In this document: positions 1 to 64,000 of the stretch, piece by piece
How positions within the stretch are numbered: the first letter of the stretch is position 1
How the letters are laid out: each line of letters starts with the position of its first letter
Source: Gammaproteobacteria bacterium
Lineage (GTDB): Bacteria > Pseudomonadota > Gammaproteobacteria > Pseudomonadales > Pseudohongiellaceae
Assembly: GCA_002731775.1 (NCBI GenBank)
Contig: PCCP01000082.1
Coordinates: 2,091-66,090, forward strand
DNA length: 64,000 nt
Direction of reading: 5' to 3'
The notes under the pieces: model-generated
The model's input: only the letters and a program-made list of their open reading frames with translations
Told to the model about the DNA's origin: nothing
Database searches by the model: none
Position numbers and translations under genes: made by a program

Positions 1-1692
1 GGCTTTTAGCTCGCTGGCTCCGAGGCCGGCGCTGATGCTGCAATCTTCCAGGTTCACCCTGGCTCCATTATCCGGACAGCGATTGGAAAGCGGATCCACC
101 ACACCGCCGTCGGAACAGGCCACGTCAACCACCTGCTCCATCGCTTCGCCAGCTTCCACCCAGCCCTTGATGATCTGAACTCGCTGCAGTGGCGGACCAT
201 TGGGATCTTTCGCTACCCAGGCAATAAAGCTGGGTTGTTGATTGGCATCGCCGATCAGATCACTGCCCATCGCCACGCCACCGGCATAGGCGTTGGCGAG
301 CATGTTGCTATCGTCCAGCTGCGGCAGGTCATGACCGGCGAAGAATCTCACCTTCATGCGTGGTCCGCTGGTACCGAAAGTTTCCTTGCGGCGAAACGCA
401 TCGTAGATAGACGCGCGTGTGTTCTCTTCCGCCCATACACCCGCCAGACCGGAGGCGCCCCAGGTGTTGTAATAGGTGTCAGCATAGAGTTCACCATTGG
501 CTCGCGGCTGCGGTAGCGGCACAGACCCTCTTCTTATTCCGTCAGCATCCATTAGCCCGACCTTGCTCCAGTAATCGTCTTCATCGCCGGCATAGGTTGC
601 GTTGTGGGTGTCGCTGGAACCGATCACACCGAATTGATAGGGATTAAAGCCCTGCCCTGCCTGCATCTTTAGACCGTTGAGATAGGCTTCGCGCACGTAA
701 CTGCCTTCTACCTGGCTGGGCAAGCGGGTGGCTATCCTGAACGGCATAATTTCGAAATCGGCCCATTCATCATTCGGCGACAGCGCCGGGTGAGTGTCAG
801 ATGTGCCTTTCACCTGGGTTATTTCCACCAGCGGTTCGTTGCGCATGCGCTGGCTGGCATAGGCACTGTCCAGCGGTCTACCGGACCAATCGGTTAACAT
901 AAACATACTGCCATTGGAGCCGTTGGAATTGTGCGGGATGGCGAGACTCTCGATGCCGGCCGCGCGATTGTCATCCATCCATTGCCAGAGGCCTTCCGGA
1001 TTCTGGGAATCTAAACGTGAGAATGGCATGGCTGGCGCGATGTCGTCCCTGAAAATTACATTGCGGTGCAGATTGCCACGATCATCGGTGCTGGATGTAT
1101 ATTCGTAAGCGATAAACGTGGTGAAATTACCTGGATCGTTGTGTCGATTCGCGGCAGCCACGATATCGTCCCAGGCTGTTTTCGTGATTTGCGGGTCGCT
1201 GATTTCGCTACTGCGGGCTGAGCGCATGAATGCGCCAATGCGCTGAAATTTAGCCCTGCGATCGGCGACGCCTCCTAGGTTGGTCATGCCCTCGGCGACT
1301 TCGTGTTTGGAGATCTCGGTTGCAGGATCAGCCATCTCCCGCAACACGCCCAGGTAGAATGCGTGATCGGTGACGCCGTAAAAATCCAGCGGCACATCCA
1401 GCTTCATCTCAAAGCCTGCCGGGTGGGTTATGCTGCCACCCTTGGCGAATTCATAGCCATCATCGGGCGAAGAAGTGGTGCCGAAGATAAATGCGTCGAA
1501 TGAGTACATGGTGTGTACGTGCAGATCACCGAAATAGGCATTTCGCTCGGAGTTGAATTCAGAATTGGTTTCAGCTGCAGTCGCTACCACAGCATCTGGC
1601 GTCGACTCGCTGGCAACCGGCTCCGGAGGCGTATTGTCGGAACACGCTGCAAGTATCAGGAGTAGTGGGGATAACCGAATGAGGGTTCGCAT
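1..1692 (-). CDS. DUF3604-like metal-dependent (PHP-type) lipoprotein; C-terminal part lies outside the window
   Basis: Hand translation of minus strand from ATG 1692-1690: MRTLIRLSPLLLILAACSD (lipobox) ... ERNAYFGDLHVHTMYSFDAF. Frame stays open to nt 1 (spot-checked at 960, 540, 60). Absent from the ORF track because it has no in-window stop. Confidence 0.7.
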   Translation of the reverse strand, partial: MRTLIRLSPLLLILAACSDNTPPEPVASESTPDAVVATAAETNSEFNSERNAYFGDLHVHTMYSFDAFIFGTTSSPDDGYEFAKGGSITHPAGFEMKLDVPLDFYGVTDHAFYLGVLREMADPATEISKHEVAEGMTNLGGVADRRAKFQRIGAFMRSARSSEISDPQITKTAWDDIVAAANRHNDPGNFTTFIAYEYTSSTDDRGNLHRNVIFRDDIAPAMPFSRLDSQNPEGLWQWMDDNRAAGIESLAIPHNSNGSNGSMFMLTDWSGRPLDSAYASQRMRNEPLVEITQVKGTSDTHPALSPNDEWADFEIMPFRIATRLPSQVEGSYVREAYLNGLKMQAGQGFNPYQFGVIGSSDTHNATYAGDEDDYWSKVGLMDADGIRRGSVPLPQPRANGELYADTYYNTWGASGLAGVWAEENTRASIYDAFRRKETFGTSGPRMKVRFFAGHDLPQLDDSNMLANAYAGGVAMGSDLIGDANQQPSFIAWVAKDPNGPPLQRVQIIKGWVEAGEAMEQVVDVACSDGGVVDPLSNRCPDNGARVNLEDCSISAGLGASELKA

Positions 1693-1776
1693 AGTTCAAT
1701 ACCTTGTTTTTATAAATCAGTTATTGGGCGATTCGACCAAGAATAGTCACACTACACGCAGATGTCCAAGTAAAAA

Positions 1777-1796
1777 AAAATGGGGGACAGACCGAT
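1777..1796. repeat. R2-type half-site (GGGACAGACC arm)
   Basis: AAAATGGGGGACAGACCGAT in the divergent gap between the DUF3604 and RidA genes. Confidence 0.6.
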
Positions 1797-1862
1797 TATG
1801 CTAGACCCCGGAGAATTATCGGTTTAGCTTAAATCCCTCTGCCACTAACAAAGAGACATGGC

Positions 1863-3083
1863 ATGAAACTCTACACCACCATGACAAGCCTGGTGCTGGT
1901 GCTTGTACTCAATAGTAGCCCGGTTCACGCCCAACACCCCGATACCCAATTCATCGACCCGTCTGGCGGATTCACCCAGGTAGTCAGCACTTCAGACCAT
2001 GGCGTCAAGACGATCTATGTGTCAGGCCAGGTCGGCTCAGGCGAAGATTTCAAAGCCCATGTCGAAAGCGCATTTTCCGCTGTGGTAAGTCGACTCGAGA
2101 GTGCCGGCGCTAGCGTCGACGACGTGGTGAAGATCCGCATCTTCGTCGCAGACTTCGATCCGGCACAGTATGCGGTAATCCGCGAAACAAGGCTGCGCAC
2201 CTTCAATGAAGATGCGTGGCCTACAAGTACCATGGTGGGCGTGGAGTCATTGTTCGCCGCTGAGATGCGGATCGAGATCGAGGCAGTCGCGGTGATAGCG
2301 GATCCCGATGTCCCTGGCGCACGGGTAACGATAGAGCGCATAGGACCATCGAATGGTTTCAACCAGTCTGTAGTGGTGACAGCCAACGGCAGCAGGATAA
2401 TCTATATCTCCGGCCATGTTGGCCAGGGCGAGACACTGGCCGAGCAGTCGGCTTCGATGATGGCGACAATAGCCCAACGCTTGCAGGCGGCCGGTGCCGG
2501 GGTTGACGATCTGGTTAAGATCGTTACCTACATCACCGACTATACGAGGGCAGACGCCTCTATATTCGGCGCAGCCAGAAACGAGGCATTCGGTACTGAA
2601 AATCCGCCAGCCAGTACTCTGCTCGGAGTACAGTCCCTGGTTAGGGATCAATACCGGATCGAAATGGACGCCGTAGCCGTAGTGAGTGATAGTAACAATG
2701 GCGACTTTGAAACCGAGTTCATCGATGTCAACGCCAGCTACACCCAGGCAATAACAACACAGGGAAGCGGTGCGAAAAGGATCACCCTGTCCGGCCAGGT
2801 GGGTAACCCGGATGACGATCTTCAGACCCAGGCCAACCAGGTCTACGCCAATCTGCGGCGGCGCCTGGAAGCCGCGGGGGCCAGCCCCGCCGACCTGCTT
2901 AAGCTGACGATATACATGAATAATTATCAACCCGGCGATGCGTCAGTTCTCGCTATCGCTCGACAGAATAATGGATTTAACCCCGACAATCTCCCGGCTA
3001 CAACCCTGATCGGTGTCCAATCGCTGTACTCCAATGAAGCGCTCATCGAGATCGAAGGGGAGGCGGTGGTAACGGGTAGATAG
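1863..3083 (+). CDS. secreted protein made of three tandem YjgF/UK114 (RidA-like) domains
   Basis: 406-aa ORF with signal peptide MKLYTTMTSLVLVLVLNSSPVHA. Three ~125-aa units each carry RidA-type blocks: KTIYVSGQVG..VVKIRIFV..RIEIEAVAV; RIIYISGHVGQG..LVKIVTYI..RIEMDAVAVV; KRITLSGQVG..LLKLTIYM..LIEIEGEAVV. Confidence 0.85.
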   Translation: MKLYTTMTSLVLVLVLNSSPVHAQHPDTQFIDPSGGFTQVVSTSDHGVKTIYVSGQVGSGEDFKAHVESAFSAVVSRLESAGASVDDVVKIRIFVADFDPAQYAVIRETRLRTFNEDAWPTSTMVGVESLFAAEMRIEIEAVAVIADPDVPGARVTIERIGPSNGFNQSVVVTANGSRIIYISGHVGQGETLAEQSASMMATIAQRLQAAGAGVDDLVKIVTYITDYTRADASIFGAARNEAFGTENPPASTLLGVQSLVRDQYRIEMDAVAVVSDSNNGDFETEFIDVNASYTQAITTQGSGAKRITLSGQVGNPDDDLQTQANQVYANLRRRLEAAGASPADLLKLTIYMNNYQPGDASVLAIARQNNGFNPDNLPATTLIGVQSLYSNEALIEIEGEAVVTGR

Positions 3084-3128
3084 GGACTGATTCTTTTTTT
3101 CCGAAGAAAAATAAATCTGTCCTTTATT
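3081..3128. repeat. R1-type palindromic element
   Basis: TAGGGACTGATTCTTTTTTTCCGAAGAAAAATAAATCTGTCCTTTATT. Its first TAG is the stop of 1863..3083. Confidence 0.85.
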
Positions 3129-3146
3129 AAGACAGGAGAAATTATC

Positions 3147-5147
3147 TTGAATAATCGATTCAGATTACGCGTAATCGCTTTAACGGGTCTGCTGTTTACG
3201 GGCTTGGCCCTGATCAGCAGCACGATTCTAGCCCAGCAGGGCGCTACCGATGGTGAATGGCGCAGCTACGCCGGCGGCACAGGCAGCTCCAAGTACACGG
3301 CGTTGGACCAGATCGATGCCGACAACGTCGAAAACCTGCGTGTCGCCTGGCAGTGGCAATCGGTGGATGGGCGCTTCGATCTGCAGCAGCTGACGCAGGA
3401 ATATCCAAACCTGCGGGTTGCCAACGACGTCGATGTCGTGCGCATAGCCAACCTCAAGGCGACGCCGCTAATGGTGGGCGGCGTTCTCTATATCTCCACC
3501 CCTTTATCCCAGATCGCGGCGATCGAGGCTGCCACCGGCGAAACTCTCTGGACCCATGATCCGCGCGCCTATGCCTCTGGCATTCCCACCATGATGCTGG
3601 GCTTCAGTAACCGCGGCCTGGCCTATTGGAGCGACGGTGAACAGGGGCGGTTAATCATGGGTACCGGCGACGCCTTCCTGGTCGCGCTGGATACCAACAG
3701 TGGAGAACCGATTCCAGGTTTCGGCACTGACGGCCGGGTCGACCTGGTAGTCGGCATACCCAGGGCCCGCAGATCCCCGGCGCCGATAAATTACTCCATT
3801 ACCTCGGCCCCCACTGTGTGCGGGGACGTGATTGTTGTGGGCTCCGCGGTCTCAGACCAGCCCTACCTGCGCGAGGCGCCCCCGGGATATGTGCGCGGCT
3901 TCGATGCCCGCAGCGGCGAGCTGCTGTGGACCTTTCACACCATCCCCCAACCGGGAGAGTATGGTCACGAAACCTGGCTTGATGATTCCTGGCAGTACAC
4001 CGGCAACGTCAACGTCTGGACCATGATGAGCGCCGATGAAGAGCTCGGCTATGTCTACCTGCCAATTGGCAACGCCACCAACGATCACTATGGTGGGCAT
4101 CGGCCCGGAAATCATCTGTTCGCCAATTCACTGGTGGCCCTGGATTGCACCACGGGTGAGCGGGTGTGGCACTTCCAGATGGTACATCACGATCTTTGGG
4201 ACTACGATCCGCCGGCTGCTCCCAACCTCATCGACATCACCGTGGACGGAAGGGCCATCAAAGCCGTCGCCCAGGTGACCAAGCATGCCTTTACTTTTGT
4301 GTTCGATCGCGAGACCGGCGAACCGGTGTGGCCAATCGAAGAGCGACCAGTTGCCGCCTCCGATGTGCCGGGTGAGTGGACTTCTGAGACCCAACCCTTT
4401 CCTACCAAGCCGCCTGCCTATGATCTTCAGGGAGTCACTGTCGATGATCTTATCGAATTCACCCCCGAGCTGCGGGCCGAGGCCATCGAGATTCTGGCGA
4501 CTTATCGAAGCGGACCCATTTTTATACCGCCTTCTCTTATCGAAGACGGGCCGGACGGCACCCAGGGCACCATCGAAATGCCAGGCTACACCGGCGGTAC
4601 CAACTGGAATGGCGCGGCCATAGATCCGGAAACCGGCATTCTGTATGTGGCTTCTAGTACCTCACCGATTATTCCGCTGCTGGTGGTACCGGAGGAGGAA
4701 AACGCCACCCTTCGCTACGCCCGTGGCCCCATGCGCCCGCCCCAAGGGCCCGCGGGATTGCCTCTGTTCAAGCCGCCCTATGGCAGGATCACCGCCATCG
4801 ACCTCAACCGGGGAGAGATTATCTGGCAACGAGCCAATGGCATCGGTCCGCCGCGGGTGCGGGATCATCCAAGATTGGAGGGTCTGGAGTTGCCACCGCT
4901 AGGTGGAAACAGGGACCAGTTACTGGTCACCCAGACACTGCTGTTCTCGGGTCAGCAACAACCGAATGCAGATGGAACTTACCTGTTAACCGCCCGTGAC
5001 AAGGCCACCGGCGATGTCCTGGCAGAAATCCCATTGCCCGGAAGGGCGATAGGAGCACCGATGAGCTACATGGTCGGCGGCAGGCAATACATCGCTGTTA
5101 CCGTGCAGGGTGATATACCCCAGCTGGTTGCATTGGCGCTGGATTAA
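3147..5147 (+). CDS. PQQ-dependent quinoprotein dehydrogenase (glucose/alcohol dehydrogenase-type beta-propeller), exported
   Basis: 666-aa ORF, TTG start, signal peptide. Motifs WRSYAGGTGSSKYTALDQI, GERVWHFQMVHHDLWDYD, TGEPVWPIEE, PPYGRITAIDLNRGE. Clear paralog of 61935..63875. Confidence 0.85.
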   Translation: MNNRFRLRVIALTGLLFTGLALISSTILAQQGATDGEWRSYAGGTGSSKYTALDQIDADNVENLRVAWQWQSVDGRFDLQQLTQEYPNLRVANDVDVVRIANLKATPLMVGGVLYISTPLSQIAAIEAATGETLWTHDPRAYASGIPTMMLGFSNRGLAYWSDGEQGRLIMGTGDAFLVALDTNSGEPIPGFGTDGRVDLVVGIPRARRSPAPINYSITSAPTVCGDVIVVGSAVSDQPYLREAPPGYVRGFDARSGELLWTFHTIPQPGEYGHETWLDDSWQYTGNVNVWTMMSADEELGYVYLPIGNATNDHYGGHRPGNHLFANSLVALDCTTGERVWHFQMVHHDLWDYDPPAAPNLIDITVDGRAIKAVAQVTKHAFTFVFDRETGEPVWPIEERPVAASDVPGEWTSETQPFPTKPPAYDLQGVTVDDLIEFTPELRAEAIEILATYRSGPIFIPPSLIEDGPDGTQGTIEMPGYTGGTNWNGAAIDPETGILYVASSTSPIIPLLVVPEEENATLRYARGPMRPPQGPAGLPLFKPPYGRITAIDLNRGEIIWQRANGIGPPRVRDHPRLEGLELPPLGGNRDQLLVTQTLLFSGQQQPNADGTYLLTARDKATGDVLAEIPLPGRAIGAPMSYMVGGRQYIAVTVQGDIPQLVALALD

Positions 5148-5187
5148 AAATAGGAATTCCTGTTTTTGGGGAGGCGGTCGTGGCGGG

Positions 5188-5238
5188 TAAATAGGGACTG
5201 ATTCTTTTTTTCCGAAGGAAAAATAAATCTGTCCCTAT
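5188..5238. repeat. R1-type palindromic element (near-identical copy of 3081-3128, same orientation)
   Basis: TAAATAGGGACTGATTCTTTTTTTCCGAAGGAAAAATAAATCTGTCCCTAT. Confidence 0.85.
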
Positions 5239-5243
5239 GTATC

Positions 5244-5717
5244 TCAGTTGCGACGATGCCTGCGCCGGTTATCTCTGCGATCCCTGCGATCCCAACCCGA
5301 GAAAGCATTGCGCCATCGATCATTTGAATAGCGATGACCACCGTGCCCGACTTCATCCCAGTCGTAGCCATTCCAGAAGAATTGCTCGCCACGATTATCC
5401 ACCACCCAGGGCTGATCATAGGTACCGCCTATCTGCACCGCACCGCCGGAAGCTCGGCTCCAATTGTAGCCATTCCAGCGATAGATGTCGTAACCTCCTC
5501 TCCTGCGATCGGTGCCGATGACCCAGCCGTCACCCACATCTGTTGCGCTACCGGGCATGCGTCTCCAGCCACGACCATCCCAACGGTAGATTCCATAATG
5601 ATCATAACCATTACCGAGTCGCCAACCGCCACTGTGATCGAGATCCCTGGCGCTGGCAGCAACTGCGAATCCAAGCACGCAGACTGCCAGAACAGCTTTG
5701 AAGAATGAATTTGTCAT
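5244..5717 (-). CDS. small secreted protein with tectonin-like (Y/F)(R/F)WxGxxW repeats and an Arg/Asp-rich tail
   Basis: Start moved to ATG 5717 (MTNSFFKAVLAVCVLGFAVAASA signal). Repeats IYRWDGRGWRRMPG / IYRWNGYNWSRASG / FFWNGYDWDEV. Tail DRRDRRDNRRRHRRN. Confidence 0.6.
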   Translation of the reverse strand: MTNSFFKAVLAVCVLGFAVAASARDLDHSGGWRLGNGYDHYGIYRWDGRGWRRMPGSATDVGDGWVIGTDRRRGGYDIYRWNGYNWSRASGGAVQIGGTYDQPWVVDNRGEQFFWNGYDWDEVGHGGHRYSNDRWRNAFSGWDRRDRRDNRRRHRRN

Positions 5718-5850
5718 TAGCGAATCCTCCGTTGTGTAACACTTACAATGAACTTTTTCGTTCATGGCAGGCACAGTTTCAACCAGGCCCCCTGAATAGG
5801 AACTGAATCGCAAATGAAATAGCGGATACACTGTGTCTTCAGATTTTTCC

Positions 5851-5875
5851 AAAAAACGGGGTCTGTCCCCTATTT
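5851..5875. repeat. R2-type half-site (reverse orientation)
   Basis: AAAAAACGGGGTCTGTCCCCTATTT. Confidence 0.7.
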
Positions 5876-5985
5876 CCTGCAACAGGAAACAATAGACTTG
5901 AGCAGGGATAGCTTTTAGTCTGGTTAACCTAGGTCACTGACCCACGAGCTCGACTACCAGTGGTGACCACTCGGGAGGACCAGAC

Positions 5986-8070
5986 ATGGCCAAGAAGCGC
6001 GAGAAAAAACAGGAGGATCCAAAACTCCAAAACAAGGATGGTCTGAGCCGACGAGATTTCGTCAAGACCGGCGCCGTCGCCGGGCTAGGGGCGGCCGCAC
6101 TGTTTGAGTCGGGCGGGACGCGGGCGCAAGGTGCCACGACGGGTGCCGAAGGCATGGCCTGGGACTACGAAGTGGATGTTGTCATCGCCGGTGGCGGCTG
6201 TGCAGGCCTGACTGCAGCCATTCGCGCCAGGGATCTCGGCGCCACTGTGCTGGTCATCGATCAGAATTTTGACGTCGGCGGCAGGATGTTGCACAGCGGC
6301 GCCCGGGTGTCGCTCGGCGGAGGCGATCCAGTTCAGCATAGGGACATGAAGGGCGAGAGCGACAAAGAGGGGTTCGTCACCGTAGATTCCTTCGAGAACC
6401 CGGAAGAGCTCGATGACAACATCGACTTGCTGTTCACGGACATCACCGACTGGTCAGTGGTCGACCCCAAAGCACAGAGCCCTTACCGATATAACGATAG
6501 AGAGCTGGTGCGGGCCTGGGCCGAGAACTGTCCGGCCACCCGGCAATTCCTTATAGACAACTATGTCCGCTTCACGCGGATCAGCGGCACCCACGGCGGC
6601 GGCGGCTTGTCCCGCGCCAGGGCGGCTCGCTGCTTCCTCATGCTCGGTGACAAGACAGACATGAAGGCGGGAACCATCACCGCAGAAGATGCAGGCCGCG
6701 TCGATCTCGAACGCAGCAGCGCCTTCGCACCGGTGCAGATGACAAACGCCAGCCGCGATGTCGGACCCAACGCCGTCGGTAACGGTGTGGCCCTGGCCCG
6801 GCCGCTGGAGTTCTCAGCGCGGGAGAAAGGCGTCGAGTTCATGCTACACCGCAGTTTTGACGAGCTGGTACGCGAGCAGCCTTTCTCCGGCAGAATTCTT
6901 GGTATCACCGCCCACTATTCGCCGCGGCAACATCCGGAGACTGGCGAGCTTCTGCAGAGCTACTGGCGCAACGGCAATATCGATGAGCGCCAGCAGACGG
7001 TGAACATCAGGGCCCGCCAGGCTGTCATCCTTGCCAGCGGCGGCCACGCCGGCAATCCGGAAGTACGCAGCATGTTCTACCCTGCGTTTCGGGAACCCGC
7101 CTTCCCCACCAGCGGTGTCGCCTTGCAGGGCCCCCAGGGTCAGGACGCAGCTGCCCTCAGAGCCGGCTTGCGGGTAGGCGCCAACCTGGCGGGGATGCAG
7201 CAGAATCTCTCCTATGGCACCACGTTCCACATCTCCACACGCCTGGGCACACGGGATGCCTATACCACCATGATGCCCGGACACCCGACGTTCGGTTTCC
7301 GCGGTTCCGCCGGGGTCAATGTCGGCAACGCCGGCTTCGAAGATTTCATCGCCGTGAACCAGGTCGGCAAGCGTTTCTTCAGCGAGGTCCGCCTTCCCCG
7401 CAGGCCCGGCGTAAATAGCTACCCGGGGGACCGGGGCGCACCGGGCCAGGGGCTTGAGCACACGCCGCTGGACTGGCGTAATTGCCGCAAGGAATGGGTC
7501 AGGCAGATGTATAACTACGACCACGGCCTCGATGCCGCACTGGCAATGAACGAGGGGTCGAAACCACCACACTACTACTCGGGGCCGTTGTGGGCGATCT
7601 TCGATGAGGATGCGATCGAGCGTACGGGCTGGGAACTGCGCTACCCCTATGTGGCGGACAACGGCTACTTCTTCAAGGCCGATACCATCGAGGACTTGGC
7701 CATCAAGATAGCCAAGGGCAATGAGTTCCAGCGGGTGCCACTGGAGTACCTGGCCGAGACAGTGTCCACCTGGAACGGCTACGTGGAAGCCGGCACCGAT
7801 CCCGATTTCGAGCGCGAGGTGGATGCACCCATGAACCGCATCGCGACGCCGCCCTTCTATGCACTCTCGATCATGATTATCTGGCACGATTCCTATGGTG
7901 GCCTGCGGGTCAACGGCAAGCAACAGGTGGTGGACATGCAGGGCGAGGTCATTCCGGGTCTCTATGCTGGCGGCGAGGCCGTGGGTGGCTTCAACAAACA
8001 TGGCCTGGGCAAGGGCCACGTCCATGGCTACATTGCCGGCACCCATGCTGCCGAAGAGTCGGGTAGCTAA
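5986..8070 (+). CDS. Tat-exported FAD-dependent oxidoreductase (FAD_binding_2 / fumarate-reductase-flavoprotein-like)
   Basis: 694 aa. Twin-arginine leader LSRRDFVKTGAVAGLGAAAL. Dinucleotide fold DVVIAGGGCAGLTAAIRARDLGATVLVIDQ. C-terminal GLYAGGEAVGG. Confidence 0.8.
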   Translation: MAKKREKKQEDPKLQNKDGLSRRDFVKTGAVAGLGAAALFESGGTRAQGATTGAEGMAWDYEVDVVIAGGGCAGLTAAIRARDLGATVLVIDQNFDVGGRMLHSGARVSLGGGDPVQHRDMKGESDKEGFVTVDSFENPEELDDNIDLLFTDITDWSVVDPKAQSPYRYNDRELVRAWAENCPATRQFLIDNYVRFTRISGTHGGGGLSRARAARCFLMLGDKTDMKAGTITAEDAGRVDLERSSAFAPVQMTNASRDVGPNAVGNGVALARPLEFSAREKGVEFMLHRSFDELVREQPFSGRILGITAHYSPRQHPETGELLQSYWRNGNIDERQQTVNIRARQAVILASGGHAGNPEVRSMFYPAFREPAFPTSGVALQGPQGQDAAALRAGLRVGANLAGMQQNLSYGTTFHISTRLGTRDAYTTMMPGHPTFGFRGSAGVNVGNAGFEDFIAVNQVGKRFFSEVRLPRRPGVNSYPGDRGAPGQGLEHTPLDWRNCRKEWVRQMYNYDHGLDAALAMNEGSKPPHYYSGPLWAIFDEDAIERTGWELRYPYVADNGYFFKADTIEDLAIKIAKGNEFQRVPLEYLAETVSTWNGYVEAGTDPDFEREVDAPMNRIATPPFYALSIMIIWHDSYGGLRVNGKQQVVDMQGEVIPGLYAGGEAVGGFNKHGLGKGHVHGYIAGTHAAEESGS

Positions 8071-8125
8071 TCGTGAGATTGATAGCGGCTGTGAGTCAGA
8101 CTCCCGAGGGTGAACTTCACCTGCC

Positions 8126-8776
8126 ATGGCTATAGAAAACGAGATGTCGCCAAAAACCGGCGATTGTAATGTCGAGCGCCATAGCACTCGTATCGTGGTA
8201 TGGGACCTGCCGTCAGCCGTCGAGCGTAGCAATAAGTTCAGGGTCAAGTTCGGGGTCAAATGCTCCAACGAGTGCCGACCGAACGGCTGGGTGCTCGAGG
8301 TCAGCGACAACGATGGCAACAAGTTGGCCGGTGCCACACTCAGCGATGAAGTCTGGCCCGACACCACCGCCCTTTACTATACCGAAGTGGAGCTGACTGC
8401 CCCCGACTCAGAGGGCCTTCATGCCTGGGAAGCGAAAGTTCCCGCGACCGAGCAGGATATTCCCCACGGCGAGGGTGTCGCCAGTTTCAATGTGAGAGTG
8501 GTTGCTACTCCCGAGTACATCTTGACGATCGAAGCCATCGATCGGGAAACTCAATCCCCTGTGGAAGGCACCAGGGTCGTCGTCCATCCCTACCGAGCCT
8601 TCACGGACGAGCGAGGCCTGGTGCAGGTGAAGGTGCCGAAGGGTAAATACAGACTCTTTGTTTCCGGCAAGAATTATTTCCCATTTCGCAGCGACAAGGA
8701 AGTGAATGCGGACATGACCGTCCGGGCGGAGCTTACTATGGACCAGGAGCTCTCGGATGCCGATGTCTATTCTTGA
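8126..8776 (+). CDS. hypothetical protein with C-terminal carboxypeptidase-regulatory-like beta-sandwich
   Basis: 216-aa ORF 55 nt after the flavoprotein gene. Segment TRVVVHPYRAFTDERGLVQVKVPKGKYRLFVSGKNYFPF resembles CarboxypepD_reg domains. No signal peptide. Confidence 0.5.
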   Translation: MAIENEMSPKTGDCNVERHSTRIVVWDLPSAVERSNKFRVKFGVKCSNECRPNGWVLEVSDNDGNKLAGATLSDEVWPDTTALYYTEVELTAPDSEGLHAWEAKVPATEQDIPHGEGVASFNVRVVATPEYILTIEAIDRETQSPVEGTRVVVHPYRAFTDERGLVQVKVPKGKYRLFVSGKNYFPFRSDKEVNADMTVRAELTMDQELSDADVYS

Positions 8777-8803
8777 TCGCCGACGGAAACGGAAACGTGG
8801 AAA

Positions 8804-8882
8804 ATGTGGGGTCAGAGTAAAATCTATTTGTAGAATTTCAATTGAAAGCATAGATAGTGAAATAGTTTTTACTCTGACCGCT
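8804..8882. repeat. R4-type palindromic element
   Basis: Arms GGGGTCAGAGTAAAA (8808-8822) and TTTTTACTCTGACCG (8866-8880). The right arm abuts the GGAGG RBS of 8894..9340. Confidence 0.8.
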
Positions 8883-8893
8883 TTGGAGGCTCG

Positions 8894-9340
8894 ATGAAGA
8901 TTGTAGTTGCTGTTCTGGCCCTGGTGTTCATGACCGCCCCAATTGCCCTTGCGCCGCAGGAAATCGACCAGATGACATCGGTGTGGAAAGGTGTATTCAC
9001 CGAGGCACAGGCGAATCGCGGTCAGGCAGTGTATGACGGTGCCTGTGGCTTGTGTCACGGCCGCCGATTGAATGGCGCGCCGGACGATCCTGATATGCGC
9101 TCAACGCCGCCGCTGGCACGGGCGAAGTTCCTGCGCGAATGGGAGGGGAGATCGCTTGCGGTACTGTTCGAGTACACCCGCGCGACGATGCCAGAAAACA
9201 ATCCGGGTTCTCTGACCGACGAAGAGTTCGTCGATGTCATCGCTTACATGCTCTCTGTCAGCGGAATGCCGGCAGCAGATGAAGAACTCCAAGCCGATCC
9301 CCAAAATCTCGCCCGCTCCGTAATCCAACAGCAGCCTTAG
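8894..9340 (+). CDS. small exported c-type cytochrome
   Basis: 148 aa. Signal MKIVVAVLALVFMTAPIALA. Single CXXCH (CGLCH). GGAGG RBS 5 nt upstream. Confidence 0.8.
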   Translation: MKIVVAVLALVFMTAPIALAPQEIDQMTSVWKGVFTEAQANRGQAVYDGACGLCHGRRLNGAPDDPDMRSTPPLARAKFLREWEGRSLAVLFEYTRATMPENNPGSLTDEEFVDVIAYMLSVSGMPAADEELQADPQNLARSVIQQQP

Positions 9341-9361
9341 AGTCATGTAAAGAGAAAGGTT

Positions 9362-9604
9362 GTGACAAAATACTCAGTTCGTTTCACTTGCGATGAATGC
9401 AGCCAGGTTCATTTGATGGGTCATGATATATTTTTGGAAAATGGTCCTGCAAGTAAGGCAAGTATTGGTGACTTTTTTGCTGATATGGAGATCGATGCCC
9501 AGCTTGTGAAAATAATGAGAAACAAGACCTTATGTCCTGGCACTGGCAAATTGACGTCACAACAAGATATTCAGAAGATTTTCTTGACAGCCCTGGAAGA
9601 TTGA
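9362..9604 (+). CDS. hypothetical small protein (possible zinc-ribbon: CDEC ... CPGTG)
   Basis: 80-aa GTG-start ORF inside an AT-rich islet. Coding status is not certain. Confidence 0.35.
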   Translation: MTKYSVRFTCDECSQVHLMGHDIFLENGPASKASIGDFFADMEIDAQLVKIMRNKTLCPGTGKLTSQQDIQKIFLTALED

Positions 9605-9652
9605 GTAGAACAATTTATGAAATTCACCAGGCATTAATCTAATTGTACAAAT

Positions 9653-10291
9653 ATGCATACTAATTGGAATTCGGATGAACTGAATAGAATCGAAGCAACC
9701 ACACTGGAGTACTATGATGCGAATGCCGAATCTTATTGGCAGGGAACAAAAGACCATGATGTAACACAAAATATCGAATCGTTCCTGGCCGCCTGCGTTG
9801 CAGAAAAGTCACTGGATATCCTGGATTTTGGTTGTGGTCCTGGACGGGATATTAAGTATTTTGAATCATTAGGACACTTTCCCACCGGCCTCGATGGTAG
9901 TGAGGAATTTTGTCGGTTTGCTCGACGATATACCAATAGTCCAATCCTTCATCAAACTTTTCTTAACTTAAAATTGCTTAAAGAACAATTCGATGGAATT
10001 TTTTCTAACGCATCACTATTTCATATTCCAAGTCAGGAATTACATCGAGTCCTTATTGAATTACGGGGTACGCTACGGCCCCACGGTATTTTATTTTGTT
10101 CCAATCCTCGCGGAGACGGTGAAGGATGGCAAGGTCAGCGCTACGGTCACTACATGGAATTGAATACAATCCAGTCTTATATGGAAGCAGCTGGTTTCGA
10201 AATAATACATCACTATTACCGTCCCGAAGACAAGCCGCGCTCTGAGCAACCATGGTTAGCGATAGTTTGTAAATCCAAGGGTTCAGATTAG
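9653..10291 (+). CDS. class I SAM-dependent methyltransferase
   Basis: 212 aa. Motif I LDILDFGCGPGRD. AT-rich compared with the flanks. Confidence 0.75.
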   Translation: MHTNWNSDELNRIEATTLEYYDANAESYWQGTKDHDVTQNIESFLAACVAEKSLDILDFGCGPGRDIKYFESLGHFPTGLDGSEEFCRFARRYTNSPILHQTFLNLKLLKEQFDGIFSNASLFHIPSQELHRVLIELRGTLRPHGILFCSNPRGDGEGWQGQRYGHYMELNTIQSYMEAAGFEIIHHYYRPEDKPRSEQPWLAIVCKSKGSD

Positions 10292-10385
10292 ATCGCTTGT
10301 ATCTATGCCAGTTATGCCAGCTATGTAATCAATTTACTCTGAAAACTTTGATCCAGGCAGCCCCTGATTACGCAGATGTAAACCT

Positions 10386-11462
10386 GTGTCAGCCAGTGGA
10401 GCCGAAAACAAGATAATGCTAATGTATCGGCTACAAACAGATGAAGTTTATAGGAGCATTATTGTGGAAACCGTTCCGTCCTCGGCCCTCAGCTGCATTG
10501 CCACCTGTTTTCTCTTCATCATCGCAGCAACAGCTTTCGCGCAATCTGACTACGTGCCCCCGAGAACAGAATATGGACATTCAGACTTACAGGGAGTCTG
10601 GAACTTTGCTTCACATACTCCAGTGCAGCGTGCGCAGCGCTATGGAAATCGCGAGTTCTTGACGGCGAAAGAGGATGAAGAAAATCGTCTTCAGTCTATT
10701 ACTGCGTTTGAGGCAAGAGCCGAATCGCACTTCGATGGCGTCGGCGGCTATAACTCCTTTTGGTATGAACGCGCCAGTATCGGCTATGACCTACGCACGT
10801 CGCTTATAACCTATCCCGCTAATGGACGTATTCCGGCCCTGGCGGAGGGTGCAACTATGCAAAGCGGTGGTCTTAGTGCAGATATTCCCGGCGAGCGACC
10901 GGTACGCTTTGTGGTTGGCGGGATCTCCAAAGATGGGCCAGAAGACCGCGGCCTGTCAGAGCGTTGTATCGTCGGTTTCAATGCAGGCCCTCCGTTTATG
11001 CCCAGCAGCTATAATAATAATGTGCAGATCATTCAGCATCGGGATCACGTAGTGATAGTGACCGAGATGATACATGATGCTCGCATAGTGCCTTTAAACG
11101 CTGGCCCAAAACTCCATGACGACATCCGACTTTGGTCTGGGGATTCCAGAGGTCATTGGGATGGAGACACCCTCGTTGTGGAAACCCGAAATTTTAATGG
11201 CTTGACCCAAAGCTTTACCACTTCTCCCAACGGCGATTCTTACGATAAATTACTCACCGAGCGATTTACGCGAGTCGACATTGAGACCGTTGAGTATGAA
11301 TTTACTATCGATGATCCAAGCACCTTTAGCGACAAAATTACGGTCATGGTGCCGATGACCAAAGTCGATGGCTTGCTGTATGAATATGCCTGTCACGAAG
11401 GAAATTATGGCATGACGAATATGCTGCGTGGGGCCAGACTTCAGGAATCGATGGGAAAATAG
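10386..11462 (+). CDS. secreted protein of the YEYACHEGNY family (copy 1)
   Basis: Hydrophobic leader ...CIATCFLFIIAATAFA. Blocks DLQGVWNF, NSFWYER, RTSLITYPANGRIPA, SERCIVGF, MIHDARIVP, WSGDSRGHWDGDTLVVET, ERFTR, YEYACHEGNYGM. True start is uncertain (GTG 10386 or downstream). Confidence 0.8.
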   Translation: MSASGAENKIMLMYRLQTDEVYRSIIVETVPSSALSCIATCFLFIIAATAFAQSDYVPPRTEYGHSDLQGVWNFASHTPVQRAQRYGNREFLTAKEDEENRLQSITAFEARAESHFDGVGGYNSFWYERASIGYDLRTSLITYPANGRIPALAEGATMQSGGLSADIPGERPVRFVVGGISKDGPEDRGLSERCIVGFNAGPPFMPSSYNNNVQIIQHRDHVVIVTEMIHDARIVPLNAGPKLHDDIRLWSGDSRGHWDGDTLVVETRNFNGLTQSFTTSPNGDSYDKLLTERFTRVDIETVEYEFTIDDPSTFSDKITVMVPMTKVDGLLYEYACHEGNYGMTNMLRGARLQESMGK

Positions 11463-11470
11463 GAAACAGA

Positions 11471-11550
11471 AAATAGAGGACAGACCACGTTTTCAGGATC
11501 TTAGCCAGGCTACTACTGCACTAACAGAAAAACGTGGACTGTCCCCTGTT
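11471..11550. repeat. R2-type palindromic element
   Basis: AAATAGAGGACAGACCACGTTTTC ... GAAAAACGTGGACTGTCCCCTGTT. Confidence 0.85.
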
Positions 11551-11627
11551 CTCGTGTGATCGTATAATGATAGTCCGGTACTAAAATTACTTTGATTGCA
11601 TCTATCCCAACCCTCAGGAGACACCCA

Positions 11628-12656
11628 ATGACATTCCCGCTAAAGCATACCGCCCGCGTCGGATCCTTGCTGATCTGCACCACTCTGGCCTGCTCTGGCG
11701 CACTGGCGCAGACCACCGAACGACCCGACCTCGAGGGCATCTGGACCAACGCGTCGCTAACCAGCCTCAATCGCCGAAGCGGAGTTGAACCTCTTGTTGT
11801 GTCCCCTGAGGAAGCCCAGATACTCGCCGCCAGTGTCCCGATCGCCGGCCTTGAGGGTGGCCTGGACGAAGGCGATGGTGTCAACGACACGCCTGCATTG
11901 GCGGGAGATGACTTCGGCACCCGGGCCTACAACAATTTCTGGGTCGATCCCGGCTCCAACCTGGCCCTGGTCAAGGGCGAGTACCGTACCTCTTACATAG
12001 TCAATCCGGAGAACGGGCGAGTCCCTCGCCTGGACGATCCGCAATACGATTTCGAACGACGTAATTTCGGCGCACGCTATGCCACCGGCTTCGGCGATGC
12101 ACGGGGCCCGGAAGCCATTCCCAATGCGGAACGCTGTCTGTTGGGGTTTGGCAACAAGGCCGGGCCGGGAATGATGGGTGCGCTGTACAACAATACCTAT
12201 CAATTCGTGCAGACCGAGAATTACGTCATGATCCTGGTGGAGATGGTCCACGATGCCCGCATCATTCCCATCTTTGATTCACCCGAGAAGGCCCGGGCCC
12301 AACGACGGCCGGTCGCGCTCGAGCAGTGGTTTGGCGATTCTGTCGGCTGGTATGAAAACGATCAGCTGGTTGTGGAAACCGTCAACATCAATCCTCTGCA
12401 GTTGAGTCAAAGCTCCATACCCATCACCAAGGCGGGCCACATCATCGAACGCTTCAGCCGCGCCTCCGATAATGAAATCTTCTATCAATTCATGGTTGAA
12501 GACAGCAACATCTATAGTCAGCCCTGGACCGCAGAGCTGAGCTTTTACGCCACTAAAGACGGACTTTACGAATACGCCTGCCATGAAGGCAATTATGCGA
12601 TGCCGGGCATACTGGCGGGCGCACGCAGGCTGGAAATGGAGGCGGCGTCAAAATAG
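11628..12656 (+). CDS. secreted protein of the YEYACHEGNY family (copy 2)
   Basis: Start moved to ATG 11628 (CAGGAG RBS; MTFPLKHTARVGSLLICTTLACSGALA). Blocks PDLEGIWTN, NNFWVDPG, RTSYIVNPENGRVP, AERCLLGF, MVHDARIIP, FGDSVGWYENDQLVVET, YEYACHEGNYAM. Confidence 0.85.
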   Translation: MTFPLKHTARVGSLLICTTLACSGALAQTTERPDLEGIWTNASLTSLNRRSGVEPLVVSPEEAQILAASVPIAGLEGGLDEGDGVNDTPALAGDDFGTRAYNNFWVDPGSNLALVKGEYRTSYIVNPENGRVPRLDDPQYDFERRNFGARYATGFGDARGPEAIPNAERCLLGFGNKAGPGMMGALYNNTYQFVQTENYVMILVEMVHDARIIPIFDSPEKARAQRRPVALEQWFGDSVGWYENDQLVVETVNINPLQLSQSSIPITKAGHIIERFSRASDNEIFYQFMVEDSNIYSQPWTAELSFYATKDGLYEYACHEGNYAMPGILAGARRLEMEAASK

Positions 12657-12662
12657 CAAATT

Positions 12663-12752
12663 GGGGTCAGCGAACATGGGGTCAGGTCTTTCTTGTTGGC
12701 AATAATAGAACCGGTAATTTGATTCTTGTGCTAACGGGAAAGACCTGACCCC
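12663..12752. repeat. R3-type palindromic element preceded by an extra GGGGTCAG half-site
   Basis: GGGGTCAGCGAACATGGGGTCAGGTCTTTC ... GCTAACGGGAAAGACCTGACCCC, between convergent genes. Confidence 0.8.
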
Positions 12753-12760
12753 GAGGACGA

Positions 12761-13438
12761 TCAGTCAGTTGCAAAGCAGTACAACAGGCCGGCTCCTCCA
12801 ACAGCAACGAGGTTCTCCTGTGTGCAACCGGGCGTGCCGTGGGAGGAATTCCAGGGAGAGCCTGGATTCATAAAGGAGTAGCGGTCGGCGTGGCCTACCC
12901 TTGCGCTACCTTCGCTATTGCTGGTCCAGTTGCTGCAGGTCTGGTCTTGGCCCGCCGGCATCGCGGTGCCATCAATTTGTGAGCCGGTTAGAATATCGTG
13001 CTCAGAAAAGTCGGGATCTCCGTCTATGCGTGAGGCGAATTGATTTCCGTTCTCGTCCAGCGAGTGTGTCCAATTCAAATTAGAATTGTCGTAGTGCAGG
13101 CTTTCAACGCTGGTCGCCATGATTATGCCTTCTGCGTTGGCCCAGGGGCCCGATCCTATGCGGTCACGTGCATTCACCGCTTCCGCCCCCTGCGTACTCA
13201 AATAGGCGTGCCAGTGGCGGTCGCCGGCACCTGCCGCAGCGGCCAGGGACTGGCAATGTGCGTCCGCGCCTTCCAAACCGTCCAAGTTACCGCCATCGCC
13301 CTTGGTAGTGCTGGTGACAAAGAAGCCCATCTCGGGCGGCTCGTCGTCATCTTGTTGCGCGATAACCGAAAGACTGGGCAGTGCCAACACAGCCGTCGTG
13401 ACTGCAACTGCTATCAGGGCTCGTTTTTTATTCATCAT
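12761..13438 (-). CDS. secreted DUF1554/endostatin-like (C-type-lectin-fold-like) protein
   Basis: 225 aa with signal peptide. FFVTSTTKGDGGNLDGLEGADAHCQSLAAAAGAGDRHWHAYLS ... CSNWTS ... LLYCFA follows the FVT..GNLGG..GAD..C pattern I recall for DUF1554 and collagen XVIII endostatin. Confidence 0.55.
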   Translation of the reverse strand: MMNKKRALIAVAVTTAVLALPSLSVIAQQDDDEPPEMGFFVTSTTKGDGGNLDGLEGADAHCQSLAAAAGAGDRHWHAYLSTQGAEAVNARDRIGSGPWANAEGIIMATSVESLHYDNSNLNWTHSLDENGNQFASRIDGDPDFSEHDILTGSQIDGTAMPAGQDQTCSNWTSNSEGSARVGHADRYSFMNPGSPWNSSHGTPGCTQENLVAVGGAGLLYCFATD

Positions 13439-13453
13439 TGTATTCCTCCAGAG

Positions 13454-13535
13454 AAAGTGGGACAGACTACGGTATTCAATTTCTAAAATATGCGTGTTGC
13501 TGCACTAATAGAAAAACCTGGTCCGTCCCCGATTT
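13454..13535. repeat. R2-type palindromic element (diverged)
   Basis: AAAGTGGGACAGACTACGG ... TGCACTAATAGAAAAACCTGGTCCGTCCCCGATTT. Confidence 0.75.
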
Positions 13536-13548
13536 ATTCCAAACTATT

Positions 13549-14565
13549 CTATTCACGGTGTTCTTTTTCCTGCACGCGCGCCCCCCGCAGCGTCGCTGAC
13601 ATGGCATAGTTGCCTTCATGGCAGGCGTATTCATAGGGGATCTGATCTGACTTTGGCCAGACCATCTCGCCGCTATAGGAGTCGGTGTAGTCGGCATCTT
13701 CCATAGTAAAGCTGTATAGCAGACCGCCGTCACTGATTGGACTGAAGCGTTCTATTACACGGCGATCGGCAGCTTGATGGGGCTGATCCAGGAAATTAAC
13801 TGTCTCTACCACAAGGGTGTCACCTTCCCACCAGCCGATAGAATCCCCATCGAATGTGGCGAGGGCAGCTGCGCTGTGTTCGGTATCGTTAATGCGGATG
13901 ATCCGAGACCAGTGCATCCATTCGATGTATAACATCATGTAGTCGTCAGTCTGCACGATTGTTTTCAGGTTGTTATAGACCCGCGGCGTGATGGGAATCG
14001 TCGCCGACTGGTGGTAGATGCAACGCACCGCCAGGGTTTGATTTTCGGGACCATCGTAGGGTTGATCACCCGTCTCCAGCCACCAGGCACCGTCCCTTAC
14101 CGGCCACTCGAATTTCGGCGCCGCGTCGGCCTTGGCCTGGCCTGCAGGCGTACGCGGTGGCATGCGCCCGTTTTCAGGGTAGGTCAGGATGGAGGTGCGA
14201 TACTGACCGTCAATGGCGAATCCATCATTGCCCCGGTCGAACCAGAAATCGTTGTAAGCACCGATATTGCCGCCTTGTTCCGGTGCACTGCGATCAGGAT
14301 TGTCCTGTCCGGAGTCGCGAGCGCGGGTATTCATTTCACGATCTCTCAGCGCCTGGACTTCTTCGGCGTCCAGATACAGCCGTTCGCTGAATTCACTGGG
14401 GCGCTGGAACGGGGTCAGGGTGGAAATATCGTAATGTCCATTGAAGTCCGGTTTGCCCGATGCGGTGCGCGGAAAATCATCCTGGGCAGTTGCCAGGGAC
14501 GGTGCCAGGGCTCCCAGCAGGAAAAAGGGTAGCGCGGCAATGATTGCAACTAGGTATTTTTTCAT
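13549..14565 (-). CDS. secreted protein of the YEYACHEGNY family (copy 3, divergent)
   Basis: Start moved to ATG 14565 (MKKYLVAIIAALPFFLLGALAPSLATA). Blocks PDFNGHY, NDFWFDRG, RTSILTYPENGRMP, VRCIY, WMHWSRIIRI, DGDSIGWWEGDTLVVET, YEYACHEGNYAM. The ORF-track extension to 14613 is repeat-encoded. Confidence 0.85.
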   Translation of the reverse strand: MKKYLVAIIAALPFFLLGALAPSLATAQDDFPRTASGKPDFNGHYDISTLTPFQRPSEFSERLYLDAEEVQALRDREMNTRARDSGQDNPDRSAPEQGGNIGAYNDFWFDRGNDGFAIDGQYRTSILTYPENGRMPPRTPAGQAKADAAPKFEWPVRDGAWWLETGDQPYDGPENQTLAVRCIYHQSATIPITPRVYNNLKTIVQTDDYMMLYIEWMHWSRIIRINDTEHSAAALATFDGDSIGWWEGDTLVVETVNFLDQPHQAADRRVIERFSPISDGGLLYSFTMEDADYTDSYSGEMVWPKSDQIPYEYACHEGNYAMSATLRGARVQEKEHRE

Positions 14566-14575
14566 GGTTGCCTCC

Positions 14576-14650
14576 AAAAAAGGGACAGAATTATTTACCA
14601 GCGCGACTCTCATCCAATGATGGATCCAAAAATAGATCTGTCCCTATCTA
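14576..14650. repeat. R1-type palindromic element
   Basis: AAAAAAGGGACAGAATTATTTAC ... AAAAATAGATCTGTCCCTATCTA. Overlaps the stop of 14648..15667. Confidence 0.8.
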
Positions 14651-15667
14651 TTCTCCGCGACGCTCCTTCATGCGTTCGCCGCGCAGGATATTGAGCATGC
14701 CATAGTTGCCTTCATGACAGGCATATTCATATAGCGTGCCTGCCACCTTGGTCATTGGCATGGTGGCAATAATCTTGTCCGTAAATGTGGAAGGGTCTTC
14801 CAGCGTCCACTCGTATTCAATGGTGTATTGGTTTACCCGAGTAAATCGTTCGGTGAGGTTCTTGTCCATTGCGTTTCCATAGCGGCTGAAGCTGGGAGTC
14901 AGTTGGGAAAAGTTTTTGGTTACCACCACCAGAGTATCGTCATCCCAGAAGCCTCTGGAATCACCGGACCATAGGCGAATATCGTCGTCAATAGCGCCAC
15001 GGTCATGCAGTGGTACAATACGGGCGTCATGGACCATTTCTGTCATGATGACGGCATGATCCTGGTTCTGGAAAATCTGAACATTGGCGTTGTAGCCACC
15101 CCCGGTAAATGGAGGACCGGAGTTAAAGCCGATCAGGCAGCGTTCGGATAGACCGCGATCTTCCGGCCCGTCCTTGCTAATGCCGCCGAACACTGCGAGT
15201 ACCGGCCGCTCACCTGGAACATCTGGCCCCAGATTGGCGGTATGCTCGGCAGCGCCTTCAACCCTGGCAGGCAGACGACCGTCTAGCGGGTAGATAATAA
15301 GCGAAGTGCGAACGTTGTCACCAATACTGGCCCTTTCATACCAGAAATTGTTATAGCCACCCGTACTAGCACCTACTTCCGGGGCTACCGGGTTAAGCAC
15401 GAGTTCGGCTTCTGCCGCATCCGCCGCAATACGGTTTTCCGCTAGACGCAGGCGATCTGCTTCAACTTCTTCCTGAGTCAGAAACTCCTGCGTTCCGAAG
15501 CGTTCGGGCCGCTGCATCGGTGTACTGGAATTAAAATTCCATACCCCCTGCAAGTCAGGTTGGCCCCACTGTGTGCGTGGCACAACATAATCGTCGGCTG
15601 TCTGAGCAAAAATCAAGCTAACAGGGGCTATCAGGGTAGAAACAAGCAGTAATAATTTAATTTTCAT
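14648..15667 (-). CDS. secreted protein of the YEYACHEGNY family (copy 4; close paralog of copy 1)
   Basis: Signal MKIKLLLLVSTLIAPVSLIFA. Blocks PDLQGVWNF, NNFWYER, RTSLIIYPLDGRLPA, SERCLIGF, MVHDARIVP, WSGDSRGFWDDDTLVVVT, YEYACHEGNYGM. Confidence 0.9.
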   Translation of the reverse strand: MKIKLLLLVSTLIAPVSLIFAQTADDYVVPRTQWGQPDLQGVWNFNSSTPMQRPERFGTQEFLTQEEVEADRLRLAENRIAADAAEAELVLNPVAPEVGASTGGYNNFWYERASIGDNVRTSLIIYPLDGRLPARVEGAAEHTANLGPDVPGERPVLAVFGGISKDGPEDRGLSERCLIGFNSGPPFTGGGYNANVQIFQNQDHAVIMTEMVHDARIVPLHDRGAIDDDIRLWSGDSRGFWDDDTLVVVTKNFSQLTPSFSRYGNAMDKNLTERFTRVNQYTIEYEWTLEDPSTFTDKIIATMPMTKVAGTLYEYACHEGNYGMLNILRGERMKERRGE

Positions 15668-15814
15668 GGCACTTCACCGTAGATTGTCCAAACCTGAGGC
15701 TAAGCTAGTATTTTTAACGAGAGTAATCAACATAATATTGGTGATCAAATGTGTCACCCATTGATTTCCAAATCCAGGCCTGATAATAAGAAACTCCATT
15801 GAGGAGCTATTGAT

Positions 15815-16369
15815 ATGACGAATGCGGCACTTACTTCCAAAAACACCAACTTGAAATTGTGGATTGGCGGCGGGTCGCTGGCACTGTTACTCCTGCTGGG
15901 TGTCGGATTTCTGGTTTTCTCCAGTATCTGCCCTTGCGCCACGTCCCCCGGCGGATTCTTGTATGGAGAGCAGGTGGATGCTCCGGTGACCGATTGGAAT
16001 TTGACCACCGCAAACCAGGAGAATCTCTGTCAACTACAGATTTGGGCAGGGATTCGCCCCCATTCAATTAATCTCAATTGCATGGCTACCCCGGAAGGCG
16101 ATCTGTTCCTCAGTTGCTCAGTCTGTGACAGAAAATACTGGGCAGCCAGAGTCGGGCCGGACGAATCGGCCGTGCTGAGGCTCGGTGAATTGGTTTATCC
16201 CGTGACCCTGAACCGGGAAACGGATCCCGCAGCCATGGACCGGTCGTTCAGGGCAAGAGTGTTGAAGTTGCAACATACTGATCTGGAAACCATGGTGACG
16301 CCCAGACCGCCGCTGGATCAGGTGCGATTCGACCATTGGTGGACTTTCCGGGTTACTTCTCGCAGCTGA
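15815..16369 (+). CDS. hypothetical membrane-anchored Cys-rich protein
   Basis: 184 aa. One N-terminal TM (WIGGGSLALLLLLGVGFLVFSSI). Cys pairs CPC, CSVC. No family recognised. Confidence 0.5.
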   Translation: MTNAALTSKNTNLKLWIGGGSLALLLLLGVGFLVFSSICPCATSPGGFLYGEQVDAPVTDWNLTTANQENLCQLQIWAGIRPHSINLNCMATPEGDLFLSCSVCDRKYWAARVGPDESAVLRLGELVYPVTLNRETDPAAMDRSFRARVLKLQHTDLETMVTPRPPLDQVRFDHWWTFRVTSRS

Positions 16370-16526
16370 TCAAAGGAGACACCGATAGGAGAATAACTTA
16401 AGCGAGATTCTGTTATTCCAAGTGTGATGTGAGTTTATATCGTAGAGAGTTAACTCATTGACTTATCAGTGTCCCCTTAGTGTTCTCCCTACAATTCTGA
16501 CCACATTTACCTTCGGTTCTCTCTAC

Positions 16527-17516
16527 CTACGGTTCTATACCAAGACTTTCCAGGCGTCGAGCGCCAGCCAATATTCCTACCATCCCATAATTTCCTTCAT
16601 GGCAGGCATATTCGTAAATGCGTTCGTTAATCCTTGAAAGTGCGTATTCTCCTGAAAATTGGGCGGTGAAAACCGAAGGGTCGTCCACGGTGAAGCCGTA
16701 TATCATTTTGTTATGGGAATCTCTTCTAAAGGATTCTATGAGAGTGAGATTCTCAGCCGGTGCTCCCCGCATCGATTGCCAGTTGTTGAAGTACCTGGTT
16801 TCGACAACCAGGGTATCGCCTTCCCAGCGTGCTATCGAATCGCCCATCCATTTTCTCTGCGCTTTCGCGGCCGGGTTGTGCTGGTCCGCTATTTTGATAA
16901 TGCGGGTGTCGTGTGACATTTCGGTAGTGATGCTGATGTATCCCGGCGACTGTGAAAACTGCAGGTGGCTATTGTAGATGCTAGGCCGCATAACCGGACT
17001 TGAGAAATTGCCGTTCAACAGACAACGCTCACCCAGACCGCGACCCTCTGGACCATCACTGCGACCGGGCCGCCTGGCCCGTCGCTCACTCATGCGCTCG
17101 CTAAATCCGGCCACACGTTCAGGCATGCGCCCATTTGCCGGGTCTGTAATTGCCGAGGTACGGAATTCGCTGTCAATAGTGGGAATAAACTTCGCATCCT
17201 CGCGCCAGAACAGGTCGTAATTGCCGAGTGGCGGTAAGGATTCAGCAACGTCCGGGGCCGAACGGTCAGGATTCAGCGGCTCATTGGCGGCATCGAAGGT
17301 TTGTTGAACTGCAACTTCGAGTTTGAGAGATTCTGCCTCGGTATACGCACGCTTCTCACCCAGTTCGCGGGGCCTTTCGAAGGGCATAATGGTGGCGTGT
17401 TTCCATACTCCCTGGAAGTCTGGCACACCCCACTCCGTCATCGGACCCACATAGTCCCGTGCCGTAGCAGTACCGGCAATTGTACTAATTATCAGTAAGG
17501 GCCAAAGAATTCTCAT
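16527..17516 (-). CDS. secreted protein of the YEYACHEGNY family (copy 5)
   Basis: Start moved to ATG 17516 (MRILWPLLIISTIAGTATA). Blocks PDFQGVWKH, YDLFWRED, RTSAITDPANGRMP, GERCLL, MSHDTRIIKI, MGDSIARWEGDTLVVET, YEYACHEGNYGM. Confidence 0.85.
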   Translation of the reverse strand: MRILWPLLIISTIAGTATARDYVGPMTEWGVPDFQGVWKHATIMPFERPRELGEKRAYTEAESLKLEVAVQQTFDAANEPLNPDRSAPDVAESLPPLGNYDLFWREDAKFIPTIDSEFRTSAITDPANGRMPERVAGFSERMSERRARRPGRSDGPEGRGLGERCLLNGNFSSPVMRPSIYNSHLQFSQSPGYISITTEMSHDTRIIKIADQHNPAAKAQRKWMGDSIARWEGDTLVVETRYFNNWQSMRGAPAENLTLIESFRRDSHNKMIYGFTVDDPSVFTAQFSGEYALSRINERIYEYACHEGNYGMVGILAGARRLESLGIEP

Positions 17517-17605
17517 CTTGATCCTCCTTATAGAGTCGTCAATGGAGTATAAAGGGCGCCCACAACTTAACAACTTATAGTGCCGAGTGGACACAGCAGT
17601 TCCTG

Positions 17606-17636
17606 AAACTACAGTATTTGTACTCTGACCCATTTA
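17606..17636. repeat. R4-type half-site
   Basis: AAACTACAGTATTTGTACTCTGACCCATTTAT, 19 nt upstream of ATG 17656. Confidence 0.75.
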
Positions 17637-17655
17637 TCCCTTGAGGCGTGCAATC

Positions 17656-18651
17656 ATGAAAGCCACCAACCGCATTATTCTTTTTGTCGCACTGTCTTGC
17701 GGTGCATTTACCAGCAGTACGATCCTGGCCCAGGTGCCAGTGCGCAATGAAACACCCAGGGCTGGTCAGCAGGAAATCATCATGATGCGCCATGCTTATC
17801 TCGAAGCAGGTCAGTATGAATACTGGAAAGAGCAGAGTTACACCGGCGTGTGGCCCTGGTTCGAAAGGCTGGGTGCCCGCATTATTGGCGATTTCGAAAT
17901 CGTCTATCCTGTGGGTGAAGATGAGACCCCCGGCCAGGACGAAGCGCTGCGTTTCGCTCGCTATGCCAGTTACGAACACTGGCAAGCCACCCGAGCCGCA
18001 TCGCCTGACAATCCTACCGGTGGCTCGCTTCGACTGTCCGGTAGCGGGCCACTTTATGACGCCAACAACGAAGGATTGCGCAATAGAAGAACCGTTGCCC
18101 AGGGCTCGAAAGAAGCGGTATTCCTGCGGGGTTACATGGCGGAAACCCGACCTGTCTTTATGCCAGGTACAGCAGAAGAGTTTGAATTAACTGATGGAGA
18201 TAGCGACGTTAATCCGGTAGCACTCGCCCGCTCGGAACCTGGGGACGAACTACTGCTGCTGAGTCATGACAAAGTCACGAAAGGCAGCTTCGAAGAAGTA
18301 CATGCTATAAGCAGAGACGGCGTATGGCCTTACATGGAAAAAATCGGCGTGCGCCCGGTCGGTAAGTGGCGAGTAGTCTATTTGCAACCCAGTACTCCGG
18401 TGGAAAATGGTGACTATGATGAAGTTTATACCTTGTACCGCATCGCCAGCATCGACCATTATCAAGCGATCATGGGAGATATTGTGGCACTGGGTGGAGA
18501 TGGACCTGACTATGATCTGCTGGTGTCCAGTCTGCAAAAAATAGGGGCTCTGACCCAGGAAACTACACGCAGGTTTCTGCGTGGGGCGCTTTGGGGAAGC
18601 CCTCCAAGTTACGCACCTCCCTTAGACTCCGATTATCGATTGGCTAACTGA
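17656..18651 (+). CDS. exported protein with two NIPSNAP-like (dimeric alpha/beta-barrel) halves
   Basis: Start moved to ATG 17656 (MKATNRIILFVALSCGAFTSSTILA). Two similar halves: GQYEYWKEQSYTGVWPWFERLGARIIGDFEIVY and SFEEVHAISRDGVWPYMEKIGVRPVGKWRVVY. Confidence 0.5.
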   Translation: MKATNRIILFVALSCGAFTSSTILAQVPVRNETPRAGQQEIIMMRHAYLEAGQYEYWKEQSYTGVWPWFERLGARIIGDFEIVYPVGEDETPGQDEALRFARYASYEHWQATRAASPDNPTGGSLRLSGSGPLYDANNEGLRNRRTVAQGSKEAVFLRGYMAETRPVFMPGTAEEFELTDGDSDVNPVALARSEPGDELLLLSHDKVTKGSFEEVHAISRDGVWPYMEKIGVRPVGKWRVVYLQPSTPVENGDYDEVYTLYRIASIDHYQAIMGDIVALGGDGPDYDLLVSSLQKIGALTQETTRRFLRGALWGSPPSYAPPLDSDYRLAN

Positions 18652-18683
18652 AAATTGGGAAAAGACCAAAGCTTAGACTTTTC

Positions 18684-18708
18684 TAAAAACGTGGTCTGTC
18701 CCGAATTT
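18684..18708. repeat. R2-type half-site
   Basis: TAAAAACGTGGTCTGTCCCGAATTT, 13 nt upstream of ATG 18722. Confidence 0.75.
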
Positions 18709-18721
18709 ACTTGGAACTATA

Positions 18722-19105
18722 ATGCGAAATTCACTGCTACAAATTGTAGGCCGGGCTGTATTAAATAGATGTCTGATTTGCGTGCTGATCACTGTAGCTT
18801 TGGTCAGTTCAGCCACCGCCGCTGCGCTAAGCTTTCAGGAATTCAGTGTCGACATCCCCGACGACTGGAATTACGGAATTGATGAGCTTCGATTTGCTAA
18901 TAGCCCTGGGTTTGGAGCTACCACAACAATCTCCCGGCCCGGGGACAGTGGAGAGCTAACGATTGTATCCTACCAATCACCGGTTATTGCGGATGAGTCA
19001 GTACTTCGAAACTTCACCAATGTTGATTCATCGGTGCAGCTCGACCTGGAAGAGTGGGGTGACTTCGCAGGCTATCGATACAGCTACCGTGAGAATGATG
19101 CCTAA
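18722..19105 (+). CDS. hypothetical exported protein (possibly interrupted by an in-frame TAA)
   Basis: 127-aa ORF with signal-anchor-like N-terminus. The same frame stays open for 44 more codons after the TAA at 19103-19105. Confidence 0.45.
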   Translation: MRNSLLQIVGRAVLNRCLICVLITVALVSSATAAALSFQEFSVDIPDDWNYGIDELRFANSPGFGATTTISRPGDSGELTIVSYQSPVIADESVLRNFTNVDSSVQLDLEEWGDFAGYRYSYRENDA

Positions 19106-19292
19106 TTCCTGCAATGGTGGCTATCGAATCGAACGACGAACCTTATCCTAGTCTACGAAAGCGAAACGGCAGTAACCCCAGGAGAAATTCAGATAATAGA
19201 GTCAATGGTCGCTTCGATAAGAGTTGTTTCCAGGCAATAAATGGGCGCCGGTCCTTTATTCCTGTAGGGAAAATAATTCTGTCCCGATAATA

Positions 19293-19318
19293 AAAAGGGA
19301 CTCAAATGAGTCCCTTTT
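19293..19318. terminator. bidirectional rho-independent-type terminator hairpin
   Basis: AAAAGGGACTC-AAAT-GAGTCCCTTTT: perfect 11-bp stem with A-run and T-run flanks, between convergent 18722..19105 and 19343..20521. Confidence 0.7.
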
Positions 19319-19342
19319 CTTTGTTAACCGCCAGAATACAGA

Positions 19343-20521
19343 TCAGTCAATCGGCTCCAGCCGCACGACGGCCGTGGTCTCGAAATTTCCTCTTCCGCCG
19401 CCATTACCATCTGAAATGGCCAGGTAAATATAACCATCTGGACCCTGACGCACATCACGAAGCCGACCCATGCCATAGGCCAGGGTTTCTTCGACTATTA
19501 CTTCGCGGTAATCGTCGCTCATGTGGAGACGTGCCAGTTGCTCCCCGATCAGGGCGCCGGAAATGATGCTGCCGTACCACAGAGGGAACTTGTCGCCCGT
19601 ATAGACCATGAGGCCCGATGTGGCAATTGACGGTACCCAGAAATGGGTCGGTTGCGTCATGCCATCCTGACCGATGGCCTCATGGATTGGGCGGCCGACC
19701 GCACCATAGTTTACGCCACGGCCTATAACAGGCCAGCCATAATTGTTCCCTGGTTCGATCAGGTTGAGCTCGTCTCCACCCTGGGGGCCGTGCTCGGACT
19801 CCCACAGATCGCCGTTTTCCGGGTGTATCGCCAGACCCTGGGGGCTGCGGTGACCATAACTCCAGATTTCCGGAAGTGCGTCGCTACGGCCGACAAACGG
19901 ATTGTCGCTGGGCACGCTGCCATCATCATTCAGGCGCACAATGACCCCCTGGTGATTAGTCAGATCCTGCGCCGGGTGCGCGGCCAGGTCCCCTCTGGCA
20001 GGAGCCTGGCGTTCCCCGAGAGTCAGGAACAGGTAGCCGTCGTTATCGAATACCATCTTGCCACCGTAGTGTCCGAAGCCGACCGCTTGCGCAGAGAAGA
20101 TTTCCACCACATTGGTCAATTGATCATTTTCGAAACGTCCTCGGACTACCGCAGTGACCGAAGTTTCCCCTTCTTCCTTGGCATAACTCAGGTAAACCCA
20201 GCGGTTATCGCTGAAATTTGGATGTGGTAAGACTTCGAACAGTCCGCCCTGGCCCGTGTAAAATACTTCGGGCACGCCCGGTACCGCTTCCGGCAACAGT
20301 CGCCCATCTCGAATGATTCTCAATCGACCGGGTTTTTCCGTAACCAGCATGTCACCACCCGGCAGCCAGGCCATGGACCAGGGTTGCAGCAGGCCATCCG
20401 CAACCGTCACCACCTGATAATCATGGTGGGCCGCATAGTAGATATTAGATTGCGCACTGGCCGCAGCCGCGGCTATCACCAGCAGGCCGGCACCAGCAAG
20501 CTTTATTAGATAACGAAACAT
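19343..20521 (-). CDS. soluble PQQ-dependent sugar (aldose/sorbosone) dehydrogenase, YliI/GSDH family
   Basis: 392 aa with signal peptide. Motifs GLLQPWSMAWLPGGDMLVTEKPGRLRII, HYGGKMVFDNDGYLFLTLGE, SYGHRSPQGLAIHPENGDLWESEHGPQGGDELNLIEPGNNYGWP. Confidence 0.85.
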   Translation of the reverse strand: MFRYLIKLAGAGLLVIAAAAASAQSNIYYAAHHDYQVVTVADGLLQPWSMAWLPGGDMLVTEKPGRLRIIRDGRLLPEAVPGVPEVFYTGQGGLFEVLPHPNFSDNRWVYLSYAKEEGETSVTAVVRGRFENDQLTNVVEIFSAQAVGFGHYGGKMVFDNDGYLFLTLGERQAPARGDLAAHPAQDLTNHQGVIVRLNDDGSVPSDNPFVGRSDALPEIWSYGHRSPQGLAIHPENGDLWESEHGPQGGDELNLIEPGNNYGWPVIGRGVNYGAVGRPIHEAIGQDGMTQPTHFWVPSIATSGLMVYTGDKFPLWYGSIISGALIGEQLARLHMSDDYREVIVEETLAYGMGRLRDVRQGPDGYIYLAISDGNGGGRGNFETTAVVRLEPID

Positions 20522-20560
20522 TTTTTTCCCTCTCTCTTACTTAATGCAGGTTTGCACAGG

Positions 20561-20595
20561 ATAAATGGGGTCGGAGTAAATATACAGTAGTTTTT
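20561..20595. repeat. R4-type half-site
   Basis: ATAAATGGGGTCGGAGTAAATATACAGTAGTTTTT, 40 nt upstream (minus strand) of start 20521. Confidence 0.75.
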
Positions 20596-20605
20596 GGTGC
20601 AGTAC

Positions 20606-20645
20606 GGGGTCAGGTCTTGCGTGTTAGCAAGCAAGACCTGACCCC
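20606..20645. repeat. R3-type compact hairpin
   Basis: GGGGTCAGGTCTTGC-GTGTTAGCAA-GCAAGACCTGACCCC: perfect 15-bp arms. Confidence 0.85.
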
Positions 20646-20653
20646 AAGAGCTT

Positions 20654-21106
20654 CTATTTCCTCTTCTGGTACAGCACAATCGGATTAAAGCTCATCACCA
20701 GCTCATCGTTGTGATTAAACACCTCGTTATGCATGAACACCGAGCCCATGTCCGGGCGTGAGCGGGATTCCCGCTTGTCCAGTATTGTGCTCTTGATCCG
20801 CAAGGTATCGCCGGGGAATACCGGTTTGGTCCAGCGCAGTTCATCGATGCCCGGTGAACCCAGTGAGCCCGAATCACCCTCCGGCATATTGTCCACGGTC
20901 ATCCGCATCGCCATGGCGCAGGTGTGCCAGCCGGAGGCACACAGCCCACCAAAGTGCATGGCCTTGCCGGCTTCCTCTGACAGGTGAAACGGTTGCGGGT
21001 CGTACTTCGACGCAAACTCGATAATCTCTTCTGCCGTTACGTGATACTCGCCGAATTCATGGCTGGCGCCGACTTCAAAGTCTTGAAAACAGAGGGGTGT
21101 AGGCAT
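20654..21106 (-). CDS. MaoC-like (R)-hydratase hot-dog fold protein
   Basis: 150 aa. DPQPFHLSEEAGKAMHFGGLCASGWH ... PVFPGDTLRIKSTILDKRES is typical of MaoC dehydratases. Confidence 0.8.
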   Translation of the reverse strand: MPTPLCFQDFEVGASHEFGEYHVTAEEIIEFASKYDPQPFHLSEEAGKAMHFGGLCASGWHTCAMAMRMTVDNMPEGDSGSLGSPGIDELRWTKPVFPGDTLRIKSTILDKRESRSRPDMGSVFMHNEVFNHNDELVMSFNPIVLYQKRK

Positions 21107-21177
21107 TGGCTCAATCTCCCTGGGAACTGGTGACTTCCTTACAATGAGGTGGAAAAAGGGGTGAGTACATACGTGAT

Positions 21178-21228
21178 AAAAAGGGACAGAACTATTTTCC
21201 TGAAGAAAACAGATCTGTCCCTATTTTC
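21178..21228. repeat. R1-type palindromic element
   Basis: AAAAAGGGACAGAACTATTTTCC TGAA GAAAACAGATCTGTCCCTATTTTC. Confidence 0.85.
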
Positions 21229-21245
21229 TAGCGTACTATAAATTG

Positions 21246-21267
21246 TTTTTACTCTGACCCCATTTAC
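21246..21267. repeat. R4-type half-site
   Basis: TTTTTACTCTGACCCCATTTAC, 18 nt upstream of ATG 21286. Confidence 0.8.
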
Positions 21268-21285
21268 CACTTATGGAGCAGGACC

Positions 21286-22137
21286 ATGGACAAAATCAGA
21301 CGCAAATTGCTCAAAACCGGCGTCGCCGCTACCTTGATGGCAGCGACACCGCAGGTGTTTTCACAACAGATTGGGCAATCCGGAGAAGCCATGTCTATCT
21401 ACGAAAGAGGCGATGTTAGCATCCGCTACGAAGAGTCGGGCTCTGGGTTTCCGTTGTTGCTTATAGCCGGCGGTGGCCTGGACTCCTCGATCGCAAGCAT
21501 CAAACGGGGCCGGCCATTTAATCCCATCGAAGAGTTCAAAGGCGAGTACCGCACTATCGTGGCGGATCTGCGTAACGCCAACGGTGGGCAATCCAGTGGG
21601 CCGCTGGAGATCGAGCGGCCATGGGATTCGTTCACCGACGACCACCTGGGACTGATGGATCATCTGGGTATCGACAAATTCATGGTGTTGGGTTTTTGTA
21701 TCGGCGGGCCTTTTATCTGGAACCTGCTGGAGCGCGCACCGGATCGTGTCGTTGCGGCGGTGTTGGCGCAGCCCAGCGGGTTCAGTCCGGAACATCCCGA
21801 ACTATTCCACCAACGCAATATGGCGGGTTGGGGGCCTGAGTTTGTCAAACGTCGGCCCGAGATCAGCATGGAAATGGTAGACCAGTTCCTTACCGAGATG
21901 TACATCACCAATGGTGACTTCGTGTTTACAGTAACGCGCGATTTCGTGCGCAGCTGCCAAACCCCCGTACTAATTCTGCCCGATGATATTCCGGTACATC
22001 CCTACGCCGTTGCCATGGAAGCGGCAATGCTCGCACCAAATGCCGAGGTGAGCCTGTTTCCATGGAAACAGCCTGAGGAGAGAATAGCGCTTGCGGTTCG
22101 CCATATACGATCATTCCTCAGGGCGCATCGAAAATAA
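21286..22137 (+). CDS. alpha/beta-fold hydrolase with Tat-like leader
   Basis: 283 aa. Leader MDKIRRKLLKTGVAATLMAATPQVFS. Core GFPLLLIAGGG ... FMVLGFCIGG. Confidence 0.65.
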   Translation: MDKIRRKLLKTGVAATLMAATPQVFSQQIGQSGEAMSIYERGDVSIRYEESGSGFPLLLIAGGGLDSSIASIKRGRPFNPIEEFKGEYRTIVADLRNANGGQSSGPLEIERPWDSFTDDHLGLMDHLGIDKFMVLGFCIGGPFIWNLLERAPDRVVAAVLAQPSGFSPEHPELFHQRNMAGWGPEFVKRRPEISMEMVDQFLTEMYITNGDFVFTVTRDFVRSCQTPVLILPDDIPVHPYAVAMEAAMLAPNAEVSLFPWKQPEERIALAVRHIRSFLRAHRK

Positions 22138-22153
22138 ATCTGTCCCTATTTAC
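22130..22153. repeat. R1-type half-site
   Basis: GAAAATAAATCTGTCCCTATTTAC. It contains the TAA stop of 21286..22137. Confidence 0.8.
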
Positions 22154-22157
22154 GCTT

Positions 22158-22190
22158 AAACTACTGTATTTTTACCCTGGCCCCATTTAT
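22158..22190. repeat. R4-type half-site
   Basis: AAACTACTGTATTTTTACCCTGGCCCCATTTAT, 43 nt upstream of ATG 22234. Confidence 0.75.
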
Positions 22191-22233
22191 TCTTTTTCCT
22201 AGCGGGAAATCTAATTACCGTAGAGGCAAAATC

Positions 22234-24426
22234 ATGAAAACAAAAACACCATTATCGAGAATCACCCTTGCAGCTTGCCTGTTGGCCCTCGCGGCCTGCG
22301 GTCAGCCGGAGCAAGAAACCTCAGCTCAAGCTGAGCCAGTTGTCTCCGACGCGCCAGGTATCAGCTCCGATCAGAATGATATCGGGGGCGTCGTCACCAG
22401 TACTGACGGTCCTGAAGCCGGGGTATGGGTCATCGCCGAAACCGACGATTTACCAACTCTCTATTCAAAAACCGTTGTAACCGACGAGGACGGGCGCTAT
22501 CTCATGCCTGACCTGCCTGCGGCGCAGTATGACATTTGGGTGCGAGGTTACGGCCTGGTCGACTCGGAGAAAGTCAATGCCGTTCCCGGTCAATCCCTGG
22601 ATCTGAACGCGGTGATCGCGCCCGATGCCGCTGCGGCCGCTGCTTATTACCCTGCCGGGAACTGGTACTCGCTGTTGGAGATCCCGGCCAGGAGTGAATT
22701 TCCCGGTACCGGTGCGGACGGTAACGGTATTTCTCCCAATATTCACAACCAGGCTGACTTTATGCGGCGGGTGAGTAGCGGCGGCTGCCTGGCCTGTCAC
22801 CAGTTGGGCAACGCGGCAATCCGAAACATACCTGGCTTATTCAGTGGTTACGATACGTCAATTGAAGCCTGGGATCGTCGCGTGCGATCGGGCCAGGCCG
22901 GCGGCTCCATGAGCAGGGCCCTGGCCGGTATGGGTGGCCGAGCGCTGCAGATGTATGCCGACTGGACCGACCGGATTGCGGCCGGTGAGTTACCGCCGGT
23001 ACCGGAACGCCCTTCTGGCCTGGAACGCAACGTGGTCATTACCCAATGGGACTGGGCGGATCCCACCGCTTACCTGCACGATCTCGTTTCCACCGACAGG
23101 CGCGATCCGACCAGGAATGCTTACGGCAAAATCTATGGCGCCCTGGAAAACAGCGCGGATTATCTGCCGGTACTGGATCCCCAAACGAATACCATAGCCC
23201 AGATCCCAGTGTTCCCGGAAGACCCGGATTACAATCCCGAGCCGTCCCGTCCTATGGCGGAATCACCCTATTGGGGTGACGAACCGATCTGGGATGCCTC
23301 GACTACAGTACATAATCCCATGCTGGATCAGGATGGCAGAGTCTGGATCACTGCCCGGGCACGGGCCCCGCAAGATGTACCGGCGTTCTGCCAGGAAGGC
23401 TCCGATCACCCGTCTGCGCAGGCATTTCCATTGGGACGCTCCGGGCGACATCTCGGTGTCTATGATCCGGACACGGAAGTGTATACCCCGATCAATACCT
23501 GTTTCGGCACCCATCACCTGATGTTCGCCGAGGACGCAGACAATACCCTGTGGACCAGCGGCGGCGGCAGGGTGATCGGCTGGCTGAATACTCGCCAATA
23601 CCTGGAAACAGGCGATGCGGTGGCGGCTCAGGGGTGGACACCGTTCATTCTGGATACCAACGGCAACGGACGGCGGGACGAAGATTACGTTGAGCCGGAC
23701 CAAGCGGTTGACCCATCGCGGGACAAGCGCATCAACTCCGGTTTTTACGCCGTGTCGCCAGCGCCAGATGGGTCTGTGTGGGGCTCCAACCTCAGCTATC
23801 CCGGCGCCGTCGTGCGATTGATGCCGGGTGACGATCCCAGCGTTACCGCACTGACCGAATATTATGAACTGCCGCTCGATGCCAATGGCGATCCGATCGA
23901 GGGATTCTCGCCCCGCGGTATGGATGTCGACCGCAACGGTGTCGCCTGGGTAGCTCTGGCCAGTGGTCATATGGCGAGCTTCGACCGCTCCCTCTGCCAG
24001 GGTCCGTTGAACGGCCCGGAGGCGACAGGCCAGCACTGCGCGGAAGGCTGGACCTTCTATACCGAGCCACTGCCCCAGTTCAAGAATATCGATACGTCGG
24101 GCAGCTCCGAAGGCAGCTATTACACCTGGGTGGATCAGTTCGATACCTTCGGGCTGGGTGAAAACACGCCGATCAATACGGGAAATCAATCGGGCGCGCT
24201 GTTAGCGCTCAATGATGGCGAGTGGGTTCGCTTGCGGGTGCCTTATCCGTTGGGCTTCTACACCAAGTGGATTGATGGCCGTATAGATGACCCTGATGCT
24301 GGATGGAAAGGTCGTGGTTTGTGGACAACCTTTAGCAGCAGAGCGCCTTTTCATATGGAGACCGGTGCCGGGACATCGAGCAAGGTTTACCATTTTCAGA
24401 TGCGGCCTGACCCTTTAGCTAAATAG
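22234..24426 (+). CDS. lipoprotein with N-terminal carboxypeptidase-regulatory-like domain and a single heme-c motif
   Basis: 730 aa. Lipobox LLALAACGQ. GGVVTSTDGPEAGVWVIAETDD..TVVTDEDGRYLMPDLPAAQYDIWVRGYG. CXXCH = CLACH. Confidence 0.6.
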   Translation: MKTKTPLSRITLAACLLALAACGQPEQETSAQAEPVVSDAPGISSDQNDIGGVVTSTDGPEAGVWVIAETDDLPTLYSKTVVTDEDGRYLMPDLPAAQYDIWVRGYGLVDSEKVNAVPGQSLDLNAVIAPDAAAAAAYYPAGNWYSLLEIPARSEFPGTGADGNGISPNIHNQADFMRRVSSGGCLACHQLGNAAIRNIPGLFSGYDTSIEAWDRRVRSGQAGGSMSRALAGMGGRALQMYADWTDRIAAGELPPVPERPSGLERNVVITQWDWADPTAYLHDLVSTDRRDPTRNAYGKIYGALENSADYLPVLDPQTNTIAQIPVFPEDPDYNPEPSRPMAESPYWGDEPIWDASTTVHNPMLDQDGRVWITARARAPQDVPAFCQEGSDHPSAQAFPLGRSGRHLGVYDPDTEVYTPINTCFGTHHLMFAEDADNTLWTSGGGRVIGWLNTRQYLETGDAVAAQGWTPFILDTNGNGRRDEDYVEPDQAVDPSRDKRINSGFYAVSPAPDGSVWGSNLSYPGAVVRLMPGDDPSVTALTEYYELPLDANGDPIEGFSPRGMDVDRNGVAWVALASGHMASFDRSLCQGPLNGPEATGQHCAEGWTFYTEPLPQFKNIDTSGSSEGSYYTWVDQFDTFGLGENTPINTGNQSGALLALNDGEWVRLRVPYPLGFYTKWIDGRIDDPDAGWKGRGLWTTFSSRAPFHMETGAGTSSKVYHFQMRPDPLAK

Positions 24427-24530
24427 GGGCAGATTTATTTTCCCGGGCGGCCGCGACCACGGTGCTCGATACGCACGCAATAAATAGGGACAGAACTATT
24501 TTTCTACTGAAAATAAATCTGCCCCTATTT
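24421..24530. repeat. R1-type composite: perfect 22-nt outer inverted arms enclosing a third half-site
   Basis: AAATAGGGGCAGATTTATTTTC (24421-24442) and its exact reverse complement (24509-24530). Inner AAATAGGGACAGAACTATTTTT (24482-24503). Confidence 0.9.
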
Positions 24531-24715
24531 CTTTAAAACAGGTGCAGATCCGCACGCAACCAAGTTACTATATCAAGTGTTTGAAACCTGCTTAAAGTAA
24601 ATAGTTCGAACCAACAGTTATACACGATCAGCCCTGCCATCGGAGAACCTGCATAAAGTTCCAATTTTCGAGAAAGTCAGTCATTGCCACACCACTAGTT
24701 CTACTTTCATTTTTT

Positions 24716-25204
24716 GTGATCGGTCACAGCAATTCTCAGGATGCCGACAAGCAGCTGAGTGTCACAGATGATTTGTTTAAGTGCCTGACTGAGATGACGA
24801 AGTCCAGCGCCGGCGAATTTTTCGTCGATAACATACTGGGGAATCTGCAAGCCACCGTGGCGGTCGCCAACTCCGAAAGTGGGGGGAGCTATCCTGTTGG
24901 ATCTTTAATTTCATTAATTCCAAGCGAAGTCATGATCAAGCACGAAGCTGGCTGGAATGAGCTTACCAACGACTGGGAGTTTTTTGAGCTGACGGTATCG
25001 GAGCAAGGTTCTGAGATTGCTCTACGCGGCACCACCGAAGTAGTCAATCAATTCGGTGGTAATTGCTTCGGCTGCCACACACTGGCACGACCCGAATGGG
25101 ATTTGATTTGTGGAACCGGGCACGGCTGTGCTCCTCTACCAATAGATCGTGAGACTATCGCCAATATTCAGAATAGCGATCCACGTTGCATCAAAGAAAA
25201 CTAA
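24716..25204 (+). CDS. cytochrome P460-family-like heme protein
   Basis: 162-aa GTG ORF. NDWEFFEL ... GGNCFGCH resembles the W.F..F ... CXXCH layout of the P460 family. A hydrophobic leader is encoded upstream without a canonical start (see findings). Confidence 0.4.
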   Translation: MIGHSNSQDADKQLSVTDDLFKCLTEMTKSSAGEFFVDNILGNLQATVAVANSESGGSYPVGSLISLIPSEVMIKHEAGWNELTNDWEFFELTVSEQGSEIALRGTTEVVNQFGGNCFGCHTLARPEWDLICGTGHGCAPLPIDRETIANIQNSDPRCIKEN

Positions 25205-25450
25205 CAACTTGAAATTTTCATGACAGAGCAACAAAAGGTGGCTAAAATCACCACTCTTTTGTGATTCGATTCTCTGCTTCGTTTCGCAACTTCCTGAAAA
25301 TACAGCTAGAAGCAACCAACAAAACTCTTGAGCGTCTTCCTGTAGTGAACAACGATGTTACTGTGACTGTTATGTTGAGCAGCGTTGTCTGCATGACAGC
25401 AGTCATTCACATCGCTGAGCCGTAAACTTAGATAAATCCCGAAAACCACC

Positions 25451-26596
25451 ATGAGGCAAAAAATGTCAATGAATTCCACTTATCTTCAAATGTTTTCCAC
25501 CGTTACCGATGCCGGCGACGTGCGCCTGCAGCTACTCGAAAAGCCAACCCCACAACCCGAAACTAATCAGGTACTGGTGAAGATTGAGGCAACGCCAATA
25601 AATCCTTCAGATTTGGGTGTAATGTTTGGCTTGTCCGATATGGCTAACGCGAAATCATCTGGGGCCGGAAATGATACCGTATTGACTGCGCCGGTATCCC
25701 AGCAGGGCCTCAGGGTGATGAAAGCAAGACTGGGCCAGGCACTGGCTGTCGGTAATGAAGGTGCAGGCACCGTAGTTGCGACTGGTGACAGTGAACTGGC
25801 AAAAAGCCTTGAAGGGAAAATTGTCGCGGTGATGGGAGGCGGCATGTATGGGCAGTATCGATGCGTGGATGCCGCTTCATGTCTGCCTTTGTTAGAGGGT
25901 CATACCGCCAAAGATGGCGCGTCTAGTTTCGTCAACCCACTAACTGCACTTTCAATGATTGAAACCATGAAGTTGGAAGAGCACTCAGCACTCGTCCATA
26001 CCGCTGCCGCATCAAATCTTGGCCAGATGCTAGTTCGAATTTGTCAGGCAGATGGTGTTGAGCTTGTGAATATTGTTCGAAAAGAAGAACAAGCCACCCT
26101 ATTGCGCGACATGGGTGCAAAATACGTGGTCAATAGCAGCTCGGATAGTTTCATGGCTGACTTAACAGATGCCATCCATGCAACAGGTGCTACGCTTGGG
26201 TTTGATGCGACCGGCGGTGGCTCGCTTGCATCCAGTATACTCACTTGCATGGAAGCGGCGGCCGCTCGAACACCTGGCGGCTACAGTATTTATGGCTCGA
26301 TAAAACACAAACAAGTGTATCTCTACGGTGGTCTCGACACCTCTGCCACAGTTCTTAATCGAGGCTATGGAATGGCTTGGGGGGTTGGTGGTTGGTTGCT
26401 GCCGAATTTTCTTGCCAAAGCAGGAATGGAAGTAGCCGCTCGTTTGCGCACCCGCGTAGCCAATGAGTTAAAGACTAATTTTGCAAGCCACTACAGCGAC
26501 GAAATTTCTCTCTCTGAAGCTTTGCAAGCTGAGACTGTACAGCGATACGTGATGAAACAAACGGGGGAAAAGTTTCTGATTTGCCCACAAAAGTAA
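25451..26596 (+). CDS. medium-chain (zinc-type) dehydrogenase/quinone oxidoreductase family protein
   Basis: 381 aa. VLVKIEATPINPSDLGV and GNEGAGTVVATG match the MDR/enoyl-reductase pattern. Confidence 0.7.
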   Translation: MRQKMSMNSTYLQMFSTVTDAGDVRLQLLEKPTPQPETNQVLVKIEATPINPSDLGVMFGLSDMANAKSSGAGNDTVLTAPVSQQGLRVMKARLGQALAVGNEGAGTVVATGDSELAKSLEGKIVAVMGGGMYGQYRCVDAASCLPLLEGHTAKDGASSFVNPLTALSMIETMKLEEHSALVHTAAASNLGQMLVRICQADGVELVNIVRKEEQATLLRDMGAKYVVNSSSDSFMADLTDAIHATGATLGFDATGGGSLASSILTCMEAAAARTPGGYSIYGSIKHKQVYLYGGLDTSATVLNRGYGMAWGVGGWLLPNFLAKAGMEVAARLRTRVANELKTNFASHYSDEISLSEALQAETVQRYVMKQTGEKFLICPQK

Positions 26597-26620
26597 GCAA
26601 TGCCGGAACTAGTGCCGAAC

Positions 26621-26704
26621 TAGGGGACACTAATAGTTTAATAGCTTAACGACAAACTAGCCCTAATCACCAGCCTTAAGCTATTAAACTATTAGTGTCC
26701 CCTA
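26621..26704. repeat. R6: perfect 29-bp inverted repeat with 26-nt loop
   Basis: TAGGGGACACTAATAGTTTAATAGCTTAA (26621-26649) and its exact reverse complement (26676-26704), between convergent genes. Confidence 0.9.
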
Positions 26705-26718
26705 TTGCCTATTGCCTT

Positions 26719-27222
26719 TTATCTAGGCTTCCAGAAAAAGACCTCAAAGTCGCGGAGCGGCGCTGCCCCCTCGTAGAGTGAATCATCTAGCGTCATGCCC
26801 ACCTTGGCGGCCCACTGCTCCATCATGGCGATGGCCTCGTCACCAAAAATTTCGATGGCCTCCATCGTATAAGTCGCTTCGCCAATCCGCAGCCATCCAT
26901 CACCACCGTGGTCCCTCACGTGCTGCGCCCATAGTGCTCCGTCCGGGTGGGTGGCTGTGATTACACCATCAGCAGTGCCCACCCAGGACAGATAAGTAAC
27001 AAAAGGTGGGAATCCGCTTTGCTTCATGAGCAAAGGAAGCCGAACGCTCTCATTGAGCGGCGTGAAGTCAGCCTCGGCCGGAGTTGGTGTTCCCCCAAGA
27101 ATTACGCCGGGGGTGCGGGCAAGTCCCGTATTGCCGAGGTAGGGAGCCGTGAACATCCAGCTCAGCACTCCGACCAGTAGCACCGCTCCGATCAAGATCC
27201 CAGCGAGCTCTCGCTTCTTCAT
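26719..27222 (-). CDS. hypothetical membrane-anchored protein
   Basis: 167 aa. N-terminal TM MKKRELAGILIGAVLLVGVLSWMF. No family recognised. Confidence 0.5.
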   Translation of the reverse strand: MKKRELAGILIGAVLLVGVLSWMFTAPYLGNTGLARTPGVILGGTPTPAEADFTPLNESVRLPLLMKQSGFPPFVTYLSWVGTADGVITATHPDGALWAQHVRDHGGDGWLRIGEATYTMEAIEIFGDEAIAMMEQWAAKVGMTLDDSLYEGAAPLRDFEVFFWKPR

Positions 27223-27268
27223 TGCGCATCCTCCGTGTCGATGTATGGGAAGCTTAACCAGTATAAGT

Positions 27269-27300
27269 GAGAGTACAGGGTCAGGTCTTGCCTGTTAGCA
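27269..27300. repeat. R3-type half-site (GAGAGTACAGGGTCAGGTCTTGCC variant)
   Basis: GAGAGTACAGGGTCAGGTCTTGCCTGTTAGCA. The first 24 nt are identical to 30261-30284. Confidence 0.85.
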
Positions 27301-27381
27301 TGGGAATTAGAAGTAATTCATGCTTGCGCTATAACTCAGATAGAGCCATTTGCCACGGAAGGTTGAGGATACACTTAAGAT

Positions 27382-27561
27382 GTGGTTCGTCATCAGGGAA
27401 AAGCTGTAGACTTTAATCCCCAGCGTAAGCTTCCGTTCCCGCAGATTATCCAGGTAGTAGCAATAGTCATCCGCCTCGACAAACACCGCCTTGCGGTTGT
27501 GCCCTCGCTGCACAATATGGTGCGGTATCCCTGCCACAATAACCCTCGCTTTCCTTGGCAT
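27382..27561 (-). pseudogene. N-terminal fragment of a REP-associated tyrosine (Y1, IS200-like) transposase (RAYT)
   Basis: MPRKARVIVAGIPHHIVQRGHNRKAVFVEADDYCYYLDNLRERKLTLGIKVYSFSLMTNH matches the first ~60 aa of RAYT-type transposases up to the HUH motif. Similarity stops at 27382; the rest of ORF 27307..27561 is unrelated. Confidence 0.8.
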
Positions 27562-27634
27562 GGCTGGCTACCCCCCAAGCAAACTCTACCAGGAATCTTT
27601 AGACCTGCCCGCGTCCTGGTGTCAACCATTCACC

Positions 27635-27694
27635 GAAAATAAATCTGTCCCTATTTACTATATACTTTTGTAATTAGGGACAGCTTTAATTTTG
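27635..27694. repeat. two R1-type half-sites in outward-facing arrangement
   Basis: GAAAATAAATCTGTCCCTATTTAC (27635-27658) and AATTAGGGACAGCTTTAATTTTG (27672-27694). Confidence 0.8.
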
Positions 27695-27712
27695 AATTCG
27701 AGGAATTTCCCG

Positions 27713-28831
27713 ATGAGAAGACTGCTTACCACTATTGCTTGCTTATTTATTGCCGCACCCTGCGCGCTCGCTCAATACGCCCCGCAGATTTCGATTGAAT
27801 CCGTTCCCGACTTCTTTCAGCTACCACAGGGTATGAATTTTGGTGAAGCCTCCGCCATCGCAGTGAATTCACAAGGCCATATTTTTGTATTTCACCGATC
27901 CAACCCCTCTGGGGGTGGCCCCGCTTATGGCATGCATGCTGCGCAGCTATTTGAATTTGATAGCAACGGCCGCTATCAACGAGAACTCGGGCGGGGCTTA
28001 TACGCCTGGTCGTTTGCCCACGGGCTGCGCATAGACAGCAACGACAACATCTGGACCGTGGACAAAGGTTCCAACATGGTGGTGCGCATGGACCCCTCCG
28101 GCAGGGTGGTGTGGGTGTTCGGCAGAAAGACAGAATCGGTATCCGAAGCGGCCCGACCCTTCGAACATGTGGACACACCCCGACCTCCCCAGGATGGCCG
28201 TTTTCGCGAGCCCACGGATGTGGCGGTTGATTCGGCAGGCAACATTTACATCACCGATGGCTATATCAATTCCCGCGTCGCCAAATATGATTACAATGGT
28301 GACTGGGTAAAATCCTGGGGCGAACCGGGAACCGGCCCCGGACAGTTTCGACTCCCCCATAGCATCGCCATCGACAAGGCTGACAACGTCTATGTGGGGG
28401 ATCGTTCCAATGCCCGCATTCAAGTGTTCGACACCGATGGCAATTACCTGCGTGAATTCCGCGTAGCCACCCCGGTGCGTCCTGGCTCGAAGGCGGTTAA
28501 CGGACCCACGCCTACCGAACTCACCGAGATCAGTGCCAACGGCGCCCCCAATTCTTTGTGTATCCCACCGGGCAGCGACGTGATCTTCGTCGGGGAAACC
28601 ACTTTTCCAGGACGCATTATCAAAGCGACCTTACAGGGAGAGGTGCTGGGAGTCATTGGTAATTCAGGTAGGAATCTGGGAGAATTTTCTGGTGCCCATG
28701 GCCTCGCCTGCCCGTCAGAAGACGTTTTGTATGTGGCAGAGACGTCTAATTCTCGAGCGCAGAAGTTGCTTATTGGGGAACAGGGACAGATTTATTTTCC
28801 TGGGCGGGAGCGTCAGCGCTTCAAAAAATAA
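27713..28831 (+). CDS. exported NHL-repeat six-bladed propeller, peptidyl-alpha-hydroxyglycine lyase (PAL)-like
   Basis: Start moved to ATG 27713 (MRRLLTTIACLFIAAPCALA). NHL repeats: HGLRIDSNDNIWTVDKGSNMVVRMD, PTDVAVDSAGNIYITDGYINSRVAKYD, PHSIAIDKADNVYVGDRSNARIQVFD. The last 17 codons lie inside a repeat element. Confidence 0.7.
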   Translation: MRRLLTTIACLFIAAPCALAQYAPQISIESVPDFFQLPQGMNFGEASAIAVNSQGHIFVFHRSNPSGGGPAYGMHAAQLFEFDSNGRYQRELGRGLYAWSFAHGLRIDSNDNIWTVDKGSNMVVRMDPSGRVVWVFGRKTESVSEAARPFEHVDTPRPPQDGRFREPTDVAVDSAGNIYITDGYINSRVAKYDYNGDWVKSWGEPGTGPGQFRLPHSIAIDKADNVYVGDRSNARIQVFDTDGNYLREFRVATPVRPGSKAVNGPTPTELTEISANGAPNSLCIPPGSDVIFVGETTFPGRIIKATLQGEVLGVIGNSGRNLGEFSGAHGLACPSEDVLYVAETSNSRAQKLLIGEQGQIYFPGRERQRFKK

Positions 28832-28846
28832 ATCTGTCCCTATTTA
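28781..28846. repeat. R1-type palindromic element (long form)
   Basis: CAGGGACAGATTTATTTTCCTGGGCGG ... AAAAAATAAATCTGTCCCTATTT. The left arm lies inside CDS 27713..28831. Confidence 0.85.
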
Positions 28847-28875
28847 GAAATTGTGTGTTCAGAGAGGTAGACGAT

Positions 28876-29265
28876 ATGAAGTTTGTGAATAGCCTGGCGC
28901 TTCGAGTACTCGTCGCAGCGGGATTCCTGTTTGCCATTCAGCCCACGATCGCGCACCACTCCTTCGCGGGTTTCAGCAATGATGAAGTCAAGGAGTTCAC
29001 GGGCATCATCAAGGAATTTCAATTCAGGAATCCCCACGTATGGATTCAGATCCTGACAGCAAACGCGGAAGGGCAGGAAGAGGAATGGAGCGTCGAGTGG
29101 GGCTCCCCAAATCAGTTGGGACGGCGCGGTATTCGTCCGACAACGTTTCCACCGGGGGCCGAGGTCACCGTGCGGATCCGACCGATGATCAACGGCTCTG
29201 CGGCCGGCGCGTTCGTCGGAGCCAAGTTTCCCGACGGTACCATCGTCGGCCAATGGGAAGACTAG
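28876..29265 (+). CDS. small exported protein, predicted mature N-terminus HHSFA (DUF6152-like by recollection)
   Basis: Start moved to ATG 28876. MKFVNSLALRVLVAAGFLFAIQPTIA then HHSFAGF. Shares an NPH block (FRNPHVWI) with 30863..31240. Confidence 0.7.
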   Translation: MKFVNSLALRVLVAAGFLFAIQPTIAHHSFAGFSNDEVKEFTGIIKEFQFRNPHVWIQILTANAEGQEEEWSVEWGSPNQLGRRGIRPTTFPPGAEVTVRIRPMINGSAAGAFVGAKFPDGTIVGQWED

Positions 29266-29343
29266 AGCGGTAAACGCTGTTCCCCAGTGCACGCCCTTGC
29301 TGCGTCGTCTTTTTAAAGCGGATGGGTTTTTGCAGGTACGGCC

Positions 29344-30255
29344 ATGCATGGGAGGGGCCGTCCGAACGGTAGCGAAACCATGGAGAAACGGATTGTCATG
29401 ACGGTTACATTAAGACACAGGCACAACACTCTGCGCCCATTTCAAACGGCAAGCGCCCTGCTTGTGAGTCTGGGCATAATTATCCTGCTCCTACCGAAAG
29501 CTGGTTACGCGCAAGAGGGAGATTCTCTCCCCGACTGGAGCGGCGTTTGGGCCATGAACGGTGGAACGGTCTTCGACCGAGCCACAGTTGAGGGCCGGGG
29601 CGGATCGAACACGCCGGGCGTGCGAGAACATCCGCCGTACAACGCAGAATATGAGGCGACGTATGTACGCAACCTGCAGCTTCGTGATGACGGATTGTTC
29701 CCGGATCCCTTATCCTTCTGCGGGATTCCTCCCGGGTTCCCGCGGATCATGAATATGCCTGATGTTTACGAGTTCGCGGTGACCCCCAAACAAGTCTGGA
29801 TCATGACTGAAAATGGACCGGGTATCCTGAGGATCTACACAGATGGCCGCGAACATCCGGATCCTGAGATGATGTGGCCCACTCATACCGGGGATTCGGT
29901 AGGGCATTGGGAAGGCGATACGCTGGTGTTCGACACGGTAAGTCTTCACAGTTCGGTCGAGGGCCGGACGATCCTTGATCGCACGGGCCTGTACCTGAGC
30001 GATGCGGCACACATCGTCACGCGAATGCGTAAGCTTGACGACGAAACAATAGAAGCCCAGATGACGATAGAAGACCACAAGGCTCTGACGGCGCTATGGG
30101 TCGTGACCAAGACGTACCGGAAACTGGAGGAGGAAACGCGTGTGTACGACTACGCTTGCGCCGGGAACAACCGAAATCCAGTGGATGTAGAAAACAACCG
30201 GACGCTGATTCTGGGCCCCGACGGGGAAATTCTAAACAGCGATATTCAGCGTTAG
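29344..30255 (+). CDS. short divergent relative of the YEYACHEGNY family (ends VYDYACAGNN)
   Basis: 303-aa ORF (start may be ATG 29398). LPDWSGVWAM, FCGIPPGFP, GDSVGHWEGDTLVFDT, VYDYACAGNNRN parallel the family blocks. Confidence 0.7.
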   Translation: MHGRGRPNGSETMEKRIVMTVTLRHRHNTLRPFQTASALLVSLGIIILLLPKAGYAQEGDSLPDWSGVWAMNGGTVFDRATVEGRGGSNTPGVREHPPYNAEYEATYVRNLQLRDDGLFPDPLSFCGIPPGFPRIMNMPDVYEFAVTPKQVWIMTENGPGILRIYTDGREHPDPEMMWPTHTGDSVGHWEGDTLVFDTVSLHSSVEGRTILDRTGLYLSDAAHIVTRMRKLDDETIEAQMTIEDHKALTALWVVTKTYRKLEEETRVYDYACAGNNRNPVDVENNRTLILGPDGEILNSDIQR

Positions 30256-30260
30256 GGGAA

Positions 30261-30284
30261 GAGAGTACAGGGTCAGGTCTTGCC
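30261..30284. repeat. R3-type half-site (direct copy of 27269-27292)
   Basis: GAGAGTACAGGGTCAGGTCTTGCC, 8 nt before the RAYT fragment. Confidence 0.85.
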
Positions 30285-30292
30285 CACTGCCG

Positions 30293-30376
30293 ATGACCAA
30301 TCACTACGATCTATTGATCGAAACGCCCGATGCGAATCTTTCTGTGGGAATGCGCCATCTCAATGGCGTTCACACC
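30293..30376 (+). pseudogene. internal fragment of a RAYT/Y1 transposase (HUH region)
   Basis: MTNHYDLLIETPDANLSVGMRHLNGVHT matches LMTNHYHLL.ETP..NLS.GMR.LNG.YT of this transposase family. HUH is degraded to H-Y-D. Similarity ends about 30376 where the IS3 stub begins. Confidence 0.7.
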
Positions 30377-30384
30377 CTGCCCAG

Positions 30385-30714
30385 TCAGACTTTTTTAAGC
30401 CAGTTGTTGCGCGAGTACAATTCAGCGACAACTTGTTTGAGGTCATTGTTTTCCTTCTTGAGATCCACCACTTTATCACTGCTGGCTTCACGAACGGTAT
30501 CACCAGACAAACGTTTCTTTCCGGCTTCAAGAAACTCTTTGCTCCCTCGGTAATAGAGATTGGCGTTGATCCCTTCACGACGGCATAACTCTGCCATCGA
30601 ATACTCACCCCGTAATCCGTCTAGCACAATGCGGATTTTCTCTTCGGACGAAAACTTGCGTCGAGTATTACGGCGAATATCCTTGACGTATTTTTCGGTG
30701 TTTGACATGCTCAT
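30385..30714 (-). mobile_element. IS3-family orfA (HTH transposase part) stub; orfB missing
   Basis: MSMSNTEKYVKDIRRNTRRKFSSEEKIRIVLDGLRGEYSMAELCRREGINANLYYRGSKEFLEAGKKRL.. is typical IS3/IS911-type OrfA. AGAGGAG RBS. An A6G run lies 3 nt before the stop. No orfB follows. Confidence 0.75.
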
Positions 30715-30862
30715 TTCGAGACTCCTCTGCTTCACATTAAAATAGCAGATATGTCTCTTAGTGAATTAGGCTAAATGGTCTAATATGGGCTGACGGCGAA
30801 CACTTGTATATTAGCCAGATTATGGAAATTCCCGTCTTTTAGGGGAATTCTGGGGAAATGCC

Positions 30863-31240
30863 ATGAGGATACTCATTAATTGTCTGACCCTACTCGGTCT
30901 GATTACTCATGTGATGAATGCCGCAGCCCATCACAGTTTTGCTGCAGAATTTTCCTATGAACTGTTCGGCACCAAAGACGGCGAAGTTGTCGAGGTGCAC
31001 TACGTTAATCCTCATACCCGCGTTTTCATCGCCGTCACCAATGAGAACGGTGAAAAAGAAATATGGGATGCACAGACCCATGCCGTCAGCATGCTGCTCC
31101 GCGCTGGCTGGAGAAGGGACACTCTCAAGGTAGGTGAAAGAGTTATGCTCCAGGGCAACCTGGGACTAGAAAATAGTCGAAAGTTGTGGATCAGGACGAT
31201 GACCCTGGAAAACGGCACCGTCATTACACCTGATGATTGA
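30863..31240 (+). CDS. small exported protein, predicted mature N-terminus HHSFA (second copy)
   Basis: 125 aa. MRILINCLTLLGLITHVMNAAA then HHSFAAEF. NPH block YVNPHTRVF. Paralog of 28876..29265. Confidence 0.7.
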   Translation: MRILINCLTLLGLITHVMNAAAHHSFAAEFSYELFGTKDGEVVEVHYVNPHTRVFIAVTNENGEKEIWDAQTHAVSMLLRAGWRRDTLKVGERVMLQGNLGLENSRKLWIRTMTLENGTVITPDD

Positions 31241-31253
31241 GGAGTAAGTAATA

Positions 31254-31526
31254 GTGAAGAATAAGGCGAGTATTCTCGGATTCTTTCTCACGCTTGTACT
31301 GACGAGTAGCTGCCTGGCCCAGTTGCAGGGTGAATGGCTGCTGACGGTGAATCATGGTATAGAGCGTCTGTGCTTGCTTACCTTCGGAGGCAGTGACGGC
31401 GAGCTGGAAGTTTTTGTGGATGGTGGGCCGGTCGATTTTGTCCTGGAAGGCAACACCCTAGAAATGGACGTTGATTACCGTGATGGCGGCGGCAGGCTCC
31501 TCAGCGAGCATTTCACCAGCACGTAA
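31254..31526 (+). CDS. hypothetical small exported protein
   Basis: 90-aa GTG ORF 13 nt after the previous gene. Signal MKNKASILGFFLTLVLTSSCLA. Confidence 0.4.
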   Translation: MKNKASILGFFLTLVLTSSCLAQLQGEWLLTVNHGIERLCLLTFGGSDGELEVFVDGGPVDFVLEGNTLEMDVDYRDGGGRLLSEHFTST

Positions 31527-31654
31527 TGCCGGGAAGTTGGGCATACTGGTTGAATGCAGGAATCAAAGGAGCCAGAGTAGGCTCGGTAAATCGAGGCGGA
31601 GCAACTAAATTCTGCCCAATCTTGAATCTCGATCATTCTAGAGAAATACGGCCC

Positions 31655-32266
31655 GTGAAAACAATTAGTTTTTTTGCCCTTTCGGTTTTGTTACTGAGTT
31701 CCTGTACGTCATCTACCGCACAATTTCAGGTGGGCCAGATTAGAACCGCTATGGGAGATATATTAATCTGGTTGTACCAGGACGTGCCTGAGCACAGAAT
31801 CAATTTTATCGAATTGGCCGAGGCCGGTTATTGGGATGACTACACCTTTAATCGGGTGATAGAGGGTTTCGTGGCTCAGGGCGGATGCCCGGACACACCG
31901 GAAGGTTTTGCCTATTCCATTCATCTTCTGGAGCCAGAGTTTCGAGAGAACTTGAAACATGTTTACGGCACCTTTGCGGCGGGCCGCGATGATAACCCCG
32001 GAAAGCTATCTGCGGGCTGTCAGTTTTATATTGTCCAGGACCCCGAAGGTATTCCTCGGCTGGATAATAATTACACGATCTATGGGCAGGTCTTTCGAGG
32101 TATGGACGTCATCGAATCAATCGTAAGAGTAGAAACTGATTCAGCCGATGCGCCACTGGAAGACATCGAACTGGACGTGAATGTGGTCCAAATGACCCGC
32201 GCGGCTATTGAGGCCAGCGGTTTTGAAATTCCGTTAGGGAACTGCGGGTCAGGTCTTGCATGTTAG
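31655..32266 (+). CDS. cyclophilin-type peptidyl-prolyl cis-trans isomerase lipoprotein
   Basis: Start moved to GTG 31655 (VKTISFFALSVLLLSSCTSS lipobox). FNRVIEGFVAQGG, AGCQFYIV, YTIYGQVFRGMDVIESI. The last 7 codons and the stop lie in an R3 repeat. Confidence 0.75.
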   Translation: MKTISFFALSVLLLSSCTSSTAQFQVGQIRTAMGDILIWLYQDVPEHRINFIELAEAGYWDDYTFNRVIEGFVAQGGCPDTPEGFAYSIHLLEPEFRENLKHVYGTFAAGRDDNPGKLSAGCQFYIVQDPEGIPRLDNNYTIYGQVFRGMDVIESIVRVETDSADAPLEDIELDVNVVQMTRAAIEASGFEIPLGNCGSGLAC

Positions 32267-32304
32267 CACTCCTGATTTTCCCGCTAACATGCAAGACCTG
32301 ACCC
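32246..32304. repeat. R3-type palindromic element, perfect 22-bp arms
   Basis: GGGTCAGGTCTTGCATGTTAGC (32246-32267) and GCTAACATGCAAGACCTGACCC (32283-32304). Confidence 0.9.
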
Positions 32305-32345
32305 TGTATTCGTTAAGTTGTTAAGTTGAGAGTGGCCTGGAATAT

Positions 32346-32648
32346 TTAGAGCATGAATAGTCGTTGCAGGTAGGGAAATATCACCGCTGTCAGTATTACC
32401 GCCTGGGTCCAGCCAAAATATCTGATCACCCAATCAATTCTTGCTCCTTGTTCCGCAAAACGGGTATCCGTATAAGCCTGCTGCTCGGCGAAGCGGGAGT
32501 TCAGATACTCCTTGGTTACCAATGCTTCGAGATTCACAGTGAAGGCCTCCATCAGTACTTCGGCTTGAACTTCTACCTGCTCGACTGGCATACCAGCCTA
32601 TTCGAGGCGGCGTATAAATTTGTAGGTATCAAATGCGGTAATTGCCAT
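32346..32648 (-). pseudogene. DUF1640-like coiled-coil membrane protein interrupted by an in-frame TAG at codon 17
   Basis: ATG 32648: MAITAFDTYKFIRRLE, then TAG (32600-32598), then AGMPVEQVEVQAEVL..., all in one frame. The N-terminus matches the FDT.KFV..L..AG...EQAE pattern of DUF1640. Confidence 0.6.
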
Positions 32649-32743
32649 TGTACACTCCCTGTTTTAGGCACATCCAGCTCAAAGTATTAGAGAGAGGTTG
32701 CGGCTTTCGCCAAATTGGCAAGCAATTAGACCGAAGCAGAAAT

Positions 32744-32810
32744 CAACAGGGACAGAATTAGTTTCCTATTGAGACTTGGCCCATTTGGAAAATTGGATCT
32801 GTCTCTATTG
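32744..32810. repeat. R1-type palindromic element (diverged)
   Basis: CAACAGGGACAGAATTAGTTTCC ... GGAAAATTGGATCTGTCTCTATTG. Confidence 0.7.
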
Positions 32811-32885
32811 CTGATTTGCCTTAACGATAATACCTGGACTAATCTACACTGCGTCGAAACTGACTGGTTAAAGAGGGAGTAGCAC

Positions 32886-35507
32886 ATGAAATATTTACGC
32901 GCCGCGGAGCGCTTCCTGGTAGTCGTAATTGTGGCCCTGGTGCTGCCCTCAACCCTTGCCGCCCAGGCGCCTGCGCCGAGTGACGTTTTCGGTTTTGAAC
33001 CAGGAGATGACTACAAACTGGCCAGTTACGATCAGCTGCTGGAATACTATCGGCAGCTTGACGCTGCGAGCCCACGAGTGGTCTTGCAGGAAATTGGTAA
33101 TACGGTGCTGGGTCGACCATTGCTGCTATTGCTTATATCCAGTGAGGCCAACCTGGCTCAGCTGGATCGCTGGCAACAAATTAGCACCGATTTGGCAACC
33201 GCCCGAATCGACGAGGAAACGGCACGCCAGTACGCCAGGGAAGGCAAGGCTGTCGTCTGGATCGATGGTGGTCTGCACGCCACGGAGGTTGCGCCGTCAC
33301 AGATGTTGCCTAATTTAGCGCACCATATGGCGACCGATGAGAGTGAAGAAACACGACGCATTCGTGACAACGTGATCCTGCTGCTGATGCCCAGTATGAA
33401 TCCAGATGGCCTGGAAATAGTGCGCAACTGGTACCAGCGTAACCTCGAGACACCATTTGAAACCACACGACCTCCGGAACTCTACCACCACTATGTCGGA
33501 CATGATAATAATCGCGACTGGTTCATGAACAACATGCCAGAAACAGCGGCTGTCAGCAAAGTGCTTTACCAGCAGTGGTTTCCTCAAATCGTTTACAATC
33601 ATCACCAGAGCGGACCATCCTGGGCGCGCATTTTCCTGCCGCCTTTTTCCGACCCGGTAAACCCTAACATACATCCCGGGGTAACTACCGGTGTTAACCT
33701 GGTTGGCTCAGCCATGTCTAACCGTTTTGCCATGAAGCAGATGCCAGGGGCAGTGTCAGACATGACCTTCAGCATGTGGTGGAATGGTGGCATGCGCACC
33801 GTACCCTATTTTCACAACATGATTGGCCTATTGACTGAAACTTCTCATGCAACGGCGTCACCACGTTATTACGATCCTGAAGAACGACCGGAGCAGGTGG
33901 GGAATCCCCGGCGTGGGCAGTCGGCTCCTACCAGTGGCGAGGATATTTTCTATCCCTACCCCTGGCCCGGAGGTGATTCCCGCTTCAGTGATCCTGTGCG
34001 GTACACCTTCACCGCTTCCATGGCGGTGCTTGATATCGCCGCGGATCTCAAGGCGCGCTGGCTCTATGGTATTTACTCTATGGGCCGAGACGCCATCGCC
34101 GCGGCGGATGAGAATCGTTTTGCCTATGTGATCCCAGCTCAGCAATGGGACCCGCAAGAGGCCCGAAATCTGGTGGAGATCCTCATGCGCGGTGGTGTGG
34201 AAATTGAGAGCGCCAGTGAATATTTTTCCGCAGGCGAACATAACTTCGAAGCTGGCTCACACATCATCTATGGCAACCAGGCATTCAGAAATTACGCTAT
34301 CGACCTTTTAGAGAAACAGAGCTACCCGGACCGGCGCCGCACGCCCGATGGCCCGCCAGATCCCCCTTACGATCTTGCCGGCTGGACTCTGCCCATGCAG
34401 ATGGGGGTGGAAGTCATGCGGATCGATGAGGCTTTCTCCGCCAGCAGCCAGGCGCTTTCAGGCTTTCCTGACATCGAACCCGGATCGGTGTCCGGTGATC
34501 CCGGCTTCGGCTTTGCCTTCTCGTCTCAGACCAATGCTAATGTCCACGCGCTCAACCGCCTGACTCGCGCCGGTGAACGTGTGTTCCGGAGTGAGCAGGG
34601 TTTTACTGCGGGCAGCACAGATTTTCCGGCAGGAAGCTACATCGTTGAAAATCAGGGTCAGAATACTGTTTACCGGGTGAATGCAGCGGCAGCAACATTG
34701 GGCTTGGATTTTGTTGGTTTGAGTAGCAGATCGAATGTCGCGCTTACGCTGCAAGAACCTGTACGGGTTGGACTGTACAAGTCCTGGGTAGCGAACATGG
34801 ATGAGGGCTGGACGCGTTGGTTACTCGAGAACTATGAATTCGAGTTTGAAACATTGCTCGATCGGGATGTGCGCGAAACCGATCTATCCCGCTTCGATGC
34901 GATCCTGTTACCTAGTCAGGATGCGGCCTCGCTGCTGAATGGACACACGCCCGGTACCATGCCGGACGAATATGTTGGGGGGCTAGGTCTCGCGGGCGCC
35001 CTCGCTCTCAAGCAATTCGTGGAAGCCGGCGGCACACTGGTCACGCTTGATGCCGCCAGTGATTTCGCAATTAAGCAGTTCGGATTGCCAGTCGAGAACA
35101 CCGTCGCTGACACCACAGACCGTCAGTTCTTTATTCCCGGTTCTCTGATTCGTGCCAAAGTGGATACCAGCCATCCCTTGGCAGCCGGAACGCAAGAAGA
35201 ATTGGCTACCTCCTTCGTGAACAGTCGTGCGTTTGAAGTTGTGACTATCCCTCGTACTCAGGAAGGCGGTGAAGAACAGACACCGGAGCCGCCAGAGCAA
35301 CCAGTGGAAACCATTGTCAGTTATGCAAAAGAGGATATTTTGATGAGCGGCTGGGCTCTCGGGGAAGAAGAATACATCGCTGAGAAGGCGGCCATGATGA
35401 AGGTCCGCCTGGGTGAAGGTAGTGTTATCCTGTTCGGGTTCCGGCCCCAGTTTCGAGGTCAGCCACGGGCGACGTATAAATTGCTATTCAATTCGCTGCT
35501 GCAATAA
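32886..35507 (+). CDS. secreted M14-family zinc carboxypeptidase (large form)
   Basis: 873 aa with signal peptide. VVWIDGGLHATEVA and HHYVGHDNNRDWF are the M14 zinc/active-site blocks. Confidence 0.8.
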   Translation: MKYLRAAERFLVVVIVALVLPSTLAAQAPAPSDVFGFEPGDDYKLASYDQLLEYYRQLDAASPRVVLQEIGNTVLGRPLLLLLISSEANLAQLDRWQQISTDLATARIDEETARQYAREGKAVVWIDGGLHATEVAPSQMLPNLAHHMATDESEETRRIRDNVILLLMPSMNPDGLEIVRNWYQRNLETPFETTRPPELYHHYVGHDNNRDWFMNNMPETAAVSKVLYQQWFPQIVYNHHQSGPSWARIFLPPFSDPVNPNIHPGVTTGVNLVGSAMSNRFAMKQMPGAVSDMTFSMWWNGGMRTVPYFHNMIGLLTETSHATASPRYYDPEERPEQVGNPRRGQSAPTSGEDIFYPYPWPGGDSRFSDPVRYTFTASMAVLDIAADLKARWLYGIYSMGRDAIAAADENRFAYVIPAQQWDPQEARNLVEILMRGGVEIESASEYFSAGEHNFEAGSHIIYGNQAFRNYAIDLLEKQSYPDRRRTPDGPPDPPYDLAGWTLPMQMGVEVMRIDEAFSASSQALSGFPDIEPGSVSGDPGFGFAFSSQTNANVHALNRLTRAGERVFRSEQGFTAGSTDFPAGSYIVENQGQNTVYRVNAAAATLGLDFVGLSSRSNVALTLQEPVRVGLYKSWVANMDEGWTRWLLENYEFEFETLLDRDVRETDLSRFDAILLPSQDAASLLNGHTPGTMPDEYVGGLGLAGALALKQFVEAGGTLVTLDAASDFAIKQFGLPVENTVADTTDRQFFIPGSLIRAKVDTSHPLAAGTQEELATSFVNSRAFEVVTIPRTQEGGEEQTPEPPEQPVETIVSYAKEDILMSGWALGEEEYIAEKAAMMKVRLGEGSVILFGFRPQFRGQPRATYKLLFNSLLQ

Positions 35508-35509
35508 AT

Positions 35510-35582
35510 AGGGACAGACCACGTTTTTCGATTTCAGAGACTGGCTAATTGCCGTCCGAATAGAAAAACGTGGTCTGTCCCT
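35510..35582. repeat. R2-type palindromic element, perfect 20-bp arms
   Basis: AGGGACAGACCACGTTTTTC (35510-35529) and GAAAAACGTGGTCTGTCCCT (35563-35582), between convergent M14 and S9 peptidase genes. Confidence 0.9.
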
Positions 35583-35591
35583 AGTTTTGTT

Positions 35592-38039
35592 CTACTCCCC
35601 CTTCACATAACGATTAAGCCAGCTATTCATCTCCCAGAGTGTGTGCATGACGGATTCCCGTGCACGATATCCATGACTCTCGTGTGGCAGCATCACCAGC
35701 CTTGCCTTGACGCCATGACCCTTGAGCGCGTTATAAAAACGGCGGCTCTGCAGTGGAAATGTGCCTGAATTGTTATCGGCCTCCCCGTGTATCATCAGAA
35801 TCGGCTCGCTGATCATCTGTGCGTGCATAAAGGGGGACATATCGAAGTAGATGTCCGGCGCCTCCCAGTAAGTTCGCTCTTCGGATTGGAAACCGAAGGG
35901 TGTCAGCGTGCGGTTATAGGCGCCGCTCCTGGCCAGTCCGGTAACGAACAGATCGGAGTGCGCCAGCAAATTGGCTGTCATGAAAGCGCCGTAGGAATGT
36001 CCACCGATCGCAATCAGGTCCCTCTCTGCCACCCCTCGCGCTACCACCTCATTAACGGCGGCCGCGGCACTGCTCACCAACTGCTCGACAAAGCCATCAT
36101 TTGGTTCCTGTTCGCCCTCACCTATGATAGGCATAGTCGGTCCATCCAGCACGGCATAGCCACTGGCCAGGAATGGTAGCGGGCCGTTCACACTGATGCC
36201 GTTAAAACGGTAACGGGAACCACGCATTTGCCCCGCCGATGCAGCATCTTTGTATTCACGGGGATAGGCCCACATCAGCATGGGGAAAGGCCCGTCTTCC
36301 GGTGACATGCCCGGTGGCAGATAGAGTGTCGCCGTGAGCATCACGCCATCGTCTCTTCGATAACGTATTACTTCCTTGTACACGCTGGCCAACTGCGGAT
36401 AAGGGTGAGGGAAGCGGGTTAAGGCCTGGGCGGAGGCCGGATCGCCGAGCGCGACTCGAAAATAATTTCCAGGTGTACCGGGGGATTCTCGCCGAATTAG
36501 CACAGACTGATGATCATCGTCCAGGAAGGAAATGAAGGAGGCATAAGTGGGTGCTGTAGATTGCCAGAGTCGCTCAGTGGATTGGCTGGCAAGCTCAAGG
36601 CGGTCAAGAAAAGGGCGATCACCCTCGACGGAAGCCCCCTGGCCCCGCAGATAGATAGCGCTATTGTCAGCGTCCAGCAACAGGTTGTGGCGGCCATAGG
36701 CATTCGCTACAAGTACCGGTGACCCCGGGTCGTTGTAGCGATCTTCGCTGGTGCGATCGAATAGCAGAGTCTTGCCCGCAGACGCTGCATCTGGCGCCAC
36801 CATCCAGGTACGTATCTGCCTGCTGCTCCACCAGTTCTCCGATACCAGTGCGAGCTCGCCGTTACCCCAGCTTATGCCGGCATATCTCATCTCAAGGGCA
36901 ATGATTTGTTCAGGCTCACCTGTGAAGGGCGCAGCCATCGAGCGCACTACGTCTCTTATGTCTACATCTGCCCTGGGATCACCGCCGTCACGGGCCTCCA
37001 CCCAAACCAGTGTGGCGCCGGTGTCGCTGCGCCAATTTACCGAGCGGGGTCCGGTGGGCACGGCACCGCGACCGATTGGCACTTCTTCGGCCAGCGGCAG
37101 GTCGGCCAGTTGCCAGACGATGTCAGCGCTTGCATTCAACACCTCATAACGGCGAGGAAATCTCGAGTTTGGCACCAGGTAAGAGAATGGTCGATGTATT
37201 ACTTCCACCAGGAAATACTCGCCGTCCGGGGAAGAACTGGCACGGCGGACGAGCCCAGGTTCACTCAGGATTGATTTGCTACCATCTAAAGAAACTAACA
37301 ATAGTTGCACAGCGCCATAGTGCTCGAATAAATCTTCGTCGTGGGAGTTAACCATTAGATCCTGGTAAGTACGTGCAGCGGCCGGTCGACCCGATGACTC
37401 CTGTATTATCGGTCCTGTAGGCACCAGCGGCTGCACCGGAGCGAGCCCCCGCTCTTCGGGAATGGACTTCACCAGCAGGGTCCCACTGTCTGATAACCAC
37501 GAGTAGGGTTGCCCGAAGATGGCATTTACCGGTGTGTCCAGCAGCTTGCGCGCCTGTGCGGAATCGACATCGGCCGTCCACAATTCAATATGGGAGCCCC
37601 GGTCCAGAACGAACGCCAGGTGAAGTCCATCGGGCGACCAGCTTACCGAGTCGATGCGGGGATTGGCCGGCAAGCCGCTGATCCTGCGCTCACTTCCATC
37701 GCTTAGATTCTCCAGGGTCAGCCCTTTGTAGTATGCGCGCCGACTGGCAGCGTTGTTAGCCGGATTGATGCGCATACCGGCGATACGTAATTCCTTCTCC
37801 GACAACTCCGCGATCGACGGCAGTCCGTTGCGACTCATCAATACCATCCACTGTTTCTGCGGGCCAACGGAAACTGTCGGTGTCGGCTCGGCGTCGACGA
37901 TGTCGGCGATATCAAGCGGCGGCAAACGGTATGACGAGTTTGTACCTTGGGCATTCGCCAGCATGCCCCAATTCAAAAACACCGATACTAATAGCAAACA
38001 AACGTTGAACTTCAAAGAGGCTCTGATGGTCATGGTCAC
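35592..38039 (-). CDS. secreted S9-family serine peptidase (prolyl oligopeptidase/DPP type) with N-terminal beta-propeller
   Basis: 815 aa. Nucleophile elbow IAIGGHSYGAFM. MIHGEADNN and LPHESHGY supply Asp and His. Confidence 0.85.
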   Translation of the reverse strand: MTMTIRASLKFNVCLLLVSVFLNWGMLANAQGTNSSYRLPPLDIADIVDAEPTPTVSVGPQKQWMVLMSRNGLPSIAELSEKELRIAGMRINPANNAASRRAYYKGLTLENLSDGSERRISGLPANPRIDSVSWSPDGLHLAFVLDRGSHIELWTADVDSAQARKLLDTPVNAIFGQPYSWLSDSGTLLVKSIPEERGLAPVQPLVPTGPIIQESSGRPAAARTYQDLMVNSHDEDLFEHYGAVQLLLVSLDGSKSILSEPGLVRRASSSPDGEYFLVEVIHRPFSYLVPNSRFPRRYEVLNASADIVWQLADLPLAEEVPIGRGAVPTGPRSVNWRSDTGATLVWVEARDGGDPRADVDIRDVVRSMAAPFTGEPEQIIALEMRYAGISWGNGELALVSENWWSSRQIRTWMVAPDAASAGKTLLFDRTSEDRYNDPGSPVLVANAYGRHNLLLDADNSAIYLRGQGASVEGDRPFLDRLELASQSTERLWQSTAPTYASFISFLDDDHQSVLIRRESPGTPGNYFRVALGDPASAQALTRFPHPYPQLASVYKEVIRYRRDDGVMLTATLYLPPGMSPEDGPFPMLMWAYPREYKDAASAGQMRGSRYRFNGISVNGPLPFLASGYAVLDGPTMPIIGEGEQEPNDGFVEQLVSSAAAAVNEVVARGVAERDLIAIGGHSYGAFMTANLLAHSDLFVTGLARSGAYNRTLTPFGFQSEERTYWEAPDIYFDMSPFMHAQMISEPILMIHGEADNNSGTFPLQSRRFYNALKGHGVKARLVMLPHESHGYRARESVMHTLWEMNSWLNRYVKGE

Positions 38040-38092
38040 TCCATTTATAAAGGGGCTTTAATGGTCGCAGTCAGTGTATCGAGGAAATACGC

Positions 38093-38161
38093 AAATGGGA
38101 CAGATGTATTTGTCTTCCGAGGGAAAAACATATCGGGCGGCAGGGGCAGATCTGAAATATT
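38093..38161. repeat. two R1-like half-sites in direct orientation
   Basis: AAATGGGACAGATGTATTTG (38093-38112) and CAGGGGCAGATCTGAAATATT (38141-38161). Confidence 0.6.
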
Positions 38162-38203
38162 CGGGGAGAGTAGTTTGATTGCAGCCATGATAGCCAGGGT
38201 TTC

Positions 38204-38225
38204 AAATTACTCTGACCCCTTTGAT
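38204..38225. repeat. R4-type half-site
   Basis: AAATTACTCTGACCCCTTTGAT. Confidence 0.7.
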
Positions 38226-38230
38226 CCCCA

Positions 38231-39493
38231 TCAAACACTGAGCTGCTTGATAGCGCGAACCAGAGCGTCGAGTTCTGCGGTGGTGGTATACACATTCGGC
38301 GTGACACGCACACCCCTGACGCCGGGCCGATCAATTGCAGCGGTAAATATTCCGTAATCATTCATGAGGGCATCCGCAAGACCGCCTGGCGCGATGCCTT
38401 CGACGCCCACATTGCCGATGCCGCCGTGACGGCTCAATTCCACCGGTGTATTTATGATAATGCCGGGTTGATCACGTAACTTACTGGTCCAGTAATGTTG
38501 CAGATACTGTAGTCTCGCGGCCTTGCGATCGAGACCTATAGTGTTCTGGTATTCTATCGCATTCAGTATCGCCAGGTCAGTATGTACCGGATGGGTGCCG
38601 ATGTGATTCAGTCGGCGAATGTCATTGGGCTCAAGGTCGCGCTCCGCGAACAATGGCCACACACTGTCAATCTTCTCTTTCTTGACATACAACATGCCCG
38701 AGCCGAGCGGTGCGCTTAACCACTTGTGCAGGCTGGTTCCGTAGTAATCACAATCGAGATCCTGCATCTGAAAAGTAATGTGTGAAAACGCATGGGCGCC
38801 ATCTACCATGACCTCAACGCCTCTCGCGTGCGCCATATCGACGATCTTGCGAACCGGTAATACCTGCCCGGTGATGTTCACCATGTGGCAAACCATCAAT
38901 AAGCGAGTCTTGTCGGTTATGGCTGCCGCATAAAGGTCGACGATTTCCTGATCATTGCTGGGGTGATTTGGCACAGACACCAGTCGATTAACCGTGCCGA
39001 AACGCCTTTCAATTAATTTGAAATGGTTGAGCATGGCGCCATAGTCCTGCTCCGCCATCACCGCCTCATCACCCGCCTGCCAGTCCAGGCCGCCAATTAT
39101 CAGATCCAGCGATTCAGTGGTATTGCGCGTGATGGCGACTTCTTGGGTGATGCAGCCAACAATTTCGGCCACCTTCTCGGCGACCCTGTTCTTGTTCTCA
39201 AACTGAACGGTGCGCATGTAGTACGAGCCTTCGTAGTTAATGTTACGCATGTGCTCGACCAGGTGATCCATGGTCTGCCGGGGCATGAAACAGTAATAGC
39301 CGTTCTCGAGATTGATGTAGTCCGGCTTGATATCGTAGTCGCCGCGCACCTTGAGCCAGAAATCTTCGTCGCCGGCGAGGTCGGCTGGAGCCAGATGCTC
39401 CGCGGCAGCGACAGCTCTCTTTAGATGAGCAAAACTTAATGGTGCCGCAAGACCCATCAAACCCGCATTTTTGAGAAATGATCGCTTGTCCAT
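38231..39493 (-). CDS. class V aminotransferase-fold PLP enzyme with Tat-like (KR) leader
   Basis: Start moved to ATG 39493 (MDKRSFLKNAGLMGLAAPLSFA). LMVCHMVNITGQVLP, GTSLHKWLSAPLGSGMLYV match the cysteine desulfurase / isopenicillin-N-epimerase-like pattern. Confidence 0.7.
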   Translation of the reverse strand: MDKRSFLKNAGLMGLAAPLSFAHLKRAVAAAEHLAPADLAGDEDFWLKVRGDYDIKPDYINLENGYYCFMPRQTMDHLVEHMRNINYEGSYYMRTVQFENKNRVAEKVAEIVGCITQEVAITRNTTESLDLIIGGLDWQAGDEAVMAEQDYGAMLNHFKLIERRFGTVNRLVSVPNHPSNDQEIVDLYAAAITDKTRLLMVCHMVNITGQVLPVRKIVDMAHARGVEVMVDGAHAFSHITFQMQDLDCDYYGTSLHKWLSAPLGSGMLYVKKEKIDSVWPLFAERDLEPNDIRRLNHIGTHPVHTDLAILNAIEYQNTIGLDRKAARLQYLQHYWTSKLRDQPGIIINTPVELSRHGGIGNVGVEGIAPGGLADALMNDYGIFTAAIDRPGVRGVRVTPNVYTTTAELDALVRAIKQLSV

Positions 39494-39597
39494 GACTGAC
39501 CTCTTGTGGTTATAGATTTCAGGCCTCAGCGGTAAAGCGCGAGGTAAATAAGCAGAATAAAAGCTATGTCCATTTATGTCCACTCTTCCATTTGCAC

Positions 39598-39681
39598 AAA
39601 AAATAAGGACAGACCCCGTTTTCCTGTTGAAGCCGGAGTTGGCCTATCTCAGCAATGAAAACGTGGTGTGTCCGCATTTTT
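39598..39681. repeat. R2-type palindromic element (diverged), preceded by an R5-like TCCATTTGCACA fragment (39583-39598)
   Basis: AAAAATAAGGACAGACCCCGTTTTCC ... GAAAACGTGGTGTGTCCGCATTTTT. Confidence 0.75.
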
Positions 39682-39740
39682 TTGGTAGCGGTAAAGCTTG
39701 CTCTTTAGGTCCGTCGTGGGATTATGAGCTTGATGTTCGG

Positions 39741-40034
39741 CTATGCTGCAATCGTCCGCTGAACATGCTCCGGATCGGCCCGGATCATACGTAGGTAGTT
39801 CGTTGCCCCAGCGTCGGGTTTGCGTTTGCCCTGCTCCCAACCTTTGATTGTATCGAGACTCAGTTGAAACGAGCGCGCGAAAACAGCTTGGGACATATTT
39901 ACACTGGTACGAACGGCTTTGATTTCCGTTGGGCTCAACACAACATAGACTGATTTTGGCGTCGAGGCGCCTTTAGCGATCTTCACCGCCTCTTTCAGAT
40001 TAGCATTGGGTTCCTTAAACAGCTTATCGTCCAT
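39741..40034 (-). CDS. HTH (XRE/HigA-2-like) antitoxin
   Basis: SPTEIKAVRTSVNMSQAVFARSFQLSLDTIKGWEQGKRKPDAGATNYLRMIRADPE is a typical COG2944-type antitoxin. Start ATG 40034 (alternative 40070). Confidence 0.75.
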   Translation of the reverse strand: MDDKLFKEPNANLKEAVKIAKGASTPKSVYVVLSPTEIKAVRTSVNMSQAVFARSFQLSLDTIKGWEQGKRKPDAGATNYLRMIRADPEHVQRTIAA

Positions 40035-40054
40035 CGCTTGTCTCCTAAGCAAAC

Positions 40055-40355
40055 TCATCGACGATGGCATCGACGTGTTTTTTTAACTGCGCCTGTATGT
40101 ACGTTCGTCAAATTTTCCTGGCTTGCTTTCGCGTGTATCAACAACAATAGAATAGGCTTGTCTTAATTGTGATAGTAGTAAATCCCTCGAGCCCTGCCGC
40201 TCTTGCCCTTCCCTGGACGGGCAATGCGTGCCTTGGATAACGCGGCCCGCCTTTGGGCATTTGGCCAGGAATTCCTGCATGTCATTAAATCCGGCCTTGG
40301 TTGACAGGCTACGAGCCTCATCTTCAAACGTCCCTATTGGAACTAGTATCTGCAT
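40055..40355 (-). pseudogene. decayed RelE/HigB-superfamily toxin gene (frameshift plus in-frame stop)
   Basis: Frame 0 gives MQILVPIGTFEDEARSL..CPKAGRVIQGT. The conserved continuation ARIARPGKGKSGRARGIYYYHN, then TAA, then DKPILLLLIHAKASQENLT is only readable in the +1 frame and holds a TAA at 40165-40163. Confidence 0.65.
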
Positions 40356-40510
40356 CAGCTGTGACCCAATGAATCATATTGTGGTTCAATGACCGCCATT
40401 GCGTCAACCCCTGGCTGGTTTATGTCCGCTCGTCTATTGGTCCGGGAGTGGATAATGGCGACAAACTAAATTTTTTGGAATTCTGTGGCAGCTCGATAAC
40501 TGCAACAAAT

Positions 40511-40537
40511 GAAAAACGTGGTCTGCCCCTATTTATT
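40511..40537. repeat. R2-type half-site
   Basis: GAAAAACGTGGTCTGCCCCTATTTATT, 36 nt upstream of ATG 40574. Confidence 0.8.
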
Positions 40538-40573
40538 CATCTAAGATTAGCTAAAATCAGACAAGACTCTCAC

Positions 40574-41284
40574 ATGAAAATTGGCATACTCAAAGCCGAC
40601 AATGTTCGGCCCGAATTGGTAGATAACTTTGGGGAATACCCAGAGATGTTTCGTGAAATTTTGCTTGCTGCTGATCCGAATACAGAAATTATCAGCTACG
40701 AGATCATGTCAGGTGAATATCCCGGCGACATCGATGAAGTCGATGGATATGTGATTACCGGTAGCAAGTTGAGCGTTTATGATGATGTCGAATGGATCAG
40801 ACAGCTCGGACACTTCATACAGCGTTTACATCGGGCGAAGAAAAAACTGGTGGGCATTTGTTTCGGTCATCAGATGGTGGCGCATTTTCTCGGGGGTCGA
40901 ACCGAAAAATCTGATAACGGCTGGGGGGTTGGCATCCATCGATCGAAATTTACGGAAGCTGCACCAAAATATGGTGAAGCAGGAAGTAGCTTTAACCTGG
41001 TTTGCAGCCATCAGGACCAGGTAATTGAACCCGCGCCATCCAGTGTCGTACTGGCTAGTAGTGATTTCTGCCCTTTTTCCATGCTCCAGATCGAAGATCA
41101 TATTCTGACCCTGCAAGGCCATCCGGAATTCAAACGTGAGTTTTCTCGATCCCTGTTGGAATTGCGCCGCGAGGTTTTTGGCGAATCCTGTTATGAGCAA
41201 GGCATGGAGTCGCTTGAACAAACAACAGACGCCTATCAGGTAGGCAAATGGATGACAGATTTTATCTCGTCAGATGCAGCTTGA
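40574..41284 (+). CDS. class I glutamine amidotransferase-like protein
   Basis: Start moved to ATG 40574 (MKIGILKADN...). Nucleophile elbow LVGICFGHQMVA and downstream LQGHPEF. Confidence 0.7.
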   Translation: MKIGILKADNVRPELVDNFGEYPEMFREILLAADPNTEIISYEIMSGEYPGDIDEVDGYVITGSKLSVYDDVEWIRQLGHFIQRLHRAKKKLVGICFGHQMVAHFLGGRTEKSDNGWGVGIHRSKFTEAAPKYGEAGSSFNLVCSHQDQVIEPAPSSVVLASSDFCPFSMLQIEDHILTLQGHPEFKREFSRSLLELRREVFGESCYEQGMESLEQTTDAYQVGKWMTDFISSDAA

Positions 41285-41316
41285 TTTAAAATCCCGAATA
41301 CGTCCCCAAGCAGTCT

Positions 41317-42141
41317 TTAATAGGGTTGATCGCCATCGATGGTGATTCGGTGGAGCTTCCGATGCGCCGGGAAGTAGTCATTGATGGGTTTGTGTTGGGT
41401 GCTGCGATTATCCCATAGTGCAATACAATCCGGTGTCCAGTTAAACCGGCAAGTGAACTCAGGCGTGGTGACGTGTGCGAATAAAAAGTCCAGCACCGCT
41501 CGACTTTCCTTTTTCTTCATGCCGATGATGTGAGTAGTAAACAAGCTATTGACGAAAATAACTTTTTTGCCACTTTCCGGGTGAGTTTGAATTACCGGGT
41601 GCTCAACCGGTGGATTGTCTTTGACTGCCTGAGCGAGCCGTTCGGCTCCACCCGGTTCCTCGAGGCTTTCTTTGAAACCCAATCGAAAATCATGTACCGC
41701 CATCAGCCCGTCTAATAATTGCTGTATATGGCTGGAAAGATCTTCATACGCTGCAGTCATGCTAGACCACAGCGTATCGCCGCCACGCTCGGGAATAATT
41801 TTCGAGCGCAGAACCGTAGCCAACGGTGGATGCAGGCGAAATGTCATGTCGCTATGCCAGGCTTCGATCTTGGTCGGTTCTTCAGCTGTGCTTTCCAGGA
41901 CGGTGATTTCCGGAAAGCCCTCGACAGTGCCGTAGGCGGGATGGGTCTGCAGAGGACCAAAGGACTTGGCCAGGGCTTTTTGTTGAGCCGGAGAAACATC
42001 CTGGTCACGAAAGAAAATCACTTCATGCTCGACCAGCAATTTGCGAACTTGTTCATAATCGGCCACTGAAAGTGTCTGAGTAAGGTCGATTCCCTCGACC
42101 TCTGCACCGAGAGCGCCCGCCATAGGTTTACTCGTAATCAT
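41317..42141 (-). CDS. TauD/TfdA-family Fe(II)/2-oxoglutarate dioxygenase
   Basis: 274 aa. GAEVEGIDLTQ, IEAWHSDMTF, LWDNRSTQH are hallmark TauD blocks. Confidence 0.8.
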   Translation of the reverse strand: MITSKPMAGALGAEVEGIDLTQTLSVADYEQVRKLLVEHEVIFFRDQDVSPAQQKALAKSFGPLQTHPAYGTVEGFPEITVLESTAEEPTKIEAWHSDMTFRLHPPLATVLRSKIIPERGGDTLWSSMTAAYEDLSSHIQQLLDGLMAVHDFRLGFKESLEEPGGAERLAQAVKDNPPVEHPVIQTHPESGKKVIFVNSLFTTHIIGMKKKESRAVLDFLFAHVTTPEFTCRFNWTPDCIALWDNRSTQHKPINDYFPAHRKLHRITIDGDQPY

Positions 42142-42513
42142 GCGTTCCTCATCAAAAGTCAGAAAGGTCTTGGTTAGGGATCTTCATCAATATCAATTTC
42201 GTCGCGCCGCTTCGATCTGATGCATTCCTGGGCTGGCAAGCCGATTCAGCAATTTTCCATCACTCAATTCTTCAATTGACATCCAGAAACCAACAGATCA
42301 TACACCCTTTTTCGTTAAACACAGCTATTCCAAACTCAGTGTAATGTTCAGCCGATATCCTACAGTGACTGCTATGGCACGCAGCAAGTAATTGAATTGT
42401 GAGGTAGACTACCCAAACATTTGCGACAGCGTTTTAATTATGATCGGATTTGTGACCCGATTTACTCAGGGATCATTAACACCTCGACTCTTCCAAGTAG
42501 GTAGCCGAGCCAC

Positions 42514-44052
42514 ATGCCATTAGTACATCGCCTTTATGCAAGCTTGCTCCTGCTGCTTGTTGCTCAGCCAGCTGCAGGGGCATCGATCGATGAAACCGTA
42601 GAACTCTGGGTTCGCCCGATCACTGCGGCGCTGTCCTCTGTGGTTCTCTTCGAGATAAATTTCTTCGGCCAGGCGACACCATTAATTGTGCTGTGGTTGG
42701 TCACCGCGGCGCTGTTTTTCACCTTGTATATGGGCTTTATAAATATTCGTGGATTCGCTCAAGCGATCAGACTGATTCGAGGTGACTACACAGACCCTGC
42801 CGCCAAAGGTGAAATCTCACATTTTCAGGCAGTATCCACTGCGATATCAGGCACCGTGGGCATCGGCAACATTGGCGGCGTCGCCGTGGCGATTGGCATA
42901 GGTGGGCCGGGGGCGGCTTTTTGGCTAATGCTTGCGGGCTTTTTGGGTATGTCGACGAAACTGGTTGAATGCACATTGGGTGTCAAGTATCGCAAGTATA
43001 ATCCTGACGGTTCAGTTTCTGGTGGTCCCATGTATTACCTGGAGAAATTGTTAGCCGACCGTCACCTTCCCAGAGCCGGAAAACTGCTTGGGGGCTTCTA
43101 CGCCTTGGCGCTGGTCATTGGTTGTTTCGGCATCGGCAATATGTTCCAGTCGAATCAGGCCTATGTACAATTCGTCAATATAACCGGTGGTGAACAAAGC
43201 TTCTTCGGCGAACGCGGTTGGTTATTCGGCTTGATGATGGCGCTCACGGTTGGCGCTGTGATCATCGGCGGCATCCGCTCAATTGCCAAGGTGGCGAGCA
43301 AGATCGTGCCGTTTATGGGGATTCTTTACGTGGTCTCGGCGTTGGTGATTCTCATCATGAGTGCAGAGCATTTGCTGGGGGCTTTTTCACTGATATTCAG
43401 TGAGGCTTTTTCCACTCAAAGTGTGACCGGGGGAATGGTCGGTGCACTGGTGGTTGGTTTTCAGCGCGCGGTGTTTTCCAATGAGGCCGGCATCGGCTCG
43501 GCGTCTATCGCCCACTCCGCTGTGTGCACCGACGAACCGGCTTCTGAAGGGCTGGTTTCATTGCTGGAACCTTTCATAGATACCGTGGTGATCTGCACCT
43601 TAACCTCCCTGGTCATTGTTGCCACTGCCTACCCCGCCGGATTAATGGACTCGGGGCTGGAGGGCATAGAACTAACCTCTGCCGCATTTGAGCATCATAT
43701 AAGTTGGTCGCCCTACCCTCTCGCTCTGGCAGGACTGCTGTTTGCCTTCTCAAGCACACTGGCATGGTCTTATTACGGATTGCAGGGCTGGATCTATCTG
43801 GTTGGCGATTCTTCCCTCGCACAACTCGGTTTTAAAGTGGTGTTCTGCGGCTTTATCGTGCTGGGATGCATGATCCAGTTAACTGCTGTTCTAGATTTTT
43901 CCGACGCCATGGTTTTTCTCATATCGATTCCCAATATTATCGGCTTGTATTTTTTCGCACCGCTGGTAAAACGGGAGGTTAATCAGTACCTGGAAAAAAT
44001 CCGCAGCGGGGAAATAAAGAAGACGGTGAAGTTGGGGACACCTGCAACTTAG
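42514..44052 (+). CDS. alanine/glycine:cation symporter (AGCS) family transporter
   Basis: 512 aa, polytopic. ISHFQAVSTAISGTVGIGNIGGVAVAIGIGGPGAAFWLM is the AGCS signature region. Confidence 0.85.
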   Translation: MPLVHRLYASLLLLLVAQPAAGASIDETVELWVRPITAALSSVVLFEINFFGQATPLIVLWLVTAALFFTLYMGFINIRGFAQAIRLIRGDYTDPAAKGEISHFQAVSTAISGTVGIGNIGGVAVAIGIGGPGAAFWLMLAGFLGMSTKLVECTLGVKYRKYNPDGSVSGGPMYYLEKLLADRHLPRAGKLLGGFYALALVIGCFGIGNMFQSNQAYVQFVNITGGEQSFFGERGWLFGLMMALTVGAVIIGGIRSIAKVASKIVPFMGILYVVSALVILIMSAEHLLGAFSLIFSEAFSTQSVTGGMVGALVVGFQRAVFSNEAGIGSASIAHSAVCTDEPASEGLVSLLEPFIDTVVICTLTSLVIVATAYPAGLMDSGLEGIELTSAAFEHHISWSPYPLALAGLLFAFSSTLAWSYYGLQGWIYLVGDSSLAQLGFKVVFCGFIVLGCMIQLTAVLDFSDAMVFLISIPNIIGLYFFAPLVKREVNQYLEKIRSGEIKKTVKLGTPAT

Positions 44053-44201
44053 CAACTTTAGATCCATTGCTTACAAAAATGAAGCCGTCGCCTAATTTTT
44101 CCCCTCGAACTTTCTTCCGAAAAAGTGGACCAAAATACTTTGCCACTACAGAATAAAACTAATAAAATTGTTAAGTTGTGAGTGTCCTCCGGTATCATTC
44201 T

Positions 44202-45485
44202 ATGTGGTCTCAAGTCTCTCGGCGACTCCCCAAATTTCCAGGATTTTCATTCCTCGCCCTATGTTTTTCATTAGCCTGGATGGTGCACCCATCGGGGTTT
44301 GCTCAAGCCGAATGGCAGAGCCCGGATGCGAGCTGGTTGCGAGAGGTTATGCCTGCTGCTGACATATTTTCCGCCAAGCAAGGTGAGCCGCCCGTTTTCA
44401 GAGCCTTTAAAACAGCATCGGGGACTATCGAGCCGGAATTGATCGGTTATGTGTTTACCACACCGGATTTGCCACCGGTACAGCTTGGTTTCAGCGGTCC
44501 CATCGATACGCTGGTGGGCATGGACTTGCAGGGACGACTCACCGGGGTCAAGATTTTGCACTATCGGGAGTCTTACCAGAGTTTACGTGGTGATTTCATT
44601 GAGGATTCGGGTTTTCCTGAGCAATTCAGAAACAAGAACATCGAAGAAGAATTTCGGGTTGGCAGAGACATCGATGGCATGTCGCGGGCCACCATTTCCA
44701 GCTGGGCTGTTGCTAGAGGCATACGCAATGCTGCTCGCCGGGTCGCCACAGCGTATCTTGCTGATTCCACATTCGTGGCTGAAGCGAACTACGAGACAGA
44801 AGTGCTGTTTTCACTGCAGCAGAAATCCTGGGAGGAATTGATAGAGAGTGATTTTGTAAAACAACTTCTTGTCCCTCTCGATGATCTCACTGAATTGCGA
44901 CTCTTCGTGGCCTACATGGGCCACTACCGGCTCGGTGAATTATTGGTGGGTGCGACGGATTATTCCAACGCCGATCGGGAAGCCAGCATTCGTGTTGAGG
45001 ACGGCAGCATGCTGTTGATCGGTATCGGTGGGAACGCCCCGATGCTGCGACAGCTGAGGTTGGCGGTTCTGCAAAACGGTAGCGTTTATCCGAATCGTCG
45101 AGATCGGTTTGTCTTCGCTGGCAGCGGCAAGAAAGGCAAAATTGCCGGCCAGGTTCAGTTCGCTGCCGTAATGATTCTCGATCCTGCAATAGATATTGCC
45201 CAGCCTTTCAGTGTCATCTACGATACCGGTCCAATTACTGGTGAATTCTCGGAATTCGTCAGTGTTGACTACCAGTTAGCTCCTGAGGTATTGGCTCTGA
45301 TCCAGGCGCCGGCGCTACCAGGCGAACTCTTAACAGCGGGAGCAATGGCGAGTAGTGACCTGATTGAATTGGAAGAAAATCCTCTCGCCAGCTGGATTGT
45401 TCGAAATCTATGGTCAGGAGTAGCCGCATTAGTACTGATTTTCGTTTTAACGCTTGCGACAATTAGTCGCAAAGGGGTGGATTGA
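44202..45485 (+). CDS. exported FMN-binding-domain protein with C-terminal membrane anchor (NosR/RnfG-type FMN_bind)
   Basis: Start moved to ATG 44202. DIDGMSRATISSWAVARGIRNAARRVA resembles the FMN_bind S-G-A-T motif. C-terminal TM LWSGVAALVLIFVLTLATI. Confidence 0.5.
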   Translation: MWSQVSRRLPKFPGFSFLALCFSLAWMVHPSGFAQAEWQSPDASWLREVMPAADIFSAKQGEPPVFRAFKTASGTIEPELIGYVFTTPDLPPVQLGFSGPIDTLVGMDLQGRLTGVKILHYRESYQSLRGDFIEDSGFPEQFRNKNIEEEFRVGRDIDGMSRATISSWAVARGIRNAARRVATAYLADSTFVAEANYETEVLFSLQQKSWEELIESDFVKQLLVPLDDLTELRLFVAYMGHYRLGELLVGATDYSNADREASIRVEDGSMLLIGIGGNAPMLRQLRLAVLQNGSVYPNRRDRFVFAGSGKKGKIAGQVQFAAVMILDPAIDIAQPFSVIYDTGPITGEFSEFVSVDYQLAPEVLALIQAPALPGELLTAGAMASSDLIELEENPLASWIVRNLWSGVAALVLIFVLTLATISRKGVD

Positions 45486-45508
45486 AAGAGGGCAGACCGC
45501 GTTTTCAG
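45485..45508. repeat. R2-type half-site
   Basis: AAAGAGGGCAGACCGCGTTTTCAG, between the stop at 45485 and the phnX ATG at 45538. Confidence 0.7.
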
Positions 45509-45537
45509 TTAGTACAGTAATAACCGGGGAGCAGGCA

Positions 45538-46386
45538 ATGAGCAGCAATTCAGATTTTAACTACAACAGGGAATACCGTGGCAGAATCAAGGCCGCCGTC
45601 CTCGATTGGAGCGGCACCACCGCCGATGCCTACGTGATAGCACCTGCCGTAGTCTTCGTTGAGGTATTCAAGAACCAAGGTGTTGAGATCAGCATGCTGG
45701 AGGCGCGTGGCCCCATGGGTTTGCGCAAGGATCTACACATCAAGGCGCTAACCGAAGACCCGATAATCCGGGAACGATGGAATTCAATCAAGGGTGGCGA
45801 CCCCACCGATGACGACGTCGCCAACATGTTCGAAGAGTTCGTACCTGCACAGTTGGCTTGCCTCCCCCAGTACACCGGTCTGCTACCTGGCGTTGCGGAA
45901 GTGACCCAGCAACTGCAGAAAGACGGCATCAGGCTCGGTGTATCTACCGGTTTCGTGCGCTCGATGGTAGATGTTTTGCTGGCGGATGCCCGCAAACAGG
46001 GATTCAGTCCCGATGCCACGGTCGCCGGTGATGAGGTGGTAAATGGTGCGCGCCCGAAACCTCATATGGTCTACAAGAATCTGGACCTGATGGATATCAC
46101 CTCCATCCAGTCAGTAGTAAAAGTAGATGACACCATCTCCGGCGTTGGCGAAGGCCTGAATGCAGGTTGTTGGGCAGTGGGTGTAGCGCGCTACAGCAAC
46201 TACTTGAACATCAACAGTATCGAGGAAGCGAACAGCCTTGCCGAGATTGAAATTGAGCGCCGCATAGAACAAACACGGGAGATGTTACGCAAATCCGGTG
46301 CCCACTATGTGATTGATAGCATCGTAGATCTGCCAGCAGTCATCGATGACATCAATGCCCGCCTGGTTCGCGGCGAGAGACCCTAG
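45538..46386 (+). CDS. phnX: phosphonoacetaldehyde hydrolase (phosphonatase)
   Basis: Start moved to ATG 45538. AAVLDWSGTTADAYVIAPAVVFVEVF..EARGPMGLRKDLHIKAL and C-terminal INARLVRGERP closely follow PhnX as I recall it. Confidence 0.85.
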   Translation: MSSNSDFNYNREYRGRIKAAVLDWSGTTADAYVIAPAVVFVEVFKNQGVEISMLEARGPMGLRKDLHIKALTEDPIIRERWNSIKGGDPTDDDVANMFEEFVPAQLACLPQYTGLLPGVAEVTQQLQKDGIRLGVSTGFVRSMVDVLLADARKQGFSPDATVAGDEVVNGARPKPHMVYKNLDLMDITSIQSVVKVDDTISGVGEGLNAGCWAVGVARYSNYLNINSIEEANSLAEIEIERRIEQTREMLRKSGAHYVIDSIVDLPAVIDDINARLVRGERP

Positions 46387-46394
46387 ACCCGGTA

Positions 46395-47504
46395 ATGACG
46401 AGTCCAGAATTTCCAGAAAACCCCTATCTCCTGCTTACCCCCGGACCTCTGTCGTCCAGTCAGGCGGTAAAATCCGCGATGTTACGGGACTGGTGTACCT
46501 GGGATAAGGACTACAACAGCATTGTCCAGGAGATACGCGCTGAACTGGTGTCGCTGGCTACCAGAAATCTGGATTGCACTGCGGTGCTGATGCAAGGTAG
46601 TGGAACATTCTGTTTGGAATCCGTGATTGGCACGGCACTGGGTAAAGAAGACAAACTTCTGGTGTTGGCCAATGGTGCTTACGGACATCGTATGGCCAAG
46701 ATTGCCAGGCATCTGGACATTGCGCTGACTGTAATCGATTTCGGTGAAATTGGCGCTGTAGATCCTGGGCAGATAGAGCCCGCGCTGCAAGCTGACCCGA
46801 CAATTACACATGTTGCTGTAGTTCATTGTGAAACGACCACCGGCCGGCTCAATGACATTGTAGCCATCGGTAAGCTGGCAAAGTCGTTCGGCAAAACCTA
46901 TATCGTGGACGCCATGAGTTCCTTTGGCGGCATCGCCATGTCCATGGAAGAAATGCAGGCGGACTATCTTGTCAGCAGCGCTAACAAATGTATTCAGGGC
47001 GTTCCCGGCTTTGGCTTCATCATCGCCAGAAGAGAAGTGATCGAGTCCACAGCCGGGCAGGCACGTTCGCTGAGCCTCGACATGTATGAGCAGTGGCGCA
47101 CCATGGAGCGAGACGAAGGTAAATGGCGCTTTACCTCACCGACGCATGTGGTTCACGCCTTTTCCCAGGCGCTGAAGGAATTACGGGAGGAAGGTGGTGT
47201 TGCGGCCCGCTCCGCCCGGTATTCTGAAAACCAGCGCCTGCTGATTGACGGCATGCGCAAGCTGGGTTTTGAATGTCTACTGCCAGATGGATGCCAGTCC
47301 CCGATTATCACTGCCTTCATCAGCCCCCACGACGCGGGATATTGTTTTGAAGAGTTCTACCTGGCACTCAAGAACAAAGGCTTCGTGATCTATCCGGGCA
47401 ACGTGACGGAAGTCGAGACATTTCGTATCGGAAATATAGGCGAGGTTTACCCTGACGACATCCATCGTCTGCTCAAAATTGTAGCGGAGTCAATCAGTTG
47501 GTGA
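46395..47504 (+). CDS. phnW: 2-aminoethylphosphonate--pyruvate transaminase
   Basis: 369 aa. YLLLTPGPLSSSQAVKSAMLRDWCTWDKDYN, YIVDAMSSFGGI, SSANKCIQGVPGFGFIIA, GKWRFTSPTH, FRIGNIGEVY match PhnW nearly block for block. Confidence 0.9.
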   Translation: MTSPEFPENPYLLLTPGPLSSSQAVKSAMLRDWCTWDKDYNSIVQEIRAELVSLATRNLDCTAVLMQGSGTFCLESVIGTALGKEDKLLVLANGAYGHRMAKIARHLDIALTVIDFGEIGAVDPGQIEPALQADPTITHVAVVHCETTTGRLNDIVAIGKLAKSFGKTYIVDAMSSFGGIAMSMEEMQADYLVSSANKCIQGVPGFGFIIARREVIESTAGQARSLSLDMYEQWRTMERDEGKWRFTSPTHVVHAFSQALKELREEGGVAARSARYSENQRLLIDGMRKLGFECLLPDGCQSPIITAFISPHDAGYCFEEFYLALKNKGFVIYPGNVTEVETFRIGNIGEVYPDDIHRLLKIVAESISW

Positions 47505-47523
47505 CCGCCGGCGCGGAATTTCT

Positions 47524-47605
47524 GGGTCAGGAATTTCGGGGTCAGGTCTTGCATGTTAGCGTAGGAAATTGGGCGTGCTAACACGCAAGACCTGACCCCG
47601 AATTC
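47524..47605. repeat. R3-type palindromic element preceded by an extra GGGTCAG half-site
   Basis: GGGTCAGGAATTTCGGGGTCAGGTCTTGCATGTTAGC ... GCTAACACGCAAGACCTGACCCCGAATTC. Confidence 0.85.
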
Positions 47606-47724
47606 ACTCTATTGCAAGCAGGATGGCAATTCCCGCTACAGAAGGCGTGGACTTGGTAGGAGATAGCTATTAATCTTCCAATACACAATCACTCAACCCT
47701 ACCATATAGTCACAGGAGACACAG

Positions 47725-48117
47725 ATGAGACTCAACAACATGCGCTTCGTAGGCACACTGATTGCGGCGATTACTATCATGTTCGCCGTCGCCGCCCAGA
47801 CCAACGCACAGATGAGCATGACCGGTTCATGGACCTTGGAAGTATCGACCGACCAAGGCGTGACCATGCCCGAACTTACCTTGGTCCAGGAGGGCATGAA
47901 GCTCACTGGACACTATTCGTCCGACGCCCTCGGTGAGAATGATATTACGGGTACCGTGGATGGACGCACCGTCACAATCTCGTTCGAGGCGGACCTGCAG
48001 GGTCAATCGGCCCCGGTCATCTACAAAGGCACGCTCGACGACGAAGGTGTCTGGTCGGGTACGCTCGACATCGCCGGTGGCTTGTTGGGGGGCACGTTCA
48101 CAGCCAAGAAGAAATAG
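47725..48117 (+). CDS. hypothetical small exported protein
   Basis: 130 aa. Signal MRLNNMRFVGTLIAAITIMFAVAAQTNA. Beta-rich sequence ending GTFTAKKK. Confidence 0.55.
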   Translation: MRLNNMRFVGTLIAAITIMFAVAAQTNAQMSMTGSWTLEVSTDQGVTMPELTLVQEGMKLTGHYSSDALGENDITGTVDGRTVTISFEADLQGQSAPVIYKGTLDDEGVWSGTLDIAGGLLGGTFTAKKK

Positions 48118-48120
48118 GTC

Positions 48121-48175
48121 AAAAGGACAGATCATGTTTTAGATGTTTCTGAAAACGTGGTCTGTCACTATTTTT
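48121..48175. repeat. R2-type palindromic element (compact)
   Basis: AAAAGGACAGATCATGTTTT AGATGTTTCT GAAAACGTGGTCTGTCACTATTTTT. Confidence 0.8.
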
Positions 48176-48260
48176 GGTGTAGTTAGCTTTTATTCTCCCC
48201 TGTGCTCTACTGTGGGTATTCATATTGACCGAGGATTACAGAAACTGGAAGAATTGAAAA

Positions 48261-50366
48261 ATGCATGACCATAGCAACATTTCTCCTGCAGGATTCCCTC
48301 ACATCAATTCTGGGTCATGGATTCTATGGGTCTTGATTTTGTGCGTCTCTATTGTGACCTCGGTGGCTGCACAGGAACAGGATCAATCAACCGTCATTTA
48401 CGATATGGCGTATTTTTCGCAATATAGCCCGGTTACCTTGACGGATATGATCCGTAATATTCCGGGCGGCGCGTCCATTCTCGGTCGTAGGGGTGGATCA
48501 CAGGGCAACAATAACCGAGGATTTGGTTCTTCCGATGTACAGGTCTTGATCGATGGCCGACGTATGTCCGGCAAGGTGAATAATATGTCTACCGCTCTGG
48601 CGCGAATTCAGGCTGCACAGGTCGAAAGAATTGAACTGATCCGGGGCAACGCGGAAGGTCTCGATATTCGCAATGAAGGAATTATTTATAATGTGATTCT
48701 GCAGGAGGGGGCAAACGATTCATCCTCCAGTTTCCTGGATGTCGGTGTCACAGAAATCGATGGGATGTCGATGGAGCCAAAGATACTAGCCTCATACAAT
48801 GATTCTCGCGGACTGCTCGATTACGGTCTTAGTTACCAGTACGACACTCGCCCGCGGCTCAGAAATGTCGACGAGGATGTTTTGGATCCAGATCGTACGC
48901 CGAGTCAGTTCCGTGCGTTGGTTACAGAAGAAAACGAAGCCAACCATATCTACACCGGAACGCTCGGTTACGAATTCCAAAATGGTACGCGTCTGCGTTT
49001 GAATGCATTCTATTCCGATAATGAAAAAACTGAAGATAGGCTAGAGGACCAGTTCCTCGTCGGTAGCGGTGCTGCCCAGGATTCATTTGTTATTGAAGAC
49101 GGTGACTTCAGCTTTGAGAATCAGGAATTTGAAATCGGCGGCGATCTGGAATTCGAAGTGGGGAACATTGGTCGGCTTAAAACGCTGTTCGTAGTGAATC
49201 GCACCGAGAACAGGGACGAAATCATTCAGGATACATTAGCGAATGGGGCAAGCACTCGCTTGTTCTCAAGTACCGCCGATTATGATGAGGGCGAAACCAT
49301 TGTGCGCTCTGCCATGACCAGTAGTTTTGGTCGTCATACCCTGGAATATGGCGCCGAGGCCGCCTTTAACACACTGGATAGAACCTTTGCCTTTAATAAC
49401 GATCTGCGAGGTCGTGCCATCGTCGAGGAAGATCGCTATGAAGTGTTCGTCACTCACAGCATTCTCCTGACAGATAAGCTCAGCCTGCAATCGGCCCTCA
49501 CCGGGGAATTCTCTACTATATTTCAAGACAGGGAGGGCGAGACCAACGAACGCAGTTTCCGGTATCTCAAGCCGCGTATTGAACTTCGCTATGATCTGAC
49601 TGCGTCCGACCAATTCCGACTGTTAACAGAGCGTACTGTAAGCCAGCTTAATCTCAATGACTTTGTTGCCAGCCGCAATATCGAGGACGATATCATCAAT
49701 TTCGGTAATCCAGACCTGGAGCCGGAGTCGACCTGGTCCTATTCCCTGGGTTACGAACGACGTTTTGCCAATGATGGCGGCTCGGTAGAATTCAAGGCTC
49801 TGTATGAGAACATTTCTGATCATATCGGCAAAATTCTGATTGGAATCGATGACTCCGGTGTGGGAAATATAGGTTCTGCCTGGAAAAAAAGCCTGGAGGC
49901 TGATCTTAATACCCGCTTTGGCTTTATTGGTTTTCCTTCTGCGGTGTTGACGGTCTCCTACACCTATGAAGATTCAGAGACCACCGATCCGTTCACGGGC
50001 GCGAAGCGCCCATCGCGCAACTCAACCCCCCATTACGTCAGGGTGAGTTTCCGCCACGACCTTGAGAACACTAATTTTGCCTACGGCTTCAGTGCGCACC
50101 GGCGCAGCGGCCGACTACGCCAGGATGTATCTTTGTACGAGATAACCGATTACGAAATTCATTTGTCCAGCGCCTTTGCCGAATATAACGTCAGTTCCGA
50201 TATCAGAGTGCGTTTCGAAGCAGCGCATTTTCTAAATGAAGATGGACGCACGTTCGACAAAACTTTTTATGACGGCAATATTGCCGATGGTGTCATCAGG
50301 CGGATAGATATTCAGGATAACAGGGTAATTCCGGACTTCGTCCTCAGCCTGCAGGCAACGTTTTAA
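48261..50366 (+). CDS. TonB-dependent outer-membrane receptor
   Basis: 701 aa. Plug region DMIRNIPGGASILGRRGG..DVQVLIDGRRMSG. Barrel repeats. C-terminal ...LSLQATF with terminal Phe. Confidence 0.85.
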   Translation: MHDHSNISPAGFPHINSGSWILWVLILCVSIVTSVAAQEQDQSTVIYDMAYFSQYSPVTLTDMIRNIPGGASILGRRGGSQGNNNRGFGSSDVQVLIDGRRMSGKVNNMSTALARIQAAQVERIELIRGNAEGLDIRNEGIIYNVILQEGANDSSSSFLDVGVTEIDGMSMEPKILASYNDSRGLLDYGLSYQYDTRPRLRNVDEDVLDPDRTPSQFRALVTEENEANHIYTGTLGYEFQNGTRLRLNAFYSDNEKTEDRLEDQFLVGSGAAQDSFVIEDGDFSFENQEFEIGGDLEFEVGNIGRLKTLFVVNRTENRDEIIQDTLANGASTRLFSSTADYDEGETIVRSAMTSSFGRHTLEYGAEAAFNTLDRTFAFNNDLRGRAIVEEDRYEVFVTHSILLTDKLSLQSALTGEFSTIFQDREGETNERSFRYLKPRIELRYDLTASDQFRLLTERTVSQLNLNDFVASRNIEDDIINFGNPDLEPESTWSYSLGYERRFANDGGSVEFKALYENISDHIGKILIGIDDSGVGNIGSAWKKSLEADLNTRFGFIGFPSAVLTVSYTYEDSETTDPFTGAKRPSRNSTPHYVRVSFRHDLENTNFAYGFSAHRRSGRLRQDVSLYEITDYEIHLSSAFAEYNVSSDIRVRFEAAHFLNEDGRTFDKTFYDGNIADGVIRRIDIQDNRVIPDFVLSLQATF

Positions 50367-50367
50367 T

Positions 50368-50425
50368 AAAAATGAGACCAGAGTAAATATACAATACTGT
50401 ATAATTACTCTGACCCCATTTATAA
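50368..50425. repeat. R4-type palindromic element (compact)
   Basis: AAAAATGAGACCAGAGTAAATATACAATACTGTATAATTACTCTGACCCCATTTATAA. The right arm ends 19 nt before ATG 50445. Confidence 0.8.
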
Positions 50426-50444
50426 CCCCAGGGAGGAGACTGCT

Positions 50445-51140
50445 ATGAGCCGAGAGCAAGAACAGGATTTGTTCGGCCGGGCCAAATCAGGCCATCCGGT
50501 CGATGATAGAGTCAGTCGACGTGACTTACTGGTCGCCAGCACTGCGGCGGCGGCAACGCTCATGCTATCCCCAGCTGCACTGGCACAATCGGGCCGATCA
50601 AAATTCAGACGTATTCCACCCCAGTACATCGCCGCCCTGAGTGATCCCCAGGCACAATCCGGCAGCAATGCCCAGGAGTGGGGTTTATGGCGCAAAGACC
50701 CTGGTCCCCGTGGTGTCGATCTGGATGACTATGACAGATTGCAGGCCAACGGCGGTGTTGCCCCGGCAAAATGGACCTTCGATAGCAAGAATTGGTGGCT
50801 GGAGGAACATGGCCTGATTATGGAACAACCTGAATTCCCACTCCCTGCTGGTCTTTATCTGGTCACCGGTGACCGCCGGGCTCAGGCTGCGCTGACTGTG
50901 CATCCCATGTCCAGTGACGGTACTCAGAATTGGGAGCTCGACAACAACGCGTCGATCTATGACGTGACCCATCTGCGCTGCCGCTCCGGTCGTTACACGC
51001 CGGCAAACGGTGCTCCTTCGTGCTCGCCTGCCACAGCGAAGAAGTCAGACTTTCCTGTTCGACCAGGAGCGGCGATGCCCGGGGTCGATGGCTGTAATAA
51101 GCAGGATTATTCAGTTTTGATCGTGATTGGGATTGGTTAG
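50445..51140 (+). CDS. hypothetical Tat-exported protein
   Basis: 231 aa. Leader VSRRDLLVASTAAAATLMLSPAALA. No family recognised. Confidence 0.55.
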   Translation: MSREQEQDLFGRAKSGHPVDDRVSRRDLLVASTAAAATLMLSPAALAQSGRSKFRRIPPQYIAALSDPQAQSGSNAQEWGLWRKDPGPRGVDLDDYDRLQANGGVAPAKWTFDSKNWWLEEHGLIMEQPEFPLPAGLYLVTGDRRAQAALTVHPMSSDGTQNWELDNNASIYDVTHLRCRSGRYTPANGAPSCSPATAKKSDFPVRPGAAMPGVDGCNKQDYSVLIVIGIG

Positions 51141-51155
51141 ATTGCTTGTGGGGGG

Positions 51156-51180
51156 TAAAAATGGGGTCTGTCCCTATTTT
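51156..51180. repeat. R2-like half-site
   Basis: TAAAAATGGGGTCTGTCCCTATTTT. It contains the TAG stop (51176-51174, minus strand) of the acetoacetyl-CoA synthetase gene. Confidence 0.75.
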
Positions 51181-53144
51181 TCCCGGGCATATTCCAGAAA
51201 ATAATTAATTACTTCAGGATTACGCATCGCACCCAGGTTCGCCGCTCGATCGACCTCCATGCCAAGCAGGATTTTACGAATGGGCACTTCCATCTTCTTA
51301 CCGCTTAAGGTATAAGGCACTTCCTCAATTGTCAGCATTTCATTGGGCACGTGGCGCGGTGAAACATCGCGGCGCAGCTTATCGCGTATTCGGGTTTTGA
51401 GATCTTCATCCAGGCTCGCCCCCTCTCTTAATACCAGGAACAGTGGCATGAAAGATTCCCGACCGTGGAACTCCAGGTCGATAATCAGGCTATCGAGTAT
51501 TTCATCGAAAGATTCCACCACCTGATAAATCTCGCTGGTTCCCATGCGTATGCCCTGGCGGTTTATGGTTGAGTCCGAGCGGCCGAATATCACGCAGCCA
51601 CCACGGTCGTTAAATCGTATCCAATCGCCATGGCGCCAGATACCGGGATACATGCTGAAATAACTTTCTGTGTACAGCGTCATGTTCTCGTCATTCCAAA
51701 AATAGAGTGGCATGGACGGCATCGGTTCGGTGATAACCAGTTCCCCAAGCTCATTCCTTACCGGCTTTGCTTCCTCATCGAAGGCCTGCACATTAGCGCC
51801 AAGGGACGCGCATTGAATCTCACCGGTATAGATCGGCAAGGTGCGCGCACCGCCGACAAAGGCGGTACACAGATCGGTGCCACCACTAAGCGACTCCAGC
51901 GCCAGATCCTTATTGATATTTTCGTATACCCATTGAAACCCGTCTGTGGACAAGGGTGATCCAGAGGAGCCAACTGCTCGGATCGCACTCAGCTCATAGT
52001 CCTGATTCGGGTGAGTTCCGGCTTTCCTGCAGGCGTCTATAAATGCTGCCGAAGTGCCAAAATAAGTCACACCGGCTTTCTCTGCCAATTCGAATTGCAC
52101 ATTCATGCTCGGGTATGCGGGGCTGCCGTCGTAAATTACCAGGGTCGCCCTGGCGAACAGCGCACCGACCAGATAATTCCACATCATCCATCCGGTGCTG
52201 GAATACCAGTAGAAACGATCATCGGGTTTTATATCATTGTGGAACACCAGTGCCTTGCAATGTTCCAACACGATACTGCCATGACCATGCACAATGGGTT
52301 TAGGCAAGCCGGTAGTGCCGGAGGAGTATAAAACCCAGAGCGGATGATCGAATGGCAGTTGCGCAAAAGTAAGGCTTGAATCGTCAGCATTGCTCAGCGC
52401 TTGCGACCAGAGCACTGTGTTGATCAGACCTGCCGTTCCTTTGCTAATGTGATCGATGAGTATTGTTTGCTTAACGGTGGGTAATGCCTGCTGAATTTCT
52501 GCCACCACGGCTCGGCGGTCATGGGTATTGCCGCCAAAGTCATAGCCATCTACCGCTAACAGCACCTTCGGTTGTATCTGGATAAATCGATCCAGCACGC
52601 TGCTTTTGCCGAAGTCCGGAGGACAACTGGACCAGACGGCACCGATGCTGCTTACGGCTAACAAAGCCACAATAGCTTCAGGAATATTTGGCAGGTAGGC
52701 GACGACGCGGTCGCCTTCTTTGACACCCAACTGCTTGAGAACTGCGGCCAAACGTCGAGTCTGTTCTTCTATTTCCGCCCAGCTGTATTCCTGCAGCTCG
52801 GTTTTCTCTCCCTTGAAGAGGAGCATGGGCTTGCTGTCAACGCGCCGGGCAAAGATATTTTCCGCATAGTTGAGACGAACACCCAGAAACCATTCGGCGC
52901 CGGGCATCTTTCGCTGCGTTAATACCGCCGACCATTTCTCGCTATAGGTGAGCTCAAAATATTCCCACAGGGATTCCCAAAAATCTTCGATGTGATCGAC
53001 AGACCAACGCCAGAGTTCGTCGTAGCTGTCGACTTCAACGCCCCTGGCAGCGAGCCAGGTGATATAGCGGGTGATATTGGCACTGGCGATAGTTTCGTCC
53101 GACGGCGTCCAAAGCGGTGTGAGATCTTTAGCTGAATGATTCAT
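51174..53144 (-). CDS. acetoacetyl-CoA synthetase (acetoacetate--CoA ligase)
   Basis: Start moved to ATG 53144. PLWTPS..ITRYITWL..YDELWRWSVDHIEDFWESLWEYF plus AMP-binding core YSSGTTGLPKPIVH. Confidence 0.85.
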   Translation of the reverse strand: MNHSAKDLTPLWTPSDETIASANITRYITWLAARGVEVDSYDELWRWSVDHIEDFWESLWEYFELTYSEKWSAVLTQRKMPGAEWFLGVRLNYAENIFARRVDSKPMLLFKGEKTELQEYSWAEIEEQTRRLAAVLKQLGVKEGDRVVAYLPNIPEAIVALLAVSSIGAVWSSCPPDFGKSSVLDRFIQIQPKVLLAVDGYDFGGNTHDRRAVVAEIQQALPTVKQTILIDHISKGTAGLINTVLWSQALSNADDSSLTFAQLPFDHPLWVLYSSGTTGLPKPIVHGHGSIVLEHCKALVFHNDIKPDDRFYWYSSTGWMMWNYLVGALFARATLVIYDGSPAYPSMNVQFELAEKAGVTYFGTSAAFIDACRKAGTHPNQDYELSAIRAVGSSGSPLSTDGFQWVYENINKDLALESLSGGTDLCTAFVGGARTLPIYTGEIQCASLGANVQAFDEEAKPVRNELGELVITEPMPSMPLYFWNDENMTLYTESYFSMYPGIWRHGDWIRFNDRGGCVIFGRSDSTINRQGIRMGTSEIYQVVESFDEILDSLIIDLEFHGRESFMPLFLVLREGASLDEDLKTRIRDKLRRDVSPRHVPNEMLTIEEVPYTLSGKKMEVPIRKILLGMEVDRAANLGAMRNPEVINYFLEYAREK

Positions 53145-53211
53145 GGTGGCTAATGCTGTGTAAGACAAAGGGACGGGCATCGGAATGATAACCTAAACCT
53201 ATTTCACTGTC

Positions 53212-53290
53212 GGGGTCAGGTCTTGAATGTTGCGTCAATCACGGGCAAAAGCTGAGCAATGCTAAATTGCAAGACCTGACCCCGGAATTC
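53212..53290. repeat. R3-type palindromic element
   Basis: GGGGTCAGGTCTTGAATGTTGC ... GCTAAATTGCAAGACCTGACCCCGGAATTC. Confidence 0.85.
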
Positions 53291-53381
53291 CCAAAGATTA
53301 AGGTCACTGTCTCCTATTTCGCAATTTCGCTGTGTTTGTTGTTATTCTATTATCAAACAAGATAGTTGGAGGAACCCTGCG

Positions 53382-54635
53382 ATGATTAAAATACTTCAGG
53401 CACCATCGGGCCTGCTTGCCTGTGTTATCGGTATATTGATGGCTAGCAGCGCCGTAGCTGCAGACAACAACATAGTCGTCGTCGGTGGTGAGGGCGCGGA
53501 CTGCATCGAAGATCCCGGCTGTGTGAACCGACTGCATCCCGATATACCGATGGCGGCGCGAGCCAGACCGGGACAGACGATCCTGTTCAGAACCCGTGAT
53601 GCACGGGACGTTCTCGGTGCTGCTGCGGCTCAGACTACCGAACCAGATTCCCTGAATGGTGACTTCGGCCACGTGCATCCCATCACCGGGCCGGTTTATA
53701 TCGAAGGTGCGGTGGCGGGTGATGTGTTGAAGGTAACACTCAACAATATCGATCCTGGCCCTTATGCCTGGTCCACCGGCGGTAGCTCCGGTTTTATCCC
53801 CGACCTTGTCGATGGACAGAGCCTGGTGATCTGGCGGCTGAATAGAGACTACGCCGAGAGTGACGACATCCCTGGCATCCGTATTCCGAACGGCAGCTTT
53901 CCCGGTGTCGTCACGACGATGCCTGGACCCAATCAGCTACGGCCGATGTTAGAACGGGAGCAGGCGCTGGCCGATGCCGGCGGTCGCGTCTCACTGCCTA
54001 TGGCCGACGGTGCCGACCCGGTGGCTCTGTGCGGGCCGAATGGTAGCGCACGCGATCAGTGCCTGCGTACGATTCCACCGCGGGAGCATGGTGGCAACAT
54101 GGACATACGCTACCTGAAGGCGGGCGTGTCGATCTACCTGCCCTGTTTCATCGATGGCTGTGGCCTGGCAATCGGTGACCTGCATTTTGCCCAGGGCGAC
54201 GGGGAAGTCTCCGGTACGGCAATCGAGATGTCGGCGGATGTCTGGGCAACGACAGAGATCCTCAAGGACGGCCCCGACCTGTCACGGGGTCCTCACTTCG
54301 AAGGTCCGGCCCAATTGCTGGATATTCCTTCCCGCCGTTTCTACGCGGTAACTGGTATCCCCGTCAAAATTGCCGGGGACGTACCGCCGGATATGCGCTA
54401 TCTGAATTCCGATGTGGTTGCTGGTCTGGAAAACCTGTCTAACGATATCAACTTGGCAGCACGCAACGCCATTGATGGCATCGTCGACTATATTACTCGC
54501 ACCTATGGGTACAACCGACAACAGGCCTATGTAATCGCCAGCGTTGCCGTAGATATCCGAATTAGCCAACTCGTGGATGCGCCCAATGTGGGCGTCACCG
54601 CGGTGTTACCGCTGGACATATTCATCGGGAACTAG
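53382..54635 (+). CDS. exported acetamidase/formamidase-family amidase
   Basis: 417 aa with signal peptide. GPVYIEGAVAGDVLKV, REHGGNMDIRYLKAGVSIYLP, DLHFAQGDGEVSGTAIEM. Confidence 0.85.
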   Translation: MIKILQAPSGLLACVIGILMASSAVAADNNIVVVGGEGADCIEDPGCVNRLHPDIPMAARARPGQTILFRTRDARDVLGAAAAQTTEPDSLNGDFGHVHPITGPVYIEGAVAGDVLKVTLNNIDPGPYAWSTGGSSGFIPDLVDGQSLVIWRLNRDYAESDDIPGIRIPNGSFPGVVTTMPGPNQLRPMLEREQALADAGGRVSLPMADGADPVALCGPNGSARDQCLRTIPPREHGGNMDIRYLKAGVSIYLPCFIDGCGLAIGDLHFAQGDGEVSGTAIEMSADVWATTEILKDGPDLSRGPHFEGPAQLLDIPSRRFYAVTGIPVKIAGDVPPDMRYLNSDVVAGLENLSNDINLAARNAIDGIVDYITRTYGYNRQQAYVIASVAVDIRISQLVDAPNVGVTAVLPLDIFIGN

Positions 54636-54651
54636 AGCTGGACTCTTGATC

Positions 54652-54740
54652 CAAAAAATGGCGATAGACCATGTTGTTCTTATTGTGTGGCGAGATTGCT
54701 GGCGTCTAAGACAGAAAAACGTGGTCTGTCCCCATTTTTC
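54652..54740. repeat. R2-type palindromic element (left arm degenerate)
   Basis: CAAAAAATGGCGATAGACCATGTTGTTC ... GAAAAACGTGGTCTGTCCCCATTTTTC. Confidence 0.75.
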
Positions 54741-54808
54741 TTGAAGACGTGGACTTAAACAGAGATAACTTCTATTCTTCCTGGAGACAAGTATCCAGGG
54801 GTACTGCC

Positions 54809-55924
54809 ATGACTTACATCACGCGCCGAGGTTTTTTCCAGCAAGCAGGCATAATCACCGCAAGTGGCCTCGCCCTCAGCGGCGCCCTACCAGGGCCCGT
54901 GACAAAGTCGGCGCTGGCCCAGCCCATGCCCGACTGGCTTTCACTGACCGAAGAGCCGGCGCTCGAACCAGAGCTTCCCATCATCGACCCCCATCACCAT
55001 CTATGGGACCGTCCTAATAATCGGTATATGCTCGAGGATCTTATCGAAGACACCCGGGCGCACAACGTGCGGCAGACGGTCTTCGTCGAGTGTACATCGA
55101 TGTACCGTGCCGATGGACCGGAAGAGCTTAGAGTGGTTGGCGAGACCGAGTTCGTGCAAGGCGTCGCGGCGAAGAGTGCCAGCGGTGGCTACGGTGAGAC
55201 GCGGGTAGCGACGGGTATCGTCGGTTCCGCCAACCTCCGCTTGGGTGATCGAGTGGCAGCGGTGTTGGAAGCGCAGATTGCAGCCAGCCCGCAGCGTTTT
55301 CGCGGCATTCGCCATCGCGCGGCGTGGGCGGATCGGACTGTGGTCCCAAACCAGCGCGCCGACGCGCCAGAACATATATTGCTGGATCCGGACTTCCGCA
55401 AAGGCTACGCCCACCTGCGTACCTACGGTCTGTCATTCGAAGGTTGGCTCTATCACACCCACATCGATGACCTCACCGACCTCGCGAAAGCGTTCCCGGA
55501 CACCACCATCATCTTCAACCACCTGGGCGGGCCAATCGGGGTGGGTTCCTATGCCGGGCGTCGGGACGAGGTGTTCGCCGCCTGGAAACCGGCCGTCGCC
55601 GAGTTAGCGCAATGCCCGAATGTCGTCGCTAAGGTCGGCGGTATCCAGATGGTCGTCAATGGTTACCGCTGGCACGAACTGGAGCGACCGCCGACCTCGG
55701 ATGAGCTGCTGCAGGCTAATCAGGATTGGTACAACTACACAATCGACCAGTTTGGACCCGACCGCTGCATGTTCGAGAGCAATTTCCCGGTGGACAAGCT
55801 GTCGTGTTCCTACACGGTGCTGTGGAATCAATTCAAGAAGCTGACGCGGGGATTCTCCGCCGACGAGCGTGCCGCCATGTTTCACGACACCGCAATGCGC
55901 GTGTACCGGCTACCGCGGGTTTAG
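54809..55924 (+). CDS. Tat-exported amidohydrolase-2 family metal hydrolase
   Basis: Start moved to ATG 54809 (MTYITRRGFFQQAGIITASGLALSGA). IIDPHHHLWD metal motif. FESNFPVDK near the C-terminus. Confidence 0.75.
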   Translation: MTYITRRGFFQQAGIITASGLALSGALPGPVTKSALAQPMPDWLSLTEEPALEPELPIIDPHHHLWDRPNNRYMLEDLIEDTRAHNVRQTVFVECTSMYRADGPEELRVVGETEFVQGVAAKSASGGYGETRVATGIVGSANLRLGDRVAAVLEAQIAASPQRFRGIRHRAAWADRTVVPNQRADAPEHILLDPDFRKGYAHLRTYGLSFEGWLYHTHIDDLTDLAKAFPDTTIIFNHLGGPIGVGSYAGRRDEVFAAWKPAVAELAQCPNVVAKVGGIQMVVNGYRWHELERPPTSDELLQANQDWYNYTIDQFGPDRCMFESNFPVDKLSCSYTVLWNQFKKLTRGFSADERAAMFHDTAMRVYRLPRV

Positions 55925-55926
55925 CA

Positions 55927-55972
55927 GGGGGTCAGGTTTTTCCATTTGCACCTCGGCTGAGCAAGACCTGAG
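55927..55972. repeat. R5/R3 hybrid element
   Basis: GGGGGTCAGGTTTTTCCATTTGCAC ... GCAAGACCTGAG. Confidence 0.65.
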
Positions 55973-56002
55973 TAATTGACGAGGGGCATCGGAAACGTAT
56001 TC

Positions 56003-56048
56003 GGGGTCAGATCTCCATTTGCTCATGTGCAAATAGCGACCTGGCCCC
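56003..56048. repeat. R5-type imperfect hairpin
   Basis: GGGGTCAGATCTCCATTTGCTCATGTGCAAATAGCGACCTGGCCCC. Confidence 0.75.
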
Positions 56049-56059
56049 GATGTCTTTTC

Positions 56060-56088
56060 TTAAGTTGTTACGTTGTGACTGTCCCCTA
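56060..56088. repeat. R7 motif (TTAAGTTGTTA-CGTTGTG) ending in CTGTCCCCTA
   Basis: TTAAGTTGTTACGTTGTGACTGTCCCCTA. The terminal CTA is the TAG stop (minus strand) of 56086..57123. Confidence 0.7.
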
Positions 56089-57123
56089 CAGACCAGCCTC
56101 ACGTTCTGCCCGACGGGCGCCTGCGAGAATTCCCGGCATCGCGTAGTTTCCCTCGTGGCAGGCATATTCATACATGCGCCCATCCAGAGGGTAGTAGCTC
56201 AATTCCGCGGTCCACGGCTGGCTGTAAAGATTGGAATCATCCACGGTAAACTGGTAGAGCATCTCGTTGTCGGCATAGCGGCTGAAGCGCTCGGTGATCT
56301 TGCCGTCTTGAGAGATTGCTATCGAACTTTGTCCCATCTGCAGCGGGTTGATATTGGTTGTCTCAATGATCAGTGTGTCGTCTTCATACCAACCGACAGA
56401 GTCTCCCAGCCATTGGCTCAATACCGCAGGTCGGCGATTGGCCCGTGCTTCTTCCGCCGTGGCAAAGATGGGAATGATGCGGGCGTCATGCACCATCTCC
56501 ACGTTGATCAATACATAATCATCCGTCTGCACAAACTGGTAGCTGCTATTGTAAAGCGTGCCCATCATTCCCGGACCCGCGGTGTTGCCGAAACCAATGA
56601 GGCAGCGTTCGGCTATTGGTATGGCTTCCGGGCCCGAGGCATCGGCGACACCAGTCAGATAGCGAGCACCGAACTGCCGTCGATTCAAGTCTACTTTGGG
56701 GTTCGCCAGTCTCGGGATCTGGCCGTTTTCCGGATTGACGATGTAAGAGGTTCGGAATTCACCTTTTACCAGCGCCAGTGACGAACCGGGGTCGGTCCAG
56801 AATAAATTATAACCACGCAGACCAAAATCCTGGCCTCCCACCGGAGGCGCACCGGTTTCGGGGTCGATCTCCGGGCCTGCAGCCAAATTTTCAGCCGATA
56901 TGCCGGCGATCGACATGGTGGCTACCATTTGTTGAGCCTGCTCGGCGGAAACAACAAGTGGTTCGATACCCCGTGGGCGAGTCAGGCCCGTTCGCGAAGC
57001 GTTGGTCCAGATCCCCGACAGCTCAGGTCTTGCAGAGTCCTGGGCCATGCTGGATGTGGATAGAATAAATAATGATAAGCCCAGGAGGGCTGAGGTAACT
57101 GTCAGTTGCTTGAATTTTGACAT
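56086..57123 (-). CDS. secreted protein of the YEYACHEGNY family (copy 6; close paralog of copy 2)
   Basis: Signal MSKFKQLTVTSALLGLSLFILSTSSMA. PELSGIWTN, NLFWTDPG, RTSYIVNPENGQIP, AERCLIGF, MVHDARIIP, LGDSVGWYEDDTLIIET, YEYACHEGNYAM. Confidence 0.9.
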   Translation of the reverse strand: MSKFKQLTVTSALLGLSLFILSTSSMAQDSARPELSGIWTNASRTGLTRPRGIEPLVVSAEQAQQMVATMSIAGISAENLAAGPEIDPETGAPPVGGQDFGLRGYNLFWTDPGSSLALVKGEFRTSYIVNPENGQIPRLANPKVDLNRRQFGARYLTGVADASGPEAIPIAERCLIGFGNTAGPGMMGTLYNSSYQFVQTDDYVLINVEMVHDARIIPIFATAEEARANRRPAVLSQWLGDSVGWYEDDTLIIETTNINPLQMGQSSIAISQDGKITERFSRYADNEMLYQFTVDDSNLYSQPWTAELSYYPLDGRMYEYACHEGNYAMPGILAGARRAEREAGL

Positions 57124-57228
57124 GGCTGATCTCCTTAATTCTTTATGTACGCCCTGAATTTCCTGGCGTATACCACGGTAGAAGAAACGATATTCTGGTC
57201 AATCGCGATTGCAAAGTCTAGTCACGCA

Positions 57229-57252
57229 GGGAGTCAGGTCCCCATTTGCACA
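57229..57252. repeat. R5-type half-site
   Basis: GGGAGTCAGGTCCCCATTTGCACA. Confidence 0.7.
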
Positions 57253-57285
57253 TATCCAACAGGTGGATTCAATTAATCAATAGGG

Positions 57286-57316
57286 GACGGAGGGATGAAA
57301 ACCAAATCCCTCCGTC
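57286..57316. terminator. stem-loop downstream of 57324..58601 (minus strand), flanked by repeat-like AATAGGG / ACATTTA ends
   Basis: GACGGAGGGAT-GAAAACCAA-ATCCCTCCGTC: perfect 11-bp stem. Confidence 0.5.
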
Positions 57317-57323
57317 ACATTTA

Positions 57324-58601
57324 CTACTCACCTGGATTACGCCCATAGATCACGCTAGCTACTTTTACCTGGGCCGCCCCACTGATATCAGTCCAGGTCA
57401 CATAAACATCGTTACCCACGCTGTCGATAATGGGAAAGCCGCTGCGGCGCGATGCCTTGCTGTTTGCAATTTGGGTTGTTTCCAACAAGTTACCTTCGGC
57501 GCTGAATCGCGTGAGCATGATCTTCGCCTCGGGCCCTTCCATGTCCATCCAACTAACAGCGATATCGCCAGACTCAAGAATGGTAGTGCCGACGCGGCCG
57601 TTAGTAGTTTGACTCGCCACCAAGACAGGTGCCGAGAATGATTTACCGTTGTCCGTTGATACCACCAGTTGGACTAGTGGTGCATCGTCTTTGGCGGTAA
57701 ACCAGCTGACAGCCACCTGCTCGCCCCTGGCTGCGATGGCGGGTCCATTAACAGGACATCCGGCTATTTCCCAGCCATCATTGTGGATTGGCATGGGTTC
57801 TGTCCAGGCGCCTTTAACATAGCGGGTGATGTAGATATCTCGTATCTCCTGGTCGGAGCGATCTCGATACACCACTAGCGGTCCTGTAGCCGATATGGCA
57901 GCGCTGGTCTGGCAACAATCACAGACCCTATGATCCAATTCCCATTCGCTGACGGTTCCACCTGTTCTATCAAAAATGCCCGCCCGCAGGGTCATGGCAC
58001 CCGGCATGGCAGGTTCAGCCCTTGGGGGGGTAATGTGGTCGCCACTTCCGGCCGTTTCGCGTCCATCTAACCAGGAAATAAAAGTACGGCCTTCACTCAT
58101 CGGCAACATGGCAACAAATCCATGTTCGGCGCTGACACCATCTTTATGAATGGTAATGCCTTCGCCCCAGCTGTTGTTCGAGGCATTGTAAAACGCTACC
58201 TTGATATCGTAGTCATAGGTACCCTCGGCGCTCATGCTTAGCCAGTGGGCCGCCATATTATCGTCGTTCACCATCAGCGAGGGAAAATCGGCCCAGTTAT
58301 TAAACCAGTTTTCTCCCGAACTGATTATTGCCGGGTCAGTCCAGCGACCGCCTTCAAATTTTGAATAGCTCAATGTAGCCAACTCGTCTTCTCGAGTGAC
58401 CCAAGAAAGATATACCTGCCCCTTACTATCTGTTATGACGCGTGACAGGCTGCTGTTGATGTCCGCCGGTGATGGCATCGACTCGAGCACAGCGACATCG
58501 GCAGCTAGCAAGGATGTGCTCATGACTGTAAAACCGACACAGCTCACAATACAGATTGTAGTTAGCGGCCGTAAAAAAACAGTCGCCGTCGAATAATTCA
58601 T
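57324..58601 (-). CDS. exported BNR/sialidase-like beta-propeller protein
   Basis: 425 aa with signal peptide. BNR-like STDNGKSF. Repeated ..W(T/G)(E/D)P.. blade ends. Confidence 0.45.
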   Translation of the reverse strand: MNYSTATVFLRPLTTICIVSCVGFTVMSTSLLAADVAVLESMPSPADINSSLSRVITDSKGQVYLSWVTREDELATLSYSKFEGGRWTDPAIISSGENWFNNWADFPSLMVNDDNMAAHWLSMSAEGTYDYDIKVAFYNASNNSWGEGITIHKDGVSAEHGFVAMLPMSEGRTFISWLDGRETAGSGDHITPPRAEPAMPGAMTLRAGIFDRTGGTVSEWELDHRVCDCCQTSAAISATGPLVVYRDRSDQEIRDIYITRYVKGAWTEPMPIHNDGWEIAGCPVNGPAIAARGEQVAVSWFTAKDDAPLVQLVVSTDNGKSFSAPVLVASQTTNGRVGTTILESGDIAVSWMDMEGPEAKIMLTRFSAEGNLLETTQIANSKASRRSGFPIIDSVGNDVYVTWTDISGAAQVKVASVIYGRNPGE

Positions 58602-58621
58602 AGTGCGTTTGTTCCGGGCAA

Positions 58622-59089
58622 TTAATCTTTCTCTACTGGCAAGTTAAGGCTTGCTAATTGAGCCAGCAAACTCTCTTCCGTCTGCGCACCAATCATTTTT
58701 GCTACAACTTCACGCGCTGGTGACAAGATATAAGTGGTAGGCAATACATCTGGCGCCCTTAACTTAAATTCAGCCACGACGTCCATGGCTAAGGTCGGAA
58801 ATTCGATGCCCATGTCTGCGGCAATGGAGAGAGTAATCCCTTGGGGATCTTCATCGAAGTTGACACCGACTATGGTCACATTGGTGGATGAAAGGGTCTC
58901 ATTCAACGCATTAAGCACGGGGATTTCCAGGCGGCACGGTGCACACCACTCAGACCAGTAATTGACGATTAGCCATTTGGCTTCGGCTTGCGGTGATTGC
59001 GACGCCGCCCGCGAATCCTGCAACTGAATCATAGCCAGGGCCAAACCCACCAGCCCTGCGGCCACAATCATGGAGTGAACAATTTTCAA
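58622..59089 (-). CDS. TlpA/ResA-like periplasmic thiol:disulfide oxidoreductase
   Basis: 155 aa. N-terminal anchor. Thioredoxin motif NYWSEWCAPCRLEIP. Confidence 0.8.
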   Translation of the reverse strand: MKIVHSMIVAAGLVGLALAMIQLQDSRAASQSPQAEAKWLIVNYWSEWCAPCRLEIPVLNALNETLSSTNVTIVGVNFDEDPQGITLSIAADMGIEFPTLAMDVVAEFKLRAPDVLPTTYILSPAREVVAKMIGAQTEESLLAQLASLNLPVEKD

Positions 59090-59221
59090 TTTACTAATCC
59101 TGTTACAGACTGATAAACCAGTCGATGAAGCCTGGTTGGTATTTTTAAACGCATCATAACAGCACTGTTAAGTGGGAAGAAGAAAATCCGAGTTTGATGC
59201 CGGACAGGTGTCGAACTTGAG

Positions 59222-59242
59222 ATCGGGTCTCCGTTTGCACAC
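59222..59242. repeat. R5-type half-site
   Basis: ATCGGGTCTCCGTTTGCACAC. Confidence 0.6.
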
Positions 59243-59280
59243 TGTGCCCACGAAAAAGGAAAAAGATACATCTATATCGA

Positions 59281-60258
59281 CTATTCAATAACGCGGACAG
59301 TAACGTCGACATGCCCGGTTAAGCCACCATCATCAGCCCTGCCCCGCATCACATACTCGCCAGGTTCTTGAAAGATAGTTTCAGTCCGCACCACTCCATC
59401 CTCTGGCATTTCCGGCGGATCCCAAAACGGCGACCAGGGCGAATTCTGAAAGGCGCGGGTGTCTTCCCAGGTTTTCACCTGTAGGGTGTCATAACTAGGC
59501 TCCCCGTTGCCGCGATAGACAAACCAGGAGAAGGTCATGCCCACTACCCTGTCGACGGTGCCGCGGATGGGAGGCCGCAGGGCTTTTTCCAGCCGTTTCC
59601 GCGGGGTTTCGTCTTCATCGAGGGGCGCATAGCGTCGATAGGTACGATAATCGGGTTTTCCGTCGTCTACTATGGTTACTTCGAGTTGCAGGGGCTGACC
59701 CACCCGTACCATGCGCATGTTGTCGCCGTGCAGGATCACTGTGGGTGGGGCATTGCTCTGCACGTCGTCGGAGTTACTGAAGCCACCAGCCACAGTGCCG
59801 GATTCAGACATGATGGTGATGGGTTCCAGGACGTAGTCTTTGAGCAGGGAACCGTAGGCGGTCTGGGTGACGCCGTCGCCGTTGATCAGGGTCCACACCA
59901 ATTCACCTTCGAAGTCTGCCGCTACCTTGATGCCGAACACGTTACGGTTACGACGGGGAAGAAAATGGGTGGGTTGACCCCGGTCGGCTGGGCCCGGTGA
60001 AAAGGAATTTACCGGGCCGATGGGTACGTTCAGCTCCTGTTTCCAGTTTTCATTCATGTAACCGAACAACAGGGTATAGGAGCCATCTTCGTTGAGGACC
60101 CAGCCCTCGTAGGCGGGTGATATGCCTCTCCCAGATTCGTAGGAGGATTGGGACTGGGCGGCGGTATTACTGCTGAACAAAACTAGAGCCCACAGGAATA
60201 ACGCCGTTGATACAAATCGCGTTATTGCACTGCCTGTGGTATTGGCCCTGCTTTTCAA
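59281..60258 (-). CDS. hypothetical exported protein
   Basis: ORF 59281..60381 overlaps the upstream gene. Best start is TTG 60258 (AAGGA RBS 7 nt upstream), giving MKSRANTTGSAITRFVSTALFLWALVLFSSNTAA. No family recognised. Confidence 0.55.
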   Translation of the reverse strand: MKSRANTTGSAITRFVSTALFLWALVLFSSNTAAQSQSSYESGRGISPAYEGWVLNEDGSYTLLFGYMNENWKQELNVPIGPVNSFSPGPADRGQPTHFLPRRNRNVFGIKVAADFEGELVWTLINGDGVTQTAYGSLLKDYVLEPITIMSESGTVAGGFSNSDDVQSNAPPTVILHGDNMRMVRVGQPLQLEVTIVDDGKPDYRTYRRYAPLDEDETPRKRLEKALRPPIRGTVDRVVGMTFSWFVYRGNGEPSYDTLQVKTWEDTRAFQNSPWSPFWDPPEMPEDGVVRTETIFQEPGEYVMRGRADDGGLTGHVDVTVRVIE

Positions 60259-60313
60259 GAAATCGTCCTTCGCTCGCTTTACTTCCTTCACTCTCGCTTG
60301 CCGCAGCAGCTCG

Positions 60314-61735
60314 TCAGTCTTCCGCGCTATCGTCCACAGGCTCCAGCAGCGGAATGTCAGCCATGCACAGCGGACAGCCAATCAGGTGATCATTTTTAGT
60401 CAGGCCCAGGCGCTCGCGACGTTCCGCCATCTCCTGCACGAACTGTTCATCGGTCAACTCCACGGATTGCCCAAGATGGAGAAACATATTGGTGACCGAT
60501 CGATTGCCGGAGCCAGACCAGTTTCTCGCGTCCACCACATTGGGGTTGCTGGCGATGTTGTCCATGTAACCGATCATATGAAGAATGGTACCCTTGGGCA
60601 GCAGCGGCGCATAATCATCCTCGAAGGTATATTGCTTGACCCAGTTGTGGTCGTAACCGGAGCAGGCCAGGGTCTCGATCTGGTTGCCCCAGATGGCTTC
60701 CAAACACATACGCGCGCCGGGCGAATGCAGGTGCGGCTCGAAAGAGGAGATCTTGGTGTGCTCCTTGAGCACGGTGTAGGTGTGCAGCTCCTGCCCCGGC
60801 ATATTTCCCTGGATGCTGATGTTGAGCCCATCGCCGAGTGACCACAGGGCTTTCTTATGTTTCGGTTCATAGCCCTTCGGGTGAAAATAGAATCCCAGTT
60901 CCATGTGGCCGTTGGTGTCGCGGCCATTGGAGTGCAGGTGATAAGTCAGGGGCATGACACTGGAGCCCGCTGCCAGCAGGCGCCCGGCCTTGGGATCGAA
61001 AATATCTGGATTGCGGCCCAACTCATGTACCGGCCAGGTATCGCGCTCGTCGCCTGCGCCGATCACGGTGGTCTGCCAGGTCATGTGATGGACGATGTAG
61101 AGTCCACCAACGATAGTGCCACCTGCGTCGGAGGATTGCACATCATTCACTTCCCGCATATCCACCGCACTGACGTAGCGGTTCTCGGTCAGCCCGGTCA
61201 GTACCGGCGTACCACCAACCCAGGCATCCGCCGCACCGCCAGGGACATAAAAATCCTCCAAGGGTATGATCAGATCCGGCGGTCCCAGCCGCCACTCGTT
61301 GGAATCCCTGAATTCGGGCACTGGCGGCAGGTTCTCCGGATTGCCTTGTGGCGCGCCGTTGTCAGCCCAGTGGGCGATTAGTTGTAGTTGCTCCTCGCTG
61401 AGTCGCTCGTCATCCTTTACCTGTTGGATACCGATACTCCGCTCCAGGTAATAAGGCGGCATGGCGCCCATCTTGTCCCGCAAACCGGTCTTGTACTTGA
61501 TCACCGGCGCCCAGGGACGAACTTCTTGATAAGTCATCAGCGACATCGGTGCCACGCTGCCGGCGCGATGACATTTCACGCAGTTCTCATAGAGAATGGG
61601 GGCGATATCCTCGGCGAAGGTGACTTCCCCCAGCGTGTCATGGGAAGCGGATGACTGTGCAGCGACGCTGAGTGGCAGTGCCAGGCCCAGCAGCACGATG
61701 CTGGCGACCCAGCCTGGGGTAATAGATAGACGCAT
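60314..61735 (-). CDS. exported cytochrome c domain fused to a PHM/DBH-like copper type II monooxygenase fold
   Basis: Start moved to ATG 61735. Heme motif CVKCH followed by GSVAPMSLMTYQEVRPWA. Then VHHM, about 50 aa, YHLH, about 70 aa, PHLH, about 55 aa, LHMIGYM. This spacing resembles the HH/H and HxH/M copper sites of PHM. Confidence 0.5.
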   Translation of the reverse strand: MRLSITPGWVASIVLLGLALPLSVAAQSSASHDTLGEVTFAEDIAPILYENCVKCHRAGSVAPMSLMTYQEVRPWAPVIKYKTGLRDKMGAMPPYYLERSIGIQQVKDDERLSEEQLQLIAHWADNGAPQGNPENLPPVPEFRDSNEWRLGPPDLIIPLEDFYVPGGAADAWVGGTPVLTGLTENRYVSAVDMREVNDVQSSDAGGTIVGGLYIVHHMTWQTTVIGAGDERDTWPVHELGRNPDIFDPKAGRLLAAGSSVMPLTYHLHSNGRDTNGHMELGFYFHPKGYEPKHKKALWSLGDGLNISIQGNMPGQELHTYTVLKEHTKISSFEPHLHSPGARMCLEAIWGNQIETLACSGYDHNWVKQYTFEDDYAPLLPKGTILHMIGYMDNIASNPNVVDARNWSGSGNRSVTNMFLHLGQSVELTDEQFVQEMAERRERLGLTKNDHLIGCPLCMADIPLLEPVDDSAED

Positions 61736-61934
61736 GGAGGCCTCTCCTTCAACCCTCACTAAAACCGGTAAAGCAGCGGGATTTTGAACGATTTGCAGTA
61801 GTTGGTTATTTCAACAGTTATCGGCCATTTACGCAATGCCATTCTGGACTTCCACTTCCGCTCAGCGGGTATAGCTCAGCCCGCCGATTAGTGCCAAACT
61901 GTCACCAAAAATACAGCCCTATGGAAGCCTACAA

Positions 61935-63875
61935 TTGAAAAATAAAATTCTACCGCTTACTTGCTTCACTATTTCTCTCTCCTTTTTGTTCACCTACTCG
62001 GCAATTACACAAGCTGCTGAAGTCAACTCTGCCTGGAGCTACTGGGGCGCAACCAAGGCGTTCAATCGCTACTCCCCGGCAGCTCAGATCGATGCTGAAA
62101 GCGTATCTGAGCTGAAAATCCTCTGGCGGCGCCCCGCCGTCGATTCCTCAATAATGAGGGCCTACCCGGAATTGCGGGTATCCGGCAATCTGCGCTCCAC
62201 GCCGATCCTGATCGATGGGGTGCTCTACGCCGCCAATGGTGTCGGCCTGGCAGAGGCCTTCGACCCAGCCACGGGCGCGACCCTGTGGGTGCAGCTGCCC
62301 GATGCCCCTACGCAGGAATCGGTGCGCGGGGGCAGTACCCGCGGCCTGGAATACTGGGCCGATGGCTCTGATAGCCAGCTGCTGGTGATTCGCAAGGGCT
62401 ACCTCTATGCCCTGGATCCGGCGAGCGGCAAAGCCATTCCCCGTTTCGGTGACGCTGGCCGGGTTAGTCTGATTCCAGCGGGCGCCCATTCCTACAGCTA
62501 CAATTCTGGCGGGCCCATCGTGGTGAACGATGTGATTGTGGTTGCCGGTACGGTTGACGGCGCTGGCGACAGCGGTGCCAAGTGGCGGGGCGTGGCCTCG
62601 GAGGACGTGCGGGGTTACGACGTACGAAGCGGGGAGCTATTGTGGACATTTCACGCGGTGCCGCAGGAGGGTGAATTTGGATTCGACACCTGGGAAAACG
62701 ACTCCGCAAGAGAGTCCGGTGACCTCGGTGCCTGGTGCTGCCTGAGTGCAGACGAGGATCTTGGCTATGTGTATGTGCCTTTCACCGCGCCGACGGCCGC
62801 CTATTACGGTGGCCACCGCCCCGGGGACAACCTCTATTCCAATAGCCTGGTGGCCATCGATGTGACTACCGGGGAACGAGTCTGGCATTTCCAGATGGTG
62901 CATCATGACGTCTGGGAATACGACAATGTTGGCCCGCCGGTGCTGGGTGAGATCAACGTCGATGGGCGCACCATCAAGGCGGTAATGCAGGCCAACAAGA
63001 CCGGCTGGGTGTATGTGTTCGATCGGGTCACGGGCGAACCGGTGTGGCCTATTGAGGAGCTGCCGGTGCCACAGTCCGGCACGCCCGGCGAAGTGATGTC
63101 GCCTACCCAGCCCTTCCCCACCCGGCCGGCACCGATTGCGAGCCAGGGTGTTAGCCAGGCGGACATCATCGACTTCCCGGAAGTGGGCCAGATCGCCCGG
63201 GCGACGGTCGCGAATTTTGTGATCGGCCCTATCTTCACGCCTCCGTCTATTGCCAGTGACGAAGTGGGTAGCACCCAGGGCACACTGACACTGCCGGGCT
63301 CTTGGGGCTCGGCGAACTGGAACACCGGCGCCTTCGATCCGGTGACCGGCTATTACTACGGCTTCGCCAATGACATTCCCCGGGTTTACCGTCTGCAACT
63401 GGCCACCCAGGACGATGCCGAGATGGATTACTGGAGCCCCAATCGCGAAGCGCCTTATATCGATGGCATCCCGCTCACCAAACCACCCTGGGGTCGGATC
63501 ACCGCGATTGACATGAATCGTGGCGAACATGTGTGGCAAGTGGCTAACGGGGATTCCCTCAGTGATCACCGGTTACTGGCCGATCTCGATCTGCCGACCC
63601 TGGGCATCGCCAGCCGGCCGGTGGCGCTGGTCACCAGCACGCTGCTATTTATAGGCGAAGGCAGCAACCTGCACGGTGGGATCCAGCCCAATATGTGGGG
63701 AAGGATGTTCAAGGCCTATGACAAGTTGACCGGTGAGTTGCTTTGGGAGATGGAGTTACCCTCGGCAACCACAGGGGGACCTATGAGCTACATGCACGGG
63801 GACAAGCAGTACATCGTAGTAGCGCTGGGAAGTTTGGGTGGTGCTGCAGAGTGGGTGGCATTGGGGCTGCCTTGA
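61935..63875 (+). CDS. PQQ-dependent quinoprotein dehydrogenase (second paralog), exported
   Basis: 646 aa, TTG start, signal peptide. GERVWHFQMVHHDVWEYD, TGEPVWPIEE, PPWGRITAIDMNRGE. Confidence 0.85.
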   Translation: MKNKILPLTCFTISLSFLFTYSAITQAAEVNSAWSYWGATKAFNRYSPAAQIDAESVSELKILWRRPAVDSSIMRAYPELRVSGNLRSTPILIDGVLYAANGVGLAEAFDPATGATLWVQLPDAPTQESVRGGSTRGLEYWADGSDSQLLVIRKGYLYALDPASGKAIPRFGDAGRVSLIPAGAHSYSYNSGGPIVVNDVIVVAGTVDGAGDSGAKWRGVASEDVRGYDVRSGELLWTFHAVPQEGEFGFDTWENDSARESGDLGAWCCLSADEDLGYVYVPFTAPTAAYYGGHRPGDNLYSNSLVAIDVTTGERVWHFQMVHHDVWEYDNVGPPVLGEINVDGRTIKAVMQANKTGWVYVFDRVTGEPVWPIEELPVPQSGTPGEVMSPTQPFPTRPAPIASQGVSQADIIDFPEVGQIARATVANFVIGPIFTPPSIASDEVGSTQGTLTLPGSWGSANWNTGAFDPVTGYYYGFANDIPRVYRLQLATQDDAEMDYWSPNREAPYIDGIPLTKPPWGRITAIDMNRGEHVWQVANGDSLSDHRLLADLDLPTLGIASRPVALVTSTLLFIGEGSNLHGGIQPNMWGRMFKAYDKLTGELLWEMELPSATTGGPMSYMHGDKQYIVVALGSLGGAAEWVALGLP

Positions 63876-63879
63876 GTAG

Positions 63880-63900
63880 AGTCCGGTCTCCCTCTGCACA
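63880..63900. repeat. R5-like half-site
   Basis: AGTCCGGTCTCCCTCTGCACA, 5 nt after the stop of 61935..63875. Confidence 0.45.
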
Positions 63901-64000
63901 TCGTGAGTGCGTATGATGCGGCCGTTGGTGGTGTGGTGGTGTGGCACTGTGAGCACCGCAAGCATTACAATTATCGGACCATCTGGATAACAGAGGAACC

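Follow-up and report, generated by a model that had tools for sequence, protein, structure and literature searches.

Two Y1 transposase fragments beside an identical 24-nucleotide repeat: probable remains of separately acquired TIRYT-type elements

Two short fragments of Y1 transposase genes lie on opposite strands at the two ends of a 3-kb stretch, each adjoining the same 24-nucleotide sequence, which raises the question of whether they are parts of one gene broken at this site or remains of different elements. The original prediction favoured the former: one REP-associated transposase, split or duplicated by a rearrangement or insertion mediated by its cognate repeat, R3. In a search of the whole 64,000-nucleotide stretch of DNA analysed (the window), the 24-mer GAGAGTACAGGGTCAGGTCTTGCC was found exactly twice, at 27269-27292 and 30261-30284, both on the plus strand and therefore in direct orientation, as predicted, and no further match appeared even when up to three mismatches were allowed. 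The chance expectation for this sequence is none (0 in 100 shuffles). The different codon spellings of the two fragments (ATGACGAACCAC and ATGACCAATCAC) and the genes between the repeats were likewise as described, the latter being the NHL-repeat and DUF6152 genes and an ORF of 303 aa that matched neither Pfam nor NCBIfam (Table 1).

Table 1. Features of the locus, with positions in the window.
Feature	Position	Strand	Remarks
R3-type inverted-repeat arm, 24-mer + TGTTAGC	27269..27299	+	exact 24-mer; unpaired; outer end of hybrid cassette
Spacer between R3 arm and transposase stub, 79 nt	27300..27378	-	ORF runs into spacer as ..LSVSSTFRGKWLYLSYSASMNYF and a stop
Fragment 1, assigned to codons 1-61 of NHVH-lineage Y1 transposase (TIRYT / TnpA-Y1 subclass 2.1)	27379..27561	-	cut inside HUH motif after H-I
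Fragment 1 leader + cognate R1 repeat	27562..27660	-	R1 = 27636-27660, GTAAATAGGGACAGATTTATTTTC on minus strand; cassette's other end
Second R1-like half-site facing cassette	27677..27692	+	part of region upstream of NHL gene
NHL-repeat, PAL-like gene	27713..28831	+	Pfam NHL, E=1.8e-24
DUF6152 gene ('HHSFA' gene)	28876..29265	+	Pfam PF19649, E=3.8e-25; gene call in same-species contigs
303-aa ORF ('YxYAC' gene)	29344..30255	+	gene call in same-species contigs
R3-type arm (24-mer)	30261..30284	+	site and orientation of NHYH-lineage element's 5' inverted repeat
Fragment 2, assigned to codons 57-84 of NHYH-lineage Y1 transposase	30293..30376	+	HUH mutated to HYD
IS3-family relic	30377..30803	-	outer inverted repeat (TGTTCGCC..), orfA, A AAA AAG frameshift site

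Two transposase lineages and their repeats

Neither fragment alone matched any Pfam model; joined end to end, they matched Y1_Tnp (PF01797) with 24.3 bits (E=3.7e-5; cut-off 23 bits), and this match, together with the relatives of each piece, bears out their description as fragments of repeat-associated Y1 (HUH) transposases. The HUH motif is incomplete, as fragment 1 ends after H-I and fragment 2 reads H-Y-D, and the Y..NP tyrosine region is present in neither. Because of both defects, the fragments are to be regarded as pseudogene relics and not as functional Y1 members.

Fragment 1 belongs to an ORF running from 27561 to 27307 on the minus strand and opening with MPRKARVIVAGIPHHIVQRGHNRKAVFVEADDYCYYLDNLRERKLTLGIKVYSFSLMTNH. 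It had been assigned to residues 1-60; the homology continues one codon further, to H-I at codon 61, and ends after CACATC. Its 67 database relatives, the majority of which carry PF01797, read on as ..LMTNHVHL(I/V)VEPxxDxxxISxLMKxLAxRQT. The fragment is 84, 72 and 69% identical to three proteins of this NHVH lineage (about 230 aa) and 83-85% identical to the matching part of frameshifted copies of ~230 aa in the loci L011 and L012. Its identity to NHYH-lineage proteins is 23-32%, and positions 1-61 of the NHYH-lineage profile matched it weakly (21 bits).

Fragment 2, in the plus-strand ORF that opens at 30293 with MTNHYDLLIETPDANLSVGMRHLNGVHT, reads HYDLLIETPDANLSVGMRHLNGVHT in place of the NHVH-type continuation seen in the relatives of fragment 1. 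It has 402 relatives at E<=0.001, many with PF01797, and the match falls at residues 57-84 of the full-length ones; against these positions of a profile of 281-aa homologues, it scored 43.8 bits. Identity reaches 79-86% (86/86/79%) with NHYH-lineage proteins of about 281 aa, 82-86% with full-length proteins and 72% with an annotated transposase on a Legionella adelaidensis plasmid, compared with about 36% for the NHVH lineage. Full-length relatives of fragment 2 open with MARPLRLEFxGALYHVTxRGN, whereas fragment 1 opens with MPRKARVIVAGIPHHIVQRGHNR. The predicted decay of HUH to H-Y-D is real, since homologues read NHYHLL where fragment 2 has NHYDLL. The two fragments map to clearly different lineages, with identities of 69-86% within and 23-36% across them, and therefore they are not one gene split by inversion; nor are they two decayed copies of one transposase, the other outcome that had been foreseen. 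One half of the result named beforehand as refuting the prediction was thus obtained.

Each lineage is accompanied by a repeat of its own. In all four distinct intact homologues of fragment 2 examined, the sequence GGGTCAGG(T/C)CTTG, corresponding to R3, stands 51-117 nt upstream of the ATG in the same orientation: at -52 in P0201 (two contigs, L051 and L052), -51 in L053, -53 in Nitrosococcus halophilus (L054) and -117 on the Legionella plasmid (L038). Three of the four also have an inverted R3 copy that overlaps the stop codon (AAG ACC TGA), and the -KT ending is found in 86 of about 110 full-length NHYH-lineage homologues. In L045, a gene of this lineage ends in AKGKT and a stop within three tandem R3 copies, and in L046 the order is the 24-mer, ~35 nt, an N-terminal remnant (29 bits, 32 codons) and an inverted R3-like arm. 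Upstream of NHVH-lineage genes, an R1-type motif (GGGACAGATTTATTTT) is present instead, at 37-170 nt in 11 of 12 related gammaproteobacterial loci (L011 to L019, L021, L022) and also in the window. It lies on both sides of the gene in three of these loci (L012, at 2910+/3572-, L017 and L022). The window copy of R1 occupies the usual place, with R1 about 75 nt upstream of the fragment 1 ATG and its motif, as in L011 and L012, 91 nt ahead of the start codon. The flanks of these homologues mark R1 as the partner repeat of the NHVH lineage, and R3 as the conserved partner of the NHYH lineage only. The prediction that R3 is the cognate repeat thus holds for fragment 2, whose intact homologues are flanked by it, and fails for fragment 1.

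Both repeats are abundant in the window, with 16 R3 matches compared with 1.9 expected and 19 R1 matches compared with 0.5 expected, most of them in inverted pairs that fold as hairpins; the overall arm density in the 64 kb is about 20 R1 and 16-18 R3. Hairpin behaviour was observed only when arms are paired. The R3 core occurs at seven sites, five of which are inverted pairs with strong folds (z -7 to -10). The two 24-mers are the only unpaired half-sites and show no significant fold (single arms gave z -0.65 and -0.9, the latter for the left arm, which forms no hairpin of its own). The left arm extends beyond the 24-mer like other R3 copies in the window (families D6, D16). Only 8 nt separate the right arm from fragment 2, the normal leader and codons 1-56 being deleted. 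An identical 24-mer stands beside the decayed NHYH-lineage element in L046, a contig that otherwise shares nothing with the window, and its 20-mer core occurs in contigs of 37% and 58% G+C. The two window copies are very probably identical because both represent the conserved outer part of R3, not because of local copying. Their identity is no evidence of local duplication.

The hybrid cassette, the intervening genes and the IS3-family relic

The segment 27269-27660 is a 392-bp hybrid cassette composed of R3, a dead transposase stub and R1, with the arms facing outward at both ends. The first ~15 nt of the spacer are similar to the loop sequence in the R3 pair at 32233-32311 (I11). Over the remainder, no significant similarity was seen to the downstream portion of NHVH-lineage genes, and none to NHYH-lineage proteins was detected by pairwise alignment (35 compared with 30 +/- 3 for shuffles) or by profile. 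The spacer is conserved at 89-91% in the contigs L036 and L049, where homology to the window begins at the left R3 arm. In L036, whose ADH region is 97% identical to that of the window, R3, the stub and R1 recur with the same tail and junction at a different locus, between orthologues of window positions 24516-25205 and 25126-26608. The window is contiguous there, which represents an empty site; homology to the L036 cassette stops at its R1 end. In L049 (about 89% identical), the cassette occupies the same site as in the window. These filled and empty sites mark the cassette as a unit that would predate its present site and have been truncated before it occupied different sites in related genomes. 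A truncation of fragment 1 by a local event involving fragment 2 is not supported, because L036 has the same stub, junction and R3 end elsewhere, at a locus that the window shows uninterrupted. In the window, the left half of the cassette (leader) has diverged from L036 and L049 far more than the right half; therefore, its history was more complicated than one deletion.

The synteny of the 27.3-30.3 kb segment, the comparison of which had been proposed as a check, does not support the 3-kb stretch as a conserved unit. The closest orthologues of the NHL gene, with 92% and 81% identity, are found in unrelated contexts, with homology to the window confined to 27710-28800. Nor is the stretch a fixed unit, because in L049 the cassette stub and the NHL gene are separated by a further 1.5 kb; the region 27676-27792, next to the NHL start, is conserved there. 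The compared loci gave no evidence that the stretch moved as a unit or that the genes between the 24-mers are cargo. At its 3' end, the NHL gene enters an R1 hairpin at 28783-28840 (z -6.3). A complementarity of 79% between 16798-16844 and 29890-29936 (I10) may point to a paralogue of the 303-aa ORF.

On its 3' side, fragment 2 is truncated at about 30377 by an IS3-family sequence recognised by HTH_Tnp_1 (E=2.7e-11) and an NCBIfam IS3 model (E=1e-8). Its orfA, the slippery site (read from the sequence) and one TG-initiated end are present, and it is a relic because orfB and the other end are missing. The point of divergence between the strains L008 to L010 and the window is exactly 30803/30804, the boundary of this relic.

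Alternative histories of the locus

The division of one transposase gene by inversion, or its duplication and inversion, with breakpoints at the MTNH codons, would agree with fragments that lie on opposite strands and overlap by only 4-5 codons. The N-terminal piece reads leftward at the left end and the next piece rightward at the right end, the geometry of an inversion with one breakpoint inside the gene. Such a history is nevertheless extremely unlikely given the identities within and across the lineages. Moreover, undoing the inversion would create ..MTNH-MTNHYD.., a duplicated motif in a chimeric gene, and the same stub, junction and tail occur in L036 without an adjoining NHL module. A single local event delivering or duplicating the 3-kb stretch, and with it both 24-mers, has also to be considered; a circle may have recombined with an R3 copy and so become integrated, or one-ended transposition may have read through from the R3 end of the cassette, carrying along the NHL, DUF6152 and 303-aa genes. 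The two copies agree in all 24 nt, even at positions that vary in the other R3 copies of the window; both are unpaired and directly oriented, and the NHL gene is in a foreign context relative to its orthologues. However, the identity stops at the very ends of the 24-mer, without any further common flank, R3 sites are frequent (seven per 64 kb), and the left copy is part of a cassette that exists alone elsewhere. With the 24-mer of L046 and the variable length of the stretch in L049 added, this event is improbable.

The hybrid nature of the cassette could also have resulted from recombination between an NHVH and an NHYH element at the conserved HUH-coding stretch (ATGACnAAyCAC, 10/12 nt identical), followed by internal deletion. 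Such recombination would explain why both fragments break at MTNH, a region common to them. It agrees with the canonical outward-facing geometry of a 5' R1 and a 3' R3, and the cassette R3 arm contains ..ACA GGC AAG ACC TGA, the K-T-stop ending of the NHYH-lineage overlap between 3' repeat and stop codon. Nevertheless, the spacer is devoid of detectable NHYH-lineage similarity, two events are needed where one deletion suffices, and fragment 2 itself is left unaccounted for, so that this origin is quite improbable.

Relation to known systems and probable course of decay

TIRYT ('TIRtron') transposases correspond to TnpA-Y1 subclass 2.1 and to Bertels' RAYT Group 1 (Table 1, Quentin et al. 2018, PMC6006769). 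With a length of about 240-290 aa, they are characterized by the HUH motif NHVH or NH[YF]H, by W[EQ] or FQ, by Y..[L]NP and by a C-terminal HTH, which is optional, and Quentin et al. found no canonical REPs for the subclass (PMC6006769). Inverted repeats with GGGGWSAS in common flank their genes at a fixed distance, in some cases overlapping the 3' gene end, and further copies are dispersed singly and as dimers (PMC3733652). When the motifs of the closest fuller-length relatives were compared with Table 1 of PMC6006769, both lineages fitted this subclass: L011 and L012 have NHVH (NHVQ in L012), MWESRYK and RYVERNP, and P0201 and similar proteins have NHYH, FQGRYK, RYIVLNP and a C-terminal ..HYSxVSRIV helix-turn-helix. 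The size of TIRYT proteins (about 230-290 aa, some with the HTH) also agrees, as do the GGGGWSAS-headed repeats at a fixed upstream distance and the possible overlap of the 3' repeat with the gene end. Flanking inverted repeats were confirmed in the homologues, and dispersed single and paired copies in the window. In contrast, nothing but dead stubs of 61 and 28 codons is present in the window, where one of them forms part of a hybrid R1/R3 cassette and N..H is all that is left of the signature motifs. The repeat density is high, whereas the 2013 survey termed such families 'moderately abundant' (Di Nocera et al. 2013, PMC3733652).

The REP/REPIN-RAYT systems (E. coli TnpA-REP, Pseudomonas REPINs; PMC3116915, PMC3479197, PMC5581495) share a Y1 gene bracketed by repeats that it putatively mobilises, dispersed intergenic hairpins of inverted pairs and a separate repeat family for each transposase lineage. 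The arms in the window, however, differ from self-complementary REPs, which have a GT[AG]G foot. Their heads, ..GTACAGGGTCAGG and ..AAATAGGGACAG, follow GGG(G)WSAG, no GT[AG]G occurs at the hairpin foot, a single arm is unfolded, and the proteins, members of subclass 2.1, are longer. The NCBIfam model REP_Tyr_transpos gave only 16.4 bits against a cut-off of 80. A classical RAYT or REPtron (TnpA-REP subclasses 2.2, 2.4, 2.5, 2.7, 2.8) was rejected, as REP hairpins that are self-complementary and have a 5' GT[AG]G foot are lacking. With IS200/IS605 elements, the locus has in common the catalytic superfamily and internal deletion into short non-autonomous forms, of which L046 (arm, 32 codons, arm) is an intermediate. 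It differs in having no tnpB, in inverted-repeat ends instead of distinct left and right subterminal hairpins, and in copies that are not near-identical multicopy elements.

The locus very probably consists of the decayed remains of two independently acquired TIRYT-type Y1 elements and an IS3-family relic in a repeatedly rearranged intergenic stretch. Elements of this type have the transposase gene between two inverted arms with GGG(G)WSAG heads outward, and the many intergenic hairpins of this genome would be short derivatives keeping only the two arms. Fragment 1 still has its own leader and 5' R1 arm, and a deletion starting inside HUH would have joined it to an unrelated R3 arm; in fragment 2, an internal deletion would have brought codons 57-84 beside its own 5' arm, R3. 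The IS3-family element, which would later have been truncated itself, cuts off the 3' side of fragment 2. The hairpins and the cassette were presumably moved by a transposase supplied in trans, and no intact copy of either transposase was found from this species. Besides the unmatched remainder of the spacer, the missing intact copy and the uneven divergence of the two cassette halves, further observations count against this reading. The breaks of the two fragments fall in the same five codons, MTNH(I/Y), a coincidence that we estimate at roughly a few percent for two independent deletions in genes of 230-280 codons. The insertion in L036 is flanked by an 80-bp direct duplication, an unexpected product for a Y1 'peel and paste' enzyme.

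In summary, a known kind of mobile element has undergone ordinary decay here, in a part of the genome of an uncultured marine bacterium that is prone to rearrangement.

Two transposase fragments and their lineages

As originally predicted, two Y1 transposase fragments on opposite strands, each beside the same 24-mer, bracket about 3 kb of genes encoding an NHL/PAL-like protein, a DUF6152 protein and a 303-aa ORF without family. The 24-mer lies on the plus strand at both sites, and no further match was present in the window at up to three mismatches, or in shuffles. The coordinates are collected in the table. Transposase similarity was not detectable in the 24 codons that follow fragment 1 in the same ORF. 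Searched separately, neither fragment matched Pfam or NCBIfam, even at E≤10; artificially joined, they matched Y1_Tnp above the cut-off (24.3 bits, E=3.7e-5).

Coordinates of the repeats, relics and genes in the window
Feature	Coordinates	Strand	Detail
24-mer (R3 arm), two copies	27269-27292; 30261-30284	+	GAGAGTACAGGGTCAGGTCTTGCC
Hybrid cassette	27269-27660		junction ATGACGAACCACATCTTAA
Cassette spacer	27300-27378; segment tested, 27293-27381
Fragment 1 (NHVH lineage)	27379-27561	-	codons 1-61; ORF from 27561 begins MPRKARVIVAGIPHHIVQRGHNRKAVFVEADDYCYYLDNLRERKLTLGIKVYSFSLMTNH
Cassette leader	27562-27635
R1 copy	27636-27651		just upstream of fragment 1
NHL gene	27713-28831
R1 pair			3' end of NHL gene
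First DUF6152 gene	28876-29265
303-aa ORF	29344-30255
Fragment 2 (NHYH lineage)	30293-30376	+	codons 57-84; HUH motif decayed to HYD; ORF from 30293 begins MTNHYDLLIETPDANLSVGMRHLNGVHT
IS3-family relic	30377-30803	-	outer end TGTTCGCCGTCAGCC.. at 30803; orfA (HTH_Tnp_1); A AAA AAG slippery site
Second DUF6152 gene	30863-31240		just right of the IS3 relic
R3 inverted pairs	12679/12737, 20607/20630, 32246/32290, 47539/47584, 53213/53268
Additional hairpin families, example sites	35506-35586, 13454-13529, 18673-18708, 54702-54746; and 20558-20593, 21234-21266, 50390-50423		GGGACAGACCACGTTTTTC and GGGGTCAGAGTAAAAA
29-nt perfect inverted repeat	26621-26704		TAGGGGACACTAATAGTTTAATAGCTTAA, 26 nt, complement; downstream of the ADH gene

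The protein search with the 60-aa fragment 1 returned only relatives of at most 105 aa, hit length being apparently limited relative to the query, and its intact-gene comparisons were made with related genomic loci instead. The closest genomic copies (L011 and L012; 85% identity, tblastn) are both frameshifted, with a length of about 230 aa, and past the motif the relatives read ..LMTNHVHL(I/V)VEPxxDxxxISxLMKxLAxRQT. Fragment 2 had 402 matches in an exhaustive search, of which the full-length ones (270-288 aa) align at residues 57-84 with 79-86% identity, begin MARPLRLEFxGALYHVTxRGN and carry a C-terminal helix-turn-helix. An annotated 287-aa transposase from a Legionella adelaidensis plasmid, reading ..YCLMSNHYHLLIETPLGNLSKGMQYLNGVYTQRFNR.., is 72% identical over 29 residues.

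Fragment 1 is 84, 72 and 69% identical to proteins of the lineage with an NHVH motif and 23-32% identical to those with NHYH. Fragment 2 is 86, 86 and 79% identical to NHYH-lineage proteins and about 36% identical to NHVH-lineage ones over its full 28 residues, alignments being otherwise confined to the first 10. The NHYH-lineage profile matched fragment 2 with 43.8 bits over positions 57-84, and fragment 1 with 21 bits over positions 1-61. Judged by these alignments, the fragments derive from two different genes and represent homologous regions, with codons 57-61 common to both. The lineage identities and profile positions therefore show that they did not arise from a single gene cut in two, and the proposal of a single transposase gene, split or duplicated, was abandoned (23-36% identity across lineages versus 69-86% within them). 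The inversion of a single gene was also reconstructed; it gives a duplicated MTNH and a chimeric lineage, and was rejected.

An intact copy of either transposase was not found from the window's species. The contig scan of the species representative did not return the window's own locus, and the representative therefore seems to lack it. One fragment 2 match, the predicted 279-aa protein P0332, has an NHVH-like N-terminus (MPRKPRFYLPGIPAHIVQRGN..) after two partial NHYH-lineage copies and is another place where relics of both lineages occur together.

Repeat families and their cognate lineages

The window contains 16 matches to the R3 core, GGGTCAGGTCTTGC, at up to three mismatches (1.9 expected), and 19 to the R1 family, GGGACAGATTTATTTT (0.5 expected). 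R3 occupies seven sites in the 64 kb; five are inverted pairs, and only the two 24-mers are unpaired. The paired repeat copies fold as DNA into strong hairpins (z -5.8 to -10.2), and no folding was found around the 24-mers in the window (z -0.9 and -0.65). Other repeat families with similar heads are also present; two or more of these are dispersed, form hairpins, share this type of head and may belong to further transposase lineages. The 29-nt inverted repeat recurs in the related contig L036 (reverse complement 2104-2193), there upstream of the neighbouring gene; it represents a further hairpin family whose location differs between close relatives.

The pairing of R3 with the NHYH lineage was established from four distinct intact genes. 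The arm GGGTCAGGTCTTG lies at -52 in P0201 (a protein on contigs L051 and L052), at -51 in L053 and at -53 in L054 (Nitrosococcus halophilus), and GGGTCAGGCCTTGCC lies at -117 in L038 (the Legionella plasmid). In three of the four, an inverted R3 copy overlaps the stop codon (..AAG ACC TGA CCC); the C-terminal -KT of 86 of about 110 full-length NHYH homologues is consistent with a 3' repeat covering the stop codon. A metagenome scan with the 20-mer GTACAGGGTCAGGTCTTGCC yielded six stretches, enough for context and too few for counting cassette insertion sites; two came from the window's own species and one from a relative, L049. In L045, an NHYH-lineage gene ends ..AKGKT* within three tandem R3 copies; L048 carries a plain R3 hairpin; and L046 carries the identical 24-mer, about 35 nt, a 32-codon N-terminal remnant (IEYSGALYHLTTWGDRQVAIYHNGGDRERFLE, 29 bits) and an inverted R3-like arm. 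The carriers differ in G+C content (37% in L048, 58% in L045). With 51% versus 53.5% in the window, L046 may or may not be a different organism, and the cross-genome claim for R3 therefore rests on L045, L048, Legionella and Nitrosococcus.

For the NHVH lineage, GGG(G)AC(A/G)(G/C)ATTTATTT was found 37-170 nt upstream of the start codon at L011 to L019, L021 and L022, loci from MAGs labelled Cellvibrionaceae, Halioglobus or unclassified Gammaproteobacteria and from Marinobacter genomes. An inverted R1 copy also lies 3' of the gene in L012, L017 and L022, and GTAAATAGGG(A/T)CAGATTTATTTTCGG sits 91 nt upstream of the ATG in L011, L012 and the window alike. Therefore, R3 is cognate to the lineage of fragment 2 and R1 to that of fragment 1, so that the predicted role of R3 held for the former (arm upstream in all four intact genes) and not for the latter. 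R1, R3 and their relatives, which make up the many intergenic hairpins of this genome, are the inverted-repeat families that go with these transposases.

Cassette, IS3 relic and the intervening genes

Fragment 1 lies in a 392-bp hybrid cassette, in which an R3 arm, a 79-nt spacer, the stub (codons 61 to 1), a leader and an R1 arm follow one another with both heads outward. The same cassette is present in L036, whose ADH region is 97% identical to the window, with the junction ..ATGACGAACCACATC|TTAA.., the spacer and the R3 end as in the window; it is 91% identical over the R3 side and has one extra internal deletion of its own. There it sits between the orthologues of window 24516-25205 and 25126-26608, where the window is uninterrupted, and is flanked by an 80-bp direct duplication (1749-1828 and 2126-2206, 3 mismatches; window 25126-25205) of the 3' end of the upstream gene. 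Such a length far exceeds usual target duplications and is not expected of a Y1 transposase. In the more distant L049 (about 89% identical), the cassette occupies the window's site, adjoining a 167-aa gene, with a different internal deletion that joins the PHHI codons to the tail via a repeated CCACATC. Fragment 1 was therefore truncated before the present arrangement arose. A local rearrangement producing both pieces, as had been proposed, conflicts with the same stub junction at another locus in L036; on this comparison, a local event involving fragment 2 cannot have truncated fragment 1.

The leader is about 85% identical by eye to that of L011 (2910-3000, a different MAG). Together with the start of the stub, it is 75% and 71% identical to L036 and L049 (blastn), the R3 half being 89-91% identical. 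This mosaic divergence suggests exchange with another copy, for which gene conversion may be responsible. It is also conceivable, though rather unlikely, that the cassette is still a mobilisable non-autonomous element, moved in trans by a TIRYT enzyme needing only the shared GGG(A/T)CAG head. If so, the filled L036 site, the empty window site and the 80-bp target duplication would record a natural transposition, by a route different from the duplication-free 'peel and paste' of IS200/IS605.

In each relic the break falls within MTNH(I/Y). Recombination at a conserved 12-nt stretch is a possible, though unsupported, explanation of this shared breakpoint. The spacer has no detectable NHYH similarity: it was not significant as an NHYH N- or C-terminal remnant or against the NHYH profile, nor as degraded downstream sequence of the NHVH gene, and its best pairwise score was 35 versus 30 ± 3 in shuffles. 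As a coincidence, the shared breakpoint has an estimated chance of a few percent, and no mechanism was found for it.

Fragment 2 starts 8 nt from its own R3 arm, compared with an ATG 51-117 nt downstream of the R3 core start in intact NHYH genes; about 200 nt (leader and codons 1-56) were therefore deleted. Its homology stops where the IS3-family relic starts, which retains one inverted repeat only and lacks orfB. Three same-species contigs (L008 to L010) part from the window exactly at 30803/30804 (around 13090 in those contigs) and carry a TonB-dependent receptor where the window has the second DUF6152 gene; the population is therefore polymorphic at this junction.

There is no evidence that the 3-kb stretch is a module. 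The NHL orthologues (92% and 81%) sit among unrelated genes, with window homology confined to 27710-28800, and an empty cassette site sought beside them was not found, the contexts being unrelated. L049 has 1.5 kb of extra genes between cassette and NHL. The left 24-mer is part of a cassette occurring elsewhere without the three genes, the identity between the 24-mers extends no base further on either side, L046 shares the 24-mer, and the 20-mer occurs in the contigs of 37% and 58% G+C. Given seven R3 sites per 64 kb, a spacing of 3 kb between two of them is unremarkable.

Several features of these genes were observed besides. The extra L049 segment (181-1710), absent from the window and bounded by R1-like repeats, encodes a putative BrnT/BrnA-like toxin-antitoxin pair and a putative 231-aa YecA/SEC-C-motif protein, named from ORF translations. 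The R1 hairpin at 28783-28840 encodes a C-terminal extension (..GEQGQIYFPGRERQRFKK, about 16 aa) of the window's NHL protein; orthologues of 355-357 aa end immediately ahead of an R1-like hairpin (..LVIK* in L040), and the stop-supplying head, normally AAATAG, reads GGAACAG here. The stretch 16798-16844 is 79% complementary to 29890-29936, which suggests that the minus-strand ORF around it (16527-17633) is a paralogue of the 303-aa ORF. In this genome, the DUF6152 genes and 303-aa-type ORFs may represent a small set of paralogues.

Relation to TIRYT elements and significance

Y1 transposase genes with flanking terminal inverted repeats were named TIRYTs or TIRtrons; many of their repeats have GGGGWSAS in common, lie at similar distances from the gene and in some cases overlap its 3' end, and the dispersed repeat families, single and dimeric, are moderately abundant (Di Nocera et al., PMC3733652). 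Most TIRYTs belong to TnpA-Y1 subclass 2.1, the Group 1 of Bertels, with the motifs NHVH or NH[YF]H, W[EQ] or FQ, YIELNP or Y[IV]HLNP and a C-terminal HTH, and no canonical GT[AG]G-footed REPs were found for it (Quentin et al., PMC6006769). Both lineages described here match the subclass 2.1 motifs and both repeat heads match GGGGWSAS; the window therefore holds relics of an already known element type. The label 'REP-associated' was right in spirit, although the repeats fall outside the classical REP definition.

Summarizing, the original observation held, and its interpretation did so in part. Two TIRYT-type elements and one IS3 element have left their remains in a repeat-rich region that undergoes rearrangement, an ordinary graveyard of such elements. 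The known mechanism is unchanged by these results, which are of use chiefly for annotation: both short ORFs are pseudogene relics of two distinct TIRYT-type transposases. The locus illustrates element decay to arm, remnant and arm, and marks a rearrangement hot spot. For two branches of subclass 2.1, the repeats are now paired with their transposases, GGGACAGATTTATTT with NHVH and GGGTCAGGTCTTG with NHYH, the 3' repeat supplying the last two codons and the stop in the NHYH branch. Moreover, the inverted repeats of this subclass attain REP-like density in some marine gammaproteobacteria.

Follow-up and report, generated by a model that had tools for sequence, protein, structure and literature searches.

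DUF6152 proteins with a predicted His-His amino terminus form a two-gene module with YxYAC-family proteins and may carry a periplasmic metal site

Synteny and natural gene fusions show that proteins of the family DUF6152 do not act alone and are dedicated accessories of exported YxYAC-family proteins. Two DUF6152 genes were found in the gammaproteobacterial DNA stretch analysed here (64,000 nucleotides, hereafter the window; Table 1), and their products might be periplasmic OB-fold proteins with a putative metal site at a histidine tip that serve as accessories of a partner protein, a description to which we give about an even chance. Because a His-His start, an OB fold and a near-constant barrel partner occur together, DUF6152 and the YxYAC protein represent a strong candidate for a new metal-binding pair. 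Putative metal binding by DUF6152 is plausible; copper specifically has no support.

Table 1. Coordinates of the DUF6152 and YxYAC-family features within the window.
Feature	Coordinates	Strand	Description
DUF6152 copy 1	28876-29265	+	129 aa; ORF, Pfam PF19649, AF2 OB fold
Copy 1 predicted signal peptide	28876-28953	+	MKFVNSLALRVLVAAGFLFAIQPTIA
Short YxYAC-family partner	29344-30255	+	303-aa ORF; family HMM 247.9 bits
DUF6152 copy 2	30863-31240	+	125 aa; ORF, Pfam PF19649
Copy 2 predicted signal peptide	30863-30928	+	MRILINCLTLLGLITHVMNAAA
YxYAC-family truncated remnant	31254-31526	+	90-aa ORF downstream of copy 2

Judged by their profile scores, both copies are genuine members of Pfam DUF6152, membership being defined as a score above the 27-bit gathering threshold over most of the model. 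Copy 1 reached 88.4 bits (E 3.5e-25, model positions 7-96 of 98) and copy 2 69.3 bits (E 3.2e-19, model positions 3-87 of 98), and DUF6152 was the sole family matched in the Pfam search. Since these scores are far above 27 bits, the family name that a first-pass annotation of this DNA had tentatively given is correct, and its description of signal peptides ending in TIA or AAA directly before HHSFA, with a second shared histidine in an NPH block, agrees with the reading frames. Copy 1, whose ATG is preceded by the ribosome-binding site GAGAGG, has the junction QPTIA/HHSFAGF with the His1 codon at 28954 and the NPH block FRNPHVWI, in which the histidine is mature residue 28, while copy 2 has the junction MNAAA/HHSFAAEF with the His1 codon at 30929 and the block YVNPHTRVF. 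The two proteins share 28% identity over 95 residues (E 8e-12) and are hence distant paralogs; their motifs, length and signal peptides are typical for the family. A scan for promoters and terminators returned fewer sites than in shuffled sequence.

The family is large, with 13,229 clusters at 50% identity matching at E<=1e-3, and eight copies are present in this 3.5-Mb genome. Conservation was analysed in 150 DUF6152 representatives, each taken from a different 50%-identity cluster. The alanine at position -1 was conserved in 90%, His1 and His2 each in 97%, Ser3 in 92%, the three residues of the NPH motif in 96, 99 and 99%, Trp71 in 96% and Glu74 in 95% of them, and the complete seven-residue HH-NPH-W-E pattern was identical in 129 of the 150. 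In all representatives that carry His-His (145/145), this pair directly follows an h-region of hydrophobic residues and a -3/-1 site of small ones. In the genome itself, Ala or Gly before HH as well as the NPH block are kept in all eight paralogs at only 25-30% identity. Cutting by signal peptidase I after such an A-x-A-type site leaves a chain that begins NH2-His-His-Ser, and sequence rules together with the family-wide conservation predict this start for both copies. The earlier suggestion of export with histidine as mature residue 1, the feature expected of a histidine brace, is thereby borne out by sequence inference for both genes and across the family. The invariant histidine at residue 2 had been overlooked in the first-pass annotation. 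DUF6152 is named in no paper found by our literature search, and neither the Pfam entry, nor PDB sequence and profile searches, nor the literature yielded a description of its function or structure.

The AF2 model of copy 1 (pLDDT 93, pTM 0.83) has the element order beta1-beta2-beta3-helix-beta4-beta5 that defines an OB fold, with strands at residues 13-23, 30-36 and 42-48, a helix at 52-57 and strands at 70-78 and 84-91. The NPH block is located between beta1 and beta2, and Glu48 stands at the end of beta3, which would pair it with residue 30 in the hairpin. The first ten residues are the least confident part of the model, with a mean pLDDT of 74. OB-fold proteins filled the top 50 PDB matches in Foldseek, albeit at E values of only about 2e-3, the best being Rim1/SSB and the N-domain of LysRS with TM about 0.55. 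On the basis of this model we are confident that DUF6152 adopts an OB fold, which sets it apart from LPMO, CopC and YcnI with their Ig-like architecture. Copy 1 matched nothing in a PDB sequence search, and the Lap adhesin, the sole hit of the PDB profile search, was rejected as repeat noise without NPH. Among known periplasmic proteins, CusF/SilF is likewise a small five-stranded OB barrel that hands metal to a partner, and CusF binds Cu(I)/Ag(I) through barrel-face residues (Met, His and Trp) and not at the N-terminus. However, DUF6152 has no conserved Met motif, and CusF was not among its 50 best Foldseek matches.

The reading frames confirm a gap of 78 nt between the end of copy 1 and the ATG (29344) of a YxYAC-family gene. 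A more probable start of this gene is the ATG at 29398, because GGAG is found 11 nt upstream of it, and the mature protein is predicted to start with QEGDSLPDWSGVW at 29512. The 303-aa protein ends in YDYACAGNN (C-terminal end YDYACAGNNRNP), and its two invariant cysteines probably form a disulfide. Neither Pfam nor NCBIfam gave a match, i.e. the family is without a Pfam model. In the AF2 model (pLDDT 87.8) the best fold matches were CRBP1, SAHS, UnaG and CRABP2, all of them weak (E 3e-3 or weaker; TM 0.31-0.36 on the query and 0.50-0.60 on the target), which weakly suggests an FABP-like beta-barrel. This barrel lacks any conserved His, Met or additional Cys by which a metal acceptor could be recognised, and a comparison of YxYAC genes paired or unpaired with DUF6152 revealed no partner-specific metal ligands, the differences following subfamily only.

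The pairing of the two families is strongly supported. YxYAC-family genes account for 41 of about 3,300 genes in the genome, and one of them adjoins each of the eight DUF6152 genes (in the case of copy 2 as the 90-aa remnant). Moreover, an adjacent YxYAC-family gene on the same strand was found at 80/80 DUF6152 loci from Acidobacteriota and Gammaproteobacteria, a set that is biased toward the copy-1 subfamily because it was gathered with a copy-1-type rather than a diverse alignment. This answers the call of the first-pass annotation for a co-occurrence check of HHSFA and YxYAC genes, and together with 11 natural DUF6152-YxYAC fusions it makes the case for a two-gene module far stronger than that annotation had made it. 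Relatives with 96% and 88% identity share with the window the DUF6152-YxYAC pair alone and not the flanking genes. The NHL propeller gene directly upstream of copy 1 is not conserved in these relatives and was therefore not counted in the module. Copy 1 and its partner form an intact cassette (28876-30255).

DUF6152 forms the N-terminal part of all 11 fusions and the signal peptide followed by HH is kept, hence the free end is preserved. In outline this architecture resembles ZinT/YodA, which joins a mature N-terminus rich in His to a calycin-like periplasmic barrel within one domain and has its metal site on the barrel; the Pfam and fold searches gave no sequence or fold match to ZinT/YodA. 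It might also be possible that the free His-His end acts as a plug, which inserts into the pocket or channel of the partner and completes, gates or blocks a site there that may or may not hold metal. TIMPs, which have an OB fold and place the amine of Cys1 on the protease zinc, work in this way, as do serralysin inhibitors. The OB fold of DUF6152 with its apparently essential free N-terminus, the obligate partner and the uniform order of the fusions would fit such a role; however, the fusions are orthologs and probably go back to one event, neither conserved metal ligands nor protease-like motifs are seen in the partners, and the OB domain itself carries an invariant internal His and Glu, which points to a self-contained site. 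A plug therefore appears unlikely to us, even though the exchange of the partner around an invariant tip, as seen in a divergent subfamily, is consistent with it.

This HHGW subfamily of DUF6152 keeps the pattern AHHGW...GNPH...E, and a protein of this type is annotated in the culturable Thiohalophilus thiocyanatoxydans. In five of six contexts its gene lies 5-6 nt from a gene for a DUF6644-like four-helix membrane protein, and once it was found inside a FecCD/ABC transporter operon. The His-His/NPH core thus outlives a switch of partner from the YxYAC barrel to a DUF6644-like membrane protein. Among the small membrane partners 13/14 match DUF6644 and 5/14 match DUF2214. The Pfam CopD model matches one DUF6644-like member with 20.3 bits; hhalign gave no significant match between DUF6644-like proteins and a single CopD sequence, while a small CopD-family profile was aligned over 136 columns at a probability of 39% (E 3e-4), and this weak alignment lines up the His of TM1 and a C-terminal GR. 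From these profile comparisons the DUF6644-like partner is possibly CopD-like. In this regard the combination of an HHGW protein with a DUF6644-like gene parallels CopC-CopD and YcnI-YcnJ, in which a periplasmic protein with His1 is likewise linked to a membrane protein.

The first-pass annotation had considered a copper histidine brace of the LPMO, CopC or PmoB type. The known set comprises the LPMO families AA9-AA17, CopC, PmoB/PmoF1, X325/Bim1 and the mono-His brace of YcnI (PMC10952591). As predicted for DUF6152, a signal peptide exposes His1 in these proteins, and a second His is invariant in both cases; a carboxylate lies near the predicted DUF6152 site as it does in CopC and X325. In contrast, brace proteins are Ig-like or cupredoxin-like sandwiches, whereas DUF6152 is modelled as an OB fold and has an invariant His2 in addition. 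The Pfam search placed both copies in DUF6152 and in neither CopC nor any other copper family, and the OB topology of the AF2 model as well as the lack of a Pfam or PDB sequence/profile relative separate them from LPMO, CopC, X325 and YcnI.

The gene neighbourhood likewise offers no backing for copper. No conserved metal-responsive regulator, metal transporter or pump, or cuproenzyme was found beside the DUF6152-YxYAC pair, nor any copper gene context around it. The immediate upstream neighbours are mixed (DUF885 in 7, Abhydrolase_10 in 5 and a TonB receptor in 3 of 72). A TonB receptor, YxYAC and DUF6152 genes follow each other as an operon in some Acidobacteriota, an order that clusters in 13/80 loci; as part of the module the receptor was rejected, being directly upstream in only 3/72. 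Catabolic flanking genes are frequent, among them hydrolases, LigB and PhyH dioxygenases, tannase and PQQ dehydrogenases, the latter adjoining the pair at loci L010, L014, L018 and L021. DUF6152 is expanded in organisms whose periplasmic redox enzymes are numerous, and the genome analysed here encodes many periplasmic oxidoreductases, including about 40 PQQ dehydrogenases. A PQQ gene is found within 2 kb of 7/41 YxYAC genes, where 2.6 would be expected, and of 0/8 DUF6152 genes; given the roughly 40 PQQ genes, an association with PQQ dehydrogenases was set aside as weak.

These features bear on the brace in both directions. Copper held by the amino group and side chain of His1 and by His28 would activate O2 or H2O2 as in LPMOs, and a small hydrophobic substrate in the FABP-like barrel of the partner would be oxidised, making the pair a two-subunit periplasmic oxygenase. 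An N-terminal His with a second invariant His fits the definition of a brace (PMC10952591), and the likeness of the partner to ligand-binding barrels, the often catabolic flanking genes and the abundance of periplasmic oxidoreductases would suit such an oxygenase. However, the OB fold is unlike that of every known brace protein, the invariance of His2 and Glu suggests a site of the chelate type, more saturated than an open, T-shaped catalytic centre, and DUF6152 genes are not enriched near PQQ genes. Furthermore, the partner of the HHGW subfamily is a membrane protein and not a barrel, and bacterial brace derivatives are mostly transport proteins (PMC10952591). A true copper brace is, hence, quite improbable in our view.

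It might also be considered that His-His, NPH and Glu bind no metal at all but an organic or anionic ligand such as haem, a quinone cofactor, or a phosphate or sulfate group, or that they cap the barrel structurally or in a pH-sensitive manner. The absence of a metal-homeostasis context, the expansion of the family in redox-enzyme-rich organisms and the only moderate confidence of the AF2 tip are compatible with this. On the other hand, the 97-99% joint conservation of three histidines at a processed N-terminus is a signature of proven N-terminal-His metalloproteins, and a structural cap would not require the predicted cleavage site to lie exactly before His1 in 145/145 cases. A non-metal role is consequently regarded as unlikely.

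We favour a metal site at the histidine tip of a partner accessory. The free amino terminus, His1, His2 and the NPH histidine in the beta1-beta2 loop could together form one divalent transition-metal site, which probably includes the invariant Glu at the end of beta3 beside the NPH loop; its chemistry would favour Cu(II) or Ni(II). The His-His tip may capture or present the metal ion, which would be handed to, or held against, the cargo pocket or membrane channel of the partner, a role of the chaperone or "angler" type rather than that of a free-standing enzyme. N-terminal histidines chelate metals irrespective of the fold (PMC10952591), and the secreted bacterial N-terminal-His proteins DUF4198, DUF6702 and the anglerases bind Ni, Co or Cu (PMC12537917). 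The Ni-binding DUF4198, DUF6702 and the anglerases Ang-1/Ang-2 were found by "signal strapping"; anglerases are appended to HupE/UreJ permeases and DUF4198 occurs near TonB receptors (PMC12537917). Like DUF6152, they are secreted, have His as mature residue 1 and a further conserved His, and metal capture with transfer to a partner has been proposed for them as we do here. However, they are beta-sandwiches with His1 in 65-79%, whereas DUF6152 is modelled as an OB fold with His1 and His2 in 97%, and its partners, an FABP-like barrel or a DUF6644-like membrane protein, differ from theirs. Neither DUF6152 copy belongs to these families by Pfam match or by fold, and DUF6152 is not named in the signal-strapping paper or its six supplements (PMC12537917).

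N-terminal-His metalloproteins, among them LPMOs, CopC and the nickel binders and "anglerases" reported in 2025, have changed the views of extracellular copper and nickel chemistry. To our knowledge, all known metalloproteins with His as the first mature residue are beta-sandwiches. DUF6152 could be a new structural class of them, an OB barrel gripping a transition metal that is passed to, or used on, a dedicated partner (an FABP-like barrel or a CopD-like small membrane protein), a proposal that we make tentatively and rate somewhat below an even chance. If true, these metalloproteins would gain an OB-fold member in which two N-terminal histidines are invariant, and a function would be assigned to two large orphan families, DUF6152 and YxYAC, at once. 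The pair would then rank among the largest periplasmic systems for metal handling so far overlooked in Acidobacteriota and environmental Gammaproteobacteria, and it would help to explain the management of metals or hydrophobic substrates in oxidoreductase-rich soil Acidobacteriota and marine Gammaproteobacteria.

Finally, copy 2 is by its sequence context an orphan whose own partner gene is reduced to the 90-aa stub, so that an adjacent same-strand YxYAC gene is present only in degenerate form. This truncation had also been overlooked. The stub shares 55% identity over 84 residues (E 1e-33) with the N-terminus of the 328-aa YxYAC protein at locus L021, where the order is DUF6152 of the copy-2 type, genes for 305 aa and 444 aa, the YxYAC gene and a PQQ dehydrogenase. 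Copy 2 is situated 607 nt downstream of the intact YxYAC gene, with an IS3 orfA stub between them. At loci L018-L020 the copy-2 orthologs lack a YxYAC gene within 6 kb; the pairing is thus not absolute. Orthologs of copy 2 with 64-92% identity occur in marine metagenomes and complete genomes.

The two-gene module that the first-pass annotation had suggested for the DUF6152 gene at 28876-29265 (copy 1) and its YxYAC-family neighbour is borne out by a conserved adjacency. In the 3.47-Mb genome that carries the window, 8/8 DUF6152 genes adjoin a YxYAC-family member, which is not expected by chance because only about 41 of the ~3,300 genes belong to this family; one copy lies at the end of contig C78, and its partner is represented there by the C-terminus (...GDTL...ITLYECTEANY) within the last 277 bases. 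When the copy-1 profile was searched against 185,579 species genomes and the best 80 loci were kept, mostly from Acidobacteriota (Terriglobia, Vicinamibacteria, Bryobacterales) and uncultured Gammaproteobacteria, the partner was adjacent on the same strand in 80/80 of them. The partner usually precedes the DUF6152 gene and tandem arrays of alternating partner and DUF6152 genes are common; the order of the window is shared only by its closest relatives (L023, L024) and by locus L092. The immediate upstream neighbours are heterogeneous and include no metal regulator or pump across the loci. Relatives at 96% and 88% identity have the pair in common with the window and not the flanking genes, which argues that DUF6152 and its partner move together as a cassette. 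An NHL-repeat propeller gene ends 44 nt upstream of copy 1; it is not kept beside the pair in these two relatives, and L013, L014 and L016 again have NHL or SGL propellers within a few kb. At L013 (5800-7000), the partner gene lies upstream of DUF6152 and is interrupted by a frameshift that probably stems from an error in long-read assembly; in its place, the gene caller annotated a 276-aa antisense ORF.

Moreover, natural DUF6152-YxYAC fusions of 330-350 aa were found in 11 loci, probably going back to a single event since they are orthologous. They consist of a signal peptide, the N-terminal DUF6152 domain (AHHGNFTYDG...NPH), a linker and the C-terminal partner domain ending in ...ECDLEAA.RYLQD. 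Sequence and comparison show both the conserved cassette and its fusions, and the latter indicate that both parts function as one unit with the His-His kept at the free end. A separate partner-DUF6152 pair is located a few kb from the fusion gene in the same loci.

Features of the DUF6152 cassettes and their surroundings (the first eight rows and the last refer to the window)
Feature	Position	Strand	Remarks
PQQ dehydrogenase genes	3147-5147, 61935-63875
730-aa gene	22234-24426		exported, lipoprotein-like; CarboxypepD_reg domain, CLACH haem-binding motif
NHL-repeat propeller	27692-28831
DUF6152 copy 1	28876-29265	+	129 aa
YxYAC-family partner	29344-30255 (likely true start 29398)	+	303 aa; ATG 78 nt after copy 1
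IS3 orfA stub	30385-30735	-	between partner gene and copy 2
DUF6152 copy 2	30863-31240	+	125 aa
Partner remnant (by comparison)	31254-31526	+	90 aa; directly after copy 2
Fusions	L054:1927-2925, L055:4144-5142, L069:5846-6907, L084:4028-5017		plus seven more loci
HHGW gene with membrane-protein gene	L103:4044-4911, L104:3516-4526, L105:5008-5921, L110:5001-5842, L111:5001-5840
HHGW operon	L104:3516-7678
DUF2282/MbnB/HvfC operon	L111:1645-3626		beside HHGW gene
Antisense ORF across copy 1	28840-29349	-	169 aa

The second DUF6152 gene (copy 2) is situated 607 nt 3' of the partner gene, past an IS3 orfA stub. The membership of both copies in DUF6152, which had been proposed tentatively, was established by Pfam PF19649 matches of 88.4 and 69.3 bits, respectively (cut-off 27 bits), and neither has an NCBIfam model. 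At 28% identity (E 8e-12) they are, judged by sequence, distant paralogs. Copy 2 has orthologs of 64-92% identity, many of them marine. In L021 and L022 the order is DUF6152, a 305-aa gene, a 444-aa gene, a partner-family gene (328 aa) and a PQQ dehydrogenase gene. The ORF directly after copy 2 shares 55% identity with the first 86 residues of this L021 partner and is, by comparison, a truncated partner remnant; the window thus holds an intact cassette and, beside it, a degraded cluster in which copy 2 is an orphan. The copy-2 orthologs in L018-L020 have no partner within 6 kb; two genes downstream of them lies an ortholog (87% identity) of the 730-aa window gene, and a multicopper oxidase follows 1.5 kb further.

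The AXA-type site followed by HHSFA and the NPH block, which had been read from both ORFs, are present. Each N-terminus comprises a short charged n-region, a hydrophobic core and a small-residue site (TIA in copy 1, AAA in copy 2) before HHSFA, with the His1 codon (mature numbering) at 28954 and 30929, respectively. The ATG of copy 1 is preceded at 8 nt by a good ribosome-binding site (GAGAGG); the antisense ORF in the GC-rich sequence across this copy was taken to be spurious. Cleavage before His1 was judged from family conservation. A profile search covering 1.84 billion cluster representatives yielded 13,229 clusters at E<=1e-3, of which 6,052 reached E<=1e-10. Among the best 150 mutually diverse representatives, Ala precedes the His-His in 90%, and His1 (97%), His2 (97%), Ser3 (92%) and the NPH block (N 96%, P 99%, H 99%) are conserved; further along the chain, a Trp (96%) and a Glu (95%) hardly vary. 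All seven residues of the HH-NPH-W-E pattern are identical in 129/150. Position -3 is A, V, L or S, and the His-His mostly follows 20-30 residues after the protein start. A strongly hydrophobic stretch directly N-terminal of it was found in 145/145 sequences with the motif, including 21 in which the called N-terminus is long and the start appears to be mis-called. The eight paralogs of the genome keep A/G|HH and NPH despite only 25-30% identity. Collectively, the conserved motif, the hydrophobic stretch and the paralogs argue for signal cleavage exactly before His1 as a predicted family-wide property, by which His1 would be exposed as the first mature residue. That this end forms a metal-holding tip working with a partner is, in our view, an evenly balanced proposition.

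An AlphaFold2 model of mature copy 1 (61-sequence alignment; pLDDT 93, pTM 0.83) gives an OB fold with strands at 13-23, 30-36 and 42-48, a helix at 52-57 and strands at 70-78 and 84-91. Foldseek against the PDB retrieved only generic OB domains (Rim1/SSB, LysRS N-domain; TM ~0.55, E ~2e-3), and neither sequence nor profile searches with DUF6152 gave a relative in the PDB. This model thus places DUF6152 outside the LPMO, CopC, X325 and YcnI structural families and outside the beta-sandwich families of the 2025 signal strapping paper (PMC12537917). The likeness to LPMOs and CopC drawn from the N-terminal histidine is not one of structural family. An LPMO-like oxygenase is considered less probable than a metal-holding tip, as is a TIMP-like plug. 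The NPH histidine is located in the loop joining strands 1 and 2, and the invariant Glu48 is the last residue of strand 3, so that the hairpin register would place it beside residue 30, adjoining this loop. Twelve residues precede strand 1, enough to fold back onto the NPH loop; the model has a beta-bridge at residue 7, and its first ten residues reach a mean pLDDT of only 74. The putative metal site would be formed by the amino terminus, His1/His2, His28 and perhaps Glu48.

The metal might then be handed from the tip to the partner. The latter matches no Pfam or NCBIfam model and is a short member of a family whose long members terminate in YEYACHEGNY, six of which occur elsewhere within the window. 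Two invariant cysteines suggest a disulfide. The model of the mature partner (pLDDT 87.8) gave best yet weak PDB matches to CRBP1, SAHS, UnaG and CRABP2, and no conserved His/Met/Cys set marking a metal-acceptor site was found in paired partners. A site for a non-metal ligand is regarded as less probable than the metal-holding tip.

In a sample of 200 families from the same class, only three further genomes carried DUF6152, as a divergent AHHGW...GNPH form (the HHGW subfamily, itself large with 4,324 matches), and these three have no YxYAC gene. The subfamily keeps His-His, NPH and Glu. In 5/6 contexts the HHGW gene is immediately adjacent to a gene for a ~155-aa four-helix membrane protein, at a distance of 5-6 nt in L110 and L111, and the gene directly downstream in the remaining context encodes a group II intron reverse transcriptase. 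As the tip is invariant despite the change of partner, the putative site seems to belong to the OB domain itself. Of the membrane proteins, 13/14 match DUF6644, and there are weak matches to DUF2214; their helix 1 has an invariant His. A profile-profile alignment (hhalign) with small CopD-family proteins (39% probability, E 3e-4, 136 columns) aligned this His, pointing to a possible distant CopD relative. The arrangement recalls CopC-CopD, YcnI-YcnJ and the anglerase-permease fusions. Furthermore, two DUF6644-like genes flank the DUF6152/YxYAC pair on contig C106 and in L021/L022. At L104 the operon that includes the HHGW gene also encodes a phosphate-type porin, a FecCD permease and an ABC ATPase, without a classical binding protein, and at L111 the HHGW gene lies beside an operon resembling those for peptide metallophores, with a Cys-rich 96-aa peptide and MbnB-like and HvfC-like genes.

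Copper is only one candidate metal. The N-terminal X-His motif binds Ni(II) well too. A preference for nickel has been described for DUF4198 (PMC12537917). Secreted proteins with a metal-binding N-terminal His are already known as a general kind (PMC10952591, PMC12537917), and our literature search found no paper mentioning DUF6152. If the metal site is true, the fold, the two histidines and the dedicated partner would be new among such proteins. The present analysis contributes the finding that copy 2 is an orphan, together with the heterogeneous flanks, the HHGW membrane-protein partner and a weak link to PQQ. PQQ-dependent dehydrogenases account for ~40 genes of the genome, with 61 Pfam PQQ matches, and its DUF6152 genes are not enriched near them; YxYAC genes show a weak enrichment, with 7/41 lying <=2 kb from a PQQ gene vs 2.6 expected.

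What the first reader, a model, noticed from the sequence alone, without database searches (positions are those of the whole stretch)
58622..61735. Operon of a cytochrome c-fused PHM/DBH-like copper monooxygenase, an unknown exported protein and a TlpA-type thiol-disulfide oxidoreductase
Three minus-strand genes are separated by 55 nt and 191 nt. In 60314-61735, after the CVKCH heme domain, there is VHHM, then about 50 aa to YHLH, about 70 aa to PHLH, and about 55 aa to LHMIGYM. This resembles the CuH (His-His...His) and CuM (His-x-His...Met) ligand spacing of peptidylglycine alpha-hydroxylating monooxygenase and dopamine beta-monooxygenase. A fused heme c could replace ascorbate as the electron donor. 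TlpA-like proteins are known to reduce copper-site cysteines or to assist cytochrome maturation. No substrate for a bacterial enzyme of this type is known to me.
Basis: inference. Interest (0 to 1): 0.6.

Follow-up and report, generated by a model that had tools for sequence, protein, structure and literature searches.

The report
Haem-fused PHM-like copper monooxygenase pair
The first gene encodes an exported bacterial enzyme that joins a cytochrome c to the two-copper core of the animal enzymes that make amidated hormones and noradrenaline; it works with one conserved Ig-like partner gene, whereas the neighbouring TlpA-type thioredoxin belongs to a different gene pair.

Summary
The three minus-strand genes, the 55-nt and 191-nt gaps, CVKCH and the His motifs are all as described.

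Gene 1 (60314-61735) is a Sec-exported c-type cytochrome fused to a PHM/DBH-fold two-copper domain. The top 29 Foldseek hits are DBH and PHM. A profile-profile comparison with animal PHMs gives 96.9% probability and E 1.4e-10. All six copper ligands align: H216, H217 and H266 for CuH; H335, H337 and M417 for CuM.

Gene 2 (59281-60258) is a tandem Ig-like exported protein. It lies directly downstream of gene 1 in 69 of 75 loci from several phyla, and some lineages fuse the two into one polypeptide.

The TlpA-like gene is not part of this unit. It was found in 0 of 80 gene-1 loci. It forms its own conserved pair with the downstream BNR-like gene, and that pair occurs without genes 1 and 2.

This genome has 18 gene-1 paralogs. 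All 18 same-genus genomes searched carry 10-28 matches each. Five paralogs carry a fused AhpC/TSA-like domain.

The PHM substrate-binding residues are absent, so the substrate is unknown. I found no published study. This scan has reported the same family in other genomes before.

The parts
60314..61735 (-). Gene 1, 473 aa: signal peptide, mono-heme cytochrome c domain, PHM/DBH-fold two-copper domain and a C-terminal tail with CPLC.
   Evidence: ORF and RBS. More than 5357 homologues. Foldseek top hits are DBH and PHM. hhalign against the PHM profile gives 96.9%.
61658..61735 (-). Sec signal peptide, residues 1-26, with predicted cleavage at VAA|QS.
   Evidence: Read from the sequence. This is inference; no predictor was run.
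61331..61627 (-). Cytochrome c domain, about residues 37-135. CVKCH is at 61568-61582 (C52, C55, H56). The probable axial Met92 lies in GAMPP.
   Evidence: C, C, H and M are each conserved in about 99% of homologues. The Pfam Cytochrome_CBB3 hit is weak, 14.8 bits, but reaches 20-25 bits in paralogs.
60401..61285 (-). Two-jelly-roll copper domain, about residues 151-445. CuH ligands: H216 (61088-61090), H217 (61085-61087), H266 (60938-60940). CuM ligands: H335 (60731-60733), H337 (60725-60727), M417 (60485-60487).
   Evidence: These six residues are invariant in the paralog alignment A3. They align to PHM H107, H108, H172, H242, H244 and M314. Conservation is 84-99% in representatives that are less than 50% identical to one another.
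60365..60376 (-). C-terminal CPLC motif (C454-C457), specific to this subfamily. Its role is unknown.
   Evidence: Invariant in A1. Cys in 23 of 24 and 22 of 23 homologues that cover the site. Absent from 14 of the 18 own-genome paralogs.
59281..60258 (-). Gene 2, 325 aa: exported tandem Ig-like beta-sandwich protein, the conserved partner or subunit of gene 1.
   Evidence: AF2 pLDDT 84.9. Foldseek hits are tandem Ig domains. Directly downstream of gene 1 in 69 of 75 loci. Fused to gene 1 in P0147, P0150, P0153 and P0155.
58622..59089 (-). TlpA/ResA-type thioredoxin (WCAPC). It is NOT part of the gene 1-gene 2 unit; it is the first gene of a separate pair.
   Evidence: Pfam AhpC-TSA 46.7 bits and Thioredoxin 38.3 bits. 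Found in 0 of 80 gene-1 loci. Sits directly upstream of the BNR-like gene in L102-L115.
57324..58601 (-). Exported BNR/sialidase-like propeller candidate with VCDCC and GCP motifs. It starts 20 nt after the TlpA-like gene and is that gene's conserved partner.
   Evidence: Weak Pfam BNR_2 hit, 22.8 bits. The pair is conserved down to 54% identity, in loci whose retrieved flanks hold no gene 1 or 2.
56086..57123 (-). YEYACHEGNY-family exported protein, an occasional neighbour of the gene 1-gene 2 pair.
   Evidence: Follows gene 2 in L020/L022 and in own-genome contigs C118 and C81. Present in 9 of 80 loci.
61935..63875 (+). PQQ-dependent dehydrogenase, divergent from gene 1. The association is only weak.
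   Evidence: Pfam PQQ E = 5.9e-161. Paralogs lie near gene-1 paralogs at 5 own-genome loci, but the genome has about 36 copies. Present in 8 of 80 loci.

Best explanation
Genes 1 and 2 form a two-gene periplasmic oxygenase module. Gene 1 is exported by Sec. Its N-terminal domain binds one heme c (C52/C55 thioethers, H56 and M92 as axial ligands). The rest folds like PHM/DBH, with a CuH site (H216, H217, H266) and a CuM site (H335, H337, M417). I infer that a periplasmic one-electron carrier reduces the heme. The heme then passes electrons one at a time to CuH and on to CuM, taking the place of ascorbate. O2 is activated at CuM and a C-H bond of a periplasmic substrate is hydroxylated. Gene 2 is a tandem Ig-like protein with no conserved cofactor ligands. 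It acts as a physically associated subunit, for substrate binding or as a scaffold. The substrate is not peptidyl-glycine and remains unknown. The TlpA-like gene and the BNR-like gene downstream are a separate conserved pair that merely abuts this module in close relatives. Shown here: the fold, the homology, ligand conservation, the pair linkage, the fusions and the independence of TlpA. Inferred: heme and copper loading, the direction of electron flow, monooxygenase chemistry and the role of gene 2.
For: Fold and homology:
- The top 29 Foldseek hits against PDB are DBH (4zel) and PHM, with probability 1.0 and E from 7e-7 to 1e-4, covering about 290 columns.
- hhalign of the paralog profile A3 against an animal PHM profile A5 gives 96.9%, E = 1.4e-10, over 229 columns. 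HH, H, HxH and M are all in register.
- The rat PHM reference sequence was verified as identical to PDB 5wm0_A.
- Pfam Cu2_monoox_C matches 8 places in the genome, all inside gene-1 paralogs. One scores 30.2 bits on the DNA and 26.8 bits on the protein, above the cut-off of 23.

Ligand conservation:
- The six ligands are invariant in the 14-sequence paralog alignment A3, which left out four of the 18 paralogs, among them one that lacks HxH, and 84-99% conserved in about 100 representatives that are less than 50% identical to one another. The heme motif and M92 are about 99% conserved.

Partner gene:
- Gene 2 is directly downstream in 69 of 75 loci from Gammaproteobacteria, Gemmatimonadota and Acidobacteriota.
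- It is adjacent to about half of the own-genome paralogs: nine gene-2 copies, one of them shared by a tandem gene-1 cluster.
- Natural fusions exist in three architectures, g1-g2, g2-g1 and g2N-g1-g2C, each without the internal signal peptide.

TlpA:
- No TlpA homologue was found in 80 gene-1 loci.
- The tlpA-bnr pair recurs in 14 loci. Ten of them show no gene 1 or 2 in the retrieved flanks, about 1.1-3.5 kb upstream of the TlpA-like gene.
Against: - The window protein itself has no Pfam or NCBIfam copper-domain hit and no PDB sequence hit.
- The gene-1 model has only moderate confidence (pLDDT 68.7). I could not read coordinates, so the heme-to-CuH distance and ligand geometry are untested.
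- The subfamily carries extra conserved residues (H237, H268, H363, H386, C344, C358 and CPLC) whose role I cannot explain.
- The 191-nt gap before the TlpA-like gene has only a weak terminator-like hairpin, so read-through transcription into tlpA is not excluded.
Confidence: 0.72

Rival explanations
1. One reading: genes 1, 2 and the TlpA-like gene are one functional operon. TlpA reduces cysteines of gene 1 (the heme CxxCH or the C-terminal CPLC) for cofactor loading.
For: All three genes are on the same strand and adjacent, with no strong terminator in the 191-nt gap. Gene 1 has an invariant CPLC motif. Five own-genome paralogs carry an N-terminal AhpC/TSA-like domain fused to the cytochrome-copper core. 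The arrangement g1-g2-tlpA-bnr is kept in relatives of 86-87% identity (L103, L104).
Against: No TlpA homologue was found in 80 gene-1 loci, all of the CPLC subfamily, nor in L001-L003, L020 or L021. The three other CPLC paralogs in this genome have no TlpA neighbour. TlpA stays with the BNR-like gene down to 54% identity, with no gene 1 or 2 in the retrieved flanks. The fused redoxin-like domains mostly lack the CxxC cysteines.
Confidence: 0.07
2. Gene 1 has the PHM fold and binds the metals but is not a substrate hydroxylase. It would be a cytochrome c-driven oxidase or reductase that handles O2, H2O2, superoxide or another small molecule, or a pure electron-transfer protein.
For: No substrate is known. 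The PHM substrate-binding residues are absent (R240 aligns with E333, N316 with L419, Y318 with L421). The fused AhpC/TSA-like domains in paralogs hint at peroxide chemistry.
Against: To my knowledge, all characterised enzymes with this ligand set (PHM, DBH, tyramine beta-monooxygenase) are C-H hydroxylases. The large paralog diversification (18 copies here, 10-28 in the genus), with variation at the R240-equivalent position (E/Q/R/G), fits diversification of substrates better than a single small-molecule role.
Confidence: 0.15
3. Gene 2 is the substrate of gene 1, not a subunit. By analogy with PHM acting on peptides, an exported protein would be post-translationally hydroxylated.
For: The pairing is strict one-to-one and the pair duplicates as a unit. 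Gene 2 has no cofactor ligands.
Against: Covalent fusions occur in three architectures, including gene 1 inserted between the two Ig domains of gene 2. These fit a stable complex better than an enzyme-substrate pair. An enzyme dedicated stoichiometrically to one protein substrate would be unusual.
Confidence: 0.08

Closest known systems
Peptidylglycine alpha-hydroxylating monooxygenase (PHM, catalytic core of PAM; PDB 1PHM, 1SDW, 5WM0; Pfam PF01082 + PF03712)
   Same: Two jelly-roll domains and a non-coupled two-copper ligand set. This includes the HHM motif, H-x-H-x-x-G and (D/E/N)-M. All six ligands align.
   Different: - No Pfam hit for the window protein itself.
- A cytochrome c is fused at the N-terminus, so ascorbate is presumably not the donor.
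- The PHM substrate residues R240, N316 and Y318 and the PHM disulfide cysteines are not retained.
- It is periplasmic and bacterial, has an obligate Ig-like partner, and carries a C-terminal CPLC tail.
Dopamine beta-hydroxylase (PDB 4ZEL) and the DBH-like monooxygenases (MOXD1, tyramine beta-monooxygenase)
   Same: It is the best Foldseek hit (E = 7.3e-7). It also has an extra N-terminal domain in front of the copper core.
   Different: The DBH N-terminal domain is a DOMON domain, not a c-type cytochrome. DBH is a eukaryotic secretory-pathway enzyme that depends on ascorbate.
Redoxin-cytochrome c-Cu2_monoox_C fusion proteins of bacteria (annotated 'redoxin domain protein' or 'mono/diheme cytochrome c family protein'; uncharacterised)
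   Same: Same superfamily. Five such paralogs are in this genome and hit Pfam AhpC-TSA and Cu2_monoox_C.
   Different: The window gene lacks the redoxin-like domain and has a gene-2 partner instead. The redoxin-fused paralogs have no gene-2 neighbour in the same operon.
Cytochrome c-driven bacterial LPMOs (Cellvibrio japonicus system, PMC8981238)
   Same: A c-type cytochrome supplies electrons to an exported copper monooxygenase (title and abstract of PMC8981238).
   Different: The fold (histidine-brace mono-copper) is unrelated, the cytochrome is a separate protein, and the substrate is polysaccharide.

Membership tests
Copper type II monooxygenase superfamily (PHM/DBH; Pfam PF01082 + PF03712) | Two consecutive jelly-roll beta-sandwich domains | tested here: met
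   Foldseek top 29 hits are PHM or DBH, probability 1.0, about 290 aligned columns. hhalign gives 96.9% over 229 columns spanning both domains.
Copper type II monooxygenase superfamily (PHM/DBH; Pfam PF01082 + PF03712) | CuH ligands His-His ... His | tested here: met
   H216, H217 and H266 align to PHM H107, H108 and H172. They are invariant in the 14-sequence paralog alignment A3 and 84-92% conserved in representatives.
Copper type II monooxygenase superfamily (PHM/DBH; Pfam PF01082 + PF03712) | CuM ligands His-x-His ... Met | tested here: met
   H335, H337 and M417 align to PHM H242, H244 and M314. They are 94-99% conserved.
Copper type II monooxygenase superfamily (PHM/DBH; Pfam PF01082 + PF03712) | Score above the Pfam gathering threshold for PF01082 or PF03712 | tested here: not met
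   The window protein has no hit. The link is transitive only: paralog C59_18311 scores 26.8 bits against a cut-off of 23 for PF03712. PF01082 is never reached.
Copper type II monooxygenase superfamily (PHM/DBH; Pfam PF01082 + PF03712) | Binds two copper ions and hydroxylates a C-H bond with O2 | not testable with these tools
   Needs purified protein, metal analysis and activity assays.
PHM proper (EC 1.14.17.3) | Residues R240, N316 and Y318 that bind the peptidyl-glycine carboxylate (from the PHM-substrate structure, as I recall it) | tested here: not met
   R196, N272 and Y274 of the PHM alignment are invariant in A5. The aligned positions in gene 1 are E333, L419 and L421.
PHM proper (EC 1.14.17.3) | Conserved disulfide cysteines of the PHM core | tested here: not met
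   The invariant cysteines of A5 have no counterpart in A3. Gene 1 has only C344 and C358 in the core.
Class I-type c cytochrome | CxxCH heme-attachment motif plus a distal Met | tested here: met
   C52, C55, H56 and M92 are each conserved in about 99% of homologues. The Pfam cytochrome hits are sub-threshold for the window protein, 14.8 bits. Heme attachment itself cannot be tested here.
TlpA/ResA/CcmG thiol-disulfide oxidoreductases (gene 58622-59089) | Thioredoxin fold with a W-C-x-P-C active site and an N-terminal membrane anchor or signal | tested here: met
   Pfam AhpC-TSA 46.7 bits and Thioredoxin 38.3 bits. NCBIfam ResA and TlpA hits are below their cut-offs. WCAPC is in the sequence.
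Proposed three-gene operon (gene 1 + gene 2 + TlpA) | Conserved co-occurrence of the TlpA-like gene with the gene 1-gene 2 pair | tested here: not met
   0 of 80 loci. The tlpA-bnr pair recurs in ten loci whose retrieved flanks hold no gene 1 or 2.

The most novel reading that the evidence does not exclude
The genus this genome belongs to (apparently Pseudohongiella or close kin) has expanded the heme-copper monooxygenase plus Ig-partner module into 10-28 matches (paralogs) per genome. These would serve as a periplasmic toolkit for hydroxylating C-H bonds in diverse recalcitrant dissolved organic compounds. The module would work with the equally expanded PQQ dehydrogenases (about 36 copies) and FABP-like YEYAC carriers (about 35 copies). 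The monooxygenase makes an alcohol, a PQQ dehydrogenase oxidises it, and the electrons return through c-type cytochromes to the monooxygenase heme. The pathway would then run without cytoplasmic reductant.
Probability: 0.12. Interest if true: 0.85.

Novelty: new variant of a known kind. Interest (0 to 1): 0.6.

Why it matters
Non-coupled two-copper monooxygenases are known only as ascorbate-dependent animal enzymes such as PHM, DBH and tyramine beta-monooxygenase. Here the same catalytic core sits in a very large bacterial family: 14,075 clusters at 50% identity match at E below 1e-3. In that family the core is fused to a c-type cytochrome and tied to an obligate Ig-like subunit. I found no studied member.

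If the heme really feeds CuH, the family gives a natural system for studying the long-debated CuH-to-CuM electron transfer with a defined one-electron donor. It would also point to an unrecognised route of periplasmic C-H oxidation in abundant marine and soil bacteria (Pseudohongiella, Vicinamibacterales, Gemmatimonadota).

For annotation, the result separates two conserved gene pairs that look like a single operon.

Tried and rejected
- **Direct family and structure searches.** Pfam and NCBIfam scans of genes 1 and 2 found nothing beyond a weak cytochrome hit. PDB searches with gene 1, with profile A1, with paralog C59_18311 and with profile A3 found no PHM hit.
- **hhalign against a single PHM sequence.** The ligands were collinear but the score was weak (E = 0.063). 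I replaced it with a PHM family profile, which gave E = 1.4e-10.
Rejected on conservation.
- **TlpA as a member of the operon.** Rejected.
- **A redoxin fusion as support for TlpA.** The fused AhpC/TSA-like domains mostly lack CxxC, so this support is weak.
- **PQQ dehydrogenase linkage.** Five own-genome gene-1 loci have one nearby. With about 36 copies in 3.47 Mb I would expect about 2 by chance, and only 8 of 80 foreign loci have one. I treat the link as weak.
- **Pfam on gene-2 relatives and fusion proteins.** Only a sub-threshold DUF6538 hit on one homologue.
- **Literature.** Seven searches found no study of a bacterial cytochrome-fused PHM-like enzyme.
- **Model coordinates.** They are not readable with these tools, so metal-site geometry and heme-copper distance were not measured.
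Full report
**Observation.** The minus strand of 57.3-61.8 kb holds a run of ORFs.
- Gene 1 runs 60314-61735. Its ATG is preceded by GAAGGAG, and the 473-aa length matches homologue P0001.
- Gene 2 runs 59281-60258, with a TTG start preceded by AAGGA.
- A TlpA-like gene runs 58622-59089.
- A 425-aa BNR-like gene starts 20 nt further on (57324-58601).

The gaps of 55 and 191 nt are correct. So are CVKCH (C52-H56), VHHM (216-218), YHLH (266-268), PHLH (335-337) and LHMIGYM (386-391). Pfam and NCBIfam give gene 1 only a weak cytochrome hit and give gene 2 nothing. The third gene is a clear thioredoxin-fold protein (AhpC-TSA 46.7 bits, WCAPC).

**What gene 1 is.** It belongs to a very large unannotated family. 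More than 5357 proteins match at the 90% clustering level, and sources name them at most 'mono/diheme cytochrome c family protein'. A search of 50%-identity representatives found 14,075 clusters at E <= 1e-3 and 7,955 at E <= 1e-10.

An AlphaFold2 model (pLDDT 68.7) searched against the PDB gives human dopamine beta-hydroxylase first. PHM entries fill nearly all of ranks 2-29, with the second DBH chain at rank 14. All have probability 1.0 and E from 7e-7 to 1e-4, over about 290 columns.

Sequence searches against the PDB found nothing, but two independent sequence routes support homology.
- The Pfam model Cu2_monoox_C (PF03712) matches eight places in the window's own genome. Every one lies inside a paralog of gene 1, and one is above the curated cut-off. 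Those paralogs match gene 1 at E from 1e-18 to 1e-170.
- A profile of the catalytic domains of 14 own-genome paralogs (A3) compared with a profile of 27 animal PHMs (A5) gives 96.9% probability and E = 1.4e-10 over 229 columns spanning both domains.

**Ligands.** Apart from glycines, prolines and a few other residues, the invariant columns of A3 are exactly H216, H217, H266, H335, H337 and M417. In both hhalign runs they align with PHM H107, H108, H172, H242, H244 and M314, and M218 aligns with M109 of the HHM motif.

I checked conservation across 150 representatives that are less than 50% identical to one another, plus the 17 paralogs.

| Site | Conserved where the column is covered |
|---|---|
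| Heme Cys, Cys, His and M92 | about 99% |
| H216 / H217 | 85% / 84% |
| H266 | 92% |
| H335 / H337 | 94% / 95% |
| M417 | 97-99% |

The residues that hold the glycine carboxylate in PHM are R240, N316 and Y318, which are invariant R196, N272 and Y274 in A5. They align with E333, L419 and L421. The PHM disulfide cysteines also have no counterpart. Gene 1 is therefore a member of the superfamily but not a peptidylglycine hydroxylase. The R240-equivalent position varies among homologues (E 55, Q 23, R 8), which fits diversified substrates.

This subfamily has extra conserved residues that I cannot explain: H237, H268, H363, H386, C344, C358 and a C-terminal NDHxIGCPLC.

**Gene 2.** It is exported and has 4693 homologues, all named 'hypothetical'. 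It has no conserved Cys, His or Met ligand set. Its model (pLDDT 84.9) matches only tandem Ig-like beta-sandwich proteins.

It is the real partner of gene 1.
- In 80 loci retrieved from species-representative genomes (Pseudohongiella and other Gammaproteobacteria, Longimicrobiales and other Gemmatimonadota, Vicinamibacterales and other Acidobacteriota), gene 2 lies directly downstream in 69 of the 75 loci with at least 1 kb of downstream sequence. It lies directly upstream in two more.
- In the window's own genome, nine gene-2 copies sit beside gene-1 paralogs, in either order. One of them precedes a tandem run of three gene-1 copies.
- Among the representatives there are single polypeptides with g1-g2 (P0147, P0150), g2-g1 (P0155) and g2N-g1-g2C (P0153). 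Each lacks the internal signal peptide, so they are true fusions and not read-through.

This is strong evidence that the two proteins act as one physical unit.

**The TlpA-like gene.** No homologue of it occurs in any of the 80 loci, nor in five further loci around close and distant orthologues. The three other CPLC-type paralogs in this genome also lack one.

I then searched metagenome contigs with the downstream BNR-like protein. The TlpA-like gene sits directly upstream of the BNR-like gene in 14 loci, with BNR identity from 100% down to 54%. Only the three closest (>= 86%) also carry genes 1 and 2. In the next ten I found no gene 1 or 2 in the retrieved flanks, which reach about 1.1-3.5 kb upstream of the TlpA-like gene.

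The apparent three-gene operon is therefore two conserved pairs placed side by side: gene 1 with gene 2, and tlpA with bnr. Most of these domains have lost the CxxC cysteines, and those paralogs do not have gene 2 in their operon.

**Genomic context.** The genome (3.47 Mb, 126 contigs, 90% complete) holds 18 gene-1 paralogs, 10 gene-2 paralogs, about 35 YEYACHEGNY-family genes and about 36 PQQ dehydrogenases. All 18 other genomes searched from the same genus have 10-28 matches to gene 1 at E <= 1e-10. None of 12 genomes from other families of the order has any.

The YEYAC family follows gene 2 at several places: own contigs C118 and C81, locus L020/L022, and 9 of 80 loci overall. A PQQ dehydrogenase is near 5 own-genome loci and 8 of 80 foreign loci. 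Given the copy numbers, both links are weak.

**Mechanism.** This part is inferred. The fused heme c accepts single electrons from the periplasmic electron-transfer pool and reduces CuH. CuH reduces CuM, where O2 is activated and a substrate C-H bond is hydroxylated. This is the established PHM/DBH chemistry with the heme in the place of ascorbate. Gene 2 would supply substrate binding or scaffolding. Nothing here tests metal loading, electron flow or chemistry.

**Prior knowledge.** Seven full-text searches found no study of such a bacterial enzyme. A 2022 paper describes the PHM family as widespread in eukaryotes (PMC8812541).

This scan has already reported the same family many times on other DNA, with the same reading: cytochrome-fused PHM-like enzyme, Ig-like partner, occasional fusions and redoxin-fused variants. 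My tests reach those conclusions independently. They add three things: the exclusion of TlpA, the corrected Met ligand, and the genus-wide expansion.

**Verdict.** This is an uncharacterised bacterial variant of a known enzyme kind. It is of real interest to copper-enzyme biochemistry, but its substrate is unknown.

Noticed in passing
window 57324-59089 (-): A TlpA-like WCAPC thioredoxin and an exported BNR/sialidase-like propeller candidate (motifs VCDCCQTS and AGCPVNG) form a conserved gene pair. It occurs in 14 metagenome loci, down to 54% identity. This may be a reductase and its client.
   Followed up: partly
own genome (G000), whole: Periplasmic families are strongly expanded in 3.47 Mb: about 36 PQQ-dependent dehydrogenases, about 35 YEYACHEGNY-family proteins, 18 cytochrome-PHM-like genes and 10 Ig-like partners.
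   Followed up: partly
G000 contig C71:8594-16303: This cluster holds one partner gene followed by three tandem gene-1 paralogs. A redoxin-fused paralog lies divergently next to it, and its CuM H-x-H is replaced by R-x-S (RARMSY), so it is a probably inactive copy.
   Followed up: no
G000 contigs C106, C113, C11, C71, C123 (gene-2 paralogs): Distant gene-2 paralogs end in a conserved vicinal-cysteine motif, CC[WH][TS]N. Where a gene-1 neighbour is present (four of the five contigs; none was found beside the C123 copy), it lacks the CPLC tail. The CPLC-type gene-1 copies have partners without this CC motif. A cysteine pair may therefore be needed in one subunit or the other.
   Followed up: no
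P0153 (representative protein, 697 aa): The cytochrome-copper enzyme is inserted between the two Ig-like domains of the partner, in one polypeptide with a single N-terminal signal peptide.
   Followed up: partly
L003 3126-7659 (= L030): A Longimicrobiales genome carries a split copy of gene 1 (a cytochrome piece and a catalytic piece as separate ORFs), then the partner gene, then a full-length copy.
   Followed up: no
L002 3057-7410: In one genome, three YEYAC-like genes and a DUF6152 gene lie directly upstream of the gene 1-gene 2 pair. This links the module loosely to the FABP-like/DUF6152 system noted earlier in this window.
   Followed up: no
G014:C77:56346-57753: The only same-genus match above 60% identity to the window's gene 1 is in two abutting pieces (75% and 83% identity), which suggests a frameshifted orthologue. 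Other species of the genus have only the 57%-identical paralog type.
   Followed up: no
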